A stretch of DNA of 64,000 nucleotides from Escherichia phage vB_EcoP_PW8. The DNA is taken from sequence record PQ362703.1; one strand, 5' to 3'. Below are positions 1 through 64,000 of this stretch, piece by piece. How positions within the stretch are numbered: position 1 is the stretch's first letter; every line of letters begins with the position of its first letter. Both the position numbers and the translations under genes were made by a program. The notes below the pieces were generated by a model. It ran no database searches and was not told where the DNA came from. It saw only the letters and a list, made by a program, of their open reading frames with translations.

Positions 1-257
1 TCCATGAATACAGCAGTCTTACCTGCACCACGGAAGCACAGGTTAACTACATACTGGTTCGGACTAATCATCTTATCCAGCATCTTCAAGTGAACTGGCG
101 GTGTTTTGTTGGATTCACCTTCCTTACCATTAACCAACTTAATGAAGTTGGCAAAGGTAAGAGCAAACTGACTAGGAACATAGTTAGATGAATTTAGGTG
201 GGAGTAATCCACCTGGTCTAGCCATTCATCCAGTTCCTGTTTAATTAACTCAGACAT
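1..257 (-). CDS. 5'-truncated-by-window P-loop protein, probable terminase large subunit (N-terminal ~85 aa only)
   Basis: Minus-strand ORF starting ATG at 257..255 and running off the window start; translation ends ...NLCFRGAGKTAVFM, a Walker A P-loop of the kind seen in terminase ATPase domains; position matches the right-end genes of N4-like genomes. Confidence 0.4.
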   Translation of the reverse strand, partial: MSELIKQELDEWLDQVDYSHLNSSNYVPSQFALTFANFIKLVNGKEGESNKTPPVHLKMLDKMISPNQYVVNLCFRGAGKTAVFM

Positions 258-939
258 CTGTAATGTCCTCATCTGCACGTACTAGTTTAGAACCAGCAAC
301 CTCTTTGGTAGGTACACCACTATTGATTGCATTAATCTGCTGTTCAGCTAATGCAGCAAGTGTTGCCTTGAGGTCGGTCAATCCAGAGTTCTCTCTCAAG
401 TCCAGATTGATATTTGTTACCTGGTCTTTTGGTTTAGCTAAGTGAGTAAGGATAGAGTTAGCTGCATCACATCTTACCTTCTCGCTTGCTGCTGTAGTCA
501 TCAGTTCAACCTGAACGTTGATTGCCTTCTGGTAGTTGTCCTGGTTCACAATCCACACTGGAACCAGACTTTGTTCCATGATGAGGTTAACTAACTTACC
601 TCTGTGATATGCAGATACATAAGCACTAATATCTTTCTCACTGGTTCCTCGTGCTACTAGTTCTGCTTGTCGGTTAGGGAATGTCTTGAAGTAGGCTTCC
701 TTATTTGAGTAGCCCATATGTTTATAAGTCACATACTGAACTGCATTCATGTAGTCCTGCGTCTTAAACTTACCTTCCTTCATTACACCAGAGTAGGAGA
801 TAAAGTTTTCACGGAAGGACTCAGCAACCAGTTGATCTTGGATTATGTTGTTAATTGTGTCTACCAACTCCTGGGTCACACTGTTCTTAAAGTTAGTAGG
901 TAGTGCATTAATAATCTGCTGCTTAGTTAGTTCACTCAT
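250..939 (-). CDS. hypothetical protein upstream of the terminase-like gene (N4 gp69-like position; possibly small terminase subunit)
   Basis: 229-aa ORF from track; stop TGA at 250-252 overlaps the next start by a few nt (operon-like); no diagnostic motif. Confidence 0.5.
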   Translation of the reverse strand: MSELTKQQIINALPTNFKNSVTQELVDTINNIIQDQLVAESFRENFISYSGVMKEGKFKTQDYMNAVQYVTYKHMGYSNKEAYFKTFPNRQAELVARGTSEKDISAYVSAYHRGKLVNLIMEQSLVPVWIVNQDNYQKAINVQVELMTTAASEKVRCDAANSILTHLAKPKDQVTNINLDLRENSGLTDLKATLAALAEQQINAINSGVPTKEVAGSKLVRADEDITDV

Positions 940-1109
940 ACTTATCTCGCTACAAAGTTATGTCTATTAAAGAAGATTCTTTTCTTGGGGTGAGTTACCC
1001 CTTGAATAGACGATACCATACAGTTACACTTTAGTCATGATATAGAAAAGTTCATGATACTGTATAGTATGTAATGTTCCGATGACCTTATTCCCCAAAG
1101 GAGTAACCT

Positions 1110-1400
1110 TTGAGAATCTATATGAGAGTCCACGACTCTAAAGATGAATACAAAGAGCTAGACCACACCAAGGCTGGTATTCTTTCAGGTGATATTATCA
1201 TTACCCATGATGAAGATACTTACCATGAATTAGCTGGGATGATGCTGTTAGATAATCGTCATGGCATTAAGATCCTAGAACCAAGAGAAACTTACTCTTT
1301 AGAAAAACGTCCTTCATCTCTTGTGTTCTTCACAAAATTACCTCATAGTGTCTCCGTCAGTCGAAGCAAAGACAGTGTTCGGATGATGGTGACGATGTGA
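1110..1400 (+). CDS. hypothetical early protein
   Basis: 96-aa ORF, TTG start preceded by GGAG at about -10; followed by intrinsic terminator. Confidence 0.45.
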   Translation: MRIYMRVHDSKDEYKELDHTKAGILSGDIIITHDEDTYHELAGMMLLDNRHGIKILEPRETYSLEKRPSSLVFFTKLPHSVSVSRSKDSVRMMVTM

Positions 1401-1548
1401 TTAGTCATGCCGCCTAGTAGACAGTGGCGGTACTCGTAAAGAGTTAATAACTTCTACAGTCAGGGTTGCCCGGCTCCTTTCCTACCTAGTAGGCTAACGA
1501 TACACATGTATCTAGGGTGATGAACTGACCCGTGATAGAAAACGGTAA

Positions 1549-1584
1549 GGGGTAGAGTCGAGAGGCTCTACCCCATTTCTTTTT
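1549..1584 (+). terminator. rho-independent terminator
   Basis: GGGGTAGAG / CTCTACCCC 9-bp stem followed by ATTTCTTTTT. Confidence 0.6.
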
Positions 1585-1600
1585 CAGGAGGTATGCAATT

Positions 1601-1996
1601 ATGAGCATCTACGCCTTTGACATTGATATTACCGGTGTACTCCGTAAGCAGGAACCCTACTACCTAGGGGAACCTGAGATGGTTAGTAAATTCCTATCTA
1701 AACATGTAGTCTTCCTACCAGACTGTGGGGAATCCCATGAGATAGTTGGTTCATTTTTCTTAAGTAATCTGCAAATTAACACTGAGATACTTACTGAACC
1801 AAAGGTGTATGATCTTACTGAGTACTCTGACTTCGAAACATTCTTCCCAGGAATCAGGTTCTATAAAGTACCTGGTTGGGAAATGATTGTTGAACATAAC
1901 CTATTTAATAAAACGCTTTCCGTTTACTTCAGACACATTCCTAAAGGAAGGAAAATCCATCATGAAATTCATACTAACCGCCCCCAGTTTTGTTAA
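1601..1996 (+). CDS. small early protein, paralog family member 1
   Basis: 131-aa ORF with AGGAGG RBS; carries motif VVFLPDCGESHEIVGSFFL shared with neighbouring ORFs. Confidence 0.55.
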   Translation: MSIYAFDIDITGVLRKQEPYYLGEPEMVSKFLSKHVVFLPDCGESHEIVGSFFLSNLQINTEILTEPKVYDLTEYSDFETFFPGIRFYKVPGWEMIVEHNLFNKTLSVYFRHIPKGRKIHHEIHTNRPQFC

Positions 1997-2276
1997 AGGG
2001 GAATTCTTATACACAACAGACTTTACTTTAGAAGAAGTCATAGATAGCAATCCTCAGCATGTAATCCTGGTTCCTACCTTAGAGGATTATCATGAAGTAA
2101 GGGGTCAGCTCTTCTTATCAGGTAACGACCGTAAAGTTGTATGCATCATTCCTCCATCAGTGTATACCGATAGTAGTGCGTATGACGCTTTGCCTTTCAT
2201 GATGGTATCCGATAACTACCAATGGGATTGTAGGCATGAGGATGAGAAATACCATTACTACTATGTAAGGAAGTAA
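1962..2276 (+). CDS. small early protein, paralog family member 2
   Basis: Track ORF 1887..2276 trimmed to internal ATG (Met26) preceded by AAGGAAGG; motif VILVPTLEDYHEVRGQLFL. Confidence 0.5.
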   Translation: MKFILTAPSFVKGEFLYTTDFTLEEVIDSNPQHVILVPTLEDYHEVRGQLFLSGNDRKVVCIIPPSVYTDSSAYDALPFMMVSDNYQWDCRHEDEKYHYYYVRK

Positions 2277-2279
2277 GAT

Positions 2280-2603
2280 ATGCACCTGTATTGCCTGCTT
2301 AGTTTTGCCACTACATGTTATTTATCCCCATACACGCTGGATAATATTCTGGCAGGTAAGGGCAGTGTTACCACCATCCTGTATGAACCAAGTGAAGAAG
2401 CAGAAGAGTTCATTGGTTCCTGTATCATGTTAGGAATACCTATTACCTTGACTAAGATAAATACTTCCATTGTAGTACCAGAAGGTAAGCTAGTGTATAT
2501 CTTCTCTTCCCAAGAACCCATGGTAGTTACTACCCTAACTGGTAGACTTATTACCCTCTATCCTTCTACCTCATATTTATCTAGCGACGAGTGTGCCCCA
2601 TGA
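2280..2603 (+). CDS. small early protein, divergent paralog 3
   Basis: 107-aa ORF with AAGGAAG RBS; degenerate copy of the motif (TILYEPSEEAEEFIGSCIML). Confidence 0.5.
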   Translation: MHLYCLLSFATTCYLSPYTLDNILAGKGSVTTILYEPSEEAEEFIGSCIMLGIPITLTKINTSIVVPEGKLVYIFSSQEPMVVTTLTGRLITLYPSTSYLSSDECAP

Positions 2604-2938
2604 ATAGAGTACTGTATCTCCATCAGTATAAGGATGAAGTCTCTGTTTACTCCGAGAATATCAATGAAGCTATTGAGTGGTTACTACTACAAGACTGTCA
2701 TATGCTTATGCTATCAGGAGATCTAGCAGATAGTACCCGTGGTTCAATTCTTCTACTTAATAGCCCGGCTAAGTTAACCATCCTTAATCCGGGGGAATTC
2801 ATAAAGATACCTGCTGGTGAATCTGCATTCTTGTTCTTTGAACCAAGGATAGAAGAAGGGTTTGTCGGGCTTACTATAGATAGTAGACCTAATAAAGATT
2901 TTAAAAGAGTAAGGATTATATCCCATGAAACTTACTAA
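2600..2938 (+). CDS. small early protein, divergent paralog 4
   Basis: Track ORF 2591..2938 trimmed to ATG at 2600 (ATGA overlap with previous stop); weak copy of motif. Confidence 0.45.
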   Translation: MNRVLYLHQYKDEVSVYSENINEAIEWLLLQDCHMLMLSGDLADSTRGSILLLNSPAKLTILNPGEFIKIPAGESAFLFFEPRIEEGFVGLTIDSRPNKDFKRVRIISHETY

Positions 2939-3251
2939 GATAGGTTATGCTGGTGGACCTATTTCCACTACCCATACAACCTTACAAGACCTTGTGCCAG
3001 GTAGGCTCACTCCTATTATCCTAGTACCGGACGAACAAACACTGCACGAAGTTAAAGGATTAGCTTTATTACTAAACAAGGAGGTTATCGTAGAAGTCCT
3101 TGAACCAGGAAAAGAACTACCATGGTCCTCCTACATGTACTCCCCCTGGCATGTGAATGCGGATAAGTACACTCTTACCTTTGGTATCACAAATGAACTG
3201 CAAACCCCTCACTTGGTATATGCTTCCTCCTATTTATCTGCTTATAAGTAA
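2925..3251 (+). CDS. small early protein, paralog family member 5
   Basis: 108-aa ORF; motif IILVPDEQTLHEVKGLALL. Confidence 0.5.
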   Translation: MKLTKIGYAGGPISTTHTTLQDLVPGRLTPIILVPDEQTLHEVKGLALLLNKEVIVEVLEPGKELPWSSYMYSPWHVNADKYTLTFGITNELQTPHLVYASSYLSAYK

Positions 3252-3395
3252 GATAGCTATCATATTTTTGCATATGAAAAGTAGCATAGTTATGTATGGC
3301 TATAGTGCTACACCTGGGGCTACACCCTTACACTCAACCATCCCCCCCGGTATGTTGACGGTGTAGCCACTACCCTACCCCACCTTACACGTTAC

Positions 3396-3410
3396 ACATG
3401 CTCCGCATGT
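3396..3410 (+). promoter_or_regulatory. conserved hairpin ACATGC-TCC-GCATGT, candidate virion-RNAP early promoter
   Basis: 6-bp stem, 3-nt loop about 45 nt upstream of the 3453 gene; same GC-TCC-GC core as hairpins at 3885 and 7048. Confidence 0.35.
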
Positions 3411-3452
3411 TATGGACATGTCGTCCTATCATCAACTATTGGAGCTATCATC

Positions 3453-3776
3453 ATGACTACTCAAGCTACTGTACGTATGACTGCAGGAACTTTACTTGGT
3501 ACTGTTAACTCAGCTGCTACTACTGTTGCAGATACATTCAGCACTGCAACTAAAGCAGTAGGTATGCTTAATTCGTATGTTAGTACGATGGCAGAGAAAC
3601 AAGCCATTCGTACTAAATTAGAAATGCATACCTTTGTTAATAAACTGGCTGAAGAAACAGCTATGACCGAGACTCTGCGTAAGAAAAGTATTGAGGAATT
3701 CTGCAAGGATTCAGAGAACGCTCGTATCTATAACGCAGAATATTCAAAAGTAATCGACATCCTGACTAAAGACTAA
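3453..3776 (+). CDS. hypothetical early protein
   Basis: 107-aa ORF, GGAG RBS; flanked by promoter-like hairpin and strong terminator. Confidence 0.6.
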   Translation: MTTQATVRMTAGTLLGTVNSAATTVADTFSTATKAVGMLNSYVSTMAEKQAIRTKLEMHTFVNKLAEETAMTETLRKKSIEEFCKDSENARIYNAEYSKVIDILTKD

Positions 3777-3784
3777 GTCACCTA

Positions 3785-3810
3785 GGAGGCTCTTCGGAGT
3801 CTCCTTTTAT
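3785..3810 (+). terminator. rho-independent terminator (TTCG tetraloop)
   Basis: GGAGGCTC-TTCG-GAGTCTCC followed by TTTTAT. Confidence 0.65.
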
Positions 3811-3884
3811 AAACATTAGATAGATAGTCAAAAGTAGATAACTATCTACTTTAAGTTAACTAACTCGCACTATCTTTAAAAGAA

Positions 3885-3899
3885 AGACGCTCCGCGTCT
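3885..3899 (+). promoter_or_regulatory. conserved hairpin AGACGC-TCC-GCGTCT, candidate virion-RNAP early promoter
   Basis: 6-bp stem, 3-nt TCC loop directly upstream of the 3911/4010 gene. Confidence 0.35.
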
Positions 3900-4009
3900 A
3901 AAGGATAAGAATGAATCCACTTCTTATCGAAATCTTAAGTCTTTTCTTGGGTTTAGTCACCGACGGACAAACCCATAAATCAAAAAATCATTTATCTGGA
4001 GAGTACAAA

Positions 4010-4390
4010 ATGTCTATTCAAAAATTCACTTTCGGTCAATCTAACGCTGCTGCTTCTACTGCTAAAACTGATAAACCAAAAGCTCAGTTATGGCTGAACA
4101 TTGGTTATGTAGCTAATGAAGGCTCTGATGATGAGAAATTCATCTCTCTGCCTACTGGTATTCCACTGGATACTCAGGAACCGCTGCCTACTAATAGCAG
4201 CAATGCTGACTTCCGTGCTATGCGTTGTGCACAGAACGACTTGCTGGAACAGTTAATCGCATATGCTCAGAACCTGGAACCAGGTGAAGAGGGTATCATT
4301 AACCTGCAAGTTCAACTTCGTCGTGTGAAAGCAGAGGCTGCTGACATCCCAGCAGACGAGAATAAATATGCCCGTAAACTGACTTTCTAA
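4010..4390 (+). CDS. hypothetical early protein
   Basis: Track ORF 3911..4390; internal ATG at 4010 (Met34) has GGAGAG RBS, whereas the 3911 start sits on the hairpin; alternative start 3911. Confidence 0.55.
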
Positions 4391-4399
4391 TCAACTACT

Positions 4400-4427
4400 A
4401 GACTCCCTTCGGGGAGTCTTTTATTTT
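4400..4427 (+). terminator. rho-independent terminator (TTCG tetraloop)
   Basis: AGACTCCC-TTCG-GGGAGTCT perfect 8-bp stem followed by TTTTATTTTT. Confidence 0.7.
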
Positions 4428-4530
4428 TAACTATGCGAAAGGCTATTTCTACTTTTTGAGTATCTTTAGACGAAGGGTACTGAAACAGTAACCAGATAGA
4501 TATAGATTTATATTAGAAGAGGAATTAACC

Positions 4531-4719
4531 ATGTTAGATTTCATCACTTTCTGTGTAATCTTCTACTTTCTGGGTTGGAAGTTACGTCATAAATGGTTGC
4601 TTATTGCTAAGCTGCCATTCGTTACTATCGAGTGTCTCATTGCTAGTGTTAAACATAAGAAAGCAATGACTCAGTACTACAAGCAACAAGCAGAAGAGTT
4701 TGCAAAGAGGAACCAGTGA
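4531..4719 (+). CDS. small membrane protein
   Basis: 62-aa ORF, AGAGGA RBS, hydrophobic N-terminal segment. Confidence 0.5.
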   Translation: MLDFITFCVIFYFLGWKLRHKWLLIAKLPFVTIECLIASVKHKKAMTQYYKQQAEEFAKRNQ

Positions 4720-4898
4720 TATTCACTAACATAGAAGATGCCATTGAAGAATGTATCTTTCGTAGGTATCACACTGGTGTACAGAAACGACACTATGGTG
4801 TTGTGCAACTCAATGGTTATCAAATGGTTGTAAGAATTGTACGTAACAATAAACCTTTTAACTTTATGTGGAGTACTAAATCATGCGTAAATCATTAA
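4716..4898 (+). CDS. hypothetical protein
   Basis: 60-aa ORF, GTG start overlapping previous stop, AAGAGG RBS. Confidence 0.4.
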   Translation: MIFTNIEDAIEECIFRRYHTGVQKRHYGVVQLNGYQMVVRIVRNNKPFNFMWSTKSCVNH

Positions 4899-5011
4899 TC
4901 ATGGGAACCAAAGAAGATGTACAGAAGATGAAAGGGCGTCTGGCTGCTAAGAAACAGGCATCTGAACCAGTACGTAAGATTGTTACCTTCAACCATCCAT
5001 GTATCAAATAA
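4883..5011 (+). CDS. possible small basic protein (42 aa)
   Basis: ATG ORF below track cutoff, ends immediately before a strong terminator; not supported beyond ORF geometry. Confidence 0.25.
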   Translation: MRKSLIMGTKEDVQKMKGRLAAKKQASEPVRKIVTFNHPCIK

Positions 5012-5014
5012 CAA

Positions 5015-5047
5015 GGAGTCCTCCATTAGGAGGGCTTCTATTTTTTA
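5015..5047 (+). terminator. rho-independent terminator
   Basis: GGAGTCCTCC-ATTA-GGAGGGCTTC stem (two G.U pairs) followed by TATTTTTTATT. Confidence 0.6.
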
Positions 5048-5089
5048 TTCTTGAATAGTTAGATATGTATTTAAATAGGAGAAATAACC

Positions 5090-5407
5090 TTGAACGAAAT
5101 TGTTTGTATACTTCCACATTCAGCTAAGATAGCTGACCGGAATATACGTATCCACTTACCATTCCCACTAAGCAATCCATTCTCTCGTAATGAAAGAACC
5201 ACAGTAGAAGATATAGAGGTAGCTTATGAAGCTTACCTTCGTAATCGTCTTATTAGTGGTGACAAGTTAATTACAGCAGAGATGGAAAGGATTGCATCCT
5301 TTGTAACAGATAGTACAGGTAAGCCTGTAGGCCTAATAGGTACTGAATCTGATGTAAATGTTATTCGTAAAATACTACTGGAGGCACTAAGTGAACAACC
5401 TCAGTGA
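5090..5407 (+). CDS. hypothetical protein
   Basis: 105-aa ORF, TTG start with TAGGAG RBS. Confidence 0.5.
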   Translation: MNEIVCILPHSAKIADRNIRIHLPFPLSNPFSRNERTTVEDIEVAYEAYLRNRLISGDKLITAEMERIASFVTDSTGKPVGLIGTESDVNVIRKILLEALSEQPQ

Positions 5408-5624
5408 TGTAATTGTAGGTAATGAGATATTCGTTGACCGAAAAGGCTATGCAAGAATTAAACTAAAGGGTACTAACAGAACTATTGTTCGTAAGGTGTA
5501 CTCTAAACCTTTTAGCAATTTCTCTATTGATGAAGTACGCATTAATAACAAGATGTACTTCATAGATAGTAAAGTATCTGTATGCCATACAGATGGTAAA
5601 ACCTCTCTTGAATATACTTACTAA
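5391..5624 (+). CDS. hypothetical protein
   Basis: 77-aa ORF, GTG start with GGAGG RBS. Confidence 0.45.
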   Translation: MNNLSDVIVGNEIFVDRKGYARIKLKGTNRTIVRKVYSKPFSNFSIDEVRINNKMYFIDSKVSVCHTDGKTSLEYTY

Positions 5625-5636
5625 GGAGTAAGCAAA

Positions 5637-5858
5637 ATGCTGTTCAGCACTAATTATGGAATCTGCCCAATCTGTAAGAAAGGAAGAGGAGTTGCTAATC
5701 ATAAGAAGTGTAGTCGTATCCTACAGAAACAACGGAACCAGAAGGAATGGGATAAGATACTGGAAAATCAGCACAAAGATGAGTTCAAGGAGACAGCTAT
5801 TAAAGCATCTACTCAGCTTATTCGTCGTACTAACTTCATAGAAGGCTACCAGAAATGA
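5637..5858 (+). CDS. small protein with CxxC pair (possible Zn-ribbon)
   Basis: 73-aa ORF, TAAGGAG RBS; N-terminal CPICKK...C. Confidence 0.5.
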   Translation: MLFSTNYGICPICKKGRGVANHKKCSRILQKQRNQKEWDKILENQHKDEFKETAIKASTQLIRRTNFIEGYQK

Positions 5859-6109
5859 TTATTACGTATCCTACGGGCAAGAACGTGGAATATATGAAAC
5901 ATACTATTCAAGTGCCTCACTGGGTTAAGTATATAGCGTTATATACTCGACAGTATAAGAGTGCTAATACCTCATTAATAGGATTCTCTAAGAAGCCTAA
6001 ACTAACAGAAAACAATATCTGGGTATCCTCTGGGAGACAAGAAGAGATTGGTTTTTGCGATTTGAGTATTGTCGATAATAACATCTATGGGACATTGAGA
6101 AAGGTATGA
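5855..6109 (+). CDS. hypothetical protein
   Basis: 84-aa ORF, start overlaps previous stop. Confidence 0.5.
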   Translation: MIITYPTGKNVEYMKHTIQVPHWVKYIALYTRQYKSANTSLIGFSKKPKLTENNIWVSSGRQEEIGFCDLSIVDNNIYGTLRKV

Positions 6110-6426
6110 AAACTATTCTAGTAGTTCATGATTCTACATTTACTGATGTAGATAAGATGATGCGTAATATTGATTATGTATCTCAGACAAGCCAGGCATT
6201 CAACGAAGAGTTTACTCTCTACTGTAATGCTAAATCACCGCTGGTTCCTATTCTTAAGGAATCAGGTCTACCCTTCTCTACAGAGAACTTCCCGGAAGAA
6301 CCAGACTATGTAATCTCATTTATCTATGACTTACATGATGGTTCTGAAATAAGTGAATTAGCTATGAACCAGTGGCGTAGTAAACGTCCTGTGTTCGCAT
6401 TTCAGGTACTTAAACCAAAGGATTAA
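6106..6426 (+). CDS. hypothetical protein
   Basis: 106-aa ORF, translationally coupled. Confidence 0.5.
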   Translation: MKTILVVHDSTFTDVDKMMRNIDYVSQTSQAFNEEFTLYCNAKSPLVPILKESGLPFSTENFPEEPDYVISFIYDLHDGSEISELAMNQWRSKRPVFAFQVLKPKD

Positions 6427-6428
6427 AT

Positions 6429-6779
6429 ATGAAAGAAATCTTAGTATTCACTACCAATGTACTTGGGCAGCATACTAATGCTGCTGCCAAATTAGCTTAT
6501 AAGAAACACGGTGCTCGCTGGGGTATGGCCTATGGTCATTATGGTAATAGCTTTGCCATTCCAGTAAGAGATGGCAATGGTAACCGAATTAAAGAGGGAG
6601 CTATTTATGGCTTCATCGAAGGCTTCATTGCCTATTCATCTTCTAATCCACAGTGGGATTTTAAAGTCATGAGTAATGACTATCTGGACCCATACCAGTT
6701 CATCAATGTAACAGGCAATGTACTGTTACCAGAAGCATGGCGTAAACACTTAGGTGATGCTTACAACTACTGGAGTTAA
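6429..6779 (+). CDS. hypothetical protein
   Basis: 116-aa ORF. Confidence 0.5.
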   Translation: MKEILVFTTNVLGQHTNAAAKLAYKKHGARWGMAYGHYGNSFAIPVRDGNGNRIKEGAIYGFIEGFIAYSSSNPQWDFKVMSNDYLDPYQFINVTGNVLLPEAWRKHLGDAYNYWS

Positions 6780-6781
6780 TA

Positions 6782-7042
6782 ATGACATATGAAGAACTGT
6801 GGTCTGCTCAAGTCAGAGCCAGAGCACTCACACGACACGATATCTATTATGCATTACAAAATGAATTAAAGAGTCGTACTAAGCTGGGTCACATATCTGG
6901 TTTTATTAAGATACCTATGACTAGCCTAGTCTGGCCTTATCAAAAGAAAAGTAATGAGTTTAACAGTAATGGTCTGCATGTACGTATCGACTACCTTGGT
7001 CAAGAGAACAGTATTCGTATTACCTTTTGGACTAAGCGTTAG
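6782..7042 (+). CDS. hypothetical protein
   Basis: 86-aa ORF. Confidence 0.5.
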   Translation: MTYEELWSAQVRARALTRHDIYYALQNELKSRTKLGHISGFIKIPMTSLVWPYQKKSNEFNSNGLHVRIDYLGQENSIRITFWTKR

Positions 7043-7047
7043 GTAAC

Positions 7048-7062
7048 AGCTGCTCCGCAGCT
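7048..7062 (+). promoter_or_regulatory. conserved hairpin AGCTGC-TCC-GCAGCT, candidate virion-RNAP early promoter (or terminator)
   Basis: 6-bp stem, TCC loop, 34 nt upstream of the RNA polymerase II subunit gene; followed by TTTTGG. Confidence 0.35.
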
Positions 7063-7095
7063 TTTGGTTATTAATCACATTTAGGAGAATAAGCG

Positions 7096-7911
7096 ATGTA
7101 CTCATCTATTGAACATCAGAAGCAGCTCGAAAAACTATTCAATAAAAATCAGCTCTTGCCTCGCATGAGGAAGGAATTCGAGGACTCCGAAGAAATTGAC
7201 TTTAAGGCTTTTGCTGCCTATTTAGAAATTGATTATAAGCTGCTCATTGATGCAATGGTGCAGATTGCCCTACATAAACGTGCTGACATCCAAACTATGA
7301 TTGGCTCTCTCATGAGTCATTCAGATGATGCTCAGTATATCGCTGACTGTCTGTATAAGATGGCAGAGAATGACTGCTTCAACTATGACCCTACCATCGA
7401 CAAGTTCGGTGTTATTTATGAGATTAGTGAAGATGTACAGATGGAACTGGAAGCATTCCAGTACCCATTGCCTATCGTAAGTGCTCCTAAGCCTGTTAAG
7501 TGTAACCGTGATACTGGTTACTACGAAAGCAGAGGTAGCATCATCCTCAAGAAGAACCATCATGAGATGGATGTCTGTCTTGACCATATCAACCGTATGA
7601 ACAATCAACGTCTCTGCATTAACTGGGACGTTGCTAACTATGTAAAAGACTCCCGTCCTAACATGGATAAACCCAAAGAGGGTGAAACCCGTCAGGACTA
7701 CGAGAAGCGTGTTAAAGCCTTTGAGAAGTACAGCCGTACAGCTAAGGAAGTAATGGAGCTAGTGACCAAAGAAGGTAATAACTTCTCCTTGGCTCATCGT
7801 TACGATAAGAGAGGACGCACTTACTGTTCCGGATATCATATATCCTATCAAGGCACTTCCTATAACAAAGCTGTTATTGAATTTGCAGACAAAGAACTAG
7901 TAGAGGACTAA
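7096..7911 (+). CDS. phage RNA polymerase II small subunit (N4 gp15-like; N-terminal part of a T7-like single-subunit RNAP)
   Basis: 271 aa, matching the size of N4 RNAPII small subunit (established knowledge); sits upstream of the ORF carrying the T7-RNAP catalytic motifs. Confidence 0.55.
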   Translation: MYSSIEHQKQLEKLFNKNQLLPRMRKEFEDSEEIDFKAFAAYLEIDYKLLIDAMVQIALHKRADIQTMIGSLMSHSDDAQYIADCLYKMAENDCFNYDPTIDKFGVIYEISEDVQMELEAFQYPLPIVSAPKPVKCNRDTGYYESRGSIILKKNHHEMDVCLDHINRMNNQRLCINWDVANYVKDSRPNMDKPKEGETRQDYEKRVKAFEKYSRTAKEVMELVTKEGNNFSLAHRYDKRGRTYCSGYHISYQGTSYNKAVIEFADKELVED

Positions 7912-8417
7912 TGAAACCAACTCAAGCAGAGTTGATGGAACTAATCGACTATGGCCCAGTGAATGGAACATTTCATTGGACTCATAGTCCATTGGTGTAC
8001 ATCAACGTAAGAGGTAAGGAGACTGGCTTATCAGGCTCCAGAGGACATCGAAAGATTGTCATTAATAAACAGGAATACAAGGCTCATCACGTAGCCTGGT
8101 GTATCATGACTGGTTCATGGCCTGAACAGGTGGATCATAATGATACAAACCGGGCCAACAACCGTTGGAATAACCTACGTGAGGCAACTCATGCACAGAA
8201 CATGTGCAATAGAACCATGAACAAGAATAACACTTCTGGATTTAAAGGTGTGCGTATTCGTAATGGTAAATACTTAGCCCAAATTCAAGTCAAAGGCACC
8301 AAAATAGCATTAGGTTCATTCACTGATCCAGTGGATGCTGCTAAGGCTTATGATGCTGCCGCAATTAAATACTTTGGTGAGTTCGCCAAAACAAACAAAG
8401 AACTCAATAACTATTAA
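7911..8417 (+). CDS. free-standing HNH homing endonuclease with AP2-like DNA-binding domain
   Basis: HHVAW...VDHNDTNRANNRWNNLREATHAQN HNH motif plus C-terminal AP2-like block ...AAKAYDAAAIKYFGEFAKTN; paralog of the 29675 ORF; inserted between the two RNAP subunit genes. Confidence 0.75.
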   Translation: MKPTQAELMELIDYGPVNGTFHWTHSPLVYINVRGKETGLSGSRGHRKIVINKQEYKAHHVAWCIMTGSWPEQVDHNDTNRANNRWNNLREATHAQNMCNRTMNKNNTSGFKGVRIRNGKYLAQIQVKGTKIALGSFTDPVDAAKAYDAAAIKYFGEFAKTNKELNNY

Positions 8418-8461
8418 TCCATTATGCGAGCCAAGTGGCTCAAGACGCTAAGGAACATAAA

Positions 8462-9679
8462 ATGCAACTGTTAACCGCTCGTGAATACCTGAAAGTAGAT
8501 ATCGCCAATTCTTATGGCTTGGATAAAAAGACATGGGATGAACGTATTGCTTGGTTTGATGAGAACGAAGCTAACCTGCTTAATCTGGTAGATGAAGCTG
8601 AAGATTCTGCTCTGTTCTTTGCTGGTGTAAACGCATGGAAAGATATGAAAGCAGGTAAACCTATTGGTTATGCCGTAGCTCTTGATGCTACATCATCTGG
8701 CTTGCAGTTACTGGCCTGCCTGACTGGTGACCGTTCTGCTGCTGAACTGTGTAACGTAGTTAACTACATGGGCGAGAATGGTAAGCCATTACGTCGTGAT
8801 GCTTATACAGTCATCTATCACAAGATGCTGGACATCCTTGGTGAAGCATCCCGTATTAAACGTAGTGACACTAAGCAGGCAGTTATGACTGCATTCTATG
8901 GTTCAGAAGCCAAGCCTAAAGAAGTATTCGGTGAAGGTATTCGTCTCAAGACTTTTGAGAATGTAATGGAAACTGTTGCTAGTGGTCCTTGGGCACTTAA
9001 CAAGTTCTTACTGCAATGTGGTAATCCAGATGCCAACCGTTATGTATGGGTACTTCCTGACAACTTCCACGCTGTCATTAAGGTCATGATTCCAGAAGTA
9101 CAGACTGTTAACTTCTTAGGTAAGCCATTTGACATCACTCGTATGGTTCAAGGTACTGAAGAGAAGACCCGTATGCTCTCTGCTAACATCACCCACTCTA
9201 TTGATGGAATGGTGGTACGTGAGATGCTGCGTCGTTGTAACTTCGACATGAACCAGATGAGCTATGTTAAGGCTCTTTGTGAGGGAACTGGTGAATACAC
9301 GGTAGGTTCTGATGATAATTATGAAATGGTTAATACACTATGGACTAGTTATGAGAAGTCTGGATTCCTGTCTACCCGTATCTTTGATTATCTGGACTCA
9401 GAAACCATTGCATTGGTAGATACAGATGTAATCTTAGCTATGCTCAATACTATGCCTAAGAAGCCATTCCCTGTAATGACTGTACATGACTGCTTCCGTT
9501 GCCATCCTAACTACGGTAATGACCTACGTCGTCAGTACAATCAGATTCTGTCCGACATTGCTAAGAGTGACCTACTGGGTTTCATCCTGTCTCAGGTACT
9601 AGGACAAGAGTTCTCTGCTGGTAAGCTGGATGACAGCCTCTGGCAGGACATTCTTGAAACAGACTATGCGTTGAGTTAA
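8462..9679 (+). CDS. phage RNA polymerase II large subunit (N4 gp16-like, T7-like RNAP catalytic part)
   Basis: T7-RNAP-like motif A LDATSSGLQ, motif B RSDTKQAVMTAFYGS, motif C VHDCF; track ORF 8435 (GTG) trimmed to ATG at Met10 with AAGGA RBS. Confidence 0.75.
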   Translation: MQLLTAREYLKVDIANSYGLDKKTWDERIAWFDENEANLLNLVDEAEDSALFFAGVNAWKDMKAGKPIGYAVALDATSSGLQLLACLTGDRSAAELCNVVNYMGENGKPLRRDAYTVIYHKMLDILGEASRIKRSDTKQAVMTAFYGSEAKPKEVFGEGIRLKTFENVMETVASGPWALNKFLLQCGNPDANRYVWVLPDNFHAVIKVMIPEVQTVNFLGKPFDITRMVQGTEEKTRMLSANITHSIDGMVVREMLRRCNFDMNQMSYVKALCEGTGEYTVGSDDNYEMVNTLWTSYEKSGFLSTRIFDYLDSETIALVDTDVILAMLNTMPKKPFPVMTVHDCFRCHPNYGNDLRRQYNQILSDIAKSDLLGFILSQVLGQEFSAGKLDDSLWQDILETDYALS

Positions 9680-9686
9680 TAAACTA

Positions 9687-9719
9687 GCCTCATTCCTTCG
9701 GGAGTGAGGCCTATTTTTT
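9687..9719 (+). terminator. rho-independent terminator (TTCG tetraloop)
   Basis: GCCTCATTCC-TTCG-GGAGTGAGGC followed by CTATTTTTTG. Confidence 0.7.
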
Positions 9720-9736
9720 GCTTGGAGGTAGCAACT

Positions 9737-9919
9737 ATGCTAATCAATTTTGAAGTAATCTTTCAGCTAATACTGATAGTTTTATCTGTACTGGTTCTGG
9801 CTACGATAATCCGTGCCCACAAATCTAAGTTTGCTTACTGCTACTATGGAGCATACTCACTTGGCTGTTTTGTAATAGCAGGATGGATAGCTTTTGCTAT
9901 CTACTGCGTAAACAACTAA
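9737..9919 (+). CDS. small two-TM membrane protein
   Basis: Track ORF 9704 starts inside the terminator; ATG at 9737 has GGAGGT RBS; hydrophobic. Confidence 0.45.
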   Translation: MLINFEVIFQLILIVLSVLVLATIIRAHKSKFAYCYYGAYSLGCFVIAGWIAFAIYCVNN

Positions 9920-9920
9920 C

Positions 9921-9946
9921 CCTCCTAACGGAGGATTTATTTTTTT
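9921..9946 (+). terminator. rho-independent terminator
   Basis: CCTCC-TAAC-GGAGG followed by ATTTATTTTTTT. Confidence 0.55.
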
Positions 9947-9993
9947 ACATGTCATGTATACTAATCCTGCTATTTACTTATGAGGAAATTGAT

Positions 9994-10827
9994 ATGCCAA
10001 CTTTGAAAGTAGGTTTTAACAAAACCACTAATGTTGTAACCGTACTGGATGCCGGTGGTTCTATCCCGGGTGGTTCCGTAGAAGTAGGAACCTTTGTACA
10101 CCCGGACGCCACTTACCCAGATAGCTTAGTTATCTTCCATGGTGTTCGTGATCTGCTGTATAAACGCTCTGCTAAAGATCCTAGTAAAGCAGGCTTCTGG
10201 CCTAACAATATCGTGGATATGCAGTCTATCTCTATTGATATGAAAGCTACCCCACGACTGACTATTGCTACTAAACTAGCTCGTGTAGTCTCCGCTATCG
10301 AAGGTGAAGACATCAACTGGCATGTTGATGTAGCGGGTGGCAAAGCACCATTTACTTATAAATGGCAGTTCAAAGCTGATACTGCTGGTGCAGCATTCGC
10401 TGATATTAGCTCCAGTACTAACCAATCAGCTGCTACTGCAACGCTGACCCTTAAAGGCGTAACAGCTGCTTCTGCTGGTACTTACAAAGTGATTGTTACT
10501 GATGCTAATGGAACCACGGTAGAAGATGAGTCACTGCTGGCTGTAGGCTACTACGAAGCAAGCTCTCTGGTAGCTACTCCTGCTTCACTGGATCTGTCTG
10601 TTGCTGCTGATATTACCGATGGCAAGACTGTAACCATTGTTGCTATGCCTGTTGGTTCTTCTTCTGGTGCTTTATCTATCAAGACTGCTCCAGAATCTGG
10701 TCGTGCTACAGCTACCATTGCTGGTAACGTACTGACAGTTAAGCCTGTGGCTGCTGGCGATGCTACTTCTGTAGTAGTTACCAACGGTACTGTCGATGTA
10801 ACTATCCCTATTACTGTTGCAGAATAA
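9994..10827 (+). CDS. Ig-like (Big_2-type) domain protein, candidate capsid decoration protein (N4 gp17-like position)
   Basis: Track ORF 9883 trimmed to ATG Met38 with GAGGAAA RBS; Ala/Thr/Val/Gly-rich beta-strand repeats such as ATATLTLKGVTAASAGTYKVIVTDANGTT; follows the RNAPII genes as N4 gp17 does. Confidence 0.55.
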   Translation: MPTLKVGFNKTTNVVTVLDAGGSIPGGSVEVGTFVHPDATYPDSLVIFHGVRDLLYKRSAKDPSKAGFWPNNIVDMQSISIDMKATPRLTIATKLARVVSAIEGEDINWHVDVAGGKAPFTYKWQFKADTAGAAFADISSSTNQSAATATLTLKGVTAASAGTYKVIVTDANGTTVEDESLLAVGYYEASSLVATPASLDLSVAADITDGKTVTIVAMPVGSSSGALSIKTAPESGRATATIAGNVLTVKPVAAGDATSVVVTNGTVDVTIPITVAE

Positions 10828-10877
10828 GGGTATTCTTTGTTTGGGGTTATAAACCCTGAAATAAAACTCCCAAGTTT

Positions 10878-10907
10878 GACCTCCCTATTGAAGGGAGGTC
10901 TTTTTTT
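10878..10907 (+). terminator. rho-independent terminator
   Basis: GACCTCCC-TATTGAA-GGGAGGTC followed by TTTTTTT. Confidence 0.75.
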
Positions 10908-10932
10908 GACTTAAAAATCCTGGAGCCAGGAA

Positions 10933-11121
10933 ATGTATAAAGAAATTGCATTCTTCTCGTTCTTACTTGGTGGTTTGATAGGTGCAGGATTTGTAGCTAT
11001 TTCTAATACCTACTTTGGTTCTACCCCAAACTCTGTAACACAAACCCTCAAGCATGAATGTGAATTGAATATCCCTCGTAATCAAAACTGTGTAATGCAG
11101 TTCATACCGGAGAAGAGATGA
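10933..11121 (+). CDS. small membrane protein
   Basis: 62-aa ORF, hydrophobic N-terminal segment. Confidence 0.45.
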   Translation: MYKEIAFFSFLLGGLIGAGFVAISNTYFGSTPNSVTQTLKHECELNIPRNQNCVMQFIPEKR

Positions 11122-11303
11122 AATTAACCCAGTCCCAGATTATTTTCCTTCGCATGGTTCAAGGTGGTTCTGCCACCAGCAACCGTAATAACAAAACTGC
11201 ACAGTCTCTTAAGAAACTGGGCTTAGTACAGTTCAATACTGGTCTTGGGTGGTCATTAACCCCTATCGGTGTACTTCAACTCAGTGAAATGAAAGGTAAC
11301 TAA
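11118..11303 (+). CDS. hypothetical protein
   Basis: 61-aa ORF, overlapping start/stop. Confidence 0.45.
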   Translation: MKLTQSQIIFLRMVQGGSATSNRNNKTAQSLKKLGLVQFNTGLGWSLTPIGVLQLSEMKGN

Positions 11304-11633
11304 ATGAAAACTTTACTTAAAGGTGTTGCTGTAGCTGCACTGATAGCTTTGGTTCCAAATGCACAGGCAATTAAACCAGAACCAATTCTGGAAGGTGCTC
11401 AGGCTTACCTGGATGACACTCGTGATGCGTTCGGACAAGGATTCTTCATGGGCAGTATGATCTCTTACATCGAGAACACTAATAACTGTGTTCCTGAAGG
11501 TATTAAGTATTCAGTCATTCTGCCTAAGATTGCCAAAGTAGTTATTTACGACTCTGCAATCCTCAAGATGAAGAATACATCTCAAATTGTTGTGTACTCA
11601 GTACACAAGGCATACCCCTGCACCAAATCTTAA
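11304..11633 (+). CDS. secreted/periplasmic protein with signal peptide
   Basis: N-terminal MKTLLKGVAVAALIALVPNAQA signal-peptide-like segment. Confidence 0.55.
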   Translation: MKTLLKGVAVAALIALVPNAQAIKPEPILEGAQAYLDDTRDAFGQGFFMGSMISYIENTNNCVPEGIKYSVILPKIAKVVIYDSAILKMKNTSQIVVYSVHKAYPCTKS

Positions 11634-11667
11634 TCAGTAATTCCATTAGCTTTAGGAGAGTAAGTAA

Positions 11668-11874
11668 ATGGCAAGCATCGACTCCTTGACTGTATGTAAT
11701 TCACGTCAAGCTCGTAACTTTATTATCCGTGCCCTGAAAGCAGGTAACGTACCGTTCCTGACTTCATCACCAGGCATGGGTAAATCTGCAATTATTCGTT
11801 CTATTGCAGAAGAATTTGGTATGAAGCTGATAGACCATCGTCTGTCTACTTCTGCCCCGGAAGACCTTAACTAA
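11668..11874 (+). CDS. MoxR-like AAA+ ATPase, exon 1 (Walker A); ORF stop at 11872 lies inside a putative intron
   Basis: Walker A SSPGMGKS; ORF ends after 68 aa but the ATPase continues in ORF 12743..13588. Confidence 0.6.
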   Translation: MASIDSLTVCNSRQARNFIIRALKAGNVPFLTSSPGMGKSAIIRSIAEEFGMKLIDHRLSTSAPEDLN

Positions 11875-12745
11875 TAGGGCTTTGTGAGGGTGACCTCACA
11901 TCGAAAGCTATCTAAATGGGGAAACTCCTACTATTACAGGGAAACCATGATACACTCTGGTTTCCCAATAGAGGACAATCCCATGCTAAATATTAATGAA
12001 AGTTGGAAAGACATTGTTGGTTATGAAGGTTACTACGAAGTCTCTACGCATGGTCGTGTTAGAAATACCCATACAGGTATGATAAAGAACCAATGTGTAC
12101 AGACTAGCGGCAAGTATCTACAAGTTAGTTTGTGGAAAGGCAACAAAGAAAAAAGATGTTTAGTACATCGCTTAGTTGCTATAGCCTTCATTCCTAACCC
12201 CGAAGACAAGCCTCAAGTAAACCATTTAGACAAAAATGATAAGAACAACCATGTTCAAAATTTGGAATGGGTAACCATATCCGAGAATCATTTACATGCA
12301 TTTGCTAATGGTAGAAAAGGCTCCAAATCCCGACTAGGTGAAAAAACTAGTAAAGCCTCTCAGTATCGATATGTGTACTGGGATACCAAAAGAGCTGTTT
12401 GGAAAGCATCTATAAAGATAGACGGCAAAACAGTAAACATTGGTAGATTCAATACTGACCTAGAAGCAGCTTTAGCCGCTGATGAGGCAATTGATTCCTG
12501 GGGCTGGGATAGAATTAAAAACTTTCAATAATTAAATGCCTAACGACTATCGAAAACACGTAGTGATACGGAAGTGAGTAGAGTAGGGTGCAAGCCAATG
12601 GCACTCGAAAAGATAGCCACCCGGACAGGTAAAGCTGAGGGTGTTGATATAGTCTGGTCTGCGTAGTAATACGTAGCTGTATATGTCCAACTCGCATATA
12701 CGGGTAGAGCCTTGCAAACTCTACTGAACATAACGTAGTGGTTTG
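11869..12745 (+). mobile_element. putative group I intron carrying an HNH homing endonuclease ORF (boundaries approximate)
   Basis: Splits the ATPase between Walker A and Walker B; begins CTT|AACTAATAGGGC like the second intron; 3' part has stem-loops and blocks AACGACTATC, GAGTAGGG, GATATAGTCTGG shared with the intron at 33690. Confidence 0.55.
11983..12531 (+). CDS. intron-encoded HNH homing endonuclease
   Basis: WKDIVGYEGYYEVSTHGRV N-terminal module, HNH block QVNHLDKNDKNNHVQNLEWVT, C-terminal AP2-like block; track ORF 11884 trimmed to Met34 with AGAGGA RBS. Confidence 0.65.
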   Translation: MLNINESWKDIVGYEGYYEVSTHGRVRNTHTGMIKNQCVQTSGKYLQVSLWKGNKEKRCLVHRLVAIAFIPNPEDKPQVNHLDKNDKNNHVQNLEWVTISENHLHAFANGRKGSKSRLGEKTSKASQYRYVYWDTKRAVWKASIKIDGKTVNIGRFNTDLEAALAADEAIDSWGWDRIKNFQ

Positions 12746-13588
12746 CCATTCCGTAATGGTGACCGTGCAGAGTTTATTCCATTCGCTGACTTATTTCCCA
12801 TTGAGGGAGACGAAGTACCCGAAGGTTATAATGGCTGGCTCCTGTTCCTTGATGAGTTCAACTCAGCTAGGAAAGAAGTGGTAGCTGCTGCATACAAACT
12901 GATTCTCGACCGTATGACTGGTCAGAAAAAACTTCATCCCAATGTGATGATTGTTTGTGCTGGTAACAAAGCTACCGACCGTGCAATTGTTAACCCACTA
13001 GGTACTGCAATGCAGTCTCGTGTGGTTCACTTTGAAATGGAACTTAACTTCGACATCTTCGTTGAAGACGTAATGATTCCACAACAATGGGATGAACGTC
13101 TGGTTGCATTTCTACATGCTAACCCTGGCTATCTGCACGACTTCGACCCTGCTCATAAGAACAAAACATTCTGTTGTCCTCGTACCTGGGACTTTGTTAA
13201 CAAAGATCTCAAGAACCAACCAGAAGGTGCATTGCCTGACGAGGATTCCCTGTACTACAGTGGATTTGTTACACCAGGTAAGGCTGTAGAGTTTGTTCAG
13301 TTCACCCAGGTGTACAATCGTATCATTACGATCGAAAAGGTAGTCAAAGACCCATTGGGCTGTGCACTACCAGAAGATAACAACCTGTGCTGGGCTACCG
13401 TTAACCACTTGGCTAACAAAACTACTGAAGAGAACTTCGCTGATGTTCTTCAGTACATTGAACGCTTTAAAACGTTCACTCATAAGATTCTGTACTTCCG
13501 TACAGTAGGCAGAGCATTGCCAGAACTTCAGGCTACCCCTGAATGGCGTAAGGCTGCTGCTAATATCTCTCGTTACATTCACGGATAA
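12743..13588 (+). CDS. MoxR-like AAA+ ATPase, exon 2 (Walker B onward); true exon start about 12746
   Basis: Walker B LLFLDEFNSA; the track's TTG start is probably an artefact of the intron. Confidence 0.6.
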   Translation: MPFRNGDRAEFIPFADLFPIEGDEVPEGYNGWLLFLDEFNSARKEVVAAAYKLILDRMTGQKKLHPNVMIVCAGNKATDRAIVNPLGTAMQSRVVHFEMELNFDIFVEDVMIPQQWDERLVAFLHANPGYLHDFDPAHKNKTFCCPRTWDFVNKDLKNQPEGALPDEDSLYYSGFVTPGKAVEFVQFTQVYNRIITIEKVVKDPLGCALPEDNNLCWATVNHLANKTTEENFADVLQYIERFKTFTHKILYFRTVGRALPELQATPEWRKAAANISRYIHG

Positions 13589-13592
13589 AACA

Positions 13593-14768
13593 ATGAACCA
13601 ATTTCCTCAGCACACTCTTAGTGATGAACAACTCATGCGTGAGTATGACCGTATTCAAGCTCAGGCTTTCCTAGGACGCAGCGCAGCCTTCTTTGGTTCA
13701 TTACTATGTAGTCTTAAATTCTCATGGAAACGTGGGGATTGCCCCACTGCATGTACGGATGGGATAGAACTCCATTTCAATCCTGATTTCTTTATCTGGA
13801 TGTGTCCAGATGCAAGAGAAACAGTATTAATGCACGAACTATGGCATGTGGCATATCTACATGACATCCGTCGTGGAAGCCGTGACCCAGAAGTCTGGAA
13901 CCAGGCATGTGACCACTTCATTAACCTTCAGTTAGAAGAGGATGGTTATAAGTTCACTGGTATTGATGAAGGCATTTGCAAAGACCCCCAATATAAAGGA
14001 TGGGTCGAAGAAGACATCTATGATGACCTGATGAAGAACCCTCAGAAAAGGCAAAAGCCGTCAGGGGGTGCTGGAGCAGGTCTTGCTGGCGACATGAAAT
14101 CCCCCACTTCGGGGCAGTCCCAGGGTGCTGTCGTCAACAACGTAGTACGTGCAATGCAGAGCCAGAAGATGGCAGGTGGAACAATGCCTGGTAAGGGTGC
14201 TGGTCGTATGGAAGAGGTCATTACCCAATTCCTTAAACCAGTGGTTCCCTGGCAGGAAGTTCTGATGAATTTCTTTACCGACATTGATGACACTCATTAT
14301 ACGTGGGCCAGACCTAACCGTCGTTACACTGACATCTATCTACCTTCCCTGGAAGATGATGAAGGGCGATTACGACACTTAGCCTACTTTGAGGATGTAT
14401 CCGGTTCTATTAGTAGTGCTGACTCTCTGCGTTTTAACTCAGAGGTTGCCTACGTTAAGAGCCAGTTCAATCCTAAGAAGATGACCCTAATCACCTTCGA
14501 TGATGTTATCCAAGAAGAGATAGACATCACTGAAGAAGATACTTTTGAGGAGATTAAGATTACTGGTCGTGGTGGTACAAACCTGGAACCAGTACGTGAT
14601 TGGATTATTAAGAATAAGCCAACCGCTGCAATCATATTCTCTGATATGTATGTTCGTCCAATGGAAGAACTACCATTTGATATCCCAATCATCTGGTGTG
14701 TTCTGAATAATCCTAATGCTACCGTACCTTTTGGGGAGGTAGTTCATATCCCTAAAGGAATGAAATAA
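13593..14768 (+). CDS. VWA-domain protein with N-terminal HExxH metallopeptidase-like motif
   Basis: HELWH zincin-like motif; MIDAS-like DVSGSIS; immediately downstream of the MoxR-like ATPase, a known pairing. Confidence 0.65.
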   Translation: MNQFPQHTLSDEQLMREYDRIQAQAFLGRSAAFFGSLLCSLKFSWKRGDCPTACTDGIELHFNPDFFIWMCPDARETVLMHELWHVAYLHDIRRGSRDPEVWNQACDHFINLQLEEDGYKFTGIDEGICKDPQYKGWVEEDIYDDLMKNPQKRQKPSGGAGAGLAGDMKSPTSGQSQGAVVNNVVRAMQSQKMAGGTMPGKGAGRMEEVITQFLKPVVPWQEVLMNFFTDIDDTHYTWARPNRRYTDIYLPSLEDDEGRLRHLAYFEDVSGSISSADSLRFNSEVAYVKSQFNPKKMTLITFDDVIQEEIDITEEDTFEEIKITGRGGTNLEPVRDWIIKNKPTAAIIFSDMYVRPMEELPFDIPIIWCVLNNPNATVPFGEVVHIPKGMK

Positions 14769-15274
14769 TGGTTGTTAATGGTAATTCTCTATATCGTTCA
14801 TCCCAGTTGCTAGATGTTCCTGACCATAAGGTATCCGAGCACGGTGTAAGCTATGGTTTAGGTGAAGCTGGTTATGATATTCGTATCAAACAAGACATTA
14901 CCTTCTATCGCTTATTTGGGTTGATTCCAATGGTGAAAGTCGTTGATGGAAAACAAGTATCACGTCATTTCGGCAAGTTCACGTTGGCTTCAGCAATCGA
15001 GAAATTCAACATGTCCCCATCCTGTGTAGCAATCGTTCACGATAAATCTACCTGGGCAAGACATGCATTATCAGTGTTCAATACCGTAATCGAACCAGGG
15101 TGGAAAGGTTGGCTTACTTTAGAGCTTGTCTATCATGGTCGTAAGAAATTGCATATCCCGGCTGGTTCTGGGATAGCTCAAGTATTATTTCATCTGGTTC
15201 AAGAACCTGCTAATTACAATGGCAAGTACATGAATCAGGAAAACAAACCAGTAGCTGCAAGAAGCAGTAAATAA
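14768..15274 (+). CDS. dCTP deaminase / dUTPase-family protein
   Basis: 168-aa ORF; GYDIR and C-terminal IEPGWKGWLTLEL...GSGIAQVLF resemble dCTP deaminase/dUTPase trimer-family motifs. Confidence 0.6.
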   Translation: MVVNGNSLYRSSQLLDVPDHKVSEHGVSYGLGEAGYDIRIKQDITFYRLFGLIPMVKVVDGKQVSRHFGKFTLASAIEKFNMSPSCVAIVHDKSTWARHALSVFNTVIEPGWKGWLTLELVYHGRKKLHIPAGSGIAQVLFHLVQEPANYNGKYMNQENKPVAARSSK

Positions 15275-15283
15275 GGAAACAAC

Positions 15284-15493
15284 ATGTCAGTATTTCAAGT
15301 AACTCATGCAACCTCAGATGTACGCTTAACCATTAATGCTGCAAATGTAATTGCAGTAGAACAGATTCCACAGTCTGACCATGCACGCGTCATATTTGTA
15401 GATAATAACTATATAGAAACCAAAGAAACCTATCGTTCAGTACGCAATTACCTGAAGAAAGCTCTTACACCTGCAAGCAAAGACTCTGAGTAA
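15284..15493 (+). CDS. hypothetical protein
   Basis: 69-aa ORF with AAGGA RBS. Confidence 0.45.
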   Translation: MSVFQVTHATSDVRLTINAANVIAVEQIPQSDHARVIFVDNNYIETKETYRSVRNYLKKALTPASKDSE

Positions 15494-15504
15494 GTAGCTG
15501 CCTA

Positions 15505-15530
15505 AATAGCCCAACTATGTTGGGCTATTT
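15505..15530 (+). terminator. hairpin / weak terminator
   Basis: AATAGCCCAA-CTATG-TTGGGCTATT 10-bp stem, short T tail. Confidence 0.4.
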
Positions 15531-15566
15531 GTGAAGAAACTAACTCAACCCCACATAGGAACCATC

Positions 15567-15809
15567 ATGGAATCTTTAGCAGCAATCCTTGTTATGTTAT
15601 TTGTATTAGCTGTATACCTTATCCCTACTATCATTGCTTTTTCACGAGGCCATGTCTCTAAGTGGGGCATTGGTGTGCTTAATATCGTATTAGGCTGGTC
15701 TTTAGTCTTCTGGGTAGTAGCACTGATTTGGTCACTGTCCAACAAAGGTCAGAACCAGGTTACGAATGTAACTGTTGTTCAAACCAATGGTGGCAGTAAA
15801 GCAGAGTAA
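15567..15809 (+). CDS. superinfection-immunity-like small membrane protein
   Basis: Two TM segments with GHVSKWGIGVLNIVLGWSLVFWVVALIWSL, resembling the Imm superinfection immunity family; ATG at Met13 with AGGAA RBS. Confidence 0.5.
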   Translation: MESLAAILVMLFVLAVYLIPTIIAFSRGHVSKWGIGVLNIVLGWSLVFWVVALIWSLSNKGQNQVTNVTVVQTNGGSKAE

Positions 15810-15884
15810 CTAATCTAAGCATCATTACATAGTGGTGCTTGTGGAAGTTGCTTCCAGCTCATTGCTTATCCATCTCCTAACCCA

Positions 15885-15910
15885 AGCCCACCTAACCCGT
15901 GGGCTTTTTT
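15885..15910 (+). terminator. rho-independent terminator
   Basis: AGCCCAC-CTAACCC-GTGGGCT followed by TTTTTT. Confidence 0.7.
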
Positions 15911-15926
15911 AATTACAGGTACTCTT

Positions 15927-16310
15927 ATGCCAAACAGACAAAATGGTAAGTCTATCTTATATGGACTGGACTTAAGTAAACTGGAACAAACTGCAATGCT
16001 TACTTTAGGTAAAACTATGCATGACCAAGTGGAGAATGAAACTGAATCAGATGTTTATGCATTAATGCAGGATCTTATTCAGAAAGGATGGCCCAGCAGA
16101 ATATTTAATGTCCCTTCATACATCCCCCCAGAACCTCATCTGAAATCTAAGGTAGATCATATCATAGATAAGTTCTGGGCATATCCAGGAGAAGGTCACA
16201 TGTACCTATACCTGGAGCAGTTACGAAAGAATCCCATTACTCGTGACTTGTTCAAGGGTAAAAGCACTACTCACCACTGCCCCTGGTATAGAAGAGGTAG
16301 TAAATACTAA
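15927..16310 (+). CDS. hypothetical protein
   Basis: 127-aa ORF. Confidence 0.5.
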   Translation: MPNRQNGKSILYGLDLSKLEQTAMLTLGKTMHDQVENETESDVYALMQDLIQKGWPSRIFNVPSYIPPEPHLKSKVDHIIDKFWAYPGEGHMYLYLEQLRKNPITRDLFKGKSTTHHCPWYRRGSKY

Positions 16311-16753
16311 TGCGTATCCCATTCCTAAGAAAAAGAGAACAAATACATGTTCTTTATAAGAAAGGTATAGAAAATGAGTATGAACTCAACCGTAAGTCTC
16401 GTTCCTACATAACAAAATTATTTATGGGGACTAACAACCCTGATAGATTACTGGACTTTGTTTTTGAACAAGTCTTTATCATATACAGCTTAGCTATGTC
16501 TGCTGGTTCACAGGAAGTAAGTGATAAGGCAAGACATGCTCTCTGTATGCTCCGTAAAGAGTATGAAGCCCTCATGTATGAAGACTTGTACTCCTTTAAA
16601 AAAGAAACCGCTGTAGCGTGTTCTGAGGCTCTTACTGAAGGTGTAGCAGTATTACAAGAACTACCTCGTAGTGAGTTTAAGCTGGTATATGTTCAGGTTA
16701 AGAGAATCACAGAGACGAGAAGTGGTATCACCAACTATCTAAGGTCATTCTAA
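16310..16753 (+). CDS. hypothetical protein
   Basis: 147-aa ORF, ATGA-coupled. Confidence 0.5.
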   Translation: MRIPFLRKREQIHVLYKKGIENEYELNRKSRSYITKLFMGTNNPDRLLDFVFEQVFIIYSLAMSAGSQEVSDKARHALCMLRKEYEALMYEDLYSFKKETAVACSEALTEGVAVLQELPRSEFKLVYVQVKRITETRSGITNYLRSF

Positions 16754-17697
16754 TGATTAAGGCATCAGTAATTGCAGATTCCGTTCATCCAGAAACAGGA
16801 ACTCGTATCACAACATTTGAATTGGTTTATCCCCGATTCATTCACAGTGAGTTTATGACTCACCGTGTATTCAACCGTAATGCCTCAAGCAGTCGTGCAA
16901 TCCCTACTTCTAAGTTGATTGAACAGGTTCGTAATGAACCAGTGATGCCAAGTCACTGGGGTAAGAACCAGAAAGGTATGCAAGCATTTGAAGAACTTAC
17001 TCCTATGGAGATTGAAGATGCTAAGTTTATCTGGGATAACGCTGCTTCTGCTGCTGCTGTGTATGCCGAACAGTTACGTCGTGGGCAAGTACACAAGCAA
17101 ATTGTTAACCGTATTCTGGAACCATTTACACATATCCGTGTAGTGGTAACCTCAACTAGCTGGGCTAACTTCTATGGACTGCGTGACCACAAAGATGCAC
17201 AACCAGAGATTCGTGAACTGGCTCAGGCAATGCGTAAGGCACATGAAGAAAGCACACCAAGAGCACTATCATATGGTCAATGGCATATGCCGTACATTGC
17301 TCATATTGATCGTGTTGGTGCTCACAATTTCTGCAAACGCAATCGAATTACACGCGATGAGCCAAGTGTTGCAGAAGTGTATGGACTGCTTCTTAAAGTA
17401 AGTGCTGCACGTTGTGCTCGTGCTTCTTACAACAATTTCGAAGGCCGTCCTTCTACTATCGAAGAAGACCTTGGCTTATTTGCTAAGTTAGTGGAAGACC
17501 AACCTATTCATGCTTCTCCAACAGAACATCAGGCTACTCCTATGAATCTTGGTGAGAAGTACGTGAATAACATGAACCCAGTTACATGGGAACAAGGTGT
17601 TACATCCATGGATAAAGAAGGGAATCTGTACTCGGGTAACCTGCTCCACTTTATCCAATTCCGTAAGTTAATTCCTGGTGAGGCCATTACTGAATGA
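16753..17697 (+). CDS. flavin-dependent thymidylate synthase (ThyX)-like protein
   Basis: 314-aa ORF; EFMTHRVFNRNASSSRAIP resembles the ThyX RHR...S signature. Confidence 0.45.
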   Translation: MIKASVIADSVHPETGTRITTFELVYPRFIHSEFMTHRVFNRNASSSRAIPTSKLIEQVRNEPVMPSHWGKNQKGMQAFEELTPMEIEDAKFIWDNAASAAAVYAEQLRRGQVHKQIVNRILEPFTHIRVVVTSTSWANFYGLRDHKDAQPEIRELAQAMRKAHEESTPRALSYGQWHMPYIAHIDRVGAHNFCKRNRITRDEPSVAEVYGLLLKVSAARCARASYNNFEGRPSTIEEDLGLFAKLVEDQPIHASPTEHQATPMNLGEKYVNNMNPVTWEQGVTSMDKEGNLYSGNLLHFIQFRKLIPGEAITE

Positions 17698-17906
17698 AAA
17701 AACTAGCTCTGTACGCAATGCTAATTAGTGCCTTACTCACACTGACCTACGCATACAAAGTCGCCTTTGTGGTAGGAACAGATATACAGTTAATTCTAGC
17801 TAGTGTTCTGTTTTTTGTAAGTGAGATTGGTTTGTGGTGTATCTATTATTTTGCTCGTGACTATGAAGCAATTCGTGAACATGATGAAGCAAAAGAACGT
17901 ATGTGA
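17694..17906 (+). CDS. small membrane protein
   Basis: 70-aa ORF with two hydrophobic segments. Confidence 0.45.
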   Translation: MKKLALYAMLISALLTLTYAYKVAFVVGTDIQLILASVLFFVSEIGLWCIYYFARDYEAIREHDEAKERM

Positions 17907-17938
17907 CACTTCATTGAAGAAAATAGTAAGTAAACCTA

Positions 17939-17964
17939 AGACCTCCTCCGGGAGGTCTTTTTTT
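17939..17964 (+). terminator. rho-independent terminator
   Basis: AGACCTCC-TCCG-GGAGGTCT followed by TTTTTTT. Confidence 0.75.
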
Positions 17965-17993
17965 GGTTTCAATTAACTCTTTTAGGATGGTTT

Positions 17994-18206
17994 ATGCCTG
18001 CTAAATACCGTATCAAAGACACACCCGTAATGTGTGAGGGAGAGAAAGGTGACATTGTACATGCCTGTATCCAGGACGATTTCAATGCTGCTCAAATGTT
18101 AACTCAAATGACAAATACACTGCATGTATCAGTAACACTGGACCCTACTGGTGACTATCCATGCTTCCCCATTCCTGCCCATAACCTGGAGCAAATTTAT
18201 GATTAA
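17994..18206 (+). CDS. hypothetical protein
   Basis: 70-aa ORF, AGGATGG RBS. Confidence 0.45.
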   Translation: MPAKYRIKDTPVMCEGEKGDIVHACIQDDFNAAQMLTQMTNTLHVSVTLDPTGDYPCFPIPAHNLEQIYD

Positions 18207-18513
18207 CCCTGAAGTAATTCATAGTAAAACCGGTAAAGCTGTCCCACTTAGTGAGATTGCAGTAACTGGGGATATTGCTGCTTGCCCAGCAAACATTGCC
18301 TCTCTATGTATGTGCATTGCTGCACTGGCAGAGGAACGTAAGTTATGGCTGGAGCCAAGCAAGGAAATGGTTCTAGCTGGTATGGCTGAACTGAATGCAC
18401 TTCTGAAAGAAATGTATGACGAGAATGGTCAATTAGTTGAACCAACTGATGACCAAATTTCAGACGCTGTAGTATTTGTCCTTCAAGCAATGGCAGGTAA
18501 ACGTAATGGTTAA
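18199..18513 (+). CDS. hypothetical protein
   Basis: Track ORF 18151 trimmed to ATG Met17 with GGAG RBS. Confidence 0.45.
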   Translation: MINPEVIHSKTGKAVPLSEIAVTGDIAACPANIASLCMCIAALAEERKLWLEPSKEMVLAGMAELNALLKEMYDENGQLVEPTDDQISDAVVFVLQAMAGKRNG

Positions 18514-18718
18514 ATTTAAACCTGGTGATGTGTTCTATGATTCAAAAAATAAATGTCATTTTGTTTTGGAACTGGAGCTTAGAGTACTGGAATCTTTCTG
18601 TGTAAGAATGCTTACCAAAAACAATAATTTATATGGAAAACCTCTGACACTGGTAGGTTATAACCACCTAGAACTTTCACGATTCACATTAGTGGGACGC
18701 AAAGCAGTAATCAAATAA
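18506..18718 (+). CDS. hypothetical protein
   Basis: Track ORF 18476 (TTG) trimmed to ATG Met11. Confidence 0.4.
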   Translation: MVKFKPGDVFYDSKNKCHFVLELELRVLESFCVRMLTKNNNLYGKPLTLVGYNHLELSRFTLVGRKAVIK

Positions 18719-18745
18719 GCAACATTTAATCCGGAGAGTAAATAA

Positions 18746-21313
18746 ATGTTAGTTGCAGATACCAATGAAGTAGCTACCTCAGCGACACTGGGTGGCAAAG
18801 AAACAATTGCCTTTGGCATCTCCGATGACCCGGCATTCTTTCACGTATTAAGTACTTCCCTGTATAACAATCCTACCCTGGCAGTAGTCCGTGAGACTAT
18901 CTGTAACAGTTGGGATGCTCATATTGAAGCAGGTAAGACTGATACCCCTATCCGTATCACTATTGATACAGACAACTTTATTACCTTCCGTGACTACGGT
19001 AATGGTATTCCAGATGAACTCATTGGTTCCATTTATGGTGTCTATGGTGCATCTACTAAGAAAGCCAACAGTAGTGCTACTGGTGGTTTTGGTCTGGGAT
19101 GTAAATCCCCATTCGCTTATACAGATAGCTTCCAGGTTACTTCATGGAACCAGGGAAAGATGTCGGTATATAACGTAGCTAAGGCTGCGATTGAGAATGA
19201 TGGTAAGCCTGGCATTGTTCCTATCGTTACTAATATTCCTACTGAGGAATCCGGTATGGAAGTTAAATTCCAGTTAGGCAAGCATGATGTAAATACCTTT
19301 GTACATTACATCACATCAATTGTGTTCAATGGTGAGATTAAAGCTGAGCTTAGTATCCCTAAACTCGTTAAAACAGAAGCAGGTAATAGTATTCAACAAG
19401 GTGATTACACTTTACTGAATACGTTAGGTATGTCATTTGAACCTGGTTCATATGATATGTCTGATAGCTGGTATAAAGGCTATATGGGTAACAGTAACAT
19501 ATTCGTTCGTTACGGTAACGTAATGTACCCAATAGTATCTAGCCCAGCTAGTGAAGAAGCTGTAGGTCTTATCCTCAACTTTATGAACATCATTGGTGCT
19601 TCTAATTTAGTAGTTCAGGCTGCACCAGACACCCTGGCTATTGCTCCTAGTCGAGAAACTCTGTCTAACCAGAAGTTAACCGACGATGGTATTACTACTC
19701 TGTGTGTTGATTTAGTAGACCGTATGGAGAAAGAGATTAAGGCTAAAATTCCTGAAGCTATTAAGCAGGTTGAGAAATATGCCTCTGAAGCCACTACTTG
19801 CTATTGGAAATATCCACCTTTCCTGTCTGCTGTTAAAGACTCCATTGTTCAACGATATATGTCCTCTAGTTTGTGGGCTAAGCAACGTAAGCATCATATC
19901 AAGCACTGGCGTAACTTATCCAATAAGGCATTATTAGCTCGTCCTGAATATGCAGGTCTTAAGAAACTGTATGGTAAGGCTATGCGTGCTCTTAAGGATA
20001 CTCGTGAAGAAAGTACATACTCCCCATTCCATGAATTAGTATATCGTCATCTGCACTTACCCCAGCTTGCTGCTTTAAAAGCTATAGGTATTAAGTGGTC
20101 TGGCTACATAGTGAACCAGGGTAACAGTGTTGATTTGGAGAAAGGTAAACTCGCTGACTACTTTAGAATATTCCATAACTCCCACCAGAGTATTGGCATA
20201 TTCACTACCAAGAACGTTGTAGTTACCCGACGTTTATCTGACTGTGCAGACTCTTTCTCGTACTTCCCTGAGTACAACCGAGGTGACTTGGAGCGTACAG
20301 CTTTTGTTCACGTCGTTGGACCTAAGAAGGGTGCGGCAGAGGAAGCTGTAGCTAAGTTCACTGCTATGGGTTATCGGGTAATTGACCTTACTCAATACAA
20401 TGAGTGGGACAAACCAACTAACTTCCGTAGGGAACAGGCTAAGATAGCTGCTGAGAGACGAGCTAAGACAATAGCTACCAATAAAACCAAAGCAGGAGGT
20501 AAAACTAATGCTCTGATTTCATTGAATGCAGTTAATGGTACTACTATTGTACGGGATAAAAATGGTGATTGGTTATCTAAGCCTTATATTCAGAAGGAGT
20601 TTGCTGACCCAAGCCGCCATGATAAATCTGGTTTCGTTGAAGTAGAGAAGCCAAAGTACTATGTACTGGCTAATCAGGTTGGTTCAGGTAGCCCAGTAAC
20701 TGCCAGTATTGGAACCATGTGGAAATGGCATGAGTTGTCCGATGAGATGAAAGCAGAGACAGTTGTCTGCCGCAATCAAATCGAAGCTAACAAGGCCAAA
20801 CGACGGGGTGCTATCCACATTGATGATGTTCGCTTTAGGGAACTGATGTCAGTCATTACCAGTAAGGGATTCAAGAAGTATATCACTGAACACCGTATTG
20901 GTATTCTGGAATACGTAGGACTAGATGACAGAGAGTATTGGGAAATCCTAGATATTCTTGGTCTAACATTCAAACCATTACAGAATCTGATTTTTAAACC
21001 AGAGTATGAATGGGCATATGACTTTTTACGAAATCGACCACACGACAACAAAGAAAAACTTGTTGAAATGGGTTGTATTAAGTCAGTTGATGACCTAGAG
21101 CCATATATAGTGATGACTAATCCCCGTAACCATAAGTATTTCCAAATACTTAATGATTACAAAGGACTATTCAGCTATAGCTGGGCTAAAAATGACATCC
21201 TACAGACACTGGACTTAGGTAGTTTGGTCAAGCACCTTAAGAAGAATCCAGAGGATATTCCTGGGTTTAAGTGCCTCTACCGTAATCGTCTAAATAAACT
21301 GAAAGGTAACTAA
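18746..21313 (+). CDS. rIIA: rIIA-like protein with N-terminal GHKL (histidine-kinase-like) ATPase domain
   Basis: GHKL-like N box CNSWDAH, G1 box RDYGNGIP, G2 box GGFGLGCKS; T4 rIIA carries such a domain and N4-like phages encode rIIA/rIIB homologs (established knowledge). Confidence 0.5.
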   Translation: MLVADTNEVATSATLGGKETIAFGISDDPAFFHVLSTSLYNNPTLAVVRETICNSWDAHIEAGKTDTPIRITIDTDNFITFRDYGNGIPDELIGSIYGVYGASTKKANSSATGGFGLGCKSPFAYTDSFQVTSWNQGKMSVYNVAKAAIENDGKPGIVPIVTNIPTEESGMEVKFQLGKHDVNTFVHYITSIVFNGEIKAELSIPKLVKTEAGNSIQQGDYTLLNTLGMSFEPGSYDMSDSWYKGYMGNSNIFVRYGNVMYPIVSSPASEEAVGLILNFMNIIGASNLVVQAAPDTLAIAPSRETLSNQKLTDDGITTLCVDLVDRMEKEIKAKIPEAIKQVEKYASEATTCYWKYPPFLSAVKDSIVQRYMSSSLWAKQRKHHIKHWRNLSNKALLARPEYAGLKKLYGKAMRALKDTREESTYSPFHELVYRHLHLPQLAALKAIGIKWSGYIVNQGNSVDLEKGKLADYFRIFHNSHQSIGIFTTKNVVVTRRLSDCADSFSYFPEYNRGDLERTAFVHVVGPKKGAAEEAVAKFTAMGYRVIDLTQYNEWDKPTNFRREQAKIAAERRAKTIATNKTKAGGKTNALISLNAVNGTTIVRDKNGDWLSKPYIQKEFADPSRHDKSGFVEVEKPKYYVLANQVGSGSPVTASIGTMWKWHELSDEMKAETVVCRNQIEANKAKRRGAIHIDDVRFRELMSVITSKGFKKYITEHRIGILEYVGLDDREYWEILDILGLTFKPLQNLIFKPEYEWAYDFLRNRPHDNKEKLVEMGCIKSVDDLEPYIVMTNPRNHKYFQILNDYKGLFSYSWAKNDILQTLDLGSLVKHLKKNPEDIPGFKCLYRNRLNKLKGN

Positions 21314-21317
21314 TCTG

Positions 21318-23363
21318 ATGAAAATCGAATTGATTTCTATCATCGCACTGGCAGTTGACAGTCGTAACCTTACACTGTGGAAGCCTGATGGCTCCACGAT
21401 TGTATATCCCCAGAGCGACCTACGGGTTGCTCGCATTGTATCTGAAGCACAAACCAAAGGTCTGGGAACTACCAAAGACCAAGTAGAAGTAAACATTGCA
21501 CCGGAAGTAGAACTGCGTACTGAATATCTGGAAGCAGAGAAGAACACTAACGGATTCGTCCGTTTCTTCAAGGTAGCAAAAGCTAAACTCAAAGAGTTCT
21601 TCCAGGATGGTACAGGTACTCAACCTGACCGTATTATTTCTGATATTAAGCTAGGTAATCCTACTAAGACACTGGTGTCTAAAGCTATGGATACCTTCCT
21701 GGCTGTACAGGCTAATGAACCAGAAGTAACCGTATCTGACGGTTTTTATGACAGTCGTGACAATCTGATGTGGGTTACTGGCTGGAATAAGGACCATAAC
21801 CATCCTGCACTGGTTCGTTTTATCAATGACGTACTGCGTTGTGGTTATGACCATACCAACCGTACTCTTGCACAAGATTGGCCTATTGCAATTCGTGCAG
21901 TATCTGATGATGAAATGGGTGAGTTTGCTAAACAAGCTCAGCACATCAAAGGAGTACACATTGTATTTACCAGTCGTGATGAAACGCCACTACCCTATGT
22001 GGAAGTGGTTAAAACTACGAACCAGGATAAGCTGGCTGCTGCTTCTGAGAAACTAGCTGCATTAGGTGCTATCAGTACTGATGATGCTAACTTCCACACT
22101 GACGTGAAGGAAGATGAAGTGGTTGTTGCTGTTACCAACAATGGGGTTATCCCTGGAGTTGAGAATCTGCATCGTCACTTACGTCAGTCTGCAAAACTGA
22201 AAGATTACAAGGGCTTTACTAAGTTCCTTGAGCGTCTGGCTCCGGTTATTAAAGACCGTCTGCACTCAGTGGAAGACCTGATGAAGTTCATGGAAACTGC
22301 TGAACTGCCTATTGCTGATGACGGTTCAATCCTGTTCCTGAAGCGTCTGAAGTTTAAAGAAGTAAATGGTGGTAAGCGTGTATTTGTTGACTGTCACTCA
22401 GGTAATATCCGTCAATGGGTAGGCTGTAAAGTGCAGGTACGAGAAGACCTGGTAGACCCTGACCGTCGTCAGGACTGCTCTAACGGTTTGCATGTAGCAT
22501 CCATGAGCTATATCCGTAGCTTCGGTGGTAACGTAACTATCCTTGGTAAAGTAGCACCGGAAGATGTATTTGCTGTTCCTCAGTACAGCACCAATAAGAT
22601 GCGTGTATCTGCATATCATATTATTGCTGAACTGCCGGAAGAAGAACGTAATAACGTTAACAACGGTATCTACCTGTCTAAAACAGAAGTAGGTAAGAAG
22701 TTGCTTAATGATGCCATCGTTGGGAACCATAGTTCACCTACCACACTTATTATGGTTGGTGGTCATCGTGGTACTAACCTCAAATACACTAATCTCACAT
22801 CTGGTTCTGTAGAACAATTCCGTACAGTTGCTAGTAAAGAAGCACTGAACATGGAAGAGTCACTAAATGAAGCTGTAGCTGCTGAACCAGTGAAAGCTAC
22901 TGACCTTAAACCTGTTATTAAGAAGGCTCCTACTGTGAAAGAACAAATCCAGGAACTGGTCAAAGAGTTCCTCAATGCAACAACACCAGAAGATAAGTTA
23001 GCTGCTGCTGATTTACTTGTGGAAATGCGAGGCAAGGCTCGTAAGCCATGGGCTGCTTTAGGAGTTAGTTCCGATGTGGTGGATGCAATTGCTACTATTC
23101 GTAGTACTCGTATTCCTGCACCAAAAGCTAAGTCAGTGAAGAAAACTAAACCTATGCGTTCTGCTACTGCCACTAAAGTAGCTCCGTCTGGTAAACATGC
23201 TGATAATCTGCGTAGCATCCTGAACGATACGACGTACTCTGACTATCAGAAAGGCCATGCTCTGCAAGACTATAAGCGTCATGCCAAGAAGTCATTCACT
23301 GCAATGGGTCTGACTGAAGAAGAAGCTAAGTTAGCTACCAAGCTAGTTAAGGCTGCTAAGTAA
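21318..23363 (+). CDS. rIIB: rIIB-like protein (by position after rIIA-like gene)
   Basis: 681-aa ORF immediately downstream; assignment by synteny only. Confidence 0.4.
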   Translation: MKIELISIIALAVDSRNLTLWKPDGSTIVYPQSDLRVARIVSEAQTKGLGTTKDQVEVNIAPEVELRTEYLEAEKNTNGFVRFFKVAKAKLKEFFQDGTGTQPDRIISDIKLGNPTKTLVSKAMDTFLAVQANEPEVTVSDGFYDSRDNLMWVTGWNKDHNHPALVRFINDVLRCGYDHTNRTLAQDWPIAIRAVSDDEMGEFAKQAQHIKGVHIVFTSRDETPLPYVEVVKTTNQDKLAAASEKLAALGAISTDDANFHTDVKEDEVVVAVTNNGVIPGVENLHRHLRQSAKLKDYKGFTKFLERLAPVIKDRLHSVEDLMKFMETAELPIADDGSILFLKRLKFKEVNGGKRVFVDCHSGNIRQWVGCKVQVREDLVDPDRRQDCSNGLHVASMSYIRSFGGNVTILGKVAPEDVFAVPQYSTNKMRVSAYHIIAELPEEERNNVNNGIYLSKTEVGKKLLNDAIVGNHSSPTTLIMVGGHRGTNLKYTNLTSGSVEQFRTVASKEALNMEESLNEAVAAEPVKATDLKPVIKKAPTVKEQIQELVKEFLNATTPEDKLAAADLLVEMRGKARKPWAALGVSSDVVDAIATIRSTRIPAPKAKSVKKTKPMRSATATKVAPSGKHADNLRSILNDTTYSDYQKGHALQDYKRHAKKSFTAMGLTEEEAKLATKLVKAAK

Positions 23364-23378
23364 TAGCCTGTTCAAACG

Positions 23379-23409
23379 CCCTCACTTGTAATAAAGTGAG
23401 GGTAATTTT
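23379..23409 (+). terminator. rho-independent terminator
   Basis: CCCTCACTT-GTAATA-AAGTGAGGG followed by TAATTTTG. Confidence 0.55.
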
Positions 23410-23425
23410 GAGGAGGAAATGTACT

Positions 23426-23821
23426 ATGAGTAAAGTATTCAGAAGTAATCGCAAAGCAACCGATGAAGACATCATTCGTATGAATGCTGTTGGGTTATCC
23501 CTCGCAACTATCGCTAAGACGTTGGGGGTTCACCCCACTACGGTTACTTTGCGATTGCGTTCTCTAAACATTGAACCAGCCGACACACGTCGGACGTTCA
23601 TGGAAAACGTATTACGTCCTTTACCAACCCATGTGGCTGATTGGCTGTCAGAACAAGTTGGTCCTGCTTATGAGATTCGCTCATATGTAAGAGACTTGAT
23701 TCTGGAAGCATATAATAATCGCCACCTTAACCAAGAGAGTGAGCATGACAAGTTCATCCGTTTGTACGCTGGCAAATACGGAAGCCTGGTTCCGGAAAGC
23801 AGTACCAAATCCGACGAGTAA
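23426..23821 (+). CDS. HTH DNA-binding protein
   Basis: Helix-turn-helix-like LSLATIAKTLGVHPTTV; ATG Met11 with AGGAGG RBS. Confidence 0.5.
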   Translation: MSKVFRSNRKATDEDIIRMNAVGLSLATIAKTLGVHPTTVTLRLRSLNIEPADTRRTFMENVLRPLPTHVADWLSEQVGPAYEIRSYVRDLILEAYNNRHLNQESEHDKFIRLYAGKYGSLVPESSTKSDE

Positions 23822-24206
23822 AAACATTAGTACCCAGATTGGTTGCCATCTGGAAGAAGTAGTAGAAATGTTAGATGAATTGACCCCATCCTGCGAGGAT
23901 AGTATGCAAGTGTTAGCCGATGCACAGGCTGCTTTGGGTAAATTATCACTGCTGATGAAAACAAACCACATGGCTATTTTCCCAGCGAATAGCAATCGCT
24001 TAGCCTTGCTGGATTCACTGGCAGACCAGATTGTTACAGCAACTGGCGTCGGTACTTTCCTTGGGATGAATGTCCCTGGAGCATTGGCTGAGGTCAATCG
24101 CTCAAACTATTCTAAGTTTGAAGATGGAGAACCTGTCTTCAATGAGAATATGAAAGTTATGAAAGGGAAAGACTATACTCCCCCGGATTTAACGCCGTAT
24201 ATCTGA
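23739..24206 (+). CDS. hypothetical protein, possibly MazG-like NTP pyrophosphohydrolase fold (start uncertain)
   Basis: Glu-rich helix IGCHLEEVVEMLDELT; overlaps the previous gene by 83 nt in another frame; alternative start 23868. Confidence 0.35.
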   Translation: MSMTSSSVCTLANTEAWFRKAVPNPTSKNISTQIGCHLEEVVEMLDELTPSCEDSMQVLADAQAALGKLSLLMKTNHMAIFPANSNRLALLDSLADQIVTATGVGTFLGMNVPGALAEVNRSNYSKFEDGEPVFNENMKVMKGKDYTPPDLTPYI

Positions 24207-24213
24207 GGTATGT

Positions 24214-24345
24214 ATGACTGAAGATTTTCTGACATGGTTTGAAAAGACTTTTCCCGTGCATCTTTGGCCCTCTGAAGAAGAACGGGAGGAACTAAAAACC
24301 TACACCTGGCTAGCTTGGCGTGATGCCAAAAGAGTAACTACTTAA
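24214..24345 (+). CDS. possible small protein (43 aa)
   Basis: ATG ORF with GAGGT RBS lying between two longer genes, followed by a strong terminator; below track cutoff. Confidence 0.3.
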   Translation: MTEDFLTWFEKTFPVHLWPSEEEREELKTYTWLAWRDAKRVTT

Positions 24346-24349
24346 AAAC

Positions 24350-24372
24350 AACCCTCTACGGAGGGTTTTTTA
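24350..24372 (+). terminator. rho-independent terminator
   Basis: AACCCTC-TACG-GAGGGTT followed by TTTTT. Confidence 0.75.
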
Positions 24373-24384
24373 CTGGAGATTTTA

Positions 24385-25695
24385 ATGTTTTCCAAACCTA
24401 CCAAAGCCCCACTGAACAAGGGGCAAGAAGCGGTTGCGAAGGAGTTCTTCGACTTCCTGCTCGACCCTAATGCTACCGAATTCAATATTAGTGGCCCAGG
24501 GGGAACTGGCAAGACATTCCTGATGTCGCACCTCATTGATGACACTATGCCTGCATATATGGAAACTTGCTCCCTTATGGGAACCAAGCCTATGTATAAC
24601 GAGGTTGTTATGACTGCGACCACGAACAAGGCTGCTGAAGTTCTGGCTCAGGCTACTGGACGTCCAACATCTACCTATCATTCCTTCCAGGGATTGATTG
24701 TTAAGAATGACTTTAAGACTGGTGAGGCTAATGTCGTACCGTCCAAATCATTCAATATTAAGAAGAACAAAATCATCTTCGTAGACGAAGCATCCATGAT
24801 TGACCGTCAGCTGCTTAAGTATGCTCGTGAAGGTACTCACCAGTGCAAACTGGTATTCGTAGGCGATGCTTCTCAGCTTCTACCTGTTAAAGAGAATAAA
24901 TCTCCAGTATATGCAGGTAATATCCCAACACACTACCTGACTGAACAGATGCGTACCGATGCACCGGAACTCAAAGCATTGCACCAACAATTGCGTGATA
25001 CAGTGGAAGGTAAGACAGGCTTCCTGCCTATTAAGTGTATTCCAGGCATCATTGACTGGGTACAAGGAGAAGAGATGGAGAAACTGGTTCTCAGCCACTT
25101 CACTCAACCCACCAATAGTCGTATTGTTGCTTACACGAATGACCAGGTTATTAATTACAATAACTACATTCGTGAAGCCAATGGTTACGTAGGTGAGTAC
25201 TCCATCGGTGAACAGTTAGTTTCTAACTCTGCTGTTCGCTTAGGTGTGGAAGACCGTCTGTCTATCGAGCAAGACGTAAAACTCATTGACCAGGATAGCA
25301 GTACTCGCATGATTCAGGTTACAGGTGACCTGGAACTAGAAGTTCGTGATAGTACTCTGGACCTTGGTTATGGTGGTATTGTAAGTGAAGTTCCAGTACC
25401 TACTGACCCAGAATACTTCAACCGTTTGGTTAAGTGGCTAGGTAAAGAGAAGAACTGGGAACCATACTTCCGTCTTAAAGAAACCATTCCAGACCTGCGT
25501 GCTACTCATGCATGTACTGTCCATAAATCACAAGGCTCTACTTACGACACAATCTTCATTGATGCAGATGACCTCTCAAGCTGTCGCCAACCTGATATGG
25601 TTGCCCGTCTGCTTTACGTAGCTGTGTCTCGTGCCCGTAAACGAGTAGTGTTCTATGGCAATCTTGCCAGTAAGTACGGTGGCCTAACTTTCTAA
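24385..25695 (+). CDS. SF1 DNA helicase (Dda/RecD-like)
   Basis: Walker A GPGGTGKT, Walker B FVDEASM, further SF1 motifs VFVGDASQLLPV and VHKSQGSTYD. Confidence 0.8.
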   Translation: MFSKPTKAPLNKGQEAVAKEFFDFLLDPNATEFNISGPGGTGKTFLMSHLIDDTMPAYMETCSLMGTKPMYNEVVMTATTNKAAEVLAQATGRPTSTYHSFQGLIVKNDFKTGEANVVPSKSFNIKKNKIIFVDEASMIDRQLLKYAREGTHQCKLVFVGDASQLLPVKENKSPVYAGNIPTHYLTEQMRTDAPELKALHQQLRDTVEGKTGFLPIKCIPGIIDWVQGEEMEKLVLSHFTQPTNSRIVAYTNDQVINYNNYIREANGYVGEYSIGEQLVSNSAVRLGVEDRLSIEQDVKLIDQDSSTRMIQVTGDLELEVRDSTLDLGYGGIVSEVPVPTDPEYFNRLVKWLGKEKNWEPYFRLKETIPDLRATHACTVHKSQGSTYDTIFIDADDLSSCRQPDMVARLLYVAVSRARKRVVFYGNLASKYGGLTF

Positions 25696-25705
25696 GGGAG
25701 GATAT

Positions 25706-26236
25706 ATGCCTCAGATTGGTTCAGCGACTATTGGTCAAGTTGCCAATAGCAGCGAGATAGTCAAACACCTGTTCTTAGCAGAACTGGTTCGTCTTGATAG
25801 TGTGTTAAATGGTATCATTGATAAGAACGACCGTATTAATGGTATTGATGTATCGGCTGGATTCCTTTATCAAGGGGAATTCTATCAGCGTTCTAATGCT
25901 GCCAGACCTCCTACCTATGGTGAACGGTTAACACTTAATCCAGAACTTTGGCCTGCAATGGACAAGTATCTGAAAGCCTCCAGTCGTCTGATTATGGAAG
26001 TACACCTTGTGAACCAGACTGTATATCGCCTGGTTCGTGGTTGTATGTCCTATCAGGATGTACGTGATGCTTTACCTGAATGCCTGGTAGCCCAAGACCA
26101 GACTGGTAAGTACAAGGAACTGCCACGTACTCGTGAAGCAGCCTGGACACTTGCTGGTGATCCTATGGCAATAAAACAGTATGAGAAGATTCTTCCATCT
26201 ATTGAGTACTATGCAGCTTCTCATCTGATTTTCTAA
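25706..26236 (+). CDS. hypothetical protein
   Basis: 176-aa ORF with GGGAGG RBS. Confidence 0.5.
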   Translation: MPQIGSATIGQVANSSEIVKHLFLAELVRLDSVLNGIIDKNDRINGIDVSAGFLYQGEFYQRSNAARPPTYGERLTLNPELWPAMDKYLKASSRLIMEVHLVNQTVYRLVRGCMSYQDVRDALPECLVAQDQTGKYKELPRTREAAWTLAGDPMAIKQYEKILPSIEYYAASHLIF

Positions 26237-26245
26237 GGTAAAGCT

Positions 26246-28825
26246 ATGCGTTATATCACCTCTCAAGACACGGGTAAGTATCCTATTGCTATCCTCGGTC
26301 ATCAAATCCGAAGGGAGGAGATGATTAAAACCTACCTGCTGCCTAATGACTTAAGCATGGAAGATTTCATCTTCATTGAACTTCATTCTGCCCCTGGCAA
26401 GAAGAAGACTCCTGCAAGGGAAATTAAAGAGTTCATACAGCAGGAACTGCAACAAGTACTGGATGATGCAGAGACTCAATACATTATCTGTACTGATTCT
26501 GATTACTTCAAAATACTGACCAAAGAAGCTAAAGCAGAGGCTAATCTCGGCTACGTTTGTGATTCAGTATGGGGTAAACAGAAGGTTATCTATGCACCTA
26601 GCTACAGGCAGGTCTTTTATGACCCACCTGTAGTGAAAGCCAAGATTGCTCAGGGCATGGATGCATTACTTAACCACATTCGTGGACAGTATGCCGAACC
26701 AGGTCAGGGAATCATTGAGTTTGAGGCTTACCCGGATACTCCAGAGAAGATTAAAGCCTGGTTAGACCAATTGCTTGAGATGAATAAGCCTCTGGCTATA
26801 GACATTGAAGCATTTGGTTTAAAGCACTATAACGCCGGTATAGGAACAATTACGTTCTGTTGGAGTAAGACACAGGGCATAGCCTTTAATGTGGACTACG
26901 AGCCAATTCCTGGAGCTACAGAAGCACCTTATGGGCGTATCAACAGAAATGATGTTGTTCGAAATCTTCTGCGTGAGTTCTTCATTAAGTACACCCAACG
27001 GCAGATGTATCACAACATTAGCTATGACGTGTATGTGCTTATCTATCAGTTATTCATGGATAACCTGATTGATACAGAAGGCTTACTGTATGGCATGGAA
27101 ATCATGCTACGTAACTGGGACTGTACTAAGTTAATCACCTACCTGGCTACTAACAGTTGCGCTGGTAATCACCTTAGTCTGAAAGACCAGGCTCAGGAGT
27201 ATGCTGGTAACTATGCTCAGGATGATATTAAAGACATCCGTCTTATTCCTAATGAGCAATTGTTACGCTACAACCTCATTGACGGCTTGTGTACCTGGTA
27301 CACCTATGAGAAGCACTGGGATACTCTCATTGCTGACGACCAGCTAGATGTTTACAACAACATCTTTAAGCCAGCATGTGAAGACATCATCCAGATGCAG
27401 TTAACCGGTATGCCCATGAATATGGATACCGTTAACCAAGTAGCTAAAGAGATGGAAACTGACAGGAACCAGGCCCTGAAAACTATTCGTGAGTCCAAGC
27501 TCATGAAGAACTTCACCCTGATGCTTCGTCAGGAATGGGTAGACGATAAGAATGCTAAGCTCAAGAAGAAGCAAGTAACACTTGCTGACTGTGACATAGA
27601 GTTTAATCCTAACTCAGGTCCACAATTACAAAAGCTGTTATTTGATTATATTGGCTTACCGGTTCTTGGTCTTACTAAGAACAAGCAACCTGCTACTGAT
27701 GGTGACACCATTAAAGCACTGCGAACACATACGCAGAGTGAAGATGTTAAGGAACTGCTCAATGCACTTATCGACTATAAGCTCGTGGATAAGATTATCA
27801 CTAGCTTCATCCCGGCTTTCAGGAATGCACAACCAGGACCGGATGGCTGGCACTATCTATTCGGCAACCTCAATCTGGGGGGAACGGTTTCTGGTAGATT
27901 ATCTGCCTCCGAGCCAAACCTGCAAACCATACCGTCTGGCTCCAAATATGCCAAGAAGATTAAAAAATGCTTCGAAGCCCCACCAGGTTGGATCTTTTGT
28001 GGACTGGACTTTGCGAGCCTTGAAGACCGTATCTCAGCTTTAACTACTAAAGACCCACAGAAGCTTAAGGTATATACCGATGGCTATGATGGACACAGTC
28101 TACGTGCATATGCTTACTTTGGTGAGCAGATGCCAGACATAGAGGACACAGTAGAATCCATTAACTCCATTCAGCACAAATACAAATCATTACGTAGTGA
28201 CTCGAAGGCTCCAACCTTCCTGCTTACCTATGGTGGTACGTATATGGGCTTAATGAAAAACTGTGGCTTCTCAGAAGAGAAAGCTAAAACAACAGAGAAA
28301 CGTTATCACGATCTCTATGTAGTTAGTGATATGTGGGTTCAGGCTAAGCTAGATGAAGCTGCCAAAACTGGTTATGTTACTGCCGCATTCGGTTTGAGAG
28401 TGCGTACTCCTTTACTGGCTCAGGTTTTACGTGGGACATGTAAGACTCCGTATGAAGCAGAAGCAGAAGGCAGAACTGCTGGTAATGCTTTAGGGCAAAG
28501 CTGGTGTCTACTGAATAACCGTGCTGGTTCAGAATTTATGCGTAAAGTCAGAGCCAGTGAGTTCAGGTTAGATATACGTCCTAGTATTCATATCCATGAT
28601 GCTCAGTACTTCATGATTCGTGACAACATGGATACCTTGCAGTTCACAAACAAGCACTTGGTTGAAGCCGTTAACTGGCAAGACCATCCTGATATTGCTC
28701 ATTCAGAGGTTGGCTTGGGTGGGGAACTATCCTTGTTTTACCCAACGTGGGCTAACGAGATTGAAATTCCAAATCACGCTACCCCAGAAGAAGTTCATCA
28801 AATAATTCAAAAGGCATTCTCATGA
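26246..28825 (+). CDS. family A DNA polymerase with 3'-5' exonuclease domain
   Basis: Exo I LAIDIEAFGL; Pol A motif A LDFASLEDRI; motif B ...KAPTFLLTYGGTYMGL; motif C IHIHDAQ. Confidence 0.8.
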   Translation: MRYITSQDTGKYPIAILGHQIRREEMIKTYLLPNDLSMEDFIFIELHSAPGKKKTPAREIKEFIQQELQQVLDDAETQYIICTDSDYFKILTKEAKAEANLGYVCDSVWGKQKVIYAPSYRQVFYDPPVVKAKIAQGMDALLNHIRGQYAEPGQGIIEFEAYPDTPEKIKAWLDQLLEMNKPLAIDIEAFGLKHYNAGIGTITFCWSKTQGIAFNVDYEPIPGATEAPYGRINRNDVVRNLLREFFIKYTQRQMYHNISYDVYVLIYQLFMDNLIDTEGLLYGMEIMLRNWDCTKLITYLATNSCAGNHLSLKDQAQEYAGNYAQDDIKDIRLIPNEQLLRYNLIDGLCTWYTYEKHWDTLIADDQLDVYNNIFKPACEDIIQMQLTGMPMNMDTVNQVAKEMETDRNQALKTIRESKLMKNFTLMLRQEWVDDKNAKLKKKQVTLADCDIEFNPNSGPQLQKLLFDYIGLPVLGLTKNKQPATDGDTIKALRTHTQSEDVKELLNALIDYKLVDKIITSFIPAFRNAQPGPDGWHYLFGNLNLGGTVSGRLSASEPNLQTIPSGSKYAKKIKKCFEAPPGWIFCGLDFASLEDRISALTTKDPQKLKVYTDGYDGHSLRAYAYFGEQMPDIEDTVESINSIQHKYKSLRSDSKAPTFLLTYGGTYMGLMKNCGFSEEKAKTTEKRYHDLYVVSDMWVQAKLDEAAKTGYVTAAFGLRVRTPLLAQVLRGTCKTPYEAEAEGRTAGNALGQSWCLLNNRAGSEFMRKVRASEFRLDIRPSIHIHDAQYFMIRDNMDTLQFTNKHLVEAVNWQDHPDIAHSEVGLGGELSLFYPTWANEIEIPNHATPEEVHQIIQKAFS

Positions 28826-29127
28826 CCAAAAGTACTAAAGAAACTGTAGTCAGAAAATATCATTGGATGGTAGCAGCACAAGTAGTATTCCAGCTTCCTA
28901 AAGTGGACGATGGTTCCCTGCTTACCATGAACACAATGCTGCTCACTGACGAACCTTATGTGACTTATAAAGATTTGGCCCGTGCTAATCATTCCCTGAA
29001 GATTAGTCTGGACCAGCGTTTTGATACCTCGGTTGACCTGAAAGACATTGTTTATCTGTCCCTTAGCAACCTGGGTCTGATGTCCGAACCAGAGTTCCAG
29101 GCAAACATGATTCCTAAGGATAAATAA
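28822..29127 (+). CDS. hypothetical protein
   Basis: 101-aa ORF, ATGA-coupled to polymerase. Confidence 0.5.
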   Translation: MTKSTKETVVRKYHWMVAAQVVFQLPKVDDGSLLTMNTMLLTDEPYVTYKDLARANHSLKISLDQRFDTSVDLKDIVYLSLSNLGLMSEPEFQANMIPKDK

Positions 29128-29603
29128 TGGCTAAGCTCTCCGGTGGATTAAATAACTGGTATGTAGTGCCAGTTAAGCACCCTCAACGGAAAGAGCAAGA
29201 GCCATACCAAGCAGAGTGTGAGGATATTATCCAAGCACTGGGCATGACCTTCGATGAAGGTTGTGCCTTTAAAGCTCTATGGCGAAATGCTGCTGCCCGT
29301 ATGGGTAATGGTAAACCTGGTAATACTGCTGTTTACGATGCAGAGAAGCTGGTTCATTATGCTAATCGTATTCTTGCTAAGGAGAAGTTAGCTAGTGAGT
29401 TATTTCCGGATCCTGCTACGAATGTAAATACCGTTGGTAGTTATTGGCATCATACAAACAATGGTAAACCTCACTTCACTAAAGAATTTTCATTCATTGA
29501 GATTGTTTATAAAGATGAACGAGATGAAATTTACTCGTATAACTTCAATCAGCTAAGTGAAATTAAGTGGAACCGGGTTCACAGATACAGGATTACTTAC
29601 TAA
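29127..29603 (+). CDS. hypothetical protein
   Basis: 158-aa ORF. Confidence 0.5.
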   Translation: MAKLSGGLNNWYVVPVKHPQRKEQEPYQAECEDIIQALGMTFDEGCAFKALWRNAAARMGNGKPGNTAVYDAEKLVHYANRILAKEKLASELFPDPATNVNTVGSYWHHTNNGKPHFTKEFSFIEIVYKDERDEIYSYNFNQLSEIKWNRVHRYRITY

Positions 29604-29668
29604 TGAAGATAACCAACAATCATGATGTCTCACTGGCCCTGGCTGTATGGCTATTACATGATGAGTAA
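29603..29668 (+). pseudogene. 21-codon remnant duplicating the 5' end of the downstream nuclease gene
   Basis: Encodes MKITNNHDVSLALAVWLLHDE*, matching the N-terminus MKLTNKHDVSLALAVWLVTDD of ORF 30169 with many synonymous differences. Confidence 0.4.
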
Positions 29669-29674
29669 CTAATT

Positions 29675-30172
29675 ATGAAACAGAGGATTGCCCATGACAG
29701 GCTTTTACAGCTTGTTAGTTATGACCCTATTTCCGGAATTTTTACTCGTAGGAATACTGGGAAGGTATCCGGTTACCTAATGAAGAGTGGCTACACTCAG
29801 CTCCGTGTGGATAGCGTGTTGTACTATGGGCATATCCTTGCATGGTTCTATGTGCATGGCGTATGGCCTACGGATAGGATTGACCATAAGGACAATATAC
29901 GCCATCACAACTGGATAGATAACCTCAGAGAAGCGACCCACAAGCAGAATAACCAGAGTGCTGTTTTATCTAAAACAAACACATCTGGATTTAAGGGGGT
30001 ATCCTTTTCAAAGAATTTAGGTAAATACAGAGCAACTATTTGGGTTAACAGCAAACCAATTACATTAGGTTTCACAGATGACCCAAGAGAAGCTGCTGTT
30101 CTCTATGATGAAGCTGCTATAACTCATTATGGTGAGTTTGCTAAAACTAATAAGCAATTGGGACTGTTATGA
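29675..30172 (+). CDS. free-standing HNH homing endonuclease with AP2-like domain
   Basis: HILAW...IDHKDNIRHHNWIDNLREATHKQN and C-terminal AP2-like block; paralog of ORF 7911. Confidence 0.75.
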   Translation: MKQRIAHDRLLQLVSYDPISGIFTRRNTGKVSGYLMKSGYTQLRVDSVLYYGHILAWFYVHGVWPTDRIDHKDNIRHHNWIDNLREATHKQNNQSAVLSKTNTSGFKGVSFSKNLGKYRATIWVNSKPITLGFTDDPREAAVLYDEAAITHYGEFAKTNKQLGLL

Positions 30173-31149
30173 AACTTACCAACAAACACGACGTTAGTCT
30201 TGCACTAGCGGTATGGCTTGTAACGGATGATTATGATTACGTAGATAACCCCAAATATCTATCCGTTACTACACTGCTTAAACCCATTAAGCAAATCGTC
30301 ATGAAGCATCGTGTAGATTTAAGTGACCAGTCAATTGATGTTATGGATTTCGTCTCCACATCAATGGGTACTGGTTTACATGATTCTATCGAGAAAGCCT
30401 GGAAGCTGGGTCATAAGACTGCATTGAAGAAGCTAGGTTATCCTCAGCGTGTAATTGATGCAGTAGTCATTAACCCAACCAAGGAAGACTTTGATGCTAA
30501 CCCTGACCTTATCCCAATCTACATTGAACAACGTGGAACCAAGGTAGTTAAGGGTTGGACTATCGGTGGTAAGTTCGACATCGTAACAGAAGGTCTGCTG
30601 CAAGATTTTAAGTCTACCTCAACCTATTCCTGGGTTGCTGGTTCCCGTGATGATGAACACAAGATGCAAGGTAGCTTGTACCGTTGGATTCACAACGACA
30701 TCATTACCGAGGATGTAATTCGCATTAACTACATCTTCACTGACTTCATGAAGCACATGGCTAATAGCAATCCGAACTATCCTGCTAATCGTATTATGCA
30801 CAAGGATATTCCGTTGCTATCTGTCGAGAAGACTGAACGTTGGGTAGAAGAGAAGATTCACCTCATTGAGAAGTACTGGAATACACCTGAAGAGGAAATT
30901 CCTGAGTGTACTGACGAGGAGTTGTGGCGAACAGAACCACAGTTCAAGTACTTCTCTGATGCTTCTAAGGTAGATGTACCTGGAGCCAGAAGTACCAAAA
31001 ACTTTGACGATATGGCATCTGCTCGTATCTTCATGGCTGAAAAAGGTGGCAAGGGTGCTATCAAGGTCGTGGAGGGGCAGGTTAAGCGTTGTCTGTACTG
31101 CCCTGTCGCATCCATTTGCAAACAAAGAGAGAGATATTTTCCATCATGA
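30169..31149 (+). CDS. PD-(D/E)xK-family exonuclease, Cas4/RecB-like with C-terminal Cys cluster
   Basis: C-terminal CLYCPVASIC cysteine cluster typical of Cas4-like Fe-S nucleases; phage exonuclease context. Confidence 0.5.
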   Translation: MKLTNKHDVSLALAVWLVTDDYDYVDNPKYLSVTTLLKPIKQIVMKHRVDLSDQSIDVMDFVSTSMGTGLHDSIEKAWKLGHKTALKKLGYPQRVIDAVVINPTKEDFDANPDLIPIYIEQRGTKVVKGWTIGGKFDIVTEGLLQDFKSTSTYSWVAGSRDDEHKMQGSLYRWIHNDIITEDVIRINYIFTDFMKHMANSNPNYPANRIMHKDIPLLSVEKTERWVEEKIHLIEKYWNTPEEEIPECTDEELWRTEPQFKYFSDASKVDVPGARSTKNFDDMASARIFMAEKGGKGAIKVVEGQVKRCLYCPVASICKQRERYFPS

Positions 31150-33299
31150 GTATTGACCTGACCGGAGTCACTCACCACGCTGCAATTGAAGAAATTGTAG
31201 ACGTGCTGTGTAACAAGACACAAAACAACGACAGAGGATTCTTCCGTGTCGAAGTAGCCTACTTCCTGGCTAAAATGGCATCCTGCATGGGTGCAACCAT
31301 TGTCACTAAAGACCGTGGTGACTTACCAGTCAACATTTACGCTATGGCATTAGCAACGTCTGGCTTCGGTAAAGGTCACTCGGTAAATATTATTGAAGAC
31401 GGGTTCATGACTGGCTTCCGTAAACGCTTTATGGAAGACACCATGCCCGTCATTGCAAATGACCGTTTATGGAAGATTGCTAACGAACGTGCTGCTCGTC
31501 AGGGTACAGACCAGAATGATGAGTTTGATAAAGTTGAAGCAGAGTATAAACGTGCTGGGGCATACCCGTTTACGTTTGACTCAGGTACTCCACCAGCAGT
31601 TAAACAACTACGTCATAAACTGTTAATGGCTGGGTGTGGTTCAATCAACCTTCAGATTGATGAAATTGGTTCAAACCTGCTGGCTAACACAGACGTACTA
31701 ACCTTATTCCTGGAGCTATATGACCAGGGTAAGGTTAAGCAGAAGCTAACCAAGAACACTGCTGAAAGCGTTCGTGGTGAAGAACTGGATGGTAAGACTC
31801 CAGCTAACCTATTGCTGTTCGGTACACCAAGTAAGCTACTGGATGGGGGTCAGACTGAAGACCAGTTCTATGACTTCCTTGATACGGGGTATGCACGTCG
31901 TTGTCTATTTGCCATTGGGCATTTAGACAAACGAGCACATGCAACAATGTCTCCTGAAGAAATCTACCGTAACCTCATTAAGCAGGATAACGTTCAGTCT
32001 CTAGGTAAGTGGGCTAACCACTTTCATAGTTTGGCTGACCCAAACCTGTTCGGTTTTAAGATGGTTGTGGAAGATGCAGTGGGAATTGCTTTGATTACTT
32101 ACAAAATTGATTGTGAGAAGAAAGCAGAAGCTATGGCTGACCACGAAGAGATTCGTAAAGCTGAAATGTCTCACCGTTACTTCAAAGCTCTTAAACTGGC
32201 AGGTGCATTGGCGTTTGTTGACCAGAGTTCCTTCATTGAGATGTCTCATCTTAAACAAGCAATTCTGCTTGTAGAGGAATCTGGGGCAGCATTCCAGGGT
32301 ATTCTCAATCGTGAGAAAGCCTATGTGAAGCTGGCTAAGTACATTGCTTCTGTAGGTAAAGAAGTGACTCATGCTGATTTACTTGAGTCATTACCGTTCT
32401 ATAAGAGTGGCAATGCAGCTCGTAATGAGATGATGACCCTTGCTACAGCATGGGGCTACAAACAGCACATCATCATTAAGAAAACCTTCAACGAAGGCAT
32501 TGAATTTTTCCGTGGGGAAACTCTGAAAGAAACTGACATCAATGAGATCATAGTGGCATATAGTGATAGCTTTGCCTATGACTACATTGGTGAACGTGTA
32601 CCGTTCGACCAGTTGCATGTATTAACCCAAGCTCCTGGTATGCACTGGGTAAACCATCACATGAAGAATGGGCATCGTTCTGAAGAGAACGTTATTCCAG
32701 GATTTAACATGATTGTTATTGACTGTGATGGTGGAGTACCACTGCATACGTGCCATGAACTGATGAAGGAATATAAGTTCATGACCTATACCACTAAACG
32801 TCATTCCGATGAAGAGAACCGATTCCGACTGATTATTCCAATGAACTATGAGTTACACCTAGACACCGAGGAATACAAAGAGTTCATGAATAACGTTATG
32901 TCTTGGCTACCGTTCGAAACGGATGAATCTGCTAACCAACGAGCCAAGAAATGGATGTCCTGTGAGACTGGTTCTTATCATTACAATCTTGAAGCAAATC
33001 TGTTAGACGTGCGTGACTTTATTCCTCGTACTAGTAAGAACGAGCAGTTCCAGAACCAGATGAAGGAAGTACAGTCGTTGGATAGTCTGGAGCGTTGGTT
33101 CGCTAGTCGTATTGCTACCGGTAATCGTAATAATCAAATGATTAAGTACGCACTGGCATTGGTTGACAGTGGTTGGGATTTTGCCCAAGTACAGCAAGCC
33201 GTACACTCATTCAATAAGAAACTGGCTAATCCATTGCCAGATGATGAATTGAATGCAACCGTAATGGTCACCGTGGCTAAACGCTTCGCTGGCAAGTAA
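31146..33299 (+). CDS. putative DNA primase (primase-polymerase-like C-terminal region)
   Basis: Track ORF 31089 trimmed to ATG Met20 (ATGA overlap); N-terminal P-loop-like TSGFGKGHS; acidic block NMIVIDCDGG; sits between nuclease and recombination genes. Confidence 0.45.
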   Translation: MSIDLTGVTHHAAIEEIVDVLCNKTQNNDRGFFRVEVAYFLAKMASCMGATIVTKDRGDLPVNIYAMALATSGFGKGHSVNIIEDGFMTGFRKRFMEDTMPVIANDRLWKIANERAARQGTDQNDEFDKVEAEYKRAGAYPFTFDSGTPPAVKQLRHKLLMAGCGSINLQIDEIGSNLLANTDVLTLFLELYDQGKVKQKLTKNTAESVRGEELDGKTPANLLLFGTPSKLLDGGQTEDQFYDFLDTGYARRCLFAIGHLDKRAHATMSPEEIYRNLIKQDNVQSLGKWANHFHSLADPNLFGFKMVVEDAVGIALITYKIDCEKKAEAMADHEEIRKAEMSHRYFKALKLAGALAFVDQSSFIEMSHLKQAILLVEESGAAFQGILNREKAYVKLAKYIASVGKEVTHADLLESLPFYKSGNAARNEMMTLATAWGYKQHIIIKKTFNEGIEFFRGETLKETDINEIIVAYSDSFAYDYIGERVPFDQLHVLTQAPGMHWVNHHMKNGHRSEENVIPGFNMIVIDCDGGVPLHTCHELMKEYKFMTYTTKRHSDEENRFRLIIPMNYELHLDTEEYKEFMNNVMSWLPFETDESANQRAKKWMSCETGSYHYNLEANLLDVRDFIPRTSKNEQFQNQMKEVQSLDSLERWFASRIATGNRNNQMIKYALALVDSGWDFAQVQQAVHSFNKKLANPLPDDELNATVMVTVAKRFAGK

Positions 33300-33355
33300 G
33301 CAAACAGGAGTCTTTCTTTGGTTTGAAGGACTCCTAAATTAAATGAGGAAAAATA

Positions 33356-33691
33356 ATGACCGAAGTAATTCCCAATGATATGAACACTCAGCTAATCCTG
33401 ATTGCAGGATTCTCAGCGAGTGGTAAATCAGCATCACTGCGTAACATCCGGAACCAGGAACGCTGGCTCTATCTGAATACTGAAGCAGGTAAACGTCTGC
33501 CTTTCCGTAACAAATTCAATACCTACAACATTGAAGACCCATACCAGATTTGGGAAGCATTTGATGTTGCATCTCCTGGTGGAGAAATGGCAGATGATGT
33601 TGATGGTATCATTATTGACTCAGCAACCTTTATGATGGACATGCTGGAATCTCAGTATGTATTACCCTCTGCAAACACGCAAAAGGCTTAA
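33356..33691 (+). CDS. Sak4-like (AAA_24-type) ATPase, exon 1; ORF stop lies inside a putative intron
   Basis: Walker A GFSASGKS and Walker B GIIIDSATF; reading frame resumes after the HEG in ORF 34461. Confidence 0.5.
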   Translation: MTEVIPNDMNTQLILIAGFSASGKSASLRNIRNQERWLYLNTEAGKRLPFRNKFNTYNIEDPYQIWEAFDVASPGGEMADDVDGIIIDSATFMMDMLESQYVLPSANTQKA

Positions 33692-34488
33692 CTACTAAGG
33701 CCCGTTAGTCAGTAATGATTAACGATAACTGATTGAATTCAGGGAAACCCCTAACGTAAAGACGAGGGCAATCCTGAGCCAAGACTTAATCTTTCTCCGG
33801 TTTTTATTAACGGAGTTACAAACATGAGTAAGAAAAGATTCGGTAATGAATTACATCCTCTGTATTACACATGGTTAACCATTAAACAGAGATGCGATAA
33901 CCCTAAGCACGCTAGTTACAAAAACTATGGGGCTAGGGGGATAACTAGAGCAGAAGAGTTCTCTGACTTCAAAGTGTTTGCTGCCTATCTAGAATCATTA
34001 GATGGTTACGCAGACAGGGAGAGACTGGGTCTTACTTTAGATAGAATAGATGGTTCACTTGGCTATGTGCCAGGAAATCTGAGATGGGCAACTAGAACAA
34101 CTCAGGCCATTAATTCCAGAAAAAGAAGAACCAGTAAAGCTACCTACTTAGGTATAGGTTTAAACACCACTAAGAAAAAATGGTCAGCAAGAATCTGCAA
34201 TGGTAATGAAAGAATCTTTGTAGGTAATTTTGATTCCGAGATTGAAGCTCTGGAAGCTAGAAATGCCTACATTATTGAGCATGGATTACCTCATGCCATT
34301 CAAAAGATTAAGTAAGGTGCAACGACTATCCAGTAATGGAGTAGGGCAGAAGCTAATGCTGCTCGAAGCGGTCAGCATCCTATCGTAATTAACGAGGATG
34401 AAGATATAGTCTGGACTGCATGGAAACATGCAGATGCAGGTAATGCTGCTGGGAGTGTAGTTGCGTACGCTCTTGAACGTATCGTGGG
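33690..34488 (+). mobile_element. putative group I intron carrying a homing-endonuclease-like ORF (boundaries approximate)
   Basis: Begins CTT|AACTACTAAGGCC; shares blocks AACGACTATC, GGAGTAGGG, GATATAGTCTGG and 3' end ...ATCGTG with the intron at 11869. Confidence 0.5.
33824..34315 (+). CDS. intron-encoded homing-endonuclease-like protein (degenerate HNH_3 plus AP2-like domain)
   Basis: RIDGSLGYVPGNLRWATRTTQ resembles HNH_3 core; C-terminal AP2-like block YLGIGLNTTKKKWSARI...FDSEIEALEARNAYI. Confidence 0.55.
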   Translation: MSKKRFGNELHPLYYTWLTIKQRCDNPKHASYKNYGARGITRAEEFSDFKVFAAYLESLDGYADRERLGLTLDRIDGSLGYVPGNLRWATRTTQAINSRKRRTSKATYLGIGLNTTKKKWSARICNGNERIFVGNFDSEIEALEARNAYIIEHGLPHAIQKIK

Positions 34489-34904
34489 GGGATTTTGCAC
34501 AGTTCTTTAAGATACTGCTGCAACAGAAAGTCGTTAAGTTTGGTAAGCCAGTAATCATTACTGCTCATGCTAAAGACGAACTGGATGAAGCTGCTGGTGT
34601 GATGAAAACATTCATCCCAGTGAAAGGTTCCCTTAAGAATAACGGACTTGAAGCCTACTTCTCTACAGTGGTTTACGCAGAACGTGTAGACATCAAAGAA
34701 CTGGAGAAGTACGGAAACAAGATGTTAGAAATTACGGAAGAAGAACGTGACTTAGGATATAAGCACGTATTCCAGACCCGTCCAACCAAGAAGTCTGTTG
34801 GTAAACGACTTCGTTCCCCTATGGGTATGTTCGATAAGTCCGAGACTTACATTGATAACGATGCCCAGAAACTATTAGACCATCTGGCTGAATACTACGC
34901 TTAA
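34461..34904 (+). CDS. Sak4-like ATPase, exon 2 (true exon start about 34485-34491)
   Basis: C-terminal half of a ~245-aa AAA_24-like protein; the track's TTG start is probably an artefact of the intron. Confidence 0.5.
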   Translation: MRTLLNVSWGDFAQFFKILLQQKVVKFGKPVIITAHAKDELDEAAGVMKTFIPVKGSLKNNGLEAYFSTVVYAERVDIKELEKYGNKMLEITEEERDLGYKHVFQTRPTKKSVGKRLRSPMGMFDKSETYIDNDAQKLLDHLAEYYA

Positions 34905-34943
34905 GCGTTTGCCTGGTTGTTAATCACTTATTAGGAAAATCAT

Positions 34944-35747
34944 ATGTCATTGTTCAGTAATCTGAAAGAAAAAACCAAAAACGTTGAAGCTGTAAAAGAC
35001 TCCCTGGGTGGTGGTGGCTTCGGTGTAAAAGAGTCCGATATCTACACTGGTACTGTAAAAGTAGCTTACGTAGGTAAAGCTGATTCTGGTGCAGACTGGA
35101 TGCAGTTAATCATTGAAGACCTGAAAAACTCTGATGGAGTACCTGCCGGTGAGTTCCGTGCTCAGGTGTACTTCACTTCTGGTAATGCTAAAGGCAATAA
35201 GCCGACTTATGAGAAGAACGGTAAAGAATACTTCTTGCCTGGTTACACTGTCATTAACGACATGATGCTGATGGCTACTGGTACTGAGCTGCCTGAAGCT
35301 GACTTCGAAGAGAAGATTGTCAAAGTCTATGACTTCGATGCTAAAGCAGAAGTTAATAAGTCTGTCATGGTTCCGGTTGACCTGGTAGGCCAGACTGTTA
35401 CCTTCGCTCTGGAAAAGGTTCTGGAATCCAAGCAGGTTAAAGGTGACAACGGTTACGTTGATTCCGGGGAAACTCGTGAAGTAAACGAGATTCAGAAAGT
35501 GTTTCACTCGGAACTGCTGGTCACAGTCGTCGAGGCTCAGGAAGCAGAGAAGGCTGAGAAAGAACTGACCCCAGAACTGGCTGTATTCTATGCAGCATGG
35601 CTGGAAAAGAACAAAGGCAAGACTCGTGACAAGACCAAGGGTTCTGCTGGTGGTAATGGTAAAGGTGGCTTGCCTCCTAAGCCTGGTGCAGGTACAGGTA
35701 CAGGTACTACTCCTGCTGGTGGTAAATCACTGTTCGGTAAACGCTAA
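34944..35747 (+). CDS. single-stranded DNA-binding protein (N4 gp45-like), Gly-rich C-terminal tail
   Basis: 267 aa (N4 SSB is about 265 aa); position at end of replication module; assignment by size and synteny. Confidence 0.45.
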   Translation: MSLFSNLKEKTKNVEAVKDSLGGGGFGVKESDIYTGTVKVAYVGKADSGADWMQLIIEDLKNSDGVPAGEFRAQVYFTSGNAKGNKPTYEKNGKEYFLPGYTVINDMMLMATGTELPEADFEEKIVKVYDFDAKAEVNKSVMVPVDLVGQTVTFALEKVLESKQVKGDNGYVDSGETREVNEIQKVFHSELLVTVVEAQEAEKAEKELTPELAVFYAAWLEKNKGKTRDKTKGSAGGNGKGGLPPKPGAGTGTGTTPAGGKSLFGKR

Positions 35748-36301
35748 TGAAAATCCCAATTGTCGGTGCAGACATTAGTCTCCGCAATTGGGGTTTAGCT
35801 CGTGGGATGCTGGACATTGAGTCCGGCGTCTTCGAGCAGGTCGAACTTAAACTGGTTCAAACTGAAGTTGACCACAACAAACAAGTTCGAACCAACTCCA
35901 AAGATATACAAGCCGCTCACGATTTGTTTCTTGGTTGTGAGGAATGGTTACGGTCTGCTAAAGCAGTATTCGTAGAAGTACCAGTAGGCTCTCAGTCTGC
36001 TAACGGTATGAAATCCTATGGAGTATGCGTAGGATTAATTGGTGCATTTCGTGCATTGGGTTGTCCAATCTTTGAAGTATCCCCAATTGAAAACAAACTT
36101 GCACTGGTCGGTGATAAAACTGCATCAAAAGACACGATGATTCGTGCTGCTCATGCCATCTATCCTGAAGCCAACTGGCTCACTGATAAGAAGGGCAAAC
36201 TTCTAAATAAGAATGAGCACTTAGCAGATGCAATCGGTGCAATCCACGCTGGTGTAAATCTCCCAGCTTTCCAAAACCTCATTAAGTTATTAAAGGCGTA
36301 A
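35747..36301 (+). CDS. RuvC-like Holliday junction resolvase
   Basis: N-terminal IVGADISLRNWGLA resembles RuvC IxGIDPG; C-terminal ADAIGAIHAG resembles the RuvC acidic/His region. Confidence 0.55.
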   Translation: MKIPIVGADISLRNWGLARGMLDIESGVFEQVELKLVQTEVDHNKQVRTNSKDIQAAHDLFLGCEEWLRSAKAVFVEVPVGSQSANGMKSYGVCVGLIGAFRALGCPIFEVSPIENKLALVGDKTASKDTMIRAAHAIYPEANWLTDKKGKLLNKNEHLADAIGAIHAGVNLPAFQNLIKLLKA

Positions 36302-36302
36302 T

Positions 36303-36755
36303 ATGCAAATCATTTTGAACCAGTCCGAAGTAGAAGCTGCTGTACAGGCTTATGTTGATGATCAAATCAATCTTGCTGGTGACATTAATATTGTCATCAA
36401 TGCAGATGGTACTGCCTCCGTTGGTATCAACGAAGAGGTGAGTCATGAAGATGACACTCCACCCTTGGTAGAGAAGAAAACTCGTCGTTCCCGTAAAAAC
36501 CCTCAAGAAGCTAAGCATCGTCCGGTAGAACCGGAGCCAGAAGAAGTAGTTGAAGAGGCAAAGGTAGAAGAAACCCAGACCTCTACTGGTGGTCCGAACG
36601 GGAATTCTACGCCGGAACCTGAAGAAGCAGTAGCTGAACCAGAAGCACAAGAAGAAGTTGTGCAGGAAGAGGATATGAAAGAAGACCGTGAGCTTCCTCC
36701 GGAAGAACGACCGGTAACGAAGCCTTCACTGTTCGCTGGCCTTAAACGTAGTTAA
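36303..36755 (+). CDS. acidic Glu/Pro-rich protein
   Basis: 150-aa ORF, C-terminal half dominated by E, P, V. Confidence 0.5.
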   Translation: MQIILNQSEVEAAVQAYVDDQINLAGDINIVINADGTASVGINEEVSHEDDTPPLVEKKTRRSRKNPQEAKHRPVEPEPEEVVEEAKVEETQTSTGGPNGNSTPEPEEAVAEPEAQEEVVQEEDMKEDRELPPEERPVTKPSLFAGLKRS

Positions 36756-36763
36756 TCTGGTAG

Positions 36764-36925
36764 GTGGCTCAGAAGCTGCTGCTATTTGTGGTAGTGTTCG
36801 TAATTCTGATGCTATTGCTTATCAGGATTCTGGACGTGTCGGCTCCATACATAGCATTTATCATCACTGTGCTTATACTTTGGAAACTCAGTGATAAAAA
36901 CGGTGGTGACAAGCCGCCAGAGTAA
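36764..36925 (+). CDS. possible small hydrophobic membrane peptide (53 aa)
   Basis: GTG ORF encoding LLLFVVVFVILMLLLIRIL...; below track cutoff; weak RBS. Confidence 0.25.
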   Translation: MAQKLLLFVVVFVILMLLLIRILDVSAPYIAFIITVLILWKLSDKNGGDKPPE

Positions 36926-37464
36926 CAACAACAACAACCGAACCAGTGGACTTTAATACTCTCCGAAGTCCATTGGTTCAATCTAAACTAAGCGGAAAAG
37001 TTAGCTTTTTCTTGGGTGTAGAACCTGTTGTAGAAAATAAATTATTCCGTAGTGAGTAGTTAATATCGTAAATGATTCTGTTAGAATCCTTTGAGATAGG
37101 AACTCCTATCATAACCTTTCTTAACTTAATCTTTGCCGTATGGCACTGACGCTAGGGGTGGCCCCCCATCCGTCAGGTAGACTATTTTAAGAATGGGTTA
37201 TCTCAGAAAATGTAAAGCAACATTCGGGTTAATCAATGGCCTCTCCCTATAGGGGCCATTTCTGAATCTTAGGCTATATCCCAAAGGTTAGTATCTTTGG
37301 GATAAGGCTTCAGATCCCTTATCAACTAACGCTCATGTTGAGCAAAACATTAACCAATAATGTCGGATAGTTCATTAAGCTATTCATCCAGCATCGAGAT
37401 GTTAGGTCTTACATGCAATATAGGGTATAAAGGGAGGACTCGTCCCCTCCCTCTTATTATAATG

Positions 37465-37534
37465 GTCGGGGTATCACGTAGGCATGTGTAGAAGGTCGCT
37501 ACTTCTCCCGCTGGTTCTAATCCAGCCCCCGACC
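37465..37534 (+). tRNA. tRNA-like element (atypical: short variable loop, weak D stem)
   Basis: 7-bp acceptor GTCGGGG/CCCCGAC, anticodon stem AGAAG/CTTCT with loop GTCGCTA, T arm GCTGG-TTCTAAT-CCAGC. Confidence 0.3.
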
Positions 37535-38322
37535 TACTGACATCCTATCAATGAGTACATTAAGCTAACGTGCGGAGGTTTACACTGTAGCCGGTGTAGG
37601 TGGAGAAGACGGCAGGATAGCTACCTGTGCTTAGTGTACTCTTTGATAGGTTGTGCTATCAAAGTCCAGACGATACCTGAGTGACTTTAAAAACAGATGG
37701 AGCCAGGTGGAATCCCTGGCAATTAATTCAAAGTAGCATTGTACTAATCCATCCCGGAGTTCAAAGGCCAATCATGGAGCAGTGCTACTCTGAATTAGAA
37801 GAATTAAGACGGGTCTGGTGAAGTAGATGGGGTTCGATTCCCTCCGGTAGAGTAATCTACTAGCGTGCTTGGTGCACGAATAAGACTTAATACTGGTGGT
37901 TTGATTCCATCCCCCGTCATCCGAAGTCGCCAGGTACTTATGGCAAACGGGTAGTAACGAACTGGTCATTCGTCAAACGCCCACCTAATTACGAGTCAGC
38001 AAGAACGCCTTCACTTAAACTTAAACAAAAAAGCTTAACGCAATAATTATGTAGGGGTATGTAAGGATTGCGAAGAAGGAGCCAGTTAAAGCCTGGCATG
38101 ACTCACCTAATTGAGGCTGTACTTATGTTCTACAGTAGGTGCACAACACTGGGCTGCTACACCCAGAGGTACAGCCTCACCCTATTACGGGCAATTTAGC
38201 TTAACCTAGTTAAGTAGGTATCATGATTCATTGCTGTAAAATGAGGCTCTTATCAAGCCTCTTCAGACACAGAATCAAGTAAGCTAATGTTGTGGGTATC
38301 TCACAACATGCCCTCCCAATAA

Positions 38323-38398
38323 TACCCGGTAGGCTTAGTGGTAAAGCCCCACTAGTAAACCAGCTAGGACGCAGGTTCGAATCCTGTCCGGGTAACCA
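38323..38398 (+). tRNA. tRNA-like gene with encoded CCA; anticodon arm atypical
   Basis: Acceptor TACCCGG/CCGGGTA, D arm GGCT-TAGTGGTAA-AGCC, T arm GCAGG-TTCGAAT-CCTGT, 3' ACCA; anticodon region folds only as a 4-bp stem with an 8-nt loop. Confidence 0.45.
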
Positions 38399-38403
38399 TT
38401 TAT

Positions 38404-38477
38404 GCCCACTTAGCTTAGACGGGGAAAGCAACCGACTAATAATCGGAAGGTCACTGGTTCAAATCCAGTAGTGGGTA
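38404..38477 (+). tRNA. tRNA gene, apparent anticodon AAU (unusual; assignment uncertain)
   Basis: Acceptor GCCCACT/AGTGGGT, D arm GCTT-AGACGGGGA-AAGC, anticodon stem (A)CCGA/TCGG(A) with loop CTAATAA, T arm ACTGG-TTCAAAT-CCAGT. Confidence 0.5.
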
Positions 38478-38714
38478 CTCATTTAGCAGTAACATAGTCC
38501 TGATTGCATTGCACTCTAAAGACAACACTGGTAAGACAGTCCAGTGGCTGCTATTGTATTGATATTCCCCTCGACGGGAATTTCGCTAGTGAAGGTAACA
38601 CTTAAAAATCCAAACCCACGTCTTACTACTATCGGGCTATCAACCCATGGTCGCTTAACACACTAGTGATAGTAGTTTGACGGACTAGCCTCGTTAGCTG
38701 CGTTAAAGCTACTA

Positions 38715-38744
38715 AGTCCCTCTTCGGAGGGACTTTTTTATTTG
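38715..38744 (+). terminator. rho-independent terminator (TTCG tetraloop)
   Basis: AGTCCCTC-TTCG-GAGGGACT followed by TTTTTTATTT. Confidence 0.7.
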
Positions 38745-38803
38745 AGTATTAATAAACGCAATCATGTTTAAGTACAAACTCAAACCACTCTATGAGGCTA
38801 ATA

Positions 38804-39184
38804 ATGGCAACAGTAAGTAAAGAAGCAATCGAAGCTAAGATTAAGAGCGTTTACTATTTCAATGGTGCTGACGCAGTGAAATCTGCATTCGTTGACCCCT
38901 CTGCACTTCCAGCAGATGATTTGGCTAACCTGGGTCTGACAACCCATTGCATTATCATTCTGGAAAACGACTTCAAAGTGGAAGGTGTATCTGCCTGTGT
39001 TGACCCGGCTATCTATGATGAACAGAAAGGCCGTCAATATGCATATGAAAATGCATTCAATAAGATTTGGGAATTAGAAGGTTACCTGCTACGTCAGGCA
39101 CTGCATGAGAAAGAAGAGACTGCTAAAGCTCTGGCTTCCTTTGCAGAAAACAATACCTGTGACGGTGGTGGTTGTACAATCTGA
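38804..39184 (+). CDS. hypothetical protein
   Basis: Track ORF 38792 trimmed to ATG Met5 with GAGG RBS. Confidence 0.5.
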   Translation: MATVSKEAIEAKIKSVYYFNGADAVKSAFVDPSALPADDLANLGLTTHCIIILENDFKVEGVSACVDPAIYDEQKGRQYAYENAFNKIWELEGYLLRQALHEKEETAKALASFAENNTCDGGGCTI

Positions 39185-39264
39185 TCCAAAGGTGTAAGGT
39201 AGTTTTTACCGAAAGGTACTGAACTACCCGACAAGTAGCAAGGCTCTATAAGCCAAAACAAAAC

Positions 39265-39293
39265 AAGCCCTCACTAGGAGGGCTTTCTCGTTT
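39265..39293 (+). terminator. rho-independent terminator
   Basis: AAGCCCTC-ACTAG-GAGGGCTT followed by TCTCGTTT. Confidence 0.55.
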
Positions 39294-39308
39294 ATATAGG
39301 AAAATAAC

Positions 39309-39542
39309 ATGACACAAGTATCTATTACCTCTGTTGTTCGTGAGGCCATTCTCAACAATACTGTTCGTACATATTCATTCGATGAAATCTCAGAAAAACT
39401 GGGAGTAACTCGTTACATAGCTAAGAAGCTTTACTTCTCATTCCTGTGGTTCCCATCAGAGGAAACATTACGGAAGATTAAAGAGACTGGCAAATTTCCA
39501 AGTGAAGGGCGTAAGCCTAAGATGTGGAGAACACATGACTAA
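39309..39542 (+). CDS. small HTH-like DNA-binding protein
   Basis: 77-aa ORF; SFDEISEKLGVTRYIAKKL helix-turn-helix-like segment. Confidence 0.45.
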   Translation: MTQVSITSVVREAILNNTVRTYSFDEISEKLGVTRYIAKKLYFSFLWFPSEETLRKIKETGKFPSEGRKPKMWRTHD

Positions 39543-39741
39543 ATCATTTGCAGCACACCAACTTCGTGTATTAGATGAACTGGGCGCACTGAATCAAAAA
39601 ATACATGACCTATCCGTATTTATTAATACAAATGAAACATTTACCAAACTGGACCAGTTTGACCAGGCATTACTACGCACACAATTAGATACTATGTCTG
39701 CGTATGCTCGCGTACTTGAATTGAGAATTTCACGCTTCTAA
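39535..39741 (+). CDS. hypothetical protein
   Basis: Track ORF 39502 trimmed to ATG Met12 with GGAG RBS. Confidence 0.45.
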   Translation: MTKSFAAHQLRVLDELGALNQKIHDLSVFINTNETFTKLDQFDQALLRTQLDTMSAYARVLELRISRF

Positions 39742-39746
39742 AGTAA

Positions 39747-39770
39747 AGCCCCTCATTAGAGGGGCTTTTT
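39747..39770. terminator. bidirectional terminator between convergent genes
   Basis: AAGCCCCTC-ATTA-GAGGGGCTT with T-run after it on plus and A-run before it, between the 39535 gene end and the virion RNAP gene end. Confidence 0.7.
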
Positions 39771-39773
39771 CAT

Positions 39774-42700
39774 TTAGTTAGTAAGGTTGAGCCACGGGTT
39801 CAAGGTATGGGCACGTAAGCCTTGTCCGAAACCGAAGGAGTAACCAAGGTTACCCTGTGCAGCAATGCTGAAGATGTTGTCCTGAATAGGCAGACCAACA
39901 TTACCAAACATAGTAGGAGTTGGAGCCAGCATAGCCATAGCAGCATGTACTGGGTTATTACGAATCATGGACACTGCAACTTTTGCAGAACGAATCTTAA
40001 AGTTGTAGAACCACATCAGACCAACACTTTCCATATACCCACGGAATCGACCCGGCAGACGGTCGTAGTTAATAAACTCTTCCGTTACACGTCCCAGTGC
40101 TTCTTCACGAGTCTTACCTTTACGCTGAGTCAGTTCATCATAGATGATTGCTTTAGCAATAAAATCAGAGTACTCAACCGTCTTCTGGATACCCTGGAAG
40201 AGAGCAGTATCCTTAGTGATAAGTGCATAACGACCTGCATTACGTACAGACTTAGGTAACTTATCAGCCAGCTTTTCCATGTATTCGTGAAGTTTACCTT
40301 CAGTAATCAGGATGTCATCGCGACCAATACCAGCATCTGCAATTGAAGAGAACTCACCAGCTTCTAACAGAGGCCAGATACTCAAACGCTTATGGCTATC
40401 CGTAATGGACTGAATCTCTGCTTTCAGCTTACGAATCTGGTTCGGGTTAGTAGCTGCACGTAATTCTGCTTCTGCATCTACCTGACGCAGACGAGATTTC
40501 AGATACTGGTTAATCTCAGCAGTTTTCTGTGGAATGCTCTTAGCAATGTTCTTAACAGGTACACCACGAGCAACCATCTGGTAAAGGTTAGCCAGGAAGT
40601 TAACAGCAGGTACAACTACCGACTTAACTACAATCAGGGTCTTAGCTTCTTTAACTAAGTTCTGAACCAGATTCTCACCACCCATTACGTACTTATAAGC
40701 ACGGTTACCGAATACACCCAGCATAGCTTTCTTAAAGGTATCCAGTGTTTCTGGGGACCAACGAGAATTGCCAGACCAAGCATCACCAACAGAAGCTGCA
40801 CGGTAACCCAGTGCATCATTCAGCATGTCACGACGTACCCATAACTCACCCGGACCAAACAGACTTTCTGCTTTCTGACGAGTTTCACTGTTCATCAGCT
40901 TAAGAGCATCAGCAGTCACTGGGTCCAGTTTAGAACCAAGAAGGTTAACGTACTGGGACTTATTAGAGGCAGACATCTTAAGGTCGTTCTCATACATGCT
41001 ATGCAGGTTCTCAATCAGCATATCATTGAAACGTTGTGCCTTAGCTTCTTCCACCTGACGTCCACGCCATACACCAATTGCACGAGCAAGATGGTTCTCA
41101 CCCTCAATATGCTTCAGCATGTTAGGGTCAATGGATTGCTCATAAGCAACTACATTACCATTGGCATCATATACAGGCAGCAGTGGTTCATTACCACGTT
41201 CACCTCGAGCCAGTGCTTTAGTGATACGGTCTACGGAAGGCTTGTCAGTAATACGACCAGCTACCATGGTCCCCATCGTAAAGCCTGTGCCGAGGTCTAC
41301 ACCACCAGCAGTATTACGGACGTTCTGTAGGATACCTTGTGAGAATGGGGCCTGTGCCTGTACCGGTGCAAAGTAGTAACTACGTGCTGGGCCACGGTTA
41401 GCAGAACTACCCTGATAAGTACCCAGGCGTACATAGGATTTCTCAATCAAATCAGCAAACTGACTATCTTCAGCAACAATCAGGTTAACACCTTGTTTAG
41501 TCTCACTAGGGATATACCCTTTGTACTGGTTCAAGGTTGCACGGCTATCAGACTTGGCTTTAGCCATTTCATCCTTACGCTGACCAACCAGGTAAGAGGT
41601 AGCAAAGTCCATGCCTTCAATTTCAGTCTGAGCCAGTGAAGATAGCATCTCACGGTCAGTCTTACCCATTGCTTCCAGTGCATACAGGGTAATCAGTTTA
41701 TCCAGTTGAGCTACATCTACAACAGAACGTGTAGTCTTACGTTCACCCAGCAATCGAGAAATTGCTGTAGCATTACGCAGCAGGTTATTACCGACTGTAC
41801 CGTTAATCATGTACTGAGCCAGTTGCTTAGATTTACGACTAATCAGGGGCCAGTTACGTCCTGCTTGCTTCTGCAAATCTGCTTCCAGCTTATTCACTTC
41901 ACGATCAACAATCTTCTGGTCAGTCAGTAGGTCACGAATTTCACCTAAAGACATAGTGTCACGTAGAACGGCTAGGTCAGTTTTACCCATACCGGTATGC
42001 ATTGCTTTCCACTCTTCATTAGTCAGTCTACGACTGAACTTAGATGCGATAGCGGTAGGCAAATGCTCACGGAACTGCTGACGGTCAGCTTGTACCTGTG
42101 CGCGTACTGCCTTAATCAAATCGTATACAGAAGCATTGCTCTTAGTACGACCAACTATGTCATTAACCAGGTCGTGGAAAGGTTGCCATACCTTACCCTG
42201 GTTCATTGCAGCCATAACACCCTCGGCTACGATTGAACCATTCTTCTCTGTAGCAATAGCAGCTACCAGTTGTGCAGCATGAGCAGCACCTTTAACCAAT
42301 GGGTTCTTGGTATTAGCTGCAACTTCACGAGCACCTTCTAAAGCACGGGTAGACAATACATCAATAGAATCCACCAGATACTGATTAGCACGGTCAATAG
42401 CATTACCGGTAGGGGTAGCAACAGAATCATAGAAGGACTCTGCATTAAGACTGGTCTGCATAATTGTCTGAGCTAATGCATCCATACCTTCCTGTACGTT
42501 GGTAGCTTTAGTGTCACCTGCTACACGAGCATTCAGACTAGCCATTGCAGCAGTACCGATGTTAGTCAGCATTGCGTCAACAGTATTGCCTGATTTCTTA
42601 TCTGCTTTCATAACAGGAATTTCAGCCAGTACCTTACGTACCTCTTCACTTACCATTGCCAGACCAACAAAGGTAGGCAGTAAGGAAGAACGACCTTGTG

Positions 42701-45700
42701 CATCAAACTCAATGTTGTTAGCACCCATGATGGTATCGAACTTCTGCTGTGCATAGTAACGGTCAGCAGGGTTAGTACTATCCGGGTTAGCCATGAATGA
42801 TTCAACAGTCAGGTTCTTAGTAACATGCGTGTAGTATTCCTGTGCACGAGCCATAGCAGCAGGGTTAACAGCAGCCTCGGTAGCCAGTGCAGCAACAATA
42901 TTGGTAAAGAGACGCTGTTCCTGCATATTCATGGTGAAGCCATGAGCCTGAACATCACGGGTTACTTTAGTTGCATTTACTACTGCATCAGAGAACTTAC
43001 CTTTACGAATTACTTGCTGTACTGGTTCTGAACCAATGTAGTCAGTAATCAGCTTATCAAATGTTTTCCCTAACTCTTCCAGACGGGTATTGTCACCATA
43101 TGCCTTGTTATGGAACAGGGTAGTGTCTTTGGCTACAGCAGCAGTAGGAGCCTGTCCACGCATTACTACAGCAGAGTTAAACAGTAAGCCTGAGAACATA
43201 TCATCTGCATTAGCAGGAGCTTTCTTACGTCCAAATACCAGACGTTTGATTGCTTCATATACAGCCTGAACCATAGTTTTAAGTGCAGTGGTTTTCTTCT
43301 GCTTATTAATAAGTTCACGGTTAGTTAAACCCCAAGCCATGTACTCATTCAGAGCAGCAGCTTTAGCCATCGCCGGTTCAATGAAGCCATTAGACAGGTG
43401 TCCATTAATGGTATTCAGTGCATCTGCATATGCTTCACGTACTGCCGGAGATTCATCCTTAACATCCAGAGCACGGAACTGGTTCATCAAATCTTCAATG
43501 TTCTGAACTGCTTCATTAGGAGTACCTTCATAGTGAGCCAGTACAGATTCAAAAGTAGAAGCGTGTACCAATTCATGAACCAGAGTTTCTAAGGAAGGAG
43601 TAACTAAGTAGATGGTCTTATCTTCAAAGTTAGTCCAGCCGTATGCATTACCTGCTTCAGCAGCTTCAATATCTTCTGGTGCTGGACGAGCAATGTTCTT
43701 CTCAATAGCGTAGGCATCCAGTTGAGAAGGCGTACCGTAAACAACCTTATAGTCTTTAGCAGCAAGGGATTTCTGTATCTCTTTCAATACTGCTTGCTGT
43801 TCAGGAGACATCTCTTTAGCTAGTTTAGCAATGGCAGTATTAGACAGCAGACGTACACCAGACTTCAGTACATGACCAACCAATTCTATTGCTGGTACTT
43901 CTTTCACTGGTTCTGCTTTAGCAGCACGTACTGCATCACGACGCTTGTTTAATTCAGCATCAAACAGTTCGTTCAGCTTAGCTACTTGCTGGTCTACGGT
44001 AAGCCCTTCCAGAGAGATTTTACCGTTGTTCACGTAAGGAGCACCTACGGCAGCCATCTGGTCAACAGTGACCTGTACCTGGTCCATTACCTTGTGACGA
44101 ATATCTACACCCAGAGCAATGTTACGCAGATTACGTTCAATCTGTTCAGCACCAACACGTAACAGGTCATCAGTAGCACCCTCACGCTGGTCATATTCCA
44201 GAGCAGACTTAGCAATAGCCTGTTTAGTTTCATCAGACAGTTTACTGAAGTCTACGTTCTTCATGAACTTAGCGAAGGAGTCATAAACATTCTTGATAGG
44301 GTTTCCTTGCCAAGAAGTATATACAGCCTCATTAGCTTTACGACTTGCATCAGTGATGTCATTGATACCAATGTTCATACCGTCAAAGATTTTCAGGGTA
44401 TTCTTCGGAGCACCCTTCATAGTAGAAAGAGTCTGCATCATCATGCCATCACCAGTACCGATGGTCATAAATGGAATACCTGCAACACCTGCCTGTGAAG
44501 GAGCATAGATGCTCATTGGCACACGCATACGATCATCTAAGTTGGTAGCCAATACTTGGTTAGCAACATCAGTATTCTCACTACCAGCAATGTAGAAAGT
44601 CTGTGAACCAGTCTCAATCATTGGAGCCAGTGGAGCTAAGCTATTCTGGATTTCATTCAGTTCTTTCTGTGTTAAGAAATCACCTTTCTTCCATGTTGGG
44701 TCTTTTTCTTTTTCTGCCAGCTTAGCCTGTACTGCTTGTTGAAACATATCCTGCAATACCAGTGATTGAATCTGAGTAGCCTTCTGCAAATTCTCAGTAG
44801 AGTACATCAGACCTTCGCCAACAGTATTTCGGATACCAGTACGCATTGGCTCAACGAATAAGTGAAGCATGTTCTCTTGTAAGTTCTTAAGAGCATTACC
44901 AGATACGGTAAACTTCTGGGGATCTAGCTTACCAGTCAAAGCACCATCTACTTGTTGAATAGATAACTCACCTTTACGCATAACTGGAACATTACCAGTC
45001 AGTGCTTCCATAGAAGTAAGGAAAGTATCCAGCATAGCCTGAGCAGCAGCCTCAGATGCAGCCTCCTTACCAAACATTGCCATAGCTGGGGAAATGCTAG
45101 GGTCAGCAGCACGGGCTTGCAGAACGTCACTGAAGCGTTCGTAGATGGTATCAGTAATTGCACTTACCATTTTGCCTGCAATACCACGAGCACCGGAACC
45201 ATAGATGGTAATGGTCAGTGGGTTTTTAGCTATACCACGTTTCAGGTCCAGAGTACCATCTTCATTCAGATTAAAGTCTTTAATGAACAGGTCCATTAAC
45301 TTCTGGAGATGCTTCATCTGGTTCGTAACAGGAACGTTGTTACGGTAAGTATTACGTAGCTCATTCAGTGCCTGTTGCAGACCATTAGTGGATGCTTCAT
45401 ACAAGTCAACACTATCCTCATGCGAATGATGCTCATTCATAGTCTTGCCAGCTTTACCGAAGAACAAGCCACCCTTAGCAGTATTCTTAATCCAGTCTGG
45501 GGTGAACTTACCACCAGTCATTAATACCATTGCGTTGATTGGACCGTTGGTTACACCATCAGCTTCAACGTACAGCGGAGTATTAAAATTGGTACGGTCA
45601 TCACTGTTAAGATAACGGGCATATTCCATAAGAGCCATGAGAGCTACGAATGATTTATCACTACCCAGAGAAGTCTTCAGAATATCCACTGCATTGGTTG

Positions 45701-48700
45701 GTAAGTGTCCAGACTTATCAAACTCAACCATCATATCAACAGCAGGTTTCAGTTTGCCTTCCAGGGCTTTAGTCAGCTCATCTGACATAACTTCACGAGA
45801 CATTTTATGAACTTTGATGCCTAATGCTTGAGCCAGACCTAACTGGAAGTCAGAGAAGGTTTGGCTGTTTTCATTACTCAAGTCGATAGTAGAGAAGGTT
45901 GGTAGGATTGCTTCACGTACCAGCTTGCTGGACTGTGGATTGTTCTTACCAAGCATCTGCATACGACCTACACGGGTCATGTTGTAACCATAGTGAATAG
46001 GTGTATCCAGTCCATTCTCTTGTTCCTTAATCTGATTGATTACACCAAACAAGGAATCATATGCCATAGAAACGGATAGGTTTTTACCTTCCAGAGATTT
46101 AGCAGTATTCACATTCAGCAATTCTGGGTTAAGAGCACCAGCACCCATCAGTTCAAGAATGTTGTCACGACCCAATGCCTCATAGAAATTAACCATCGGC
46201 ATATGTACACGGAACTCAGTAGCCTGTTCAGCTTTAAGAGCAGCTTTCTGTTCCGGGGTATTGCGGACAGCCGGGTTACGTAACTGAGTTTGAGCCACAG
46301 AAGGAATATCATCACCCAGATACAGTTTCTCTTCTGGTTCTAAAAGGACAGCTTCCTCAATAGCAGTGGGGAATTTATTAATGGCATCATTATCATCCAG
46401 CTTCTCAATGGTATACAGACCAATAGTCTTATTAGATTCTGGGTCAATCTCAGATACATCCAGCATGGACTCTTTAACTTCACCCATCTCAATAAGGGAA
46501 GACAGAATCTCTGTAGCCATTGCCATTGGGATACCCTTGGTATAGCCCAGTGGTGCATTAGGATTACGATTCAAACCCCAATAGGATTCAATCTTTTGAG
46601 CCAGTGAGTTAGTAGCCTCAACCAGAGTCTGAGCATTCTCGAAGTCAGCCAGAATACCTTCTGGTAACAGAGATGCTTCTACTCCAGTAATAGCAGCTAC
46701 GTCTTTCATATCTTTAACAGCAGCATTCTGTGTAGCAGTTAGTCGCCATTGCAAACCAGCAAGTACAGCAGTCTCTAGCAACTGGTCATTGAACTTAAAG
46801 GTGTCACCATCTTTCTCTACGATGTTAAGTAATTTACCACCTACCCAACGGTTAGCCTCAGTTCCTTCTGCAAAACGTTTACCAACATTCTTGTTAGCAA
46901 GGAACTTAGCCAGACGGTCAGACAGTGTAGTCTTCAGAGTTTCACCAAAAGCAAACAAATCCTGGTAACGCTTAATCACATCACCTGTAAGAGCGTTATT
47001 TTCTTTTTGAGTAAATGCTTCAAAACGAGCAGCAGAAGATAATGCTTTCTTAACATCAGTCAAAGGAGATTCAGAACCAATGGTACGGGACTTAGGTTCC
47101 TCTGGCAGAGAAAATGCTTTAAGGAACTGGTTCGGTGTTTTGTCATTGTTATAGACATGGAACACTGCTTCCATTTCTGTTTTAGTTTCAGCTATTTCCT
47201 GAGTGTTATCCTCATTAGTGAGGGTAACATCCTGTTTTTCAGACTGGTTCTCAGGTTCTTTTACAGCCTGTGGTTTAGACTCTTTAATAGTAGGTTCTGT
47301 TTTAACAGCTTCACTAACAGAGGGTTTAGTCTGTACAGTAGGGGTAACTGGTTCCTGTTTTGTAACAGGAGTATCATCAACCTGATTCACTGGTTCATTA
47401 GTCTGTTGGGATTGAGCAGCGTCAAGATTGCCCTGACGGAACTCTTTAACTACCTGAGCAGCAGGTTTGTTCAGACGTGAATCCAATGGGATAACTTTCA
47501 CATGAGAAACATTAAGCTCCGGGTAAGCCGTAGCAAGTGCGTTAGCAATATCAGCTACGGTCTTGGCTTCCAGTCCTACTTGCTGGGCAAACTTAACCGA
47601 CTTGGTATCATACGGATTGACACCGAGGCCAGTACGACTACGTACCCATTCACGCGAGGAAGTAAGAGCCTGATAATGGACAGACTTATTCTTATCCGCA
47701 TTCCCCGAAATCAGATGCTCATTCAACGCTCCGACCTTATTCTGCATGTGCTGGGCGAACTTCATAAAGTCGTCGAGATAAGCGGAAGCCAAATCGAAGT
47801 TACCAGAGTTGTACGCAGAACGAATGCGTTTAGCATGTTGCAACGCAGAGTACTGGCCTTCATTAGAACGAGATTCGTCGGTTTTAATTTGTTTACTAAC
47901 AATGTCTTGAGGACGTAAGCCTAGTTCTTCTGCTTTAGCGTCAAACTCTCGTGCTCCTTGCAATAAAGCAGCAGCAGATTGCAGGGCAGCACGCTGACGA
48001 TTCCCAAGTGTAATCTTACCTTCACTTGCATGTTTCAGAACCATGTTCACTGAATCTGCATCCAGTACTTCTGGAGACATGTCAGCAGCCATGGCAATGC
48101 TGTTTGCCTGAGCTTGATTAGCTTCTTCAGTAGCTTTCAGTTTACCTGCTTCAGCCTGTTCCTGAATCATGGAATGAATAGCACGGAATGCACGGAGTAC
48201 CTTCGGTGTATTCTGAACGTTAGCCATCAGACCGGAGAACTGGTCAACAATATTAGCAGCAGGAGAACCTTGTTCCAGATTAGCTAATGCACCAGGGTCA
48301 CGGTTAATGAAGCTATCCATAGACATGATGTTGTCATACATCTGGATTGCAGCTTCCATTTGAACGTTAGGGTCTTCAGCAGTATTAACCAGGTCAGCCA
48401 TCTTCTGAATAGCTTCAACACGGTTAGTGGAACCAGAAACAGCTTCACGGATTGCTGGACTAGCTTGCTCCAGTTCTACTGGGTCAAACTTCATTACCTG
48501 AGTTAAATCAGCAGCGTACTGGGTAGCAGCAGCTTTCTCTTCTGGAGTAATATCCATTGCATCTACTGCTTCCTGTACAGTTGCTTGTGCTTGTTCTGCT
48601 TGAGCAGTAGCTTCCTGTGCAGCAGCATTAACTGTAGCGTCTGATACAGGAGATGCTTGTTCATTACGCTTAGCAACTTCTTCACCACGCTGAACCAGAA

Positions 48701-50132
48701 TGTTAGTAATAGGGGAGGCAGCTTTTGCTAATACATTACCCGCCAGAGAAGCACCAGCCAGGGTAGTACGTACAGCAGGACCAACGGCAGCACCAGCAGC
48801 CTTAACAGTTGCACCAGGAGCTTGAGCAACTCCAGCAGAACCAAAGCCATACAATGCACCAAGACCAGTTTGTTCACCCACACCTTTAAGCAAATCACGC
48901 TTAGCATCTACATTACCCTGAATTGCCTTGTTCTGTGCAAACTGACTTGTACCAGACTGGATACCTTCTTCCACAGTTTCACGGAGCAAGTTAGAACCAG
49001 CACCAGCCAGAGAACCTACCTTAAGTGGGTTAAGTTCAAACTTAGATACCAGTGGGCCAGTAAGAGCAGCAACCGGAGCAGTTAGGCCAGCAGCAGTGAT
49101 ACCCGTTTCAGATGCAGTCTGACGACGAGCTTCTTCAGGAGTTAAGCCGTCTTTAATGTGTTGTTGGTATACAGGAGATTTAGCAGCCAGTTCACTGAAT
49201 GGCATTTCCATAATTTCATTAGCAGTCTGTTGGTATGCACCACCAGCTTCCATACCACCAATTGCTATAGCAGGTGCAGCAATACGCCCGGTAGCTAATG
49301 CAGTACGTGCAGGACGCGAACCTAACTCAGCAGCTAAGGTAATACCCTTAACAGCTTTATCACCACCTACCATTACTTTACCGAGTGCAGATACACCACG
49401 GATTAATGGACCACCAGTAAACAGAGAACCAACACCTTCAGCAATACCATCTGTAGCAGCCATGTCATTGGATAAGGTGTTAGCAACAGAATCATAAGCA
49501 TCACGACCAATACGAGACAGAGAAGCAACGAGTTCACTTTCCCCTTTAGCAATATCCTGCTTATAGAGTTTCTCATTTTCCTGTGCAGAGATTACATTCT
49601 GGTTCTGTACTACATTACGACGAGCATTCAATGCATCAGACTGTAGGTTGTGTACACCTTTATTCAACCAGTCAAGACTGGAAGCAATGGATGCCCCGGC
49701 ATTATCATTGACCAAGCCTGTGCCAAGAGCAGCAATGCCCCCAAGGGTATTAGCAACACCAAGACCAACACCAGAAAGGGTATCGCCAAATGCTTCTGCG
49801 TTAGTACGTTGTTTAGATAAGTCCTGGCGTACAGCATCAGCAGCATTAGCTCGACTATTAAGAATCTGTAGACCTTGCTCATTACCATACTTATTAATGA
49901 TTTCTAATGGGGAGGCCTGAGTGAAATCTGCCTGAAGTGAACCTGGTTCAAATGCACCAGCACCTAAGTTACCTGCACGACCTGCCTGTAATTGGTAAGC
50001 GTTCTGTGGGGTTAATTGGAAAGGGTTTTGCCCTTGTTCAGCTTGCTTCCGGGAGGTTGCAGTAGAGACATCGACTTGCTTAGCATTAGTGATGCTGTCT
50101 GCGAAACCTGCCAGACGGTCAAATGTTGACAT
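39774..50132 (-). CDS. giant virion-encapsidated RNA polymerase (N4 gp50-like vRNAP)
   Basis: Uninterrupted 3452-aa ORF (track 3458 aa from TTG; ATG at 50132 has AGGAAA RBS); a ~3500-aa virion RNAP is the hallmark of N4-like phages; located at the end of the structural gene block. Confidence 0.85.
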   Translation of the reverse strand: MSTFDRLAGFADSITNAKQVDVSTATSRKQAEQGQNPFQLTPQNAYQLQAGRAGNLGAGAFEPGSLQADFTQASPLEIINKYGNEQGLQILNSRANAADAVRQDLSKQRTNAEAFGDTLSGVGLGVANTLGGIAALGTGLVNDNAGASIASSLDWLNKGVHNLQSDALNARRNVVQNQNVISAQENEKLYKQDIAKGESELVASLSRIGRDAYDSVANTLSNDMAATDGIAEGVGSLFTGGPLIRGVSALGKVMVGGDKAVKGITLAAELGSRPARTALATGRIAAPAIAIGGMEAGGAYQQTANEIMEMPFSELAAKSPVYQQHIKDGLTPEEARRQTASETGITAAGLTAPVAALTGPLVSKFELNPLKVGSLAGAGSNLLRETVEEGIQSGTSQFAQNKAIQGNVDAKRDLLKGVGEQTGLGALYGFGSAGVAQAPGATVKAAGAAVGPAVRTTLAGASLAGNVLAKAASPITNILVQRGEEVAKRNEQASPVSDATVNAAAQEATAQAEQAQATVQEAVDAMDITPEEKAAATQYAADLTQVMKFDPVELEQASPAIREAVSGSTNRVEAIQKMADLVNTAEDPNVQMEAAIQMYDNIMSMDSFINRDPGALANLEQGSPAANIVDQFSGLMANVQNTPKVLRAFRAIHSMIQEQAEAGKLKATEEANQAQANSIAMAADMSPEVLDADSVNMVLKHASEGKITLGNRQRAALQSAAALLQGAREFDAKAEELGLRPQDIVSKQIKTDESRSNEGQYSALQHAKRIRSAYNSGNFDLASAYLDDFMKFAQHMQNKVGALNEHLISGNADKNKSVHYQALTSSREWVRSRTGLGVNPYDTKSVKFAQQVGLEAKTVADIANALATAYPELNVSHVKVIPLDSRLNKPAAQVVKEFRQGNLDAAQSQQTNEPVNQVDDTPVTKQEPVTPTVQTKPSVSEAVKTEPTIKESKPQAVKEPENQSEKQDVTLTNEDNTQEIAETKTEMEAVFHVYNNDKTPNQFLKAFSLPEEPKSRTIGSESPLTDVKKALSSAARFEAFTQKENNALTGDVIKRYQDLFAFGETLKTTLSDRLAKFLANKNVGKRFAEGTEANRWVGGKLLNIVEKDGDTFKFNDQLLETAVLAGLQWRLTATQNAAVKDMKDVAAITGVEASLLPEGILADFENAQTLVEATNSLAQKIESYWGLNRNPNAPLGYTKGIPMAMATEILSSLIEMGEVKESMLDVSEIDPESNKTIGLYTIEKLDDNDAINKFPTAIEEAVLLEPEEKLYLGDDIPSVAQTQLRNPAVRNTPEQKAALKAEQATEFRVHMPMVNFYEALGRDNILELMGAGALNPELLNVNTAKSLEGKNLSVSMAYDSLFGVINQIKEQENGLDTPIHYGYNMTRVGRMQMLGKNNPQSSKLVREAILPTFSTIDLSNENSQTFSDFQLGLAQALGIKVHKMSREVMSDELTKALEGKLKPAVDMMVEFDKSGHLPTNAVDILKTSLGSDKSFVALMALMEYARYLNSDDRTNFNTPLYVEADGVTNGPINAMVLMTGGKFTPDWIKNTAKGGLFFGKAGKTMNEHHSHEDSVDLYEASTNGLQQALNELRNTYRNNVPVTNQMKHLQKLMDLFIKDFNLNEDGTLDLKRGIAKNPLTITIYGSGARGIAGKMVSAITDTIYERFSDVLQARAADPSISPAMAMFGKEAASEAAAQAMLDTFLTSMEALTGNVPVMRKGELSIQQVDGALTGKLDPQKFTVSGNALKNLQENMLHLFVEPMRTGIRNTVGEGLMYSTENLQKATQIQSLVLQDMFQQAVQAKLAEKEKDPTWKKGDFLTQKELNEIQNSLAPLAPMIETGSQTFYIAGSENTDVANQVLATNLDDRMRVPMSIYAPSQAGVAGIPFMTIGTGDGMMMQTLSTMKGAPKNTLKIFDGMNIGINDITDASRKANEAVYTSWQGNPIKNVYDSFAKFMKNVDFSKLSDETKQAIAKSALEYDQREGATDDLLRVGAEQIERNLRNIALGVDIRHKVMDQVQVTVDQMAAVGAPYVNNGKISLEGLTVDQQVAKLNELFDAELNKRRDAVRAAKAEPVKEVPAIELVGHVLKSGVRLLSNTAIAKLAKEMSPEQQAVLKEIQKSLAAKDYKVVYGTPSQLDAYAIEKNIARPAPEDIEAAEAGNAYGWTNFEDKTIYLVTPSLETLVHELVHASTFESVLAHYEGTPNEAVQNIEDLMNQFRALDVKDESPAVREAYADALNTINGHLSNGFIEPAMAKAAALNEYMAWGLTNRELINKQKKTTALKTMVQAVYEAIKRLVFGRKKAPANADDMFSGLLFNSAVVMRGQAPTAAVAKDTTLFHNKAYGDNTRLEELGKTFDKLITDYIGSEPVQQVIRKGKFSDAVVNATKVTRDVQAHGFTMNMQEQRLFTNIVAALATEAAVNPAAMARAQEYYTHVTKNLTVESFMANPDSTNPADRYYAQQKFDTIMGANNIEFDAQGRSSLLPTFVGLAMVSEEVRKVLAEIPVMKADKKSGNTVDAMLTNIGTAAMASLNARVAGDTKATNVQEGMDALAQTIMQTSLNAESFYDSVATPTGNAIDRANQYLVDSIDVLSTRALEGAREVAANTKNPLVKGAAHAAQLVAAIATEKNGSIVAEGVMAAMNQGKVWQPFHDLVNDIVGRTKSNASVYDLIKAVRAQVQADRQQFREHLPTAIASKFSRRLTNEEWKAMHTGMGKTDLAVLRDTMSLGEIRDLLTDQKIVDREVNKLEADLQKQAGRNWPLISRKSKQLAQYMINGTVGNNLLRNATAISRLLGERKTTRSVVDVAQLDKLITLYALEAMGKTDREMLSSLAQTEIEGMDFATSYLVGQRKDEMAKAKSDSRATLNQYKGYIPSETKQGVNLIVAEDSQFADLIEKSYVRLGTYQGSSANRGPARSYYFAPVQAQAPFSQGILQNVRNTAGGVDLGTGFTMGTMVAGRITDKPSVDRITKALARGERGNEPLLPVYDANGNVVAYEQSIDPNMLKHIEGENHLARAIGVWRGRQVEEAKAQRFNDMLIENLHSMYENDLKMSASNKSQYVNLLGSKLDPVTADALKLMNSETRQKAESLFGPGELWVRRDMLNDALGYRAASVGDAWSGNSRWSPETLDTFKKAMLGVFGNRAYKYVMGGENLVQNLVKEAKTLIVVKSVVVPAVNFLANLYQMVARGVPVKNIAKSIPQKTAEINQYLKSRLRQVDAEAELRAATNPNQIRKLKAEIQSITDSHKRLSIWPLLEAGEFSSIADAGIGRDDILITEGKLHEYMEKLADKLPKSVRNAGRYALITKDTALFQGIQKTVEYSDFIAKAIIYDELTQRKGKTREEALGRVTEEFINYDRLPGRFRGYMESVGLMWFYNFKIRSAKVAVSMIRNNPVHAAMAMLAPTPTMFGNVGLPIQDNIFSIAAQGNLGYSFGFGQGLRAHTLNPWLNLTN

Positions 50133-50196
50133 AGCATGTTTCCTGTTCAAACTTATATCGTATATAGGAAGCTTACTCTACAGTAAGCCAGTGTAA

Positions 50197-50220
50197 GAAA
50201 AAAGCCCCGAAGGGCTTTTG
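50197..50220 (-). terminator. rho-independent terminator on minus strand
   Basis: On the minus strand AAAAGCCC-TTCG-GGGCTTTT followed by TTCTTAC. Confidence 0.55.
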
Positions 50221-50226
50221 TTAGTA

Positions 50227-52191
50227 TTACCGATTTTGTCTTGGTTGCATATACTCAGGCAAACCTTGTGCCTGACGTAGGTAACGTGCAGCACGTTCTT
50301 CATCTTCCTTGGCTCGTGCTCTGTCCACACTAGCCTGTGACCGGAAACCTCTTGGAGCCAAGTTAGATGGGTCTGCTTGAACTTGAGCTTGTGCAGCTTG
50401 TAGCATTGCAGCAGCTTTAGTAACAGCTTCCTGACGAGCGGGCAACAATGCAGTAAGACCTGTCTGTCCGGTGTTAATCTTGTTCTGGGTATTTGTCAGT
50501 GCAGCTACAGCAGCATCATAAGCAGTCTGTGCTGCCTGAATATTCTGCATAGCCTGTGCACGTCCAAGATTACGTACACTGCCTTCTAGTGGTTCACCTC
50601 GTTGTACGCCCTCAATTAACTGGTCTACCAGACGGTCATTAAGACGCATACCATTACCGGCTTCGTTAGTAATGAATGGGTTAACTGCATCAATAGCACG
50701 ACTAATATAACCCTCTGGAACACCTGTCTGTGCACGTTGCATAACAGCAGCAGCCATAGCTGGAGACATATTCCCACGTTGAGAAATATCAGTTAGTCGG
50801 TTAAGTACCCAGTTACGGTCAGCACCCTTAAAGTCACCATCCAGCAGACGATTAGCAATCTCACCTACTGGAGTATTATCGGTGACAGTACCCAGGAAAT
50901 CGGTATTAAGACTACCGGTATTATCCTGCATAGAGCGAGTACCAATCATACCTTGAGCCAAGGTAGATACTGCCTGATTTCCTTGATTATTCTGAATCAG
51001 AGCGAATGGGTCAGCTCCTACCTCAGCTTGAGCAATAACAGGCTTAATCTGTTCCCAAGTCATATCCTTATAAGCACCTGGAGTTGAGTTAGGTAAAGCA
51101 GCCCAGGTATCTTTAAGGTTACCGTTCTTACGAGCCTCAAAAATGGCCTTACCAATCTTCTCCTGGTTCTCAGGGGAAAGGGGCTGGTTCTGCCAATCTG
51201 AACCAAGAACTTTGGGAGCAAAGTCTTGTAAAGTAGCCTGGTTAATCTGGAATGCACCAACAGGGGAAGCACCCTGATTAGTCTTCATGACATCCTGGTG
51301 TTTAATTACATCACCAATACTCATTTGAGTAATAGGAGTAGATGTACCGGCAAACTGATAAGTAACATCATAAGGAGAACCCTGGCGAGTACCAGCAGTA
51401 CCAGGAGCAGATGTAGCACCGACATTATTGCCGTAAACACCCGGGTATGCACGGGCTAGTATTTCCTGTAAACGTGCCTGTGCAACAGGGGACAGATTTT
51501 TACTATATGCTTCTGCCAACAGACGAGCATCGTTGGGGTTCTCAGCGCCACGGGTAATTTGTGACATTACACCCATAGCTGCTTGACTATCCGCATCATT
51601 ACGTTGAGCCACACCCAAATCAAAACGGTTCTGTGCTTGGTTAATAGCAGCACCACCTTGTCCTTGGAGACTACTCAACAATTCCAGTTGTTGGTCAGCA
51701 GGAAGTGCAGATAATGCATCACGGGTTTGACCTAATGCAGTATTAATACGGTTCTGGTCACCAGACTGATAAGCCTCAGACAGTAATCGAATAGCTGGTG
51801 AAGCATTATCTAGTGCAGAGTTAACATCCTTTAAGCGACCGAAGGTATAAGCATTATAGTCGTTGGTCCCCTGTTGACCTTGTTGAGTCAGAAGAGTACC
51901 TGCTCGCTCATCCAGATTCTGAAGAGTACGCTGACTTACCAATGAAGGGTCAACTCCCTGAAACAATGCACCAGATGCCAGAGCATTACGATACTCAGTA
52001 GGGTCTTGATACTGCATAGCATTCATCATGACGGCATTGCCAGCCTCCTGCTTGGCAGCGTTCTGGAAATTACCCAGTGCATCACTTAAGCCGGAGGTGG
52101 CGTTACCAATCATGTTTCCAAATGTGCGAATGTTGTCACCAACTCCAGAGAAGTTAGGTGCATCAACATTACGCCATGTTATCTGACTCAT
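50227..52191 (-). CDS. virion structural protein (N4 gp51-like position), Gln/Ala-rich
   Basis: 654-aa ORF immediately upstream of the vRNAP gene. Confidence 0.5.
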   Translation of the reverse strand: MSQITWRNVDAPNFSGVGDNIRTFGNMIGNATSGLSDALGNFQNAAKQEAGNAVMMNAMQYQDPTEYRNALASGALFQGVDPSLVSQRTLQNLDERAGTLLTQQGQQGTNDYNAYTFGRLKDVNSALDNASPAIRLLSEAYQSGDQNRINTALGQTRDALSALPADQQLELLSSLQGQGGAAINQAQNRFDLGVAQRNDADSQAAMGVMSQITRGAENPNDARLLAEAYSKNLSPVAQARLQEILARAYPGVYGNNVGATSAPGTAGTRQGSPYDVTYQFAGTSTPITQMSIGDVIKHQDVMKTNQGASPVGAFQINQATLQDFAPKVLGSDWQNQPLSPENQEKIGKAIFEARKNGNLKDTWAALPNSTPGAYKDMTWEQIKPVIAQAEVGADPFALIQNNQGNQAVSTLAQGMIGTRSMQDNTGSLNTDFLGTVTDNTPVGEIANRLLDGDFKGADRNWVLNRLTDISQRGNMSPAMAAAVMQRAQTGVPEGYISRAIDAVNPFITNEAGNGMRLNDRLVDQLIEGVQRGEPLEGSVRNLGRAQAMQNIQAAQTAYDAAVAALTNTQNKINTGQTGLTALLPARQEAVTKAAAMLQAAQAQVQADPSNLAPRGFRSQASVDRARAKEDEERAARYLRQAQGLPEYMQPRQNR

Positions 52192-52203
52192 GATGGATTC
52201 CTA

Positions 52204-52647
52204 TTAACGAGTTAGCTTATTAGCTGCAATGTAAGCATCAGCAGTAGATTGGTCACGGTTTTCTGCTGTAGCACGACTACGAGCACGGTCTTCCAGTGCA
52301 GTGTTATAAGACTTAATCTGGTTATTCAGATTAGTGTTAGTAACACTCTTAGTAAAGTTCAACTGGTCTTTAGCTAACTTATTGGCTTGGAAACCACTAT
52401 AGATATTAGCCAATGAACCAAGTGCACCCAGTCCTAATTGGAAGGTAGGTACGTTCATACCTAACTGACTAGCCGAGCCAGACATGAAAGTATTGGGAGC
52501 AGATGTACCAAAATTCGTACTCATACCAATAGCTGCACCTGGGTTGTAGTTCATAGCTGGGGTATTAAAGTTCTGATTGTTATTAGACATCCAGGACATA
52601 GCAGCTGGCTGTGGGATTTGGTTGCCTGTTAAGAATGATAAATCCAT
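52204..52647 (-). CDS. virion structural protein (N4 gp52-like position)
   Basis: 147-aa ORF with AGGAGAA RBS. Confidence 0.5.
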   Translation of the reverse strand: MDLSFLTGNQIPQPAAMSWMSNNNQNFNTPAMNYNPGAAIGMSTNFGTSAPNTFMSGSASQLGMNVPTFQLGLGALGSLANIYSGFQANKLAKDQLNFTKSVTNTNLNNQIKSYNTALEDRARSRATAENRDQSTADAYIAANKLTR

Positions 52648-52660
52648 GGGGATTCTCCTG

Positions 52661-55315
52661 TTAAACTAGGTCGGTATTAAGGGTCATGTCAGAGTAGTTA
52701 CCTATCATGTCTAGAGACAAGTCAGCTATATCTGAACCAGTCATGAGAGTACGTGATAAGAATGAATCCAGTGACTCCATTGACACGAATTGCATAGGGT
52801 CAATTACACCCTGCCCAGCAGTACCAAACATTTCTTCATACTGCTTATTGATTGCCATCATATCAGTGTTGTACTGCTGCATTACTTTCTCTGCTTTCTG
52901 AATAGTAGCAGCCGTAGATGCATTAATATACTGACTAATACCATTACCTACTGAACTGGTAAGCTGCATGATGTTTTGTGCATTCATCATCTCACCTGCT
53001 AGGGTGGATAGGGATGTACCAGTAGACAAAGCAGTACCAACATTCATAGCTACCATTGAAGCAATAGCTGCAATAATAAAGCCTAATTTATCACCGAACA
53101 GTGCAGTGGATACTTTTGTAATAATGGATACCAGAATCATTCCAGCAATAGCGTTTGCTACAGCACCAACTATCACGGCAGCTAATCCAACAAAGCCAAG
53201 TGATGCACCAACTGCACCATATGCTCCAAGTATGCCTGCACCACCAGCACCCATAGTGAATACGGATACAACGACAGCAACTACAACAACCACAATCTTA
53301 AAAGCAGATGTTTGATACCACTTCTTCTTAACCTTCTTATATGAGTTCATCACTAAGTAGGAGCAAGCAGTGGATAGCTGAGTACTTCGAACCAGTGACA
53401 TTGAACGGTAGATGTTAGTATGTAGTGGAATAATGAATCCGCTCTCCTCTGCATCACCCATTGCTTCGGCGACATCAATGTGCACTGACTTATTCTTATA
53501 TACCCTGTTGTTGTGGTTTAGGCCCAGTATTCTAAGTTTACGGTAGGTATTATTACCATCCTGCCAAAGTAACTCATACTCCTGCATTGAATAGAATGTG
53601 TACGTTACCTCAAGTTTCTTAGAAGAGCCGGAGTTACGGGAGGTACGCATATTCTTACGAGTAAGGGTTATATCCCCTGCATACCTGGATCGAAGCTGCC
53701 CCTGTTTAGCACCAGACCATGCTTGCCCTGAGTGGGTAGTTTCAAATACATAGTTCCAGCCAATAGTCATGTCATACTTGTAATGCTTATTACTATGTAC
53801 CCTAAATTCTCGCTTAGGTATAACAGGATATTCAGGTAGTGGTGGCGGTGTTCCAATAGTATGCCCTCCAGTCATATTCCACCATTTTACATATGCATCA
53901 ACTGCATCATTAGCTGCCTGATAACCTGCAATTACTGCTTCCAAAGTTGGGTAGGTTGGGTCAGGTGGAAATGCTTCTGTAGCCATCTGAAAGAAACGGT
54001 AGATGTATTCCTTAGCAGTATCCTCTGGAGAATTAAGAGATACACCGAATGTGCCATAAATGTATTGGATATCACCTATGTCCTTATTCTTCTTAAGCTC
54101 AGTTATTACATTATTGAGTTTGCCACCAGTAGCTTTATAAAGAGCCTTTTTACAGTGAGGGTAGATTGGGTCATTCTCTACCCATTGCTTATCATTCCTG
54201 ATTGGAATGAATGGGTAGAATCGATTATCAGTAGCTTCAGTCTCAAACAGTGAATCCAGTGCAACGTTACCAGAGTTCTGCTTATAGATAAGCATCTTAG
54301 GTGTACCAACAGCAGTCATCTCTGTATCAGTACGAGTAGTCTGGGATGAATACTTACGAACCAGTGTCTCTGTGGTTGTAGTGATTGTATCGGTACGAGT
54401 AACTCCACCACCTAAATCAACTACATTAGTAGTTACAGAAGTACTAGACTGAACCTCACCAAACTTTTTATGAGTCATTACCCGGTCAGATACAACTACA
54501 GTCACATCATTAGGTTTCTCAGTAAACCCTCTGCGGTAAACCTTAACGTAAGAGTTCCAGTTATCTACACTTGGTTCAGTGACTGTACTATCCTCATCCG
54601 GTCTGTCATCAGAGTAAACAGAATGAGTATGTATAGTCTTAGTAAGGTTAGTTGTATTAGCTGTTGTATCACTTGATACAGTATTCCATAGCAAAGTAGA
54701 AGGTAAGTCACTCTCGCTATCATAAACAGTAGTCGGTCCTACTACCGGTGGATTGATAGTAGGAGATTTATAGAAAGAGTAGTCAACATAGAGATACAAA
54801 GCACCTGGTTCAAAGTTAGTTGGTGTGAATTTAATAGTAGAACCTCCATCCAAGGAGGTCATAGTAATTTCATTGGTATCTTCATCAATGTCTATGTCGA
54901 ATCGTTCCATGATTCGACTCGGAGCATTCTCATAAAGATACTGGTCACACCATTGCTCAAAATCAGCAAAGCCAATCTCTGCTGCCTGAACATAAACAGA
55001 TTCTCCAGCAGGGGGCGTAATTTGACCCTCTATAACAGTAGGGTCAATCTTAGCCAATACACCCAATGAAGAACCAGCCATACCTATTTTTGAATCATAG
55101 TGGTTCTTACTCCAGCTGGAGAACAATCGCATACGAATACCAGGTCCATTCAGATAACTATCAGAGATAGTGTCTGCCATAGTGAATCCTGTATTGGAAA
55201 CAATGTTACCAATGACTACAGTCTTCATATAGTTAGGACGTTTGTGTATGTCCCCTGCCATATTGTAGACAGAGGATGCTACGTATACTTTGGTCTTACT
55301 ACTGAATAAGCCCAT
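52661..55315 (-). CDS. large virion protein with central hydrophobic/TM region (possible internal or ejection protein)
   Basis: 884-aa ORF; long Gly/Ala/Val-rich hydrophobic stretch IVVVVVAVVVSVFTMGAGGAGILGAYGAVGASLGFVGLAAVIVGAV. Confidence 0.5.
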   Translation of the reverse strand: MGLFSSKTKVYVASSVYNMAGDIHKRPNYMKTVVIGNIVSNTGFTMADTISDSYLNGPGIRMRLFSSWSKNHYDSKIGMAGSSLGVLAKIDPTVIEGQITPPAGESVYVQAAEIGFADFEQWCDQYLYENAPSRIMERFDIDIDEDTNEITMTSLDGGSTIKFTPTNFEPGALYLYVDYSFYKSPTINPPVVGPTTVYDSESDLPSTLLWNTVSSDTTANTTNLTKTIHTHSVYSDDRPDEDSTVTEPSVDNWNSYVKVYRRGFTEKPNDVTVVVSDRVMTHKKFGEVQSSTSVTTNVVDLGGGVTRTDTITTTTETLVRKYSSQTTRTDTEMTAVGTPKMLIYKQNSGNVALDSLFETEATDNRFYPFIPIRNDKQWVENDPIYPHCKKALYKATGGKLNNVITELKKNKDIGDIQYIYGTFGVSLNSPEDTAKEYIYRFFQMATEAFPPDPTYPTLEAVIAGYQAANDAVDAYVKWWNMTGGHTIGTPPPLPEYPVIPKREFRVHSNKHYKYDMTIGWNYVFETTHSGQAWSGAKQGQLRSRYAGDITLTRKNMRTSRNSGSSKKLEVTYTFYSMQEYELLWQDGNNTYRKLRILGLNHNNRVYKNKSVHIDVAEAMGDAEESGFIIPLHTNIYRSMSLVRSTQLSTACSYLVMNSYKKVKKKWYQTSAFKIVVVVVAVVVSVFTMGAGGAGILGAYGAVGASLGFVGLAAVIVGAVANAIAGMILVSIITKVSTALFGDKLGFIIAAIASMVAMNVGTALSTGTSLSTLAGEMMNAQNIMQLTSSVGNGISQYINASTAATIQKAEKVMQQYNTDMMAINKQYEEMFGTAGQGVIDPMQFVSMESLDSFLSRTLMTGSDIADLSLDMIGNYSDMTLNTDLV

Positions 55316-55316
55316 A

Positions 55317-56159
55317 TTAGTTCAGCCCGTTGTTAGACTTCAGCTTGGTTAAAATGGTATCAATACTTGCGTTAGTGAAACCATTTGGTGGGTTCAAGCC
55401 TTCATCAATAGTCTTCTGTGTAATCCATGCATCAGTAAACAGCTTAGATGCTTTAACCTCTGCATCACGTTGGTAAGAAGTAATCTGTTGAGAGTACAGT
55501 TCTTTCTGTTTACCTACAGAACCAGTAACAGTAGCACCATCACTACGGGTATCTAGTGTCTGTGCACGTTGTGCTTCGGTCTGCTCAGTAATCAGCTTAA
55601 GCTGTTGAGGTAACATCTGATTAGCATTAAACAATGCAGCACAGTACGTCTCAGACTCAGTAGCAATCTTCATCTTAGTAAGAGCGTATTCACTCTTAGC
55701 AGACAGTGCCTGAATCTTAGCTAGTACAAACTGAGCTTTAGAAGTAGCCAATGTAACACGTGCAGTAACTGCCTGAATCTGTGCCAGTGCAGCAGCCCAG
55801 TATGCCTGGTCACGACCAAGTAAGAACTGAACAGCATTACTCATGCATGATTCCATCATAGCAATGTATGCTTTGGTATATTCACCACCTGTAATACGGT
55901 TAGCTTTAAACTCAGCTTTAAGGTGATTATGTGCAGATTCCATTAATGCATCAAACGTACCACTACCACCTACTTCACGAGTAGTAAGAGATTCATTGGT
56001 TATTTTAGTAATGGCACCAAAGATTGGAGAACCATCCCCACCAGGGATATCCCATTCGGGGCCAGACATATCAATATCAGGAAGGGCAAAGTCATCACCC
56101 TTAGTTAACTCTTCAAGGAGTCGGTTAGCTTCTACCTCAGCAGAACAAGACATAATCAT
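55317..56159 (-). CDS. virion structural protein (function unknown)
   Basis: 280-aa ORF in the structural block. Confidence 0.5.
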
Positions 56160-56229
56160 TCCTCTTGGTTCAAAAAGAAACGGCCCACGGAGTTACCCCA
56201 GTGAGCCGTGTTGAACTGTAGCTTATACG

Positions 56230-56871
56230 TTAATCGTTAAGGCTACCAGCAGCAATCTGTGCTTGAGCCAGTTGAGCTAATTCAGCTTCAGTCAACGGAG
56301 GCAGTACTTCGATGGAGAACTCTCGTGCTTCTGTTGCACGGATATCCGGTAAGCCATTCTTGCCTTTACGGGTAGTAATGTTAATGAACTTACGTTCTTT
56401 AAGGAACTCGTAGATACAGTACGGAATATGATAACCATTGTCGGTTACTTCACCGAATGGAACAAACTTACGTACAGTACCCATATATTCGTTAGCTACG
56501 GTGATAATCTCACCCGGCAGGTCTTTCTTCTTAGGATCAAGGTTCTGGATACGTACACGGATCAGTCGAGTCTGCTCTGCACGAATCTTTTGACCCAGGG
56601 TCATCTTCTTAACACCAGCTTCTTGCTTAGCACCCAGTGGATTAACAGCAGCTTCTTCTACTACTGGTTCATCTTTTACTTGTGCAGCTTCAATCTTTTC
56701 ACGAAGCTTCTCAACGGAAATGTTGTTAGAGAACTTGATATTCATCAACGTTGCACGTTGCTTAAGAACTTCAAGTTCACTAGGCATTGCAATATCGTTA
56801 ACGGTATCTTCGTTGCCCTGTACGTTCTGTTCCACGCCAGTGGTCGGTTTATCGTTAATGCTCATGTTCAT
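56230..56871 (-). CDS. structural-module protein (function unknown)
   Basis: 213-aa ORF downstream of the capsid gene. Confidence 0.5.
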   Translation of the reverse strand: MNMSINDKPTTGVEQNVQGNEDTVNDIAMPSELEVLKQRATLMNIKFSNNISVEKLREKIEAAQVKDEPVVEEAAVNPLGAKQEAGVKKMTLGQKIRAEQTRLIRVRIQNLDPKKKDLPGEIITVANEYMGTVRKFVPFGEVTDNGYHIPYCIYEFLKERKFINITTRKGKNGLPDIRATEAREFSIEVLPPLTEAELAQLAQAQIAAGSLND

Positions 56872-56901
56872 ATTTCCTATGGTTCATTTAGTTTTATTAA
56901 G

Positions 56902-56930
56902 AGGGGGACTAATGTCCCCCTTGTTTTATT
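56902..56930. terminator. strong hairpin just downstream of the capsid gene
   Basis: AGGGGGAC-TAAT-GTCCCCCT 8-bp perfect stem; T-run follows on the plus strand, A/U-rich flank on the minus strand. Confidence 0.45.
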
Positions 56931-56938
56931 TCGGACTA

Positions 56939-58141
56939 TTACAGAGGAGCAACAGTCTTAATCAGAGCCAGACGTTCTGGGCGTTTAACCAGAATACCAT
57001 AGTACCACTTGATAGAACTGAAGCCAGTTTCACCATACGGGTCATTACGGTCAGCAGTTTCTTTACCCGGCATCTTAGTCATGATGGTGAACTTAACAGA
57101 CTTACCATCAGTCTGGAAGCCAATGGTAGAGAAGGAATCATCACCAACTACCAGCATCGGGAATACGTCGTAGTGCTCCTGACCAGATACCATAGAAGTA
57201 CGATAACCTGGGTTAGTAGTAACCTGTGCACCAGCACCTGCCCAGTGCAGCATCTCAGGAACCTGGATAATACGGAACTTATCAATACAACCGATTTCAC
57301 CATTCATCAGAGTACCAGCATCTGCATAGTGCTGAACTTCAATGAATGCTTTGTTACCGAACAGGTCTTTCATCGCTTTCAGTTCTGGAACCAGTTCAGA
57401 ACCAACGTACATTACACGAGTACCACCAAGTACTTTGGTATCAGTAAGTTTAGAACCAGTAATGATAGTAGTCTGAGTCGGGGTACGGTTCTCAGTAAGA
57501 ATCTGGTCAAGACGCATCAGGTTCTTATAAGAAACTACAGACGGGGTAGCACCTTCACCGGTGATGGTAGCATCAGAGACAGCAGCACCTGCATACAGTA
57601 CAGTACCAGCAGCAGCCAGCAGGTCTTTCTGAAGAACAGCTTCAGTCAACTGTACAGCACCGTTCATCAGTTCACGAGACAGGTGTTCTTTCAGTTGATC
57701 ATCAGAATCGAAGTCCAGAGACTCTTGGGTAAATTCATAGAAGAAACCGAACTTATGAATAGAACCTTCACGAGCCAGACGAGTAAAGCCTACACGGTTA
57801 ACACGACCACCGTTCTCTGACAGCAGAGGCAGTTTAGAGGTGATGTTACCAACGTCTTTAGAAGAACCATACAGGTTACCGTTAACGATGGTAGCACCAT
57901 TAGCATCAATACCCTGGTCGTTAATGTTCTTGTCATCGAGCAGAGGAACGTACTCATACACCTTAACAGTCTTACCATAGTTCTTCGGCATGTTAACGGT
58001 GTTAGCCAGTGGCATAAAGTACTGGTCTTTACGGGACTGAATAATAGCTTTCTTCAGCCAGTAATAGGTATTCATCTGGTCGGAACCAGCACCGTCAATG
58101 CTAGATTTCTGACCGTCAATTGGAGCGTTATAGTTTAACAT
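56939..58141 (-). CDS. major capsid protein (N4 gp56-like)
   Basis: 400-aa ORF between a scaffold-like acidic protein and a strong hairpin; size and position match N4 major capsid protein. Confidence 0.6.
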
Positions 58142-58157
58142 ATCATCTCATTCCTGT

Positions 58158-59378
58158 TTAAAGACTACCCGGTACTGGGAGTTTAGCGAAATCTTCATCA
58201 CTCATAGCGAGTGGGTTTACAATAGGTGTTGCTTTACGTGTAGCAGCCCGATTAAGGGAAGCTGCTTTAGCTTGCTCACTGTTAGCCAGAGTCTGCTTAG
58301 GTCGTGCTACACGCACTACCGGCTGAACTGCTGGTTTAACTGCTTGTACCGGTTCAGGCTTAGCCACTTGGTTAAATGCACCCTGCTGTGCAAGGAGATT
58401 ACCAACGTGGTTATAAGCCTGAATAAATGGAGTACCTACCGGAATCTGGCCTAACATCTGAAGACGATTCACTTCATTAGTAATGATGTCATAAATACCA
58501 TTCTCACGTTGTTCATGAATGGTATGAAGTAAGCCACGATTCTGATAAAGAGCATCTTTACTGGCAGCATCCCATGTCGAGCTAATAACACCTAATGTAG
58601 CTTGTCCTTCTTGAGTAGACTTTAAGTCGTCAATTTCGGTTGCAAAATCTGCTTCGGTGTCTGTAACACGGTGTTTGCCACCCTGGTAGTTAATTTCCTC
58701 TTCTGGATTAAAATCCAGAGGATCTGTACCAGAGTCTTTCAACAACTTTTTAATGGCTTCAGGATTCTTCTTATCCAGGTCAATTAGGAAAGAAAGTTTT
58801 TCCTCATCCATTAAACCGTTGTTCTGTAACATCAGCATTACCTTACGATATGGCTGAAGTTCTTGCATCTTACGAGTATAGTTAGCACCCATCTGCATCA
58901 GGCTAATGGCCTCCTCCGGAGAACGGGGAGTAATCATCTTGCCGTTAGCTTTAAAAGGAGCCATCAACTTCTCGTAACCTTCCTTATAGTTGAAGTCAGC
59001 AGGCAGACCTTCAGACTGTTTGCCTTCTTCTTTCTGTTCCTGGCCTGGATCAGCAGTAGAAGGTTCAGCTTCAGTAATCGGCTTACCGTTACTATCAACT
59101 TCTGTGTCAACAACTTTATCATCAACTTTATTAGAAGTTAAAGAATTTGCTGAATCATCTTCATCTGGTTCAGTTTCAGGGGAGGTTTCTTCGGTTGGTA
59201 GGTCTTCAACAGCAGAGGGGTCAACTTCTTCATCAGGAGTCTGTACGCCGTTGGTTTCTGGGTTGTTCTGAGTGGAAGTATCTTCCTCAGCAATAATAGC
59301 TGGGGCTTCCATATTCAGAATCTCATCATCCGACATTGCGAGAATGTCGGAAGCTGTGGTTGCAGCTTCCGTAGTCAT
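58158..59378 (-). CDS. acidic protein upstream of capsid gene, possible scaffolding protein
   Basis: 406 aa, highly acidic N-terminal third; located between portal and capsid genes. Confidence 0.4.
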   Translation of the reverse strand: MTTEAATTASDILAMSDDEILNMEAPAIIAEEDTSTQNNPETNGVQTPDEEVDPSAVEDLPTEETSPETEPDEDDSANSLTSNKVDDKVVDTEVDSNGKPITEAEPSTADPGQEQKEEGKQSEGLPADFNYKEGYEKLMAPFKANGKMITPRSPEEAISLMQMGANYTRKMQELQPYRKVMLMLQNNGLMDEEKLSFLIDLDKKNPEAIKKLLKDSGTDPLDFNPEEEINYQGGKHRVTDTEADFATEIDDLKSTQEGQATLGVISSTWDAASKDALYQNRGLLHTIHEQRENGIYDIITNEVNRLQMLGQIPVGTPFIQAYNHVGNLLAQQGAFNQVAKPEPVQAVKPAVQPVVRVARPKQTLANSEQAKAASLNRAATRKATPIVNPLAMSDEDFAKLPVPGSL

Positions 59379-59397
59379 AAGAAATATCTCCGGTTAA

Positions 59398-59742
59398 TTA
59401 TTCGTCTTCAGGTTCAGCACGAACTGCATCGAGTTCTTCTTCTACCTGAAGAATAACATCAGCTTCGTTCTCACCCATACGAATGGCAAGGTCGAGCCAA
59501 CGACGTAAGTGACCAGCAGCTTGGGCCATATTCAGTGCATCTGCACGGTTATTAGGTTCAAGCAGTGGATCACCAGACTCCTGCACGTAACGTGCACAAT
59601 CTTCCACGCAGAATTGGCGAAGGATTACTTTACGGAACAGTGGATTCTCTAGAAGTTTACGTACATCTTCTGCATGTGCAACTGCACCTTTAGCAGCTTC
59701 CAGTCGATGTTCCAGTCCTGCGATTGTTGATTCTTTACTCAT
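59398..59742 (-). CDS. hypothetical structural-module protein
   Basis: 114-aa ORF. Confidence 0.5.
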   Translation of the reverse strand: MSKESTIAGLEHRLEAAKGAVAHAEDVRKLLENPLFRKVILRQFCVEDCARYVQESGDPLLEPNNRADALNMAQAAGHLRRWLDLAIRMGENEADVILQVEEELDAVRAEPEDE

Positions 59743-59755
59743 GTGAAGGTCTGCC

Positions 59756-62026
59756 TTATAAGTTCATACCAAGAGCCGATGCTGGGTCTTGGCTAGGGTC
59801 ATAATGCTGGGAACTAAGCGAATAGGTCGGGTCTTGCTGTGCAGCTAAGTCACGTTCCTGTAAAGAGTTCCCGTTAGTCAAAGCGTTATATCCGACAGCA
59901 GCAGATATGTTGGGGGTAGTTTCACCTTCTTTAGTAGGTGTTGTCAACGCCTTAGTTATTTGAAGGTTCTGGTTTCCTTGAGATTGTGCTTTTTGTTTTT
60001 CCATATCACGAGCATGTTTAGTACCAGATTCCTGTTCCAGATAATCCAGGTCTTTAAGGTCACCACTAGAAATAGCTTCTTTAGCCTTAGCATTATTGAG
60101 TGCAATCTTACTTTTCAGCTCTTCATTCTCAAGCTGTGCTTTCTGAATTGCTAATTGCTTGAGCTGTTCTTCCATAGGGTCTGGTTGTGGTTTCCAGGTA
60201 CGTAATTCATGTGCAAGGTCGGGCATACGTTTAAGCTCTGCAATCTTAGCCACAAGAGATAACGTAATAGTCTGGTCAACTGTATTACCTAATGTTTGAA
60301 CCATGAAGCTCAAATCCTGGGACTTCTGGTTATCAATCTCAGCAGTATTAATATCAACCTCAATGTCGAAATTACCTTTAAGGTCTTCTCGGTTAATTTC
60401 TACATACTGCTCATTGGTAATACGCACCACTTCTTTCTCAGATAAAAACACAGCATTCATTGCACAAATCTTAGTACCAATGTCTGCCATACCCTTAGCT
60501 AATCGGCGAAGGATTGCCATCTCACGTTTGGATGCTGCATCAAGTGCACCTCGAATACCAGCAGCTACATCTCCATAAGCTGCACCAGTTACACCACCAG
60601 AAAATGCTTTAACACCAGTTAGTGCTTCTGCTTCCTGGTTCTGCATCTGAGTCATTACTATTGCTGATTGAGGTAACTCAGGGAACTTGTGTTCCATAAT
60701 GGCCTGACTAGGATTACCCTGCATTGGGTTATACTCATAGTCTTGTCCATCATCATATCGACGTCGGTTCAGGGTATCTAACATCCCTTTAGGATAACCA
60801 CGTTGACCATTAGCACTTCGACCTAACAGGTCAATCATCCCACGCATGGTTGCACCAAGAATTGCTTGGTTATCTCCTAACAGTTCAGCATCAGCCTCAC
60901 CAAAGAGTTCACGTTTACGTGGCATGTAAGGAACAACTACCAATGGTAGCTTACCATCCGGGAATGGGTTCTTTTCCATACGAATAAGAGTAGAACCAAT
61001 CCAGGTAGCAACAATTGGTTCCAGTGAACCATCATCATTAATGTCGTAGAATCCCCAATATTCATAAGCAACTACTTTCTTACGTAGTGCATCTTTAAAC
61101 TGGAAATCACTAGGGGTTTTACTTTCATGGTCCGGGTCAGTCATAGGGCTAGAACTTTCCCAGTCAATCTTATCCAGGTTGTGATAACGGTCTTTATTCT
61201 TCATAAGGTCTGCTTTGCATGTCTCAAATGAGATAACTGCATACAGAGCTTTGTCCAAATCGCCATTACAGCTTGGGTCAATAACTACGTTATTGGGATT
61301 AAGCATCTCAACAGTAGGTCTGTTAACTAATGCTTTCTCTACCTCTACCTCAGTAACACCAGTCTGAATTGCATAAGTAGCTTCACCAGTTTCATTGAAG
61401 TAGTTAACAGCCTCCTTAATATCTTCCGGCATTGTTTCATCATATTCGCGAGGATTCTCTGCCTGAAGCTGTAGAGCCTGCTGAAGAATATCTGCTTGTT
61501 CCTGGTTCTCAATTGGATACAACTGGAAGACTGGGGTTTCTGTTTTAATCTTAACAGTCTTACGTTCCCAACCAATACGAGCAATGCCAGTACCATCGTC
61601 TACTACACTATGTACGTAATCATCCACCAGTTTTACTTTATTAAGCTGGGTACGGAATTGGTAGTTAAGAACTAATTCATTCTGGCGAGCAGCCAACTCA
61701 TCCTCAAAAGTAACCGGAGTTACTTTAAAAAGTTTATTGGATGAGAGGAATGGTTCAGACAATGGTGCATAACGCCATTCTGCCTGACGGCGAACCAGTC
61801 TAGGTTGGACTTGTGAACGACCTTTAACCTTTGGGGGTTTAGCCTTACCTTTGACTTCCATCAAGTCATTCCACTCACGAATCTGAGCCATGATTGCATC
61901 GTGAGCAGGTTTAGCTGCTTCCAAATCACCCTTGAGTAATTGGATACTTGGTTCCTTTTTCCAGTCCGTTAACTTCTCTGATTGAGCCGGGTCTGGTAAA
62001 GGCTTAAAAGTGTCTTGGTGTTCCAT
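59756..62026 (-). CDS. portal protein (N4 gp59-like)
   Basis: 756-aa ORF, matching size and position of the N4-like portal between lysis cassette and capsid gene. Confidence 0.65.
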
Positions 62027-62028
62027 AG

Positions 62029-62535
62029 TTATTCCTGTGCAAAAAGTTTACGGTCAGCCTGAATCTGTTTACCCAACTCAATTAGTTGGCTGTCACGGAG
62101 TCTAACAGTTGCCCTGAGTTCTTCAACCAAACGTCTGCCTTCTTCAAGACTGTTGTCGAGTCTGGATGCATGGCTTGCAAGACTTCTACACTCAAAGGTT
62201 CCGGCTTCGGCTTGACGTTTATATACCGATGCTCGTCTTTCAGACTGTTGCATCCGGCTGTCGTAATCACTGCTAACGCGAGCAAGCTCGCTTGCGTAAT
62301 TACTCTCAGCCGTCTGCAACCGGGAAGTGAGTAACCCGACTTCATAACTATGGTTTCTTTGGAGAGCATTGTATTTGTCCTGTAATTTTTGTAGTGCCTT
62401 TTGATCTTCAACCTTTTGGGCATCCCACTCCTTTTGAACAGTAGACTGCCCATTGGAGTTACCCCAAAAGTAAATGGTGGCCCCTAGGACCACCACCAGA
62501 AGATAAGGCCAACCTTTAGAGATTAGCATCTTCAT
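62029..62535 (-). CDS. i-spanin (Rz-like)
   Basis: N-terminal TM segment [16 protein letters not shown] then charged coiled-coil-like region; adjacent to endolysin; contains embedded lipoprotein ORF. Confidence 0.6.
62082..62345 (-). CDS. o-spanin (Rz1-like), embedded in the +1 frame of the i-spanin gene
   Basis: Lipoprotein signal with lipobox ...[12 protein letters not shown] and short Pro-rich mature part; start taken at Met37 of track ORF 62082..62453 (alternative Met29 at 62369). Confidence 0.55.
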   Translation of the reverse strand: MKSGYSLPGCRRLRVITQASLLALAVITTAGCNSLKDEHRYINVKPKPEPLSVEVLQAMHPDSTTVLKKADVWLKNSGQLLDSVTAN

Positions 62536-63160
62536 TACATGCCTCCAGTGGCACGTTGCCTATTCGGTTAGCTACCCAACCATACGTAAAGTCTGGCATG
62601 TTTAGTGAGGTGTAGTGGTTAAGTTGTTTGGCATCGAGTAACTTAATCATTACCTGACATGCTGCAACTTTGCCTCGCTTTTTCTGTAATGCTTTATATG
62701 CATTAACAGTACTTGTACCGACTTTACCATCAACCTGTATTTTAGGGTAGTCTTTGCCATCACGGGACATTTCATTAAGAGATAACTGCAACCACTTAGC
62801 TGGACGAGTAACACCAGTGTTTACACCAGCATCAACCAGCTTATGTGTTACAGCAGGAGATATATCAGCGAAGGCTACGAAGTTAGGCTTAAGTACGTAG
62901 TCATCAATGTATATCTCAGCAGCCATCTCTTTAGATAAACCCTTCATAGAACCATCCCAACCATACTCAGTAGCCAGAACTTCTTTGTGAGACTTAGCTA
63001 CTGAATGGGTAATTCCATGATTAGTTTCCCCACCTGGGTCACGAGGATTGTTTACATATCCTCCTTCCATATAAAACACTGCCCCCAGGATAGCAGCGAC
63101 AACCCCTCCCACTGCACCACCTTTCGCAGCAAGTTTCTGTTTAGCTTTCATGTGAATCAT
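62516..63160 (-). CDS. SAR endolysin, GH108 N-acetylmuramidase type (N4 gp61-like)
   Basis: N-terminal weakly hydrophobic Gly/Ala-rich segment AAKGGAVGGVVAAILGAVFY (SAR-like), then GH108 signature EGGYVNNPRDPGGETNHGIT. Confidence 0.75.
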   Translation of the reverse strand: MIHMKAKQKLAAKGGAVGGVVAAILGAVFYMEGGYVNNPRDPGGETNHGITHSVAKSHKEVLATEYGWDGSMKGLSKEMAAEIYIDDYVLKPNFVAFADISPAVTHKLVDAGVNTGVTRPAKWLQLSLNEMSRDGKDYPKIQVDGKVGTSTVNAYKALQKKRGKVAACQVMIKLLDAKQLNHYTSLNMPDFTYGWVANRIGNVPLEACNEDANL

Positions 63161-63401
63161 CCTTTGGACGGAATCGTATCAATCTGCCTATGATGTTTAA
63201 GGCAAACAGTGCGATTGCAATATTGGAACCCTGAGGAATATCTTCCAGGATATGTCGAGGTAGTCCTGTCAGCATTGGTTGGATAATATCTATGGCAGAA
63301 AACAAAATTAAACCTAATGTACTAATCTGAACGGATGCCCACTTCCAGCATCTTTTCCAGTTAGGTACTAGCTCTACCTTTCTTTTTAACCTGCGAACCA
63401 T
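63141..63401 (-). CDS. holin (two TM segments; possibly pinholin given SAR endolysin)
   Basis: Track ORF 63141..63467 trimmed to Met23 with GGGAG RBS; two hydrophobic helices; immediately upstream of endolysin. Confidence 0.5.
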   Translation of the reverse strand: MVRRLKRKVELVPNWKRCWKWASVQISTLGLILFSAIDIIQPMLTGLPRHILEDIPQGSNIAIALFALNIIGRLIRFRPKDDSHES

Positions 63402-63715
63402 GTGAATATCTCCCGTCTTGCAGCAGCCAATACACCAATAATTGCACCTGCCCCAGCCCATACCCACTTACCGAAAATCCCAGCACCAACAACTTTATGC
63501 TTAATGGTAATGAACTCTTCAATAGTAGGTTCATTCTTAGCTAAGCTATCCTCCACATTTTTAAGTCTATTACCTATGTCATTGATTGAATTCCGTAGCT
63601 CTGACAGAGTCTCCTCCAGTTTCTCACGGTCCTGTCTGTCTCTTGTCTGGTTCTCAAACAGAGTCTTCAATCGTTCCTCTAGCCTGACTAGGAGCAGTTC
63701 ACCTGATTCATTCAT
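63386..63715 (-). CDS. membrane protein with C-terminal TM segment (lysis-associated?)
   Basis: 109-aa ORF; coiled-coil-like N-terminus and C-terminal VVGAGIFGKWVWAGAGAIIGVLAAA. Confidence 0.45.
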   Translation of the reverse strand: MNESGELLLVRLEERLKTLFENQTRDRQDREKLEETLSELRNSINDIGNRLKNVEDSLAKNEPTIEEFITIKHKVVGAGIFGKWVWAGAGAIIGVLAAARREIFTWFAG

Positions 63716-63878
63716 AATATTACCGTAGTTGTATAGTTAGAATCCCCAATAGAGTCATATCATAAGATGACTCTTAGATAATACTTAGTATGATGAAGTA
63801 CATCCAGACATAGTGTCTAGTATCAACACATGGTAGATAGTATTCAGTTTGATATGTTTAATATCAGGACAAGTAATC

Positions 63879-63904
63879 ACCCTAACATCAATATCTGTTA
63901 GGGT
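63879..63904. promoter_or_regulatory. perfect 9-bp inverted repeat in the region upstream of the lysis/structural operon
   Basis: ACCCTAACA-TCAATATC-TGTTAGGGT; not followed by a U-run on either strand. Confidence 0.3.
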
Positions 63905-63932
63905 AATGCAAATGGTAAACTTTATATAAGAA

Positions 63933-63952
63933 AGCCCCCGATTAAGGGGGCT
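63933..63952 (-). terminator. rho-independent terminator on minus strand
   Basis: On the minus strand AGCCCCC-TTAATC-GGGGGCT followed by TTCTTATATAAAG. Confidence 0.5.
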
Positions 63953-64000
63953 AGTCACTTCTTACGCTATACCGTCCATGTTCCGTATGAGCTTATTATT

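Follow-up and report, generated by a model that had tools for sequence, protein, structure and literature searches.

A probable td-type mobile group I intron with an HNH endonuclease gene in the AAA+ ATPase gene of Escherichia phage vB_EcoP_PW8

Analysis of a 64,000-nt stretch of record PQ362703.1 (the window), which belongs to a Gamaleyavirus (G7C/N4-like) phage infecting E. coli, showed that a gene encoding a 350-aa AAA+ ATPase is split in two by an 868-nt insertion at positions 11868–12735. With a probability of about 0.9, this insertion is a mobile group I intron of the T4 td type, IA2-like in subgroup, which would splice itself out of the ATPase mRNA. A group I intron in a phage ATPase gene had been proposed in an earlier note on this DNA, and the proposal is borne out by approximately 55 intronless relatives, the protein restored upon excision, the homology to td, and a covarying core. 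All features described here lie on the plus strand.

The interrupted ATPase gene and its boundaries

The first ORF of the ATPase (11668–11874) carries SSPGMGKS and continues for 27 codons to APEDL, followed by N and the stop codon TAA at 11872–11874. The ATPase frame is open again from 12734, in a frame other than that of exon 1, and contains LLFLDEFNSA; the stop and the resumption had been pointed out earlier and are both present in the sequence. Exon 1 was assigned to 11668–11867 by BLAST to nt 1–201 of the intronless St11Ph5 gene (codons 1–66 plus two bases of Leu67, with Walker A GMGKS), and exon 2 was assigned to 12736–13588 by BLAST and translation (the last base of the Leu67 codon and all codons from Ser68 to the stop, with Walker B LLFLDEF). 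In intronless relatives, the gene is continuous over 1053 nt, its nt 1–201 and 204–1053 corresponding to the two split parts in the BLAST comparison, and the insertion-site sequence is GAAGACCTTTCTGGCTTACC. The insertion is exactly missing from approximately 55 related Gamaleyavirus genomes, each of which has an unbroken 350-aa ATPase.

In silico excision joined GACCU to UAGUGG and gave the protein of the relatives exactly across the junction (APEDL-SGL-PFRNGD). The predicted spliced junction reads GAAGACCU-UAGUGGUUUG, with the junction peptide STSAPEDLSGLPFR. Around the junction, the joined 350-aa product does not differ from the proteins of intronless St11Ph5 and ECBP1, which answers the alignment to related-phage ATPases that had been suggested as a check.

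The 5′ splice site is CU/UAACUA (the slash marks a splice site or insertion point), with U at position −1. The 3′ end of the intron is G12735, the sole G that restores the ATPase frame; this terminal G (omega-G) closes the segment CUGAACAUAACG and is aligned with the T4 td 3′ end, CUGAACAUAAUG. No pair of boundaries other than 11868/12735 places a U at −1 and a G at the intron end while also yielding the 350-aa protein that intronless relatives encode. The earlier note had correctly placed the 5′ junction after a U and had pointed to an available G at the 3′ end, but its CTT/AACTA is one base too late and its extent of 11869–12745 gives way to the 868 nt at 11868–12735. A 5′ splice site after U11868 was rejected, as the intron would then end in U12736. 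The exon joins proposed earlier, APEDL/PFRNGD or one reading GLPFRNGD, did not hold either; joining APEDL directly to PFRNGD, with the 3′ splice site after G12745, deletes the SGL that is conserved in all intronless homologues.

The ATPase is N4 gp24-like and belongs to PHROG 1297. The joined protein has Walker A GMGKS and Walker B LLFLDEF and matches Pfam AAA at 27.2 bits (cut-off 21.2), and its best PDB match is the midasin AAA domain (E = 6e-4). The MoxR-specific models stayed below their cut-offs (AAA_5, 17.7 bits against 22; bpMoxR, 15.6 bits against 27), and NCBIfam gave no match for the ATPase or its neighbour. Directly 3′ of the ATPase lies a gene at 13593–14768 with DUF2201_N (metallopeptidase-like) and DUF2201 (VWA-like) domains (Pfam E = 3e-56 and 1e-33), which provides a VWA-type partner. 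Of the designation “MoxR-like AAA+” given earlier, the AAA domain and Walker motifs were confirmed but the two MoxR models were not reached; on these data, “MoxR-like” appears to be a reasonable label.

The split could also mean that a free-standing HNH gene landed in the ATPase gene and left a pseudogene. Such HNH invaders are common in these phages, and pSb-1 and several contigs have extra ones beside the DUF2201 gene. However, both exons are in an intact frame and show 96–98% protein identity to intronless homologues, and no frameshifts or stops were seen in the exons of other carriers. In addition, the insertion measures 868 nt with precise U/G boundaries in each full-length copy examined, and its non-coding flanks form a ribozyme. 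A dead gene is accordingly very improbable.

The ribozyme core and its kinship with T4 td

The insertion contains a full group I core with helices P1–P9.2, the P3/P7 pseudoknot, and P7.1/P7.2. P1 (11860–11883) pairs the exon sequence GAAG(A)CCU (11860–11867) with the internal guide GGGCUUU (11877–11883), in agreement with the minimum-energy fold, and its loop contains the in-frame stop UAA at 11872–11874. The U•G pair required of group I introns is U11867•G11877 at the splice site and was found in 6/6 related introns. The guide changes with the exon at each site: GGG/CCU in the PW8 intron, GGGG/UCCU at site B, GCGA/UCGU at site C (both sites are described below), and GCCUGAG/CUUGGGU in td. P2 is the hairpin GUGAGG-GUGA-CCUCAC (11884–11899), with both-side changes among related introns; reading td by eye shows it retained in all six introns, and the automatic alignment, in which td is shifted, shows it in five of six. 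Among the P2 variants, G11884A is compensated by C11899U in contigs L009 and L015, and A11887G in pSb-1 gives G•U.

The P3 strands, GCUAUC (11907–11912) and GAUAGC (12612–12617), are paired in 6/6 introns in the pair count, with three of the six pairs changing on both sides. P4 pairs UGGGG (11917–11921) with UCCCA (11979–11983) in 6/6 introns, and a C-G pair of td is U-A in the PW8 intron. P5 (CCU(A)CUAUU with AAUAGAGG) and its extension P5a (GGGAAACC with GGUUUCCC) span 11927–11974 (folding z = −5.7), and the P5 3′ strand contains a Shine-Dalgarno-like GAGG at 11971–11974. The two stem-loops listed in the earlier note are real: the P2 hairpin and GGGAAACC...GGTTTCCC (11939–11966) each outfolded 200/200 shuffles (z = −3.8 and −5.7). 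P6 (GC, 11985–11986) and the P6a 5′ strand AUUAAUGAAAGUU (11992–12004) occupy 11985–12004 and pair with 12538–12539 and 12520–12532, respectively; the partner segment at 12520–12539, comprising the P6a 3′ strand AACUUUCAAUAAU and the P6 3′ strand GC, overlaps the final codons and stop of the HNH ORF. In NAN_C, A-U replaces the G-C pair of P6, and P6a shows both-side changes in U1G_B and NAN_C.

The 5′ strand of P7 (GACUAU, 12545–12550; the “R” element, within AACGACUAUC) is identical in 6/6 related introns, including td, and its 3′ strand (AUAGUC, 12649–12654; the “S” element) is invariant in related introns and lies within a match to the Rfam consensus GAUAUAGUCU. Since P7 and J8/7 are invariant among relatives, they give no covariation support. 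P7.1 (CGUA-GUGA-UACG, 12559–12570) and P7.2 (GGGUGC/GCACUC, 12586–12606) together cover 12559–12606, change on both sides, and fold as drawn; additional helices of this sort are characteristic of subgroup IA. P8 (CACCC...GGGUG, 12618–12643) is paired in 6/6 introns, with four of the five outer pairs changing on both sides. The hairpins P9 (12659–12676), P9.1 (12679–12701), and P9.2 (12704–12724) fill 12659–12724 and fold as drawn, P9 being paired in 6/6 introns with both-side changes. For each local helix, minimum-energy folding gives the same pairing. P10 is short, with two contiguous pairs, or four in a shifted register.

Across the alignment of six sequences, which amount to four independent introns and include the one on which the structure was drawn, 89.5% of pair cells were paired, compared with 36–43% with slid partners. 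Both sides changed in 37 pairs, compared with 3–8 in the slid controls, and none of 500 shuffles matched this number. P3, P4, P6, P7, P8, and P9 were each 100% paired, and compensatory changes were present in P3, P4, P6, and P8. The lower pairing percentages of some peripheral helices are due to misalignment by MAFFT (P5a, P9.1, and P9.2 of U1G; P1, P2, and P7.2 of td) rather than to a lack of hairpins, which can be seen by eye.

The homology to T4 td is collinear over approximately 280 nt and includes both splice-site contexts. Shared blocks are CUAUCUAAAxGGGGAA, GACAAUCCCxUGCUAAAU, AAAUGCCUAACGACUAUC, ACUCGAAAxGAUAG, GAUAUAGUCUGxUCUGC, and the 3′ end CUGAACAUAAxG. From P1 to P9.2, with P7.1/P7.2 included, the helices follow the td arrangement collinearly, and there is identity or near-identity in J3/4 (UAAA), in J6/7, in both strands of P7, and at the 3′ end. 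Both introns begin with U/UAA and an early stop codon, and both loop an endonuclease ORF out of P6a. They differ in host gene (thymidylate synthase for td, which encodes I-TevI; an AAA+ ATPase here) and in endonuclease type (GIY-YIG in td, I-HmuI-like HNH here). P5a and P7.1 are larger in the PW8 intron, and its ORF start codon lies in P4/P6, whereas that of td is well inside the loop. Subgroup IA2 was reportedly defined by Michel and Westhof in 1990, with the extra helices P7.1/P7.2 between P7 and P3′ alongside sequence homology to td. In the PW8 intron, both of these helices covary and the alignment with td is collinear, which makes it IA2-like.

A search of the intron against Rfam, as had been suggested earlier, did return the group I family RF00028 as the top match (25.6 bits, E = 3e-4, local search), but this score misses the gathering threshold of 50 bits. 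The shortfall carries little weight, because the model copes poorly with a 0.5-kb ORF in P6a; with the same tool, the experimentally validated introns td and nrdB of T4 reached 40.3 and 35.7 bits, likewise below 50. At the gathering threshold, the whole 64-kb window yielded two tRNAs only, and the intron surfaced only with E-value thresholds. In blastn of the 5′ non-coding part (11868–11990) against phages, pSb-1 was the only match, and it took a structure-guided comparison to reveal that the 5′ half is homologous to other introns. The 3′ core is related to approximately 300 phage records, many within split genes such as terminase genes. The low Rfam score, together with GATATAGTC, which showed no enrichment in the window when one mismatch was allowed, could be taken to mean that the group I likeness arose by chance or composition and that the hairpins are ordinary intergenic structure. 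This explanation is effectively refuted by the td alignment with both splice-site contexts and by covariation exceeding all shuffles and all slid controls, and we give it next to no credence.

The HNH endonuclease and the movement of the intron

The ORF filling the P6a loop (11983–12531) starts at an AUG in the P4 3′/P6 5′ strand and encodes 182 aa with NUMOD4, HNH_3, and weak AP2 matches. An HNH endonuclease ORF in the gap had been recognized from the sequence, and both of its main domains exceeded their Pfam cut-offs (NUMOD4, 2.3e-13 and 50.6 bits; HNH_3, 3.5e-08 and 33.4 bits), whereas the C-terminal DNA-binding part matched AP2 at 29.9 bits against a cut-off of 33.3 bits. The ORF also matches PHROG 59 (E = 2e-44), and I-HmuI (PDB 1U3E) aligned with its N-terminal 104 residues, covering NUMOD4 and HNH (E = 2e-16). 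These matches support a predicted I-HmuI-like HNH homing endonuclease. The DNA polymerase introns of Bacillus phages SPO1 and SP82 (I-HmuI/I-HmuII) also belong to group I and interrupt an essential phage gene, but they sit in another host gene and come from a different host phylum, and the C-terminal part here is weakly AP2-like. The 182-aa gene was called on 7/8 public contigs, and no full-length copy examined had a broken ORF, the variant codons being 17 synonymous and 8 non-synonymous. In the pSb-1 annotation, the HNH start is placed further upstream, equivalent to ATG 11947. A sigma-70 promoter and terminator scan revealed no promoter-like site within the intron for separate HNH transcription.

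The intron is polymorphic at this site, being present in pSb-1 and at least 12 public contigs, recognized there by the 68-aa exon-1 product that marks the insertion, and missing from the relatives described above. It is identical to that of pSb-1 at 857/868 positions, with 204/204 in the 3′ ribozyme half, whereas exon 2 is 90.5% and the upstream region 85.6% identical. Each of the seven full-length copies examined has a length of exactly 868 nt and is 98.4–98.8% identical, while the adjoining exon 2 is approximately 91% identical, and identity falls sharply at the intron edges. Substitutions in the ribozyme among these copies are compensatory or wobble-preserving. The contrast between 98–99% identity in the intron and approximately 91% in exon 2 points to recent homing of the intron among phages. 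Precise intron loss is unsupported, because a scan for an intronless allele with the intron-linked AGT codon found none and, in IMG/VR, the 5′ junction was found in the pSb-1 genome only.

In the mechanism we propose, the ATPase gene would be transcribed through the intron and the RNA would fold as the P1–P9.2 ribozyme. Pairing of the exon-1 end with the guide would put U11867•G11877 at the cleavage site, and a free guanosine bound in P7 would attack after U11867. G12735 would next occupy the guanosine site, and the exons would be ligated as GACCU-UAGUGG, yielding an mRNA for the normal 350-aa ATPase (...APEDLSGLPFRNGD...). Ribosomes on unspliced RNA would halt at the UAA in the P1 loop. The GAGG in P5, as the endonuclease ribosome-binding site, and its AUG in P4/P6 would be hidden in the folded ribozyme; because both are buried, HNH translation and ribozyme folding are probably mutually exclusive. 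In a mixed infection, the NUMOD4-HNH-AP2 enzyme may nick or cut ATPase alleles that lack the intron, close to its insertion site, and repair from an intron-bearing genome would copy the intron together with the adjacent AGU codon, which amounts to homing.

In G7C-like phages, inserts of approximately 800 nt with homing endonuclease genes were described in g16 (RNA polymerase 2 subunit A, spliced) and g39 (DNA polymerase, unspliced), the g39 insertion of phage 10Gb leaving its gene as two polypeptides (bioRxiv 10.1101/542787). By this same-genus precedent, the PW8 insertion could be a non-splicing mobile element, with the ATPase made as a 68-aa piece and a C-terminal fragment restarted within or after it; exon 1 does run into a stop within two codons of entering the insertion, TTG 12743 starts a 281-aa ORF, and gene callers list separate fragments. 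However, this TTG has no Shine-Dalgarno sequence upstream (ACAUAACGUAGUGGUUUG), and the break separates Walker A from Walker B within one AAA+ domain. The g16 and g39 inserts were reported to lack any Rfam match (bioRxiv 10.1101/542787), whereas the PW8 insertion has one. Moreover, its td-like core is complete and, across diverged hosts, shows invariance or compensatory change only, up to the unchanged 3′ half; this counts against a non-splicing insert, because such an insert would not need such conservation. We consider a non-splicing element unlikely and prefer a splicing td-type intron.

Sibling introns in the same gene and related reports

The Gamaleyavirus ATPase gene carries td-like introns at a minimum of three sites, after nt 200 (site A, that of PW8), 314 (site B, in U1G and NAN33P5, inside Walker B as LLFL/DEF), and 648 (site C, in NAN33P5), with two together in some genomes. 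The introns at sites B and C share with the PW8 intron the td-like core and a NUMOD4-HNH-AP2 endonuclease in P6a, but their endonucleases are just 34–38% identical to it (A versus B, approximately 38%), and P8, P9.1, and P9.2 are unlike. P7.1–P7.2 of the site-B intron are identical to those of the PW8 intron; like the PW8 intron, it starts with UAACUAA, and its GGG guide pairs with CCU/. Sites A and B have a common CCU/U target. This pattern would fit guide-matched reverse splicing to a new site, followed by replacement or fast divergence of the endonuclease. An AGU serine codon always accompanies the site-A intron, and UCN is found in all intronless alleles. We raise as a tentative possibility that the gene is a natural hotspot for intron retargeting; under this reading, selection for P10 pairing with ACUA (11870–11873) would have favoured AGU in the exon, beyond passive co-conversion.

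The N4-like Vibrio phage pVa5 has a td intron (PMC5746245). The introns of the G7C-like phages and pVa5 are core-gene inserts with a homing endonuclease in the same phage lineage, but they lie in genes other than the ATPase. The ATPase intron is absent from the texts of bioRxiv 10.1101/542787 and PMC5746245, and the literature on pSb-1 or U1G introns and on Gamaleyavirus and introns yielded nothing specific to the ATPase gene. The element is of a known kind at a previously undescribed site, and it leaves the known workings of group I introns unchanged.

Public records, such as that of pSb-1, break this locus up into four small, unrelated genes (coding for a hypothetical protein of 68 aa, an HNH endonuclease, a second hypothetical protein in antisense, and a truncated “ATPase”), and the PHROGs family phrog_21479 is the exon-1 fragment. 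Once the intron is recognized, a single 350-aa ATPase would be restored in annotation. A conserved ATPase of the AAA+ (MoxR/midasin-like) kind would thereby join the phage genes in which td-type introns have settled, and the data suggest active movement of these introns between N4-like phages of E. coli and Shigella. Another, second intron also lies within the 64-kb window. The PW8 intron, this second intron, and those at the other sites may serve as a compact natural set on target acquisition by group I introns and HNH endonucleases.

Exon boundaries and host gene

The window comes from a G7C/N4-like phage of the genus Gamaleyavirus (Schitoviridae), and its region 11600-13600 matched 58 phage records of the genus. 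As the earlier note had described, the ATPase ORF was split: a 68-residue ORF at 11668-11874, carrying Walker A (SSPGMGKS) and ending in ...APEDLN, was separated from Walker B (LLFLDEFNSA), which lies in a different open frame (12734 to 13588). Alignment with relatives revealed an uninterrupted 1053-nt ATPase gene (350 aa) in approximately 55 phages, such as St11Ph5 and ECBP1, of which nt 1-201 and 204-1053 were matched by the window. The junction reads GAC CTT TCT GGC TTA CCA in the intronless genes and GACCT|T AAC TAA ... ATAACG|T AGT GGT TTG CCA in the window. Because a single boundary pair combines a U just ahead of the 5' splice site with a terminal intron G and the product ...APEDL-SGL-PFRNGD..., the intron was placed at 11868-12735 (+), a precise insertion of 868 nt relative to the intronless relatives, between exon 1 (11668-11867, +) and exon 2 (12736-13588, +). 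Both exons match the intronless gene, and the joined protein agrees with its relatives at the junction. The proposal of a group I intron in this gene was right in substance, whereas its bounds (11869-12745) and junctions missed the 5' border by 1 nt and the 3' border by 10 nt.

The joined protein matched Pfam AAA above the cut-off, and its best solved relative was a midasin AAA domain. The downstream gene (13593-14768, +), intact in the window, carries DUF2201_N and DUF2201 (VWA-like) domains. The label "MoxR-like" is a fair description; AAA_5 and bpMoxR scored below their cut-offs, and membership is putative. The intron lies in a conserved segment (...S.s.p.DL.G..) that also aligns with midasin; a conserved position is typical of homing sites.

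Several annotations at this locus deserve mention. Annotations of pSb-1 (L001 3539-4000, gp66), the public contig L009 (4429-4908), and U1G (L004 3446-4620) show an additional HNH gene or a split at or within the DUF2201 gene. The PHROGs label of the DUF2201 family (phrog_1314), "HNH endonuclease", looks like an annotation error spread from HNH insertions. The 68-residue family phrog_21479 ("unknown function") matches ATPase exon 1 (11668-11874) end to end and therefore consists of intron-truncated gene fragments. In pSb-1, gp64 is annotated as a 58-aa antisense "hypothetical protein" (L001 2622-2798, -) wholly inside the 3' ribozyme half; the equivalent antisense ORFs of the window (12540-12749, -) are almost certainly not genes.

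Ribozyme structure and related introns

In the Rfam search for a group I intron, the intron was unreported at the curated threshold. With E-value thresholds, RF00028 was the top match (25.6 bits, E 3e-4, local search), spanning the hallmark GAUAUAGUCU. The T4 td and nrdB introns, which are classic self-splicing introns, scored 40.3 and 35.7 bits with the same tool against a 50-bit cut-off, so the subthreshold score has little weight; the RF00028 model handles the big P6a ORF poorly. The td intron and the window's intron both begin U|UAA, carry a P2 hairpin with a GUGA loop, and end in CUGAACAUAAxG|, and they have in common the collinear blocks CUAUCUAAAxGGGGAA, GACAAUCCCxUGCUAAAU, AAAUGCCUAACGACUAUC, ACUCGAAAxGAUAG, and GAUAUAGUCUGxUCUGC. 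The 3' core matched approximately 300 further phage records, several within split genes (e.g. terminase). Both P7.1 and P7.2 were found, helices expected in subgroup IA introns as reportedly defined by Michel and Westhof in 1990. Judged from its sequence, the insertion is a T4 td-type group I intron.

The ATPase gene carries td-like introns at three sites: site A (after nt 200) in the window and pSb-1, site B (after nt 314, within the Walker B sequence LLFL|DEF) in U1G (L004 1818-2699) and NAN33P5, and site C (after nt 648) in NAN33P5. Two introns occur at once in NAN33P5 (L005 565-1446 and 1781-2645) and in the metagenomic contig L013. The site A and site B introns are alike in their UAACUAA start, GGG guide, CCU|U target, and identical P7.1-P7.2, whereas their endonucleases are only ~38% identical.

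Pairing was counted over P1 to P9.2, including the P3/P7 pseudoknot, in a MAFFT alignment of six ORF-free introns (window, pSb-1, U1G, two from NAN33P5, and T4 td); 3' partners slid by 1-3 columns and 500 shuffles served as controls. Paired cells amounted to 89.5% (36-43% in the slid controls), and 37 pairs changed on both sides (3-8 in the slid controls), a number reached by none of the 500 shuffles. Pairing was 100% in each of P3, P4, P6, P7, P8, and P9, and was lower in P5a, P9.1, and P9.2 because MAFFT misaligns length-variable peripheral hairpins. The minimum-energy fold reproduced every local helix, and the two hairpins quoted in the earlier note (11884-11899 and 11939-11966) each folded better than all 200 shuffles. 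Across four introns, the internal guide varied together with the exon end to be paired: GGG with CCU in the window, GGGG with UCCU at site B, GCGA with UCGU at site C, and GCCUGAG with CUUGGGU in td. The covariation of the paired positions, along with intact and conserved exons, excludes both a chance resemblance to group I introns and an ATPase pseudogene.

Endonuclease ORF, distribution, and the Ser68 codon

The endonuclease ORF reported in the gap was confirmed at 11983-12531 (+, 182 aa), with Pfam NUMOD4 and HNH_3 domains, a subthreshold AP2 match, and matches to PHROG HNH families. Its first 104 residues align with I-HmuI (PDB 1U3E, E 2e-16), an HNH nicking endonuclease encoded by an intron of phage SPO1. 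The ORF occupies the P6a loop, as does that of I-TevI in td, with its first and last codons forming the P6a strands (11992-12004 with 12520-12532). Unlike I-TevI, it overlaps the ribozyme core: the AUG (11983-11985) lies within the P4 3' strand and the P6 5' strand, and the predicted GAGG ribosome-binding site (11971-11974) within the P5 3' strand. Because of this overlap, translation may compete with ribozyme folding. The pSb-1 annotation uses an upstream ATG equivalent to 11947; seven out of eight gene calls made independently favour the start at 11983, as does the homologous GTG start in U1G. The ORF was intact in all full-length copies examined, with 17 synonymous versus 8 nonsynonymous variant codons.

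Within the phage collection, the insertion was common to Shigella phage pSb-1 only, and the exact 68-aa exon 1 product occurred in at least 12 public contigs (metagenomes and Logan assemblies). The seven full-length copies examined all had the intron in the same position, each time with a length of exactly 868 nt. Identity to the window was 98.4-98.8% for the intron, 95.5-97.5% for exon 1, ~91% for exon 2, and 86% for the upstream genes (pSb-1 only), a step that is the signature recent lateral spread would leave. Compared with pSb-1, exon 2 had one difference in the first 60 nt and ~10% beyond, and the low divergence at its start would fit a short co-conversion tract. The 3' ribozyme half (204 nt) did not vary in any full-length copy. 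Substitutions in the 5' half were of four kinds, three of which keep pairing: the P2 double change G11884A plus C11899U, A11887G (which yields G•U), and the wobbles C11964U and A11968G. The fourth, G11939U, disturbs a terminal pair only.

The Ser68 codon, directly after the 3' splice site, was AGU in every intron-bearing allele and UCU or UCA in all intronless alleles examined; a search of IMG/VR yielded no intronless allele carrying AGU. Since switching between AGU and UCU/UCA needs several simultaneous changes, AGU was either imported with the intron or kept for a P10 pairing, which UAGU can form with ACUA (11870-11873).

Predicted splicing, precedents, and a second intron

Phage genes have been known since T4 td to harbour group I introns that encode HNH or GIY-YIG endonucleases. 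Among N4-like phages, Vibrio phage pVa5 has one in td (PMC5746245), and introns or inserts were reported in g16 and g39 of G7C-like phages (bioRxiv 10.1101/542787). There, RT-PCR demonstrated splicing of the g16 insert, but the similar g39 insert did not splice, and the polymerase is made as two polypeptides (bioRxiv 10.1101/542787). By analogy with g39, the present insertion could be non-splicing and the ATPase made in two pieces. We regard this as improbable because the ribozyme core is complete and evidently under purifying selection, the TTG at 12743 has no ribosome-binding site upstream, and the interruption separates Walker A from Walker B within a single AAA+ fold. We consider 11868-12735, with a probability of roughly 0.9, to be a group I intron of td type that is both functional and mobile; splicing and nuclease activity are predicted.

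A U1G record labels the HNH gene inside its ATPase gene "Phage intron", and the pSb-1 annotation presents the site A locus as unrelated small genes. No description of the site A intron was found in the literature or records searched.

A second group I intron (33689-34484, +, 796 nt; RF00028, 43.9 and 30.1 bits) interrupts a Sak4-like ssDNA-annealing ATPase gene (exons 33356-33688 and 34485-34904, +). It starts U|UAACUAC, ends ...GUAUCG|, contains AACGACUAUC and GAUAUAGUC, and is common to phages SP5M, PhAPEC7, and Bas96; the joined exons correspond to a 753-nt gene of pSb-1, itself without this intron. The ORF within it (33824-34315, +, 163 aa), called an HNH or "restriction" endonuclease in related records, shows only weak similarity (25% over ~100 aa) to the C-terminal region of the endonucleases in the ATPase introns. 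Two neighbouring tRNA genes were also found at 38323-38395 and 38404-38477 (+; Rfam tRNA, 40.7 and 64.8 bits).

Follow-up and report, generated by a model that had tools for sequence, protein, structure and literature searches.

The window analysed here, a stretch of 64,000 nucleotides from Escherichia phage vB_EcoP_PW8 (PQ362703.1), carries two adjacent genes, for an ATPase and a DUF2201 protein, that are the orthologues of phage N4 gp24 and gp25, and the first of them is split by a group I intron. gp24 and gp25 are the core pair of all N4-like phages, and we lean, if only slightly, toward reading them as a co-transcribed, middle-phase, ATP-gated processing machine composed of a MoxR-class ATPase and a metallopeptidase-like/VWA cofactor. 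The domain identities of the two proteins, the conservation of their motifs, the linkage of their genes and the anatomy of the intron were observed directly. The pair is already documented and is not a new kind of system. N4-like phages share 14 core genes, of which gp24 and gp25 are two, and in N4 the transcripts of the pair belong to the middle class (PMC4193335). A preliminary description of this DNA had missed the identity with this long-known core pair.

The source phage is a Gamaleyavirus, an N4-like coliphage that shares 94.6% DNA identity with Shigella phage pSb-1. The gene order of the window is syntenic with those of ECBP1 and N4, and its proteins are 95–99% identical to those of already sequenced phages. 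According to the open reading frame list, the ATPase gene runs from a start codon at 11668 to a stop at 13588 and its product has 350 amino acids. The second reading frame, which starts 4 nt past the ATPase gene, occupies positions 13593–14768 and encodes 391 amino acids. The limits of 11668–14768 that had been given for the pair were thus exact, since they coincide with the ATPase start and the stop of the second reading frame. N4 gp24/gp25, like the pair in the window, consist of an AAA ATPase and a vWFA protein with the same order and domain content, and they have the same neighbours (RNAP2 and a Hoc-like gene upstream, dCTP deaminase downstream). The proteins of the two phages are about 60% identical, and N4 does not have the intron. 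Some relatives label the upstream 109-aa reading frame as Tai4, a label to which Pfam gives no support.

The ATPase gene consists of exon 1 (11668–11867, plus strand), an open reading frame that encodes residues 1–66 plus two bases of codon L67, and exon 2 (12736–13588, plus strand), which extends from the last base of codon 67 through the stop. The intron, 868 nt long, lies between them at 11868–12735 on the plus strand and is exactly the segment missing from intron-less alleles. In relatives such as ECBP1 the ATPase is a single 1053-nt open reading frame, to whose nucleotides 1–201 exon 1 is 95.5% identical. Excising 11868–12735 produces a 1053-nt reading frame colinear with that of ECBP1 and restores the invariant motif EDLSGLP, bearing out the earlier statement that the ATPase is intron-split. 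The insertion point is inside this motif (EDL/SGLP, the slash marking the boundary), at the start of the ATPase helix-2 insert. Folding (z=-3.1) predicted a P1 hairpin at 11860–11883, with a U11867·G11877 wobble at the 5′ splice site, and a P2 hairpin at 11884–11899, and the last base of the intron is the terminal guanosine G12735. A possible 3-bp P10 (UAG/CUA) was also spotted by eye. The junction that we kept, CT/U...G/UAG, obeys the U/G rules and yields EDLSGLP. Three others were rejected: CT/...G/TGG yields EDLGLP, one residue short in a motif of invariant length; AACT/.../GTTTG yields EDLNCLP, in which the invariant G69 is replaced; and CTTAA/.../TGG yields EDLNGLP, but an A precedes its 5′ splice site. 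The mRNA of the ATPase would have to lose this 868-nt intron, predicted to be a self-splicing group I element, before the full gp24 is translated.

The ribozyme core occupies approximately 12532–12735. The Rfam group I model RF00028 matches positions 12387–12676 with 25.6 bits (E=0.0015), a score under the gathering score of 50; the P7/P8/P9 region is aligned at high posterior probability, and the 5′ part of the alignment falls within a reading frame for an HNH homing endonuclease. This frame (11947–12531, plus strand) contains NUMOD4 (1.1e-13), HNH_3 (4.7e-8) and AP2 (8.6e-7) domains and matches PHROG 59, an HNH endonuclease family, at 1e-44; an alternative start is an ATG at 11983 with a GAGGA Shine-Dalgarno sequence. 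In pSb-1, gp63 is annotated at the position equal to that of the endonuclease, and the pSb-1 insert is 98.7% identical to the intron. Among 58 matching GenBank records pSb-1 is the only one that shares it; N4 and most Gamaleyaviruses do not have an intron in the ATPase gene. Sequences associated with introns in other phages share 72–78% identity with the core; they adjoin or sit inside homing-endonuclease and terminase genes, and the one in U1G is annotated "Phage intron". The td intron of the N4-like Vibrio phage pVa5 (PMC5746245) resembles the one described here in the U before its 5′ splice site, its terminal G, its internal HNH reading frame and its insertion in a highly conserved motif. 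Unlike phage introns such as that of pVa5, the intron of the window is located in the gp24 ATPase gene, and it scores below the gathering threshold of Rfam.

The spliced gene encodes a complete AAA+ core. Walker A (SSPGMGKS, 11764–11787, with P35, G38, K39 and S40 invariant) is in exon 1, and Walker B (D106-E107, 12851–12856) is in exon 2 together with sensor 1 N144, R149 and R162, and a C-terminal all-helical domain. G38-K39-S40, D106-E107, N144 and R162 are invariant in 76 homologues, and R149 is nearly so. The earlier label of MoxR-like AAA+ ATPase stands, with one caveat. The protein passes the Pfam AAA model (27.1 bits against a cut-off of 21.2), but its own scores for AAA_5 (17.9 bits, cut-off 22) and bpMoxR (13.2, cut-off 27, a weak match) are below threshold, and the Pfam profile search found no match to AAA_3. 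Its bacterial homologues (HMM E-values of 1e-50 to 1e-69) pass AAA_5 with 25.5 and 29.3 bits, and one of them reaches AAA_3 (27.1 against 27). In the AF2 model (pLDDT 90.8), a beta-hairpin with strands at 70–74 and 77–81, the helix-2 insert, follows beta2 (52–58) and a short helix, and a pre-sensor-1 hairpin strand (131–133) is modelled ahead of beta4 (137–144). The structures nearest to the model were those of dynein, midasin, CbbQ and NorQ; a PDB sequence/profile search found only midasin (E ~1e-3). The comparison of structures, the homologues and the gene pairing, taken together, are the grounds on which the label MoxR-like is retained, and the model places the ATPase in the MoxR/midasin/dynein (AAA_5) class.

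The 391-aa product of the second gene (13593–14768, plus strand), the orthologue of N4 gp25, has a putative zincin-like N-terminal domain (residues 17–253, 13641–14351, plus strand) and a C-terminal VWA domain (residues 263–386, 14379–14750, plus strand). The Pfam search agreed with the proposal of a DUF2201-like metallopeptidase joined to a VWA domain: DUF2201_N (PF13203; putative metallopeptidase) matched with 191.4 bits (3e-56, cut-off 23.2) and DUF2201 (PF09967; VWA-like) with 116.5 bits (1e-33, cut-off 26.4), in N-to-C order, and all 18 homologues scanned matched both. COG labels the family "predicted metal-dependent peptidase", and no NCBIfam model matched the ATPase, the DUF2201 protein or the bacterial homologues. 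Both motifs that had been pointed out are present. HELWH corresponds to residues 81–85 (13833–13847) and is followed by an ACD motif (13905–13913); DVSGSIS corresponds to residues 268–274 (14394–14414) and includes the DxSxS of the MIDAS (14394–14408), with T329 and D351 downstream. None of the 76 phage homologues, the most distant of which has 48% identity, departs from H81, E82, H85 and D107 or from any of the five residues of a complete MIDAS (D268, S270, S272, T329 and D351). Among 67 bacterial homologues with 26–33% identity, H81, H85, D107, D268, S270 and S272 are kept in every one, T329 in 66, D351 in 64 and E82 in 62. The remaining five have T, A or L in place of Glu; these form a clade (the Desulfobacter type plus one from an Armatimonadetes MAG) with HTVMH, HAVMH or HLVMH, in which the His/Asp ligands and the MIDAS are retained. 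Since the catalytic Glu is lost in them, at least some members of the DUF2201 family are probably not proteases.

H81, E82 and H85 are on a helix (72–87) and D107 is on the next long helix (99–116), and we infer that D107 is the third metal ligand downstream of HExxH. The N-terminal domain with its HExxH...D metal site is probably zincin-like. The PDB matches listed in a fold search with the model of the protein were all to the VWA domain, none to the N-terminal domain, and a PDB sequence/profile search found no relative of the protein. The C-terminal domain has the Rossmann-like VWA fold and resembles CoxE and NorD. A linker between the two domains, WxRPNRR, is universally conserved and poorly modelled. 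Inteins are found at A105/C106 of the ACD motif in DUF2201 homologues, and phage U1G has a second intron at Walker B of the ATPase gene; like the intron in EDLSGLP, these are selfish elements inserted where the sequence is under the strongest constraint.

The pairing of ATPase and VWA genes that had been proposed extends well beyond this phage. Of 70 bacterial loci, 66 have an ATPase homologue just upstream of the DUF2201 gene on the same strand, so the pairing is functional and not accidental. This linkage was assessed by gap statistics and two hand-checked loci, as automatic clustering of neighbours was spoiled by spurious reading frames in the high-GC genomes. Atu_ph07 and the N4 group likewise have the two genes side by side. 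A tblastn search found homologues of the pair, with 23–30% identity, in jumbo phages, Asteriusvirus among them; in the rV5-like, Asteriusvirus and Wroclawvirus phages the pair is among early-type genes. The DUF2201 family comprises 13,406 representative clusters at 50% identity. That the two genes are neighbours by chance and HExxH is fortuitous can effectively be dismissed. Although HExxH is short and arises fortuitously in many proteins, the pairing is kept in those bacterial loci and across phage families, the site is conserved over 143 homologues (with E82 replaced in five), and the Pfam E-value is 3e-56.

How the pair could work was drawn by analogy with NorQ/NorD, CbbQ/CbbO, RavA/ViaA and midasin, from which we infer hexamer formation, docking, proteolysis and a target for gp24-gp25. 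The gp24 ATPase would form a hexameric ring, and gp25 would be a two-domain cofactor in which the WxRPNRR linker connects the HExxH...D metal site to a VWA domain that is CoxE-like and has all the MIDAS residues. The VWA domain would dock on the ring, with the MIDAS metal holding a client protein by one of its acidic residues, and ATP hydrolysis would remodel either the client or the cofactor and thereby allow the fused metallopeptidase domain to cut the client. Such a two-polypeptide, ATP-gated machine would act on a phage or host protein in the middle phase of infection. By this analogy, a regulated protease, or a chaperone-activation module coupled to a protease, is a plausible reading of the pair. 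It matches the proposal of Iyer et al. 2021 (PMC7824862), who interpreted the same architecture in jumbo phages as chaperone-cochaperone-peptidase. Literature searches found no biochemical or genetic data on gp24/gp25, no report of proteolysis, zinc binding or a substrate for gp25-type proteins, and nothing under COG3864 or for the von Willebrand and ATPase proteins of N4-like phages; N4 gp24/gp25 do not figure in the data of the CRISPRi-ART paper.

Several known systems are close to the pair. The group 2.2 jumbo phages described by Iyer et al. 2021 (PMC7824862) also have a MoxR ATPase paired with a vWA protein whose N-terminal part is a metallopeptidase; they are jumbo myoviruses, whereas the window belongs to a small 72-kb podovirus, and in N4-like phages the pair is universal core. 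CoxD/CoxE, NorQ/NorD and CbbQ/CbbO are MoxR ATPases with VWA cofactors that activate metalloenzymes or Rubisco, but these cofactors have no HExxH domain, and the phage ATPase differs from their ATPases in its long, distinct C-terminal helical domain and in failing the AAA_3 threshold. Midasin (Rea1/Mdn1), which is of the AAA_5 class like gp24, is a ring whose MIDAS domain grips an acidic residue of its client (PMC7159879); unlike gp24/gp25 it is a eukaryotic protein, a giant single chain that contains six AAA modules but no peptidase. The likeness to FtsH, an AAA+ ATPase fused to an HExxH zincin, is one of function only, in that unfolding driven by ATP is coupled to a zinc peptidase: FtsH is a single polypeptide with a classical-clade AAA domain, an M41 peptidase and no VWA/MIDAS, and homology was not detected here.

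The Cox, Nor and Cbb systems lead to a different account, which we regard as unlikely: the pair would be a non-proteolytic chaperone for maturation or metal handling, in which HExxH...D only binds a metal, structural or for delivery, and which would activate or assemble an enzyme complex of the phage or its host, such as a neighbouring enzyme of nucleotide metabolism. The retention of H81, H85 and D107 in all 67 distant homologues, five of which have replaced E82, is consistent with this account, as are the resemblance of the VWA domain to CoxE and NorD, the fact that characterised MoxR systems are mostly activators or insertases and not proteases (PMC3893208, PMC7159879), and the dCTP deaminase or thymidylate synthase genes that adjoin the pair in N4-like phages and Asteriusvirus. 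However, no metalloenzyme client is evident, and the presence of E82 in 76 of 76 phage and 62 of 67 bacterial homologues argues that catalysis is retained in the phage clade.

A module for virion assembly or maturation, which would chaperone and proteolytically process structural proteins, was proposed for the same architecture in jumbo phages (Iyer et al. 2021, PMC7824862) and has a precedent in p618, the MoxR ATPase of Acidianus two-tailed virus (ATV) implicated in tail formation (PMC7824862, PMC3893208); the pair is also core to all N4-like phages, as are the structural genes (PMC4193335). We consider it improbable, given that the pair is in a middle-gene block and is transcribed with replication and nucleotide-metabolism genes, away from the late structural cluster, that its surroundings in rV5-like, Asteriusvirus and Wroclawvirus phages are of early type, and that it is absent from the mass spectrometry lists of virion proteins of RPP1/RLP1 (PMC4193335). 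A protease for host takeover or counter-defence, recognising and cleaving a host protein such as a defence or stress factor in the middle phase, would agree with the time of expression and with the patchy spread of the pair over unrelated lytic lineages (N4-like, rV5-like and several jumbo groups), and WGR-domain genes that match the PADLOC candidate-defence model WGR_XIII (4.9e-30) adjoin the bacterial homologues. Nonetheless, PADLOC defence-system models matched neither the ATPase nor the DUF2201 protein, and the pair is strictly conserved as core in N4-like phages whose hosts differ widely, which is more in keeping with a client intrinsic to the phage than with a host target that varies; this account is quite improbable. 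An ATP-gated processing machine of the middle phase is the reading that we retain. As a long shot, the pair might represent an uncharacterised class of split, MIDAS-coupled, AAA+-gated zinc proteases, widespread in bacteria and lytic phages, in which the ATPase ring would engage the WxRPNRR linker to switch the peptidase on and the client in N4-like phages would be essential for the middle phase.

The intron in the ATPase gene of the window had not been annotated and is a clear-cut case of a group I element, and the comparative data point to residues worth mutating. gp24/gp25 are among the small number of Schitoviridae core modules without an assigned role, and the very large DUF2201 family is without a characterised member. 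If a function were demonstrated, thousands of genes in bacteria and phages could be annotated, and the MoxR–VWA chaperone theme would gain a variant coupled to a protease.

The gene order around the ATPase gene is that of N4: RNAP2, Hoc-like Ig protein, small ORFs, ATPase, DUF2201 protein, dCTP deaminase and ThyX. The ORF listing includes a 68-aa ORF with a Walker A motif (11668-11874), a 281-aa ORF (12743-13588), a 215-aa ORF in the gap between these two ATPase ORFs, and a 391-aa ORF (13593-14768), all on the plus strand. Coordinates and motifs of the preliminary description proved exact: HELWH and DVSGSIS occupy residues 81-85 and 268-274 of the 391-aa product. Shigella phage pSb-1 is 94.6% identical to the segment 11600-14800 along its whole length, and about 55 other genomes of Gamaleyavirus, the genus of N4-like coliphages in the Schitoviridae, show 92-94% identity covering 73% of its length, with one block of the query absent. 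Only 4 nt separate the ATPase stop codon from the DUF2201 start, and the DUF2201 stop (TAA, 14766-14768) shares one base with the dCTP deaminase start (ATG, 14768-14770); translational coupling of all three genes is probable. Just 5′ of the ATPase gene lies a 109-aa ORF (11304-11633, plus strand) with a signal-peptide-like N-terminus, MKTLLKGVAVAALIALVPNAQA, annotated in some relatives as 'Tai4 protein' (T6SS amidase immunity protein). This ORF had no Pfam match, and its PHROG is labeled unknown function.

As had been proposed, the ATPase gene is split. The intron-less gene of phage ECBP1 (1053 nt, 350 aa) aligns to 11668-11868 and 12739-13588, and the two genes are colinear save for 868 intervening nt, for which there is good in silico evidence of a putative group I intron. 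The 215-aa ORF within it carries NUMOD4, HNH_3 and AP2 (Pfam), a combination that, judged from sequence, typifies phage homing endonucleases. Four candidate splice junctions were weighed. Two were excluded because the segment IDHRLSTSAPEDL(S/T/N)GLP has a constant length, with D66 and G69 invariant, in an alignment of 19 ATPase homologues. The junction ...GACCU|UAAC...ACG|UAGUGG... (intron 11868-12735) gives back EDLSGLP, has a U preceding the 5′ splice site and ends the intron with a G. Folding of 11858-11905 (-16.6 kcal/mol, z=-3.1) predicted a P1 hairpin with a U11867-G11877 wobble pair and P2 directly 3′ of it, and a possible P10, in which the UAG that starts exon 2 would base-pair with a CUA of the P1 loop, was seen by eye. 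The Rfam group I model matched 12387-12676 with 25.6 bits (E=0.0015), under the gathering score of 50, with a confident alignment across P7-P9, GAUAUAGUC included. Intron-associated sequences from Gamaleyavirus U1G, from Dickeya phage JA29 and from the terminase genes of the Pseudomonas KIL phages share 72-78% identity with the 3′ core (12532-12680).

The exon segments flanking the intron (11850-11870 and 12736-12750) differ from ECBP1 by 5 substitutions in 21 nt, every one synonymous (GAT to GAC, TCT to AGT, which is a serine switch, and CTA to TTG). Such changes beside the insertion site are what a nearby homing-endonuclease target would lead one to expect, and are consistent with its recoding or with co-conversion. 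Truncated ATPase clusters found in metagenomes (P0141, P0145 and P0174) could have arisen where gene calling broke up alleles that bear the intron, a hint that it may not be rare. The ATPase gene of U1G (1504-3438 of its locus) contains an 882-nt HNH-containing intron inserted elsewhere, following codon 105 and immediately 5′ of the Walker B DE. The 5′ end of that intron (AACTAACGGGGCTTCATGAGAG...) and the upstream exon bases CCTT resemble those at 11860-11900 of the window. Since the ends are similar and the sites differ, related introns hold two sites of one gene.

The spliced ATPase exceeded the Pfam threshold only for the generic AAA family (27.1 bits); AAA_5 gave 17.9 bits (cut-off 22), bpMoxR was weak, and a sub-threshold AAA_5 signal was present in all 19 ATPase homologues scanned. 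The best PDB relative by sequence was an AAA module of midasin (E about 1e-3). The structure considered was predicted by AlphaFold for an intron-less homologue of 96% identity (mean pLDDT 90.8). It has a beta-hairpin at residues 70-81, which follows beta2 and one short helix, and a strand at 131-133 preceding beta4. As modeled, they correspond to the helix-2 insert and the pre-sensor-1 hairpin that characterise the MoxR/dynein/midasin clade, and the intron position is the exact start of the predicted helix-2 insert. Homologues from bacteria that belong to this family (HMM E-values 1e-50 to 1e-69) exceeded the cut-off of AAA_5, and that of Desulfobacter attained the AAA_3 (MoxR) threshold as well. 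The designation 'MoxR-like' is therefore well supported, with the phage protein as a divergent member.

The 391-aa protein matched DUF2201_N ('putative metallopeptidase', 3.2e-56) and DUF2201 ('VWA-like', 1e-33) in Pfam, which bears out the two families recognized earlier. Residues H81, E82, H85, A105, D107, W238, R244, D268, S270, S272, T329 and D351 are invariant in 76 phage-type homologues (48-87% identity). All 67 bacterial homologues compared (26-33% identity) keep H81, H85, A105, D107, N111, W238, R243, R244, D268, S270 and S272, while T329 is found in 66 and D351 in 64 of them. The linker motif W238...R243-R244 (14304-14345, residues 238-251, YTWARPNRRYTDIYLP), whose R243 is present in at least 90% of the 76 phage homologues, may be an interaction or gating segment; it lies in the lowest-confidence stretch of the model (pLDDT <50 at 233-242 and 247-256). 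Structure matches in both result lists were to the VWA domain, which filled the lists and left none for the N-domain fold, and no PDB relative of the protein was found by sequence or profile. In five bacterial homologues (L043, L049, L050, L062 and L065; four of Desulfobacter type and one Armatimonadetes MAG) the catalytic Glu of HExxH is replaced by T, A or L (HTVMH, HAVMH, HLVMH), while the two histidines, the Asp of the ACD motif and a complete MIDAS are retained. This pattern suggests a non-proteolytic, metal-binding sub-clade.

Two metagenomic homologues, P0251 (701 aa) and P0247 (519 aa), carry inteins whose insertion point is precisely the A105/C106 boundary in the ACD motif (13905-13910 in the window), with extein junctions ...NFA|C...HN|CDIRINN. 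Pfam supported them with Intein_splicing (4.7e-11) and Vint (1.2e-5, just under its 27-bit cut-off). Their location inside an invariant motif marks it as functionally critical. The DUF2201 protein also matches PHROG 1314, labeled 'HNH endonuclease' (2.3e-144), and an HNH domain is absent from it by Pfam. The name is wrong, and it has spread to N4 gp25 (6165-7307 of the N4 locus) and dozens of phage records, some of which read 'homing endonuclease' or 'anti-sigma factor'. In the pSb-1 annotation (3069-6170 of its locus) the ATPase gene with its intron appears as separate entries for 'hypothetical', 'HNH endonuclease' and 'ATPase', and two CDSs stand for the DUF2201 gene; in ECBP1 (4363-5301 of its locus) the DUF2201 start is placed 79 codons too late.

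When each prokaryotic species was scanned through one genome, 181 DUF2201 relatives emerged, and 80 loci were kept, 70 of them with upstream sequence long enough to judge. An ATPase homologue was located upstream on the same strand in 66 of these 70, so the pairing of the ATPase with a VWA protein held, and it is beyond chance. The two genes are directly adjacent in 17 loci and separated by 600-1400 nt in 44. In Acidobacteriaceae TAA 166 (311-5897 of the locus) the gap contains a 315-aa gene that overlaps both neighbours and has no Pfam match. In most bacterial versions the operon has three genes, and the one between the ATPase and DUF2201 genes, of about 300 aa, matches nothing in Pfam, NCBIfam or PADLOC. 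The TAA 166 locus is preceded by a WGR + ATP-dependent DNA ligase gene (PADLOC WGR_XIII, 4.9e-30) and followed by a DUF6927 gene. The N4 record describes gp24 as 'similar to S. coel. protein 1' and gp25 likewise for 'protein 2'. Within the phage collection, ATPase relatives occur in 806 records and DUF2201 relatives in 699, and the lineages common to both are N4-like, rV5-like, Asteriusvirus, Wroclawvirus, Atu_ph07 and Bacillus phage G. The whole family comprises 13,406 representative clusters (50% identity, E≤1e-3).

The best-supported fit for the pair is a model after characterised MoxR-VWA systems. By analogy, a hexameric ATPase ring would engage the VWA cofactor, the MIDAS metal would grip an acidic residue of the client, ATP hydrolysis would remodel the ATPase-cofactor-client complex, and the HExxH...D site of the cofactor would cut the client or the cofactor itself. 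This mechanism is plausible and has indirect support: E82 shows strict conservation among the phage proteins, linkage between the two genes is tight, and selfish elements hit the most constrained motifs (the intron at EDLSGLP, the inteins at A105/C106 and the U1G intron just before the Walker B DE). However, the replaced Glu of the five bacterial homologues argues against a universal protease role. As their His/Asp ligands are kept, together with the MIDAS, metal binding appears to be conserved more deeply than catalysis, and therefore the pair acting as a non-proteolytic chaperone or metallochaperone stays alive as a reading.

For the MoxR-vWA-metallopeptidase architecture of jumbo phages, Iyer et al. 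proposed that it functions in virion assembly and involves peptidolytic processing (PMC7824862). A virion maturation module is a weakened explanation of the present pair, whose neighbours in four phage lineages are middle, nucleotide-metabolism and rII-type genes and which is missing from the reported RPP1/RLP1 virion proteins.

N4 gp24 (AAA ATPase) and gp25 (vWFA) were reported in 2009 to be conserved in roseophages, their function being given as 'unknown' (PMC2784036), and were described in 2014 as two of 14 N4-like core genes, with middle transcripts (PMC4193335); N4-like genome papers give the CDD matches Vwfa and DUF2201_N (PMC5735904). The literature search found no experimental work on the gp24/gp25 pair, and the two proteins of the window are 95-99% identical to deposited ones. 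Since the pair is already documented and experimental work was not found, the finding is a correct re-discovery of a documented module. The observation in the preliminary description is confirmed, and its interpretation is supported at the family level. The system was already known and the new content is modest, consisting of the exact anatomy of an unannotated intron and the comparative residue data. These comparative observations define which residues to mutate.

Follow-up and report, generated by a model that had tools for sequence, protein, structure and literature searches.

A conserved 77-nt overlap between a predicted DNA-binding protein gene and a predicted NTP pyrophosphohydrolase gene in Escherichia phage vB_EcoP_PW8 and other N4-like phages

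Introduction

The closest described counterparts of the locus studied here are gp35 and gp36 of the phages N4 and G7C. In the RefSeq genome of N4 (NC_008720), gp35 (20143..20538) and gp36 (20462..20914) are annotated with a 77-nt overlap, and gp35/gp36 of the G7C RefSeq genome are annotated with a 77-nt overlap too. Among the first 53 CDSs of N4 this overlap is the longest, the runner-up being 26 nt. Present in both reference annotations, the 77-nt overlap is already known, and it is genuine but ordinary. A literature search on N4 gp35/gp36 or their overlap returned nothing specific, and neither ribosome profiling nor N-terminal proteomics nor a mapping of start sites turned up for these genes.

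Terminal same-strand overlaps that arise through stop-codon loss and run-on, with a partition between ordered and disordered products, are known from the overprinting literature. Programmed frameshifting is known from gene pairs of tailed phages that encode the tail assembly chaperones G/GT, and from prfB-type +1 shifts.

We analysed a 64,000-nt stretch of Escherichia phage vB_EcoP_PW8 (PQ362703.1, hereafter the window), in which an HTH gene and the downstream gene of a predicted NTP pyrophosphohydrolase (NTPase) overlap out of frame. Like N4 and G7C, the window carries the orthologous genes in the order rIIB, HTH, NTPase and Dda-like helicase, with a 77-nt overlap, a +1 frame relation and an NTPase ATG formed from His-Asp/Glu codons of the HTH gene. 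It differs from N4 in sequence (protein identity 76% for HTH and 66% for NTPase), in a Gamaleyavirus-specific in-frame GTG 6 nt upstream of the ATG and in an extra downstream 43-aa ORF. As in terminal overprinting overlaps, two frames are read on one stretch; in each sub-segment constraint falls mainly on one frame, and disorder is predicted for the unconstrained product. Unlike overprinting, the overlap affects just a tail of 14 residues and a leader of 11 and creates neither a protein nor a domain anew, and it is thus a terminal overlap rather than a de novo gene. The locus resembles G/GT-type frameshift pairs in that an out-of-frame downstream ORF overlaps the end of the upstream ORF, but here the downstream ORF has its own start and belongs to a family that stands alone elsewhere, and we found no conserved slippery site, stimulator or fusion homologues.

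Results

Gene content and surroundings of the overlap

The window comes from a Gamaleyavirus (N4-like, Schitoviridae, Enquatrovirinae). A megablast search with 23300-24400 matched 76 phage records, nearly all of them Escherichia/Shigella Gamaleyavirus, and the top relatives were nithesis, AN24P2, 24-32N, IME11 and Bp4 (93-96% identity). The genes follow the order rIIB (21318..23363), HTH gene, NTPase ORF, 43-aa ORF and Dda/RecD-like helicase (24385..25695), with DNA polymerase A further on; this block is the N4 gp34-gp39 replication block. The sequence and the ORF list bear out the original prediction of an HTH gene that is overlapped in another frame by a second ORF, 23739..24206. The features of the locus, other than those around the NTPase start, are:

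23379..23402, + strand: stem-loop CCCTCACTT-GTAATA-AAGTGAGGG and then TAATTTT, in the interval that separates rIIB from the HTH gene, read from the sequence
23410..23416, + strand: putative Shine-Dalgarno (SD) sequence GAGGAGG of the HTH gene, 9 nt 5' of ATG 23426, read from the sequence
23426..23821, + strand: HTH gene, 131 aa, N4 gp35 homologue (phrog_6377), ATG at 23426 and TAA at 23819-23821
23745..24206, + strand: gene of a predicted MazG/DR2231-like all-alpha NTP pyrophosphohydrolase, 153 aa, N4 gp36 homologue (phrog_671)
24214..24345, + strand: 43-aa ORF (phrog_9481; MTEDFLTWFEKTFPVHLWPSEEEREELKTYTWLAWRDAKRVTT), in a segment of about 145 nt of variable presence
24350..24375, + strand: terminator-like hairpin AACCCTCTACGGAGGGTT with a T run, before the helicase gene, from a terminator scan

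The stem-loop at 23379..23402 has a 9-bp stem, and its counterpart in the G7C RefSeq genome is annotated as a stem_loop; it was absent from the output of a simple terminator scan. In PhAPEC7 a putative terminator is annotated directly 3' of the NTPase gene. The hairpins at 23379-23402 and 24350-24375 flank the HTH, NTPase and 43-aa-ORF block at its upstream and downstream edges, and these three may form a small transcription unit. The segment of about 145 nt with the 43-aa ORF was found here and in phage F22 and is missing from most close relatives, in which the NTPase stop passes straight into the terminator-like hairpin. The sole result of a promoter scan, a weak sigma-70-like site inside the NTPase gene, was below shuffle expectation and was disregarded.

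The two overlapping genes

The HTH gene product is a predicted small DNA-binding protein, tentatively of the helix-turn-helix type (Pfam HTH_38/HTH_23), with a conserved core (residues 1 to ~100), a clade-specific motif H[DE][KR]F[IL][RK]xYAG at residues 107-116 and a variable tail at residues 118-131. In an AF2 model built from database homologues, the core helices extend as far as residue 97, a helix of low confidence spans 106-114, and residues 117-131 have a pLDDT below 50. Distant homologues are mostly ~100-110 aa long and cover only ~70-85% of the query, and intermediate homologues of 119-123 aa have their C-terminus just past the HERFLKRY motif.

The downstream product can be placed in the all-alpha MazG/DR2231-like NTP pyrophosphohydrolase superfamily, with the splitting of (d)NTP into (d)NMP and PPi as its predicted activity. 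PHROG 671 ('nucleotide pyrophosphohydrolase') matches residues 8-153 with an E-value of 4.9e-32, and the A4 profile matched PDB 3nl9 with an E-value of 1e-6. Searches of the NTPase against Pfam and NCBIfam gave no match, a single-sequence search of the PDB reached only E ~1 (to DR2231), and Foldseek against the PDB gave no significant match (E about 2). Identity to DR2231-like/MazG-like enzymes (Exig_1061, PDB 3nl9; DR2231, 2yeu/5hva) is only about 19-22%. The acidic metal-binding motif of the superfamily, EExxE on one helix and DxxxD on another, is present. In an alignment of 98 diverse family members, E37, E38, E41, D90 and D94 are invariant and W15, F16 and P21 are at least 90% conserved. 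The AF2 model computed on this alignment (pLDDT 96) has helices at residues 8-19, 25-44, 51-73, 82-105 and 110-122, a helical-bundle all-alpha fold like that of solved superfamily members, and disordered residues 1-7. The original prediction had called the ORF Glu-rich, a description that does not hold: E makes up 10 of its 155 residues (6.5%), and only HLEEVVEMLDELTPSCED is acidic.

We found 633 NTPase homologues at E<=1e-3 in a set of 5.8 billion proteins, among them N4 gp36 (150 aa, 66% identity, 100% coverage), and the family comprises 1486 clusters in a 50%-representative library. These numbers, together with the conserved geometry of the overlap described below, place the ORF far beyond chance. 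One 151-aa homologue (P0018), 77% identical to the window NTPase and with an identical N-terminus MTSSSVCTLANTEAWFRKAV, carries the NCBI label 'Enterococcus faecium' and lies on a 2.76-Mb contig; it looks like contamination or a chimeric assembly with a coliphage.

A probable NTPase start inside the HTH gene

The NTPase ORF, shifted by +1 with respect to the HTH frame, extends from GTG 23739 to 24206. The elements that bear on its start are:

23733..23739, + strand: purine-rich SD-like stretch AAGAGAG, 5' of the NTPase start
23868..23870, + strand: internal Met42 codon of the NTPase, at which many GenBank annotations wrongly start the gene, giving products of 110-113 aa

The W15, F16 and P21 codons are preceded by just two canonical in-frame starts, ATG 23745 and GTG 23739. 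The codons of these three residues lie at 23787-23807, inside the HTH gene, and those of E37, E38 and E41 at 23853-23867, 5' of ATG 23868. Reading the sequence directly, we found no in-frame ATG, GTG or TTG between 23745 and 23868, and ATG 23868 is the first canonical NTPase-frame start past the HTH stop, in agreement with the original prediction. GTG 23739 was rejected as the true start: it is missing in N4 and KP8-like phages and is found only in Gamaleyavirus. Since ATG 23745 is the only start common to all lineages, it was taken as the start, which gives an overlap of 77 nt. The originally predicted length of 83 nt is correct if counted from GTG 23739, but not from the conserved ATG.

Homology extends well upstream of ATG 23868. 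In unrelated phages of Vibrio, Pseudoalteromonas, Rhizobium, Erwinia and Pseudomonas, tblastn matches set in at residues 8-15 of the query, and nearly all of the 150 listed representatives of the 1486 clusters align from NTPase residues 1-14. As homology reaches to about residue 8, the NTPase start most probably lies inside the HTH gene. Homologue alignment, proposed originally as a way of locating the true N-terminus, thus does not place the starts near 23868, and the genuine overlap that had been put forward as one possibility is borne out by the conserved residues W15, F16 and P21 encoded within it.

In the AF2 model, helix a1 (residues 8-19; 23766-23801) falls within the overlap, where it is encoded together with the disordered N-terminus. 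The helix singled out originally as lying upstream of 23868, IGCHLEEVVEMLDELT, corresponds to predicted helix a2 (residues 25-44, about 23817-23876); it straddles ATG 23868 and lies almost entirely 3' of the HTH stop.

In every lineage the SD-like run pairs with the 3' end of 16S at a duplex energy between -4 and -6.2 kcal/mol, similar to that of the HTH gene's own SD in the relatives, and it is kept though it encodes differing HTH residues (QES, KET, KGT). The element is weak, falling within the top 8-22% of background windows, and from its sequence a role in NTPase initiation is suggestive only. ATG 23745 itself is formed by the HTH His107-Asp108 codons (CAT GAC). Its conservation is confounded, as HTH His-Asp/Glu gives xAT GAx whenever the His/Tyr codon ends in T.

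Conservation of the overlap among relatives

We gathered loci from IMG/VR and GenBank. The distance from the HTH ATG to the NTPase ATG is 319 nt in 25/25 distinct Enquatrovirinae sequences, which comprise Gamaleyavirus, Enquatrovirus including N4, and Klebsiella KP8-like phages, come from independent isolates and metagenomes, and are phylogenetically non-independent, representing roughly five or six lineages. The HTH frame closes 77 nt past the NTPase ATG, or 86 nt in one lineage; in L094 an NTPase Ser is replaced by Gln and the HTH frame runs 9 nt longer. In more distant Schitoviridae the two genes overlap by 8 nt, lie 15 nt apart or are separated by a small ORF.

Achromobacter N4-like phages (L100-L103; 57-58% GC) have the ATG at the same position and an overlap of 185-269 nt (HTH ORF 1501..2004-2088, NTPase 1820..2278). 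Their long low-complexity HTH tails (…DGGSLRGSAGD…) are an alternative-frame reading of conserved NTPase sequence: the Achromobacter/Burkholderia tails DGxSLRGSxGD align with the other-frame NTPase segment QMGVHFEEVxEM. Proteins of the Burkholderia phage HN05 type (P0347, P0350) carry the tail motif as well.

Probable partition of constraint between the two halves of the overlap

The shared bases fall into two parts that differ in which product is conserved:

23745..23776, + strand: first part of the overlap, in which the HTH motif H107-K117 is constrained and the NTPase frame gives residues 1-11, which are variable and, up to residue 7, predicted to be disordered
23777..23821, + strand: second part of the overlap, in which NTPase residues 12-26, with helix a1, W15, F16 and P21, are constrained and the HTH frame gives the stop and the tail Y118-E131, which is variable and predicted to be disordered

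HTH residues 107-117 (H[DE][KR]F[IL][RK]xYAG[KT]) are conserved, and NTPase residues 1-11 vary (MTSSSVCTLAN, MSDSSKDTLVQ, MNDSSKDTLVQ). NTPase residues 12-26 (T..WF.KAVPNPTSK) are conserved, and HTH residues 118-131 vary (YGSLVPESSTKSDE, HTAMVSKSRTKSDE, NSELVSESRTDSDE, DQTMVQQGGTKPDPEEY). The HTH stop TAA arises from the NTPase Ser-Lys codons AGT-AAA.

The phase of substitution switches within the overlap. Counting minimum changes by HTH codon position 1/2/3, a test that ignores phylogeny and is hence indicative only, we obtained 38/21/148 in the HTH-only region, which is the HTH phase, and 23/9/7 in the NTPase-only region, which is the NTPase phase. The first ~33 nt of the overlap had 5/5/9 changes, with low total variability and no single-frame periodicity, and the last ~42-44 nt had 23/9/9 (p=0.008), with the peak at HTH position 1, that is, NTPase position 3. 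Third-position variability was lowest in the first part of the overlap, at 0.28 as compared to 0.39 in the HTH-only region; this 33-nt part is compatible with dual constraint by its sequence, in a stretch too short for proof. NTPase synonymous sites in the second part vary freely (0.466), which indicates no detectable constraint from the HTH tail.

The variable, disordered HTH tail, the shorter distant homologues and the tails read from the other frame indicate a run-on of the HTH frame, and they point to the last 14 HTH residues being a by-product of the NTPase sequence. The tail partly keeps a Ser/acidic character, and its Val122 is invariant; these features could reflect weak function rather than shadowing by the NTPase frame.

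An HNH cassette separates the two genes in pSb-1-like phages

In pSb-1-like phages a 532-nt HNH endonuclease cassette replaces the equivalent of window positions 23776-23798, exactly where the first half of the overlap meets the second. The HTH protein of these phages ends ...YAGKNRDELG and has 123 aa, and their NTPase starts MSDIITQTKKWF / MSDIITQTKKWFEIAV directly past the HNH stop and has 147 aa. Both genes are intact, so neither the overlap nor a fusion is needed.

The cassette lies at 617-1148 in Shigella phage pSb-1 (L116) and also occurs in L011, L045, L089 and L090. In pSb-1, the HNH coding sequence is preceded in frame by the former NTPase start with the first ~13 codons (MTSSSVCTLERT), and by this arrangement the HNH endonuclease may borrow the old NTPase initiation site. 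A 317-aa protein (P0250) has an HNH-endonuclease-like N-terminal part (…GKLYWKERPR…HRIIWLLETGEQP…DHINRIRTDN…) joined to an NTPase domain (residues 191-317), and suggests that HNH genes repeatedly land beside the NTPase gene or that the gene call fused both.

Discussion

We consider it highly probable that the overlap is genuine and vertically inherited, and that it lies between two independently translated genes. The NTPase would initiate at ATG 23745, within HTH codons, after a modest SD-like purine run. The HTH frame, which has no stop before this ATG, would continue to the TAA made by the NTPase codons AGT AAA. Constraint on the first ~33 nt would come mainly from the C-terminal HTH motif HDKFIRLYAGK, with the first ~11 NTPase residues acting as a tolerant disordered leader; on the last ~44 nt it would be exerted by NTPase helix a1 (TEAWFRKAVPNPTSK), and the last 14 HTH residues would be an unconstrained, disordered and probably functionless by-product.

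The overlap might instead be kept for regulation, with HTH-translating ribosomes coupling or occluding NTPase initiation and fixing the protein ratio, or with a functional HTH tail. The strict conservation of its geometry over three genera, seen also in the Achromobacter phages, argues for such a role, as do the lower third-position variability of the first part and the persistence of the SD-like run over varying HTH residues. The fixed 319-nt spacing is, however, accounted for by an ATG built from conserved HTH codons. In the pSb-1-like phages, which are viable isolates, an intervening HNH gene keeps the two genes ~470 nt apart, the more distant Schitoviridae do without a long overlap, NTPase synonymous sites in the second part are free to vary, and no RNA structure sequesters the NTPase start; we therefore regard regulation as an unlikely reason for the overlap. 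More doubtful still is that the 77-nt overlap is an adaptive translational device, in which ribosomes ending HTH translation would occlude or re-initiate at the NTPase start, or occasionally shift +1 to give a fusion. If true, the device would tie the output of a nucleotide-pool enzyme to a DNA-binding regulator in N4-type middle gene expression. A programmed +1 frameshift within 23700-23821 that yields an HTH-NTPase fusion, one of the explanations raised originally, draws on the +1 relation of the NTPase frame, which is open from 23700, so that a shift there gives a continuous product. We give it very little credence. No slippery or hungry-codon motif is common to Gamaleyavirus (…CAC CTT AAC CAA GAG…) and N4/KP8 (…AAT CAT AAG GAA ACT…), and a fold of 23690-23830 compared with shuffles revealed neither a stimulatory RNA structure nor an RBS-sequestering hairpin (z = -0.09). 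The downstream gene owns a conserved ATG and an SD-like run, and its homologues are stand-alone proteins of ~150 aa; in a phmmer search with the HTH protein, none of the 150 listed NTPase-family representatives, 50 of which are at least 185 aa long, had an HTH-like N-terminus. The physical separation of the genes in pSb-1-like phages also stands against a fusion.

Two other explanations were considered. The use of Met42 by eight of 13 annotated overlap-type relatives, the use by one more of a GTG just past the HTH stop, and the AGAAG/GTAG purines 5' of 23868 would fit an NTPase that starts at ATG 23868, downstream of a fortuitously open frame. The Met42 product, however, would be without helix a1, most of a2 and the metal-binding residues E37, E38 and E41. 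Residues 8-41 are conserved in homologues of unrelated phages lacking such an overlap, and substitutions in 23777-23867 follow the NTPase frame; we find this explanation scarcely believable. The indel error suggested originally, by which sequencing or assembly would have split or shifted one gene, has nothing in its favour beyond the unusual length of the overlap. The same frame relation recurs in the 25 distinct sequences from isolates and metagenomes, in three genera, and in the N4 and G7C reference genomes, and both proteins have the full length expected from their families, leaving the chance of such an error practically negligible.

The reading of two overlapping, separately translated genes has consequences for annotation. 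Nine of the 13 annotated overlap-type GenBank relatives that we inspected truncate the NTPase gene: eight start at Met42 (110-113 aa), and F22 starts at the GTG just past the HTH stop (120 aa). Of the 13, the full NTPase of 150-153 aa is annotated only in N4, G7C, nithesis and 24-32N. All nine truncated forms are without helix a1, and the eight Met42 forms are also without the three invariant glutamates. Metagenomic gene calls contain many 112-aa NTPase clusters that are likewise shortened.

The main value of these results is practical, as annotation correction, and the understanding of phage biology is unchanged. The HNH homing-endonuclease insertion provides a natural separation of the HTH and NTPase genes, and the locus is a clean small example of a terminal overlap that partitions constraint, each frame being conserved where the other encodes a disordered, tolerant segment.

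Follow-up and report, generated by a model that had tools for sequence, protein, structure and literature searches.

A putative HNH-AP2 homing cassette in G7C-like coliphages carries a re-coded start of the exonuclease gene that it interrupts

The stretch of 64,000 nucleotides analyzed here (the window; record PQ362703.1) comes from Escherichia phage vB_EcoP_PW8, a G7C-like N4-type coliphage (Gamaleyavirus). A putative homing cassette with an HNH-AP2 endonuclease gene is inserted in codon 22 of its exonuclease gene; the encoded enzyme is predicted to cut the resident allele, and the cassette carries a re-coded copy of the gene start that probably serves as rescue. From comparison with related genomes, we give this reading a probability of roughly 0.7. 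The preliminary description of the window had proposed that an endonuclease insertion left its footprint at the locus, the 5' end of the target gene being duplicated and diverged, and relatives without the endonuclease support this proposal. The features of the locus are listed in Table 1.

Table 1. Features of the interrupted exonuclease locus (positions in the window)
Feature	Position	Strand	Remarks
gp41-like ORF, 158 aa	29127..29603	+	stop TAA overlaps stub ATG
Remnant mini-ORF (stub), resident exonuclease codons 1-21	29603..29668	+	TAA from left junction
Inserted cassette, 566 bp	29668..30233	+	linker ACTAATT, endonuclease gene, replacement codons 1-21 and TA
Free-standing homing endonuclease gene (putative), 165 aa	29675..30172	+	HNH_3 domain and candidate C-terminal AP2-like DNA-binding domain
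Cassette-borne re-coded exonuclease codons 1-21	30169..30231	+	start codon and N-terminus now used
Exonuclease gene, N4 gp42 homologue, 326 aa	30169..31149	+	hybrid: cassette codons 1-21, resident codons 22-326
Inferred left half of endonuclease target site (resident codons 17-22)	29650..29667	+	insertion parts the halves
Inferred right half of target site (TATGATTACGTAGA..., Y-D-Y motif conserved)	30232..30250	+	resident-type sequence onward

The gp41-like stop and the stub start overlap as TAATG, and the 21 codons that follow encode MKITNNHDVSLALAVWLLHDE before ending in TAA. The exonuclease begins with MKLTNKHDVSLALAVWLVTDD; its start codon shares the ATGA at 30169 with the stop of the endonuclease gene, as had been described. 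The two gene starts are identical at 43 of 63 bases (45/66 when codon 22 is included) and at 16 of 21 residues. Of the 21 codons, ten have synonymous differences (12 base changes, among them Ser10, TCA vs AGT), five have non-synonymous ones (8 base changes) and six are the same, which bears out the early impression of largely synonymous differences. This match is far above chance and unique within the window: among ~128,000 six-frame 21-mers the next-best match to the nuclease N-terminus reached 9/21, and at the base level 43/63 stands against an average of 16.1 (sd 3.5) across the window and a next-best value of 31. The 21-codon upstream ORF thus duplicates the nuclease N-terminus, as first proposed.

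Comparison with endonuclease-free relatives indicates that the upstream stub is the native gene start and the downstream start the imported one. Stub-type sequence forms the exonuclease start in the endonuclease-free phages St11Ph5, PE007, PBM-3, PhAPEC5 and nithesis; likewise, pSb-1, phiG17, ZQ2 and UE-S5b, all endonuclease-free, have stub-type sequence only, as exonuclease start. The stub differs from these starts at 2-4 of the first 60 bases, and in the relatives the exonuclease start directly abuts gp41 with the same TAATG/TGATG overlap. The same gene start was thus found without the insert, and in relatives the short ORF is the nuclease's own start, not an independent conserved gene. The view that one copy is a diverged duplicate holds, but the roles assigned to the copies in the preliminary description have to be exchanged, the downstream, functional copy being the diverged import.

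Native sequence ends at 29667, and the TAA of the stub arises at the left junction (GAG TA/A, with the slash at the junction); the position of the cassette junction is ambiguous by a 2-base microhomology, TA. In-silico excision of 566 bp yielded an intact 326-codon ORF that is colinear with that of endonuclease-free PE007 and identical to it at 448 of 465 positions across the junction. PE007 is near-isogenic with the window, its left flank being 98% and its right flank 96% identical. The cassette copy, which differs from relatives at 20/63 bases, is in frame with the resident gene body, and through this fusion the exonuclease stays intact. An unannotated 72-base 'gap' in G7C-like genomes is explained by the insertion.

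At least eight phages, each sequenced independently (ECBP1, Bp4, PD38, Uz-1, G7C, Mimir124, 24-32N and EC1-UPM), have the carrier arrangement, which is therefore not an assembly artefact; the re-coded exonuclease start was present in all eight. These 8 carriers and dozens of non-carriers with a precise empty site constitute a presence/absence polymorphism. The left junction was the same in the five carriers compared besides the window, EC1-UPM having a 3-base deletion beside it, and this identical junction adjoins three C-terminal types of gp41, whose C-terminal half is hypervariable among relatives (at least five types). A neighbouring endonuclease site in the exonuclease/primase interval is empty in the window and filled in PBM-3, PhAPEC5, ZQ2, Moo19, EC1-UPM and HN01; no stub was found at this site in the occupied genomes, and it is therefore not part of the stub-cassette feature.

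Divergence between carriers and non-carriers was 0.31 in bases 1-66 of the exonuclease gene and 0.09, equal to the within-group value, from base 67 onward. In codons 1-21 dS was saturated and dN was 0.21, compared with a dS of 0.18-0.22 and a dN of 0.005 in the rest of the gene. The dS and dN values of the 21 codons and the Ser10 codon switch strengthen the earlier suggestion that foreign flanking sequence came with the endonuclease, and they point to a foreign origin of the re-coded 63 bases. The donor is unsampled: sensitive blastn against 50,697 phage records returned only Gamaleyavirus carriers and two chimeras, a search of IMG/VR only G7C and ECBP1 themselves, and a search of JGI metagenomes only two chimeric endonuclease-free contigs. 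The LVTDD motif of the cassette-borne start was absent outside the Gamaleyavirus cluster among 120 cluster representatives of exonuclease homologues.

The endonuclease matched Pfam HNH_3 (E=2.8e-9, 36.9 bits vs a cut-off of 24.8), and its C-terminus matched AP2 with a score below the gathering threshold (E=0.0015, 19.3 bits vs 33.3); the sole PDB sequence match was the AP2 protein WRI1 (E=0.0055). Relatives that are 46-96% identical all share residues D70, H71, N79, N83 and N92. The ORF is intact in each of the six carriers compared (the window and five others), with dN/dS of 0.04-0.10. The intact ORF, purifying selection and invariant catalytic residues suggest an active enzyme. The gene is free-standing, outside any self-splicing intron or intein; it starts and stops at codons of its own, out of frame with the exonuclease, and an Rfam search (E<=1) of 28800..31300 detected no group I/II intron or other relevant RNA, with one chance snoRNA match.

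Concerning the target gene, the label 'Cas4-like' is not established: the Pfam PDDEXK_1 match (PD-(D/E)XK) is sub-threshold (E=0.0026, 18.2 bits, cut-off 22), and public records name the protein an N4 gp42-like exonuclease. A PDB sequence search with the exonuclease gave no match below E=0.2 and no informative relative. Y22 and D23, directly behind the replaced segment, are invariant in 119 exonuclease homologues. Cassette codons 17-21 have non-synonymous changes at otherwise conserved positions, and Thr19 of the cassette-borne start is unique among the 119 homologue cluster representatives.

Salmonella Ithacavirus and Burkholderia phages display the same pattern without a stub. In As2, compared with FSL SP-076 and SP-058, and in HN01, compared with HN02 and HN03, a homologous endonuclease (46-52% identical to that of the window) occupies the start position of the exonuclease. 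The As2 exonuclease gene has 21 substitutions in its first 63 bases and none in the next 42 (boundary at codon 21), and that of HN01 has 29 in the first 84 bases and one in the next 42 (boundary at codon 27); the edge of the divergent tract thus lies at codon 21/22 in both Gamaleyavirus and Ithacavirus. A copy of the exonuclease start was absent from the 74-base gap before the HN01 endonuclease, from the 49-base gap in the IMG/VR locus L029 and from the As2 junction. Among IMG/VR loci with relatives of the endonuclease, the exonuclease lies downstream in only 4 of 80 (G7C, ECBP1, L029 and L030). The partnership of endonuclease and exonuclease is kept in three distant lineages.

Seven endonuclease-free Gamaleyavirus sequences have chimeric exonuclease starts: K57alpha1.2, NAN33P5, three Logan contigs and two metagenome contigs. 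All seven are of resident (stub) type at the 5' side and of cassette type at the 3' side, with at least three crossover positions, and all retain cassette-type bases 51-63, i.e. codons 17-21. For the four whose flanks were compared, the closest flanks were those of carrier genomes for K57alpha1.2, NAN33P5 and the Logan contig L021 and those of non-carriers for the contig L020. Such alleles could also come from ordinary recombination between the repeats without cleavage.

In the mechanism that we propose, the enzyme would cut alleles that lack the endonuclease in the conserved stretch encoding HDEYDY, at codon 22 or close to it. The left half of the target site is placed from the chimeras, all of which have just this stretch in cassette form, and from the tract edge at codon 21/22; the edge also places the right half. 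Carriers would have this target site destroyed twice, the stub holding its left half only and the functional copy the right half behind a re-coded left half (LLHDE to LVTDD), so that a carrier should be immune. A break in a co-infecting endonuclease-free genome would then be repaired by copying the cassette, with homology on the left provided by the stub and ~20 conserved gp41 bases and on the right by the body of the exonuclease gene. The stub may in addition act as a translated leader, beginning in the gp41 stop and ending 6 bases before the endonuclease ATG. At this ATG the anti-SD duplex is equal to background (-2.3 kcal/mol); with the stub as leader to a start that lacks a Shine-Dalgarno sequence, the order gp41, stub, endonuclease, exonuclease and primase would stay translationally coupled. 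The restriction of the stub to Gamaleyavirus would be explained if the donor of the cassette had no homology upstream; the left junction would then have formed illegitimately at the broken end, via the TA microhomology. As to a promoter or terminator of the cassette's own, a scan of the coding strand for sigma-70-type signals found none; an internal N4-type middle promoter may be present. Free-standing endonucleases of the T4 type often cut hundreds of bases from their own gene (PMC2988022), and a cut at the cassette junction is therefore not guaranteed; the sharp edge of the tract might not mark the break but be the result of recombination that eroded the tract later.

That habit of distant cutting with co-conversion of flanking markers (PMC2988022) also favors a passive account, in which the enzyme cuts elsewhere, the re-coded 63 bases are co-converted donor DNA with no role in immunity and the stub is a neutral scar. 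We regard it as unlikely, as two lineages have the tract end at codon 21/22 and a third has it at codon 27, although the endonucleases of the other lineages are only 46-52% identical to that of the window, and as every chimeric endonuclease-free allele keeps exactly the junction-proximal cassette codons 17-21, the very codons with non-synonymous changes at conserved positions and with the unique Thr19. A domesticated or decaying, immobile endonuclease, with patchiness and chimeras produced by general recombination, would suit the highly mosaic genomes of Gamaleyavirus, given the gp41 allelic types mentioned above and the 22 insertion, deletion or replacement loci reported for G7C-like phages in a preprint (10.1101/542787). 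Such a frozen accident is nevertheless very unlikely in view of the low dN/dS of an endonuclease intact in every carrier compared, the identical junction in three gp41 backgrounds and the pairing retained in distant lineages.

Two further accounts were considered. The gene start might have been duplicated in tandem, in situ, around a pre-existing intergenic endonuclease and then have diverged locally with no foreign DNA involved; the copies are indeed collinear, in the same orientation and on either side of the endonuclease, and the searches of phage records, IMG/VR and JGI metagenomes found no external donor. This is hardly credible when synonymous sites are saturated in 63 bases and adjoining sequence beyond the duplicated bases differs from relatives by only ~5-9%, with a razor-sharp boundary and a serine codon switch at all three bases. 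Furthermore, endonuclease-free alleles of today are almost the same as the stub, and the homologous cassettes of other genera bring along diverged gene starts with no duplication. Even less credible is the idea that the mini-ORF is a conserved small gene in its own right that has nothing to do with the insertion. All carriers have it open, its start is coupled to gp41 and its polymorphisms are all synonymous, but most of these are common to functional alleles, which argues for ancestry and not for selection on the stub; moreover, its stop codon is made by the junction, and endonuclease-free relatives have no separate ORF there, only the exonuclease start.

Beyond the homing cassette itself, a broader interpretation can be put forward tentatively, at somewhat less than even odds: the locus may be a natural 'home-and-rescue' drive, in which an old HNH-AP2 lineage co-evolved with the N4-like exonuclease. 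The mobile unit would always include a re-coded, cleavage-immune copy of the first 21-27 codons that takes over the translation start, the stub would be reused in Gamaleyavirus as left arm and leader, and the chimeras would be resistance alleles that arose from endonuclease pressure.

The case belongs to known homing-endonuclease biology and is not a new type of system; it is akin to intronless homing, to mORF hybrids and to the gene fragments of HEG-islands. Like T4 SegB, SegF, SegG and MobE in intronless homing (PMC2988022; SegB, PMC2330249), the endonuclease gene is free of intron and intein and lies between or within essential replication genes; it is patchy among close relatives, with co-conversion of flanks and a variant target allele in the carrier. 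In contrast to these systems, the insertion in the window is inside the target coding sequence, the variant segment within the insert supplies the start codon, the displaced native segment is kept and the predicted cut is at the junction, not hundreds of bases off. In the mitochondrial mORF hybrids (Allomyces macrogynus atp6; Glomus atp6, atp9, cox2 and nad3; PMC3630166), an endonuclease ORF likewise comes with a foreign end of the host gene, in frame and with mostly synonymous differences, and the native end is displaced and left beside the insert as an unused duplicate. All described mitochondrial cases replace the 3' end, whereas the cassette of the window replaces the 5' end, start codon included; with this opposite polarity, the locus is an analogue of the mORF hybrids and not a member. 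Further differences are the host, a lytic phage and not a mitochondrion, the HNH-AP2 enzyme instead of LAGLIDADG or GIY-YIG, and a remnant that is probably translated as a leader.

In the phage 'HEG-islands' described by Barth, Dunham and Seed (PMC10448857 / PMC10055350), small ORFs beside endonuclease genes are also fragments of neighbouring essential genes. These fragments were proposed as recombination substrates for later homing, and HNH with a C-terminal AP2 was recognised as an endonuclease family in the same work. There the fragments were noted generally, in ICP1-like vibriophages; the N4-like case resolves polarity, the 566-bp unit, replicate lineages and chimeras. In Aeromonas phage Aeh1, MobE ('genes in pieces', cited in PMC2988022) is another free-standing HNH endonuclease inside an essential coding sequence, that of nrdA, with function kept; nrdA is there split into two reassembling polypeptides, whereas the exonuclease of the window remains in one piece, its 5' end being replaced by that of the insert. 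Synthetic ClvR and home-and-rescue drives (PMC6442612) similarly link a nuclease directed against an essential gene to a re-coded, cleavage-resistant rescue. These are engineered, RNA-guided and built in diploid animals; the likeness is functional only, and the immunity of the re-coded segment in the window is putative.

For annotation, caution is warranted, since exonuclease codons 1-21 differ in evolutionary history from the remaining gene. If the drive interpretation is true, the chimeric alleles map the determinant of immunity to codons 17-21 of an essential replication protein. Target site, immunity determinant and life cycle are directly testable, since sequenced, cultivable coliphages provide carriers, empty-site relatives, three replicate lineages and graded chimeras. 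Compact and fully resolved, the locus would be a case from nature of a selfish endonuclease that resides harmlessly inside an essential gene by means of a re-coded rescue copy of the segment it targets, and would illustrate the life cycle of such an endonuclease from invasion and spread to a loss that leaves resistant scars.

The window belongs to a G7C-like N4-type coliphage of the genus Gamaleyavirus (Schitoviridae) and is about 96% identical to ECBP1 over the stretch from gp41 to the primase gene. In public records the genes concerned (see table) are named gp41, HNH endonuclease (gp41.1 in G7C) and exonuclease (homologue of N4 gp42); the 21-codon ORF, here called the stub, is annotated in none of the records of these relatives. 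The 165-aa protein contains an HNH_3 domain (Pfam, E=2.8e-9) and, less clearly, matches AP2 in its C-terminal part (E=0.0015), below the Pfam cut-off; for the 326-aa protein a sub-threshold PD-(D/E)XK match was the sole domain match. Stub and endonuclease ORFs (29603..30172) share one reading frame, with only TAA CTA ATT between them, and a ribosome reading through the TAA would make a fusion of the 21 exonuclease N-terminal residues with the endonuclease; EC1-UPM keeps this frame despite a 3-base deletion.

Features of the endonuclease locus and other endonuclease-related sites in the window
Feature	Position	Strand	Remark
gp41-like ORF	29127..29603	+	ORF reading
3' half of gp41-like ORF	29300..29600		only last few codons (YRITY) conserved
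21-codon ORF (stub)	29603..29668	+	ATG overlaps gp41 stop (TAATG)
Spacer, stub to endonuclease ORF			six bases
165-codon endonuclease ORF	29675..30172	+	
Cassette (insert)	29668..30233		566 bases
326-codon exonuclease ORF	30169..31149	+	ATG overlaps endonuclease stop (ATGA)
Exonuclease codons 26-36	30244..30276		extra synonymous substitutions
Primase-like gene	start 31146	+	start likewise overlaps exonuclease stop
Second HNH-AP2 paralogue	7911..8417	+	168 aa; between ORFs 7096..7911 and 8435..9679; ATG overlaps upstream stop
Match to HNH/NUMOD-type endonuclease	12013..12330	+	tblastn, 45% over 111 aa, E=1e-12

The preliminary description had taken the stub for a diverged copy of the nuclease N-terminus with largely synonymous differences, and both points held. 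Stub and exonuclease codons 1-21 agreed at 43 of 63 bases and 16 of 21 residues, with 10 codons differing synonymously, 5 non-synonymously and 6 identical; for Ser10 one copy uses TCA, the other AGT. In a six-frame translation of the whole window the next best 21-mer match to the exonuclease N-terminus reached at most 9/21, and at base level the next best score was 31 (window mean 16.1, sd 3.5). The duplication is confirmed at the positions given, far beyond chance.

Which copy is native was decided by comparing 14 Gamaleyavirus loci; St11Ph5, PE007, PBM-3, PhAPEC5, nithesis, pSb-1, phiG17, UE-S5b and ZQ2 formed the empty-site set, and the carriers ECBP1, Bp4, G7C, Mimir124 and EC1-UPM were considered together with the window. 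Empty-site genomes hold a single copy, the exonuclease start abutting gp41 as had been expected for relatives without the insert, and it is of the stub type, with 2-3 differences from the window stub in the first 60 bases. In carriers the stub is followed by the endonuclease gene and then by the second sequence type as working exonuclease start. Since empty-site genomes contain the stub type alone, the resident copy is the stub, and it was the downstream copy that the endonuclease brought in. A sliding comparison along the exonuclease gene gave a difference between carriers and non-carriers of 31% over bases 1-66 and of 9%, the within-group level, from base 67 onwards. When the cassette was deleted in silico, an intact 326-codon ORF resulted, colinear with empty-site PE007 and identical at 448 of 465 positions across the junction, where two bases of microhomology are present (GAGTA|A... 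and ...GATTA|T). The left junction was the same in five other carriers examined, EC1-UPM having its 3-base deletion beside it, which indicates that the Gamaleyavirus cassette goes back to one ancestral insertion event.

Between stub and re-coded copy dS was saturated and dN was 0.21. For comparison, the other 305 exonuclease codons gave dS 0.18-0.22 and dN about 0.005 between the window and endonuclease-free relatives, and dS 1.6 and dN 0.10 against Moovirus, a different genus; the re-coded 63 bases are thus no less foreign than those of another genus would be. Searches of the phage collection, IMG/VR and JGI metagenomes gave no donor. The re-coded segment reads LVTDD where the family pattern is L-[LVM]-[HYF]-D-E, and Thr at position 19 occurred in 1 of 119 homologue cluster representatives, the Gamaleyavirus cluster itself. 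The re-coded start was strictly linked to the endonuclease (8/8 carriers). The saturated synonymous sites bear out the earlier proposal that the endonuclease arrived with foreign flanking sequence; the feature is real and had been interpreted correctly. Two smaller patches were also seen. Extra synonymous substitutions cluster in exonuclease codons 26-36 of the window (GAT AAC CCC AAA TAT CTA TCC), most of them absent from other carriers and empty-site relatives, and may be left over from a donor tract that was once longer. In G7C and Mimir124 (loci L003/L013) bases 18-24 of the re-coded copy form a resident-type patch (AAT CAT GAT) amid cassette-type sequence, which suggests gene conversion from stub to working copy.

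Endonucleases 46-56% identical to this one lie directly upstream of the exonuclease, with the same ATGA overlap, at three other loci, one each in Burkholderia phage HN01, Salmonella phage As2 and an IMG/VR contig. Empty-site relatives exist for both phage lineages. As2 and FSL SP-076/SP-058 (Ithacavirus) are essentially the same over the 300-base left flank (10 mismatches) and differ by 21 substitutions in exonuclease bases 1-63 and none in the next 42 (boundary codon 21); HN01 and HN02/HN03 have no mismatches in the 300-base left flank, 29 substitutions in bases 1-84 and one, about zero, in the next 42 (boundary codon 27). The divergent tract ends at a conserved Y-D-Y motif. Because diverged exonuclease starts accompany related endonucleases, this endonuclease lineage always brings its own version of the first 21-27 codons. 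The endonuclease ATG of As2, after TAATT, and the endonuclease GTG of HN01 occupy the positions of the exonuclease ATG and GTG, respectively; this clean replacement without a stub is explained by the upstream homology that exists there. The window linker cTAATTATG resembles aTAATTATG of Ithacavirus. This suggests that the donor's upstream gene was unrelated to gp41, so that the left join in Gamaleyavirus would have been illegitimate and the native start left behind as the stub. In the records of FSL SP-076 and SP-058 (L107/L110) the annotated exonuclease start lies 36 bases downstream of the ATG with which all homologues align.

Hybrid exonuclease starts were found in seven endonuclease-free sequences, with crossovers in bases 9-11 (complete phages K57alpha1.2 and NAN33P5), somewhere in bases 9-26 (two Logan contigs), in bases 31-35 (one Logan and one metagenome contig) and in bases 42-50 (one metagenome contig). 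All seven combine a resident-type 5' part with a cassette-type 3' part and are cassette-type over bases 51-63 (codons 17-21, LVTDD); the reverse polarity occurred in none of them. Flanks were compared for K57alpha1.2, NAN33P5 and Logan contigs L021 and L020: the carriers Mimir124 and G7C were nearest to the first three on both sides; L020 was closest to non-carriers. Such alleles would arise by loss of the endonuclease gene through recombination between stub and re-coded copy, or by repair of a break at codon 22 from the re-coded copy with the endonuclease gene left uncopied; either origin would leave an endonuclease-free allele with junction-proximal re-coded codons. The feature table of the K57alpha1.2 record (Klebsiella phage vB_Kpl_K57alpha1.2, OY979416.1, L023) is out of register with its sequence, a 'portal protein' being placed over the exonuclease start.

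The endonuclease ORF was intact in every carrier compared, and purifying selection on it is strong (dN/dS 0.04-0.10); the catalytic D-H...N...N residues show no variation even in relatives of 46-52% identity. The hypervariable module formed by the C-terminal half of gp41 has at least five allelic types in Gamaleyavirus genomes; in ZQ2, pSb-1 and L020 gp41 is truncated to 94 aa and shares 23 bases with the start of the exonuclease gene. With identical junction the cassette adjoins three of these types, one of which is also present in the near-isogenic empty-site PE007, and across these backgrounds only the stub plus about 20 bases are conserved on the left side of the insert. This fits a stub that serves as left homology arm during copying of the cassette into further genomes, a role that Barth and colleagues suggested for gene fragments in phage 'HEG-islands' (PMC10055350).

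From comparisons that establish cassette structure, polarity and limits, foreign origin, selection on the endonuclease, strict linkage, replicate lineages and nested chimeras, we regard the structural and evolutionary part of the explanation as close to certain; the overall mechanism of homing, immunity and leader function is given a probability of about 0.7. The recognition site of the enzyme would lie across codon 22 of the resident allele. Carriers would be immune because the half-sites are parted and the left half is re-coded: the stub would hold the left half-site alone, and the working copy the right half-site next to a re-coded left half. In mixed infections, repair of double-strand breaks would spread the cassette. 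The stub may also aid expression, ribosomes passing from gp41 through stub, endonuclease and exonuclease to primase by termination-reinitiation. The endonuclease ATG lies six bases past the stub stop and lacks Shine-Dalgarno complementarity (-2.3 kcal/mol, the background level), the stub start lies inside the gp41 stop codon, and no sigma-70-type promoter or terminator was found in the cassette.

Passive hitch-hiking of donor DNA, with the cut site far away, is an unlikely account, since the tract boundaries coincide and the chimeras always keep codons 17-21. That the endonuclease is no longer mobile seems less probable still in view of the purifying selection and the identical junctions in different backgrounds. 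Duplication in situ followed by drift is hard to reconcile with saturated synonymous divergence and has very little probability, and least credible is an independent small gene, the outcome that would have spoken against the preliminary description, as the stub is absent as a separate ORF from all empty-site genomes.

Other endonuclease genes were noted. The second HNH-AP2 paralogue of the window is about 42% identical to the one studied here. The match at 12013..12330 is to an endonuclease (L020:550-1227) by which the DNA polymerase gene of a related Logan contig is split; the matching stretch may be a further endonuclease gene or what is left of one. A further HNH-AP2 endonuclease, 50% identical and absent from the window, lies exactly at the exonuclease/primase junction of PBM-3, PhAPEC5, ZQ2, Moo19, EC1-UPM, HN01 and one Logan contig (loci L005:2772-3287, L006, L017, L014, L004:3341-3829, L021:3478-3993); most bearers have in common a primase 5' allele of their own, which differs from that of the window at 12/60 positions, and show no stub at that site.

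HNH with C-terminal AP2 is cited as a recognised homing endonuclease architecture (Magnani et al. 2004, in PMC10448857), and free-standing phage endonucleases, 'intronless homing' and flanking-marker co-conversion belong to textbook knowledge on T4 (PMC2988022). Structurally, the nearest precedent is the mitochondrial 'mobile ORF' hybrid, in which an endonuclease ORF brings a foreign C-terminal gene segment of mostly synonymous divergence and displaces the native one (Allomyces atp6; Glomus atp6, atp9, cox2 and nad3; PMC3630166); the phage cassette is its mirror image at the 5' end. Engineered cleave-and-rescue drives (PMC6442612) are functionally alike in logic only. That gene fragments can lie beside phage endonuclease genes has been remarked on in a general way (PMC10055350), and the papers found on G7C/N4-like and Gamaleyavirus endonucleases, one of which mentions homing endonucleases in general only, gave no sign of a description of the stub. 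The feature, whose details are now resolved and which recurs in several lineages, falls within known homing-endonuclease biology, and its main value is as a clean, experimentally tractable natural 'home-and-rescue' system.
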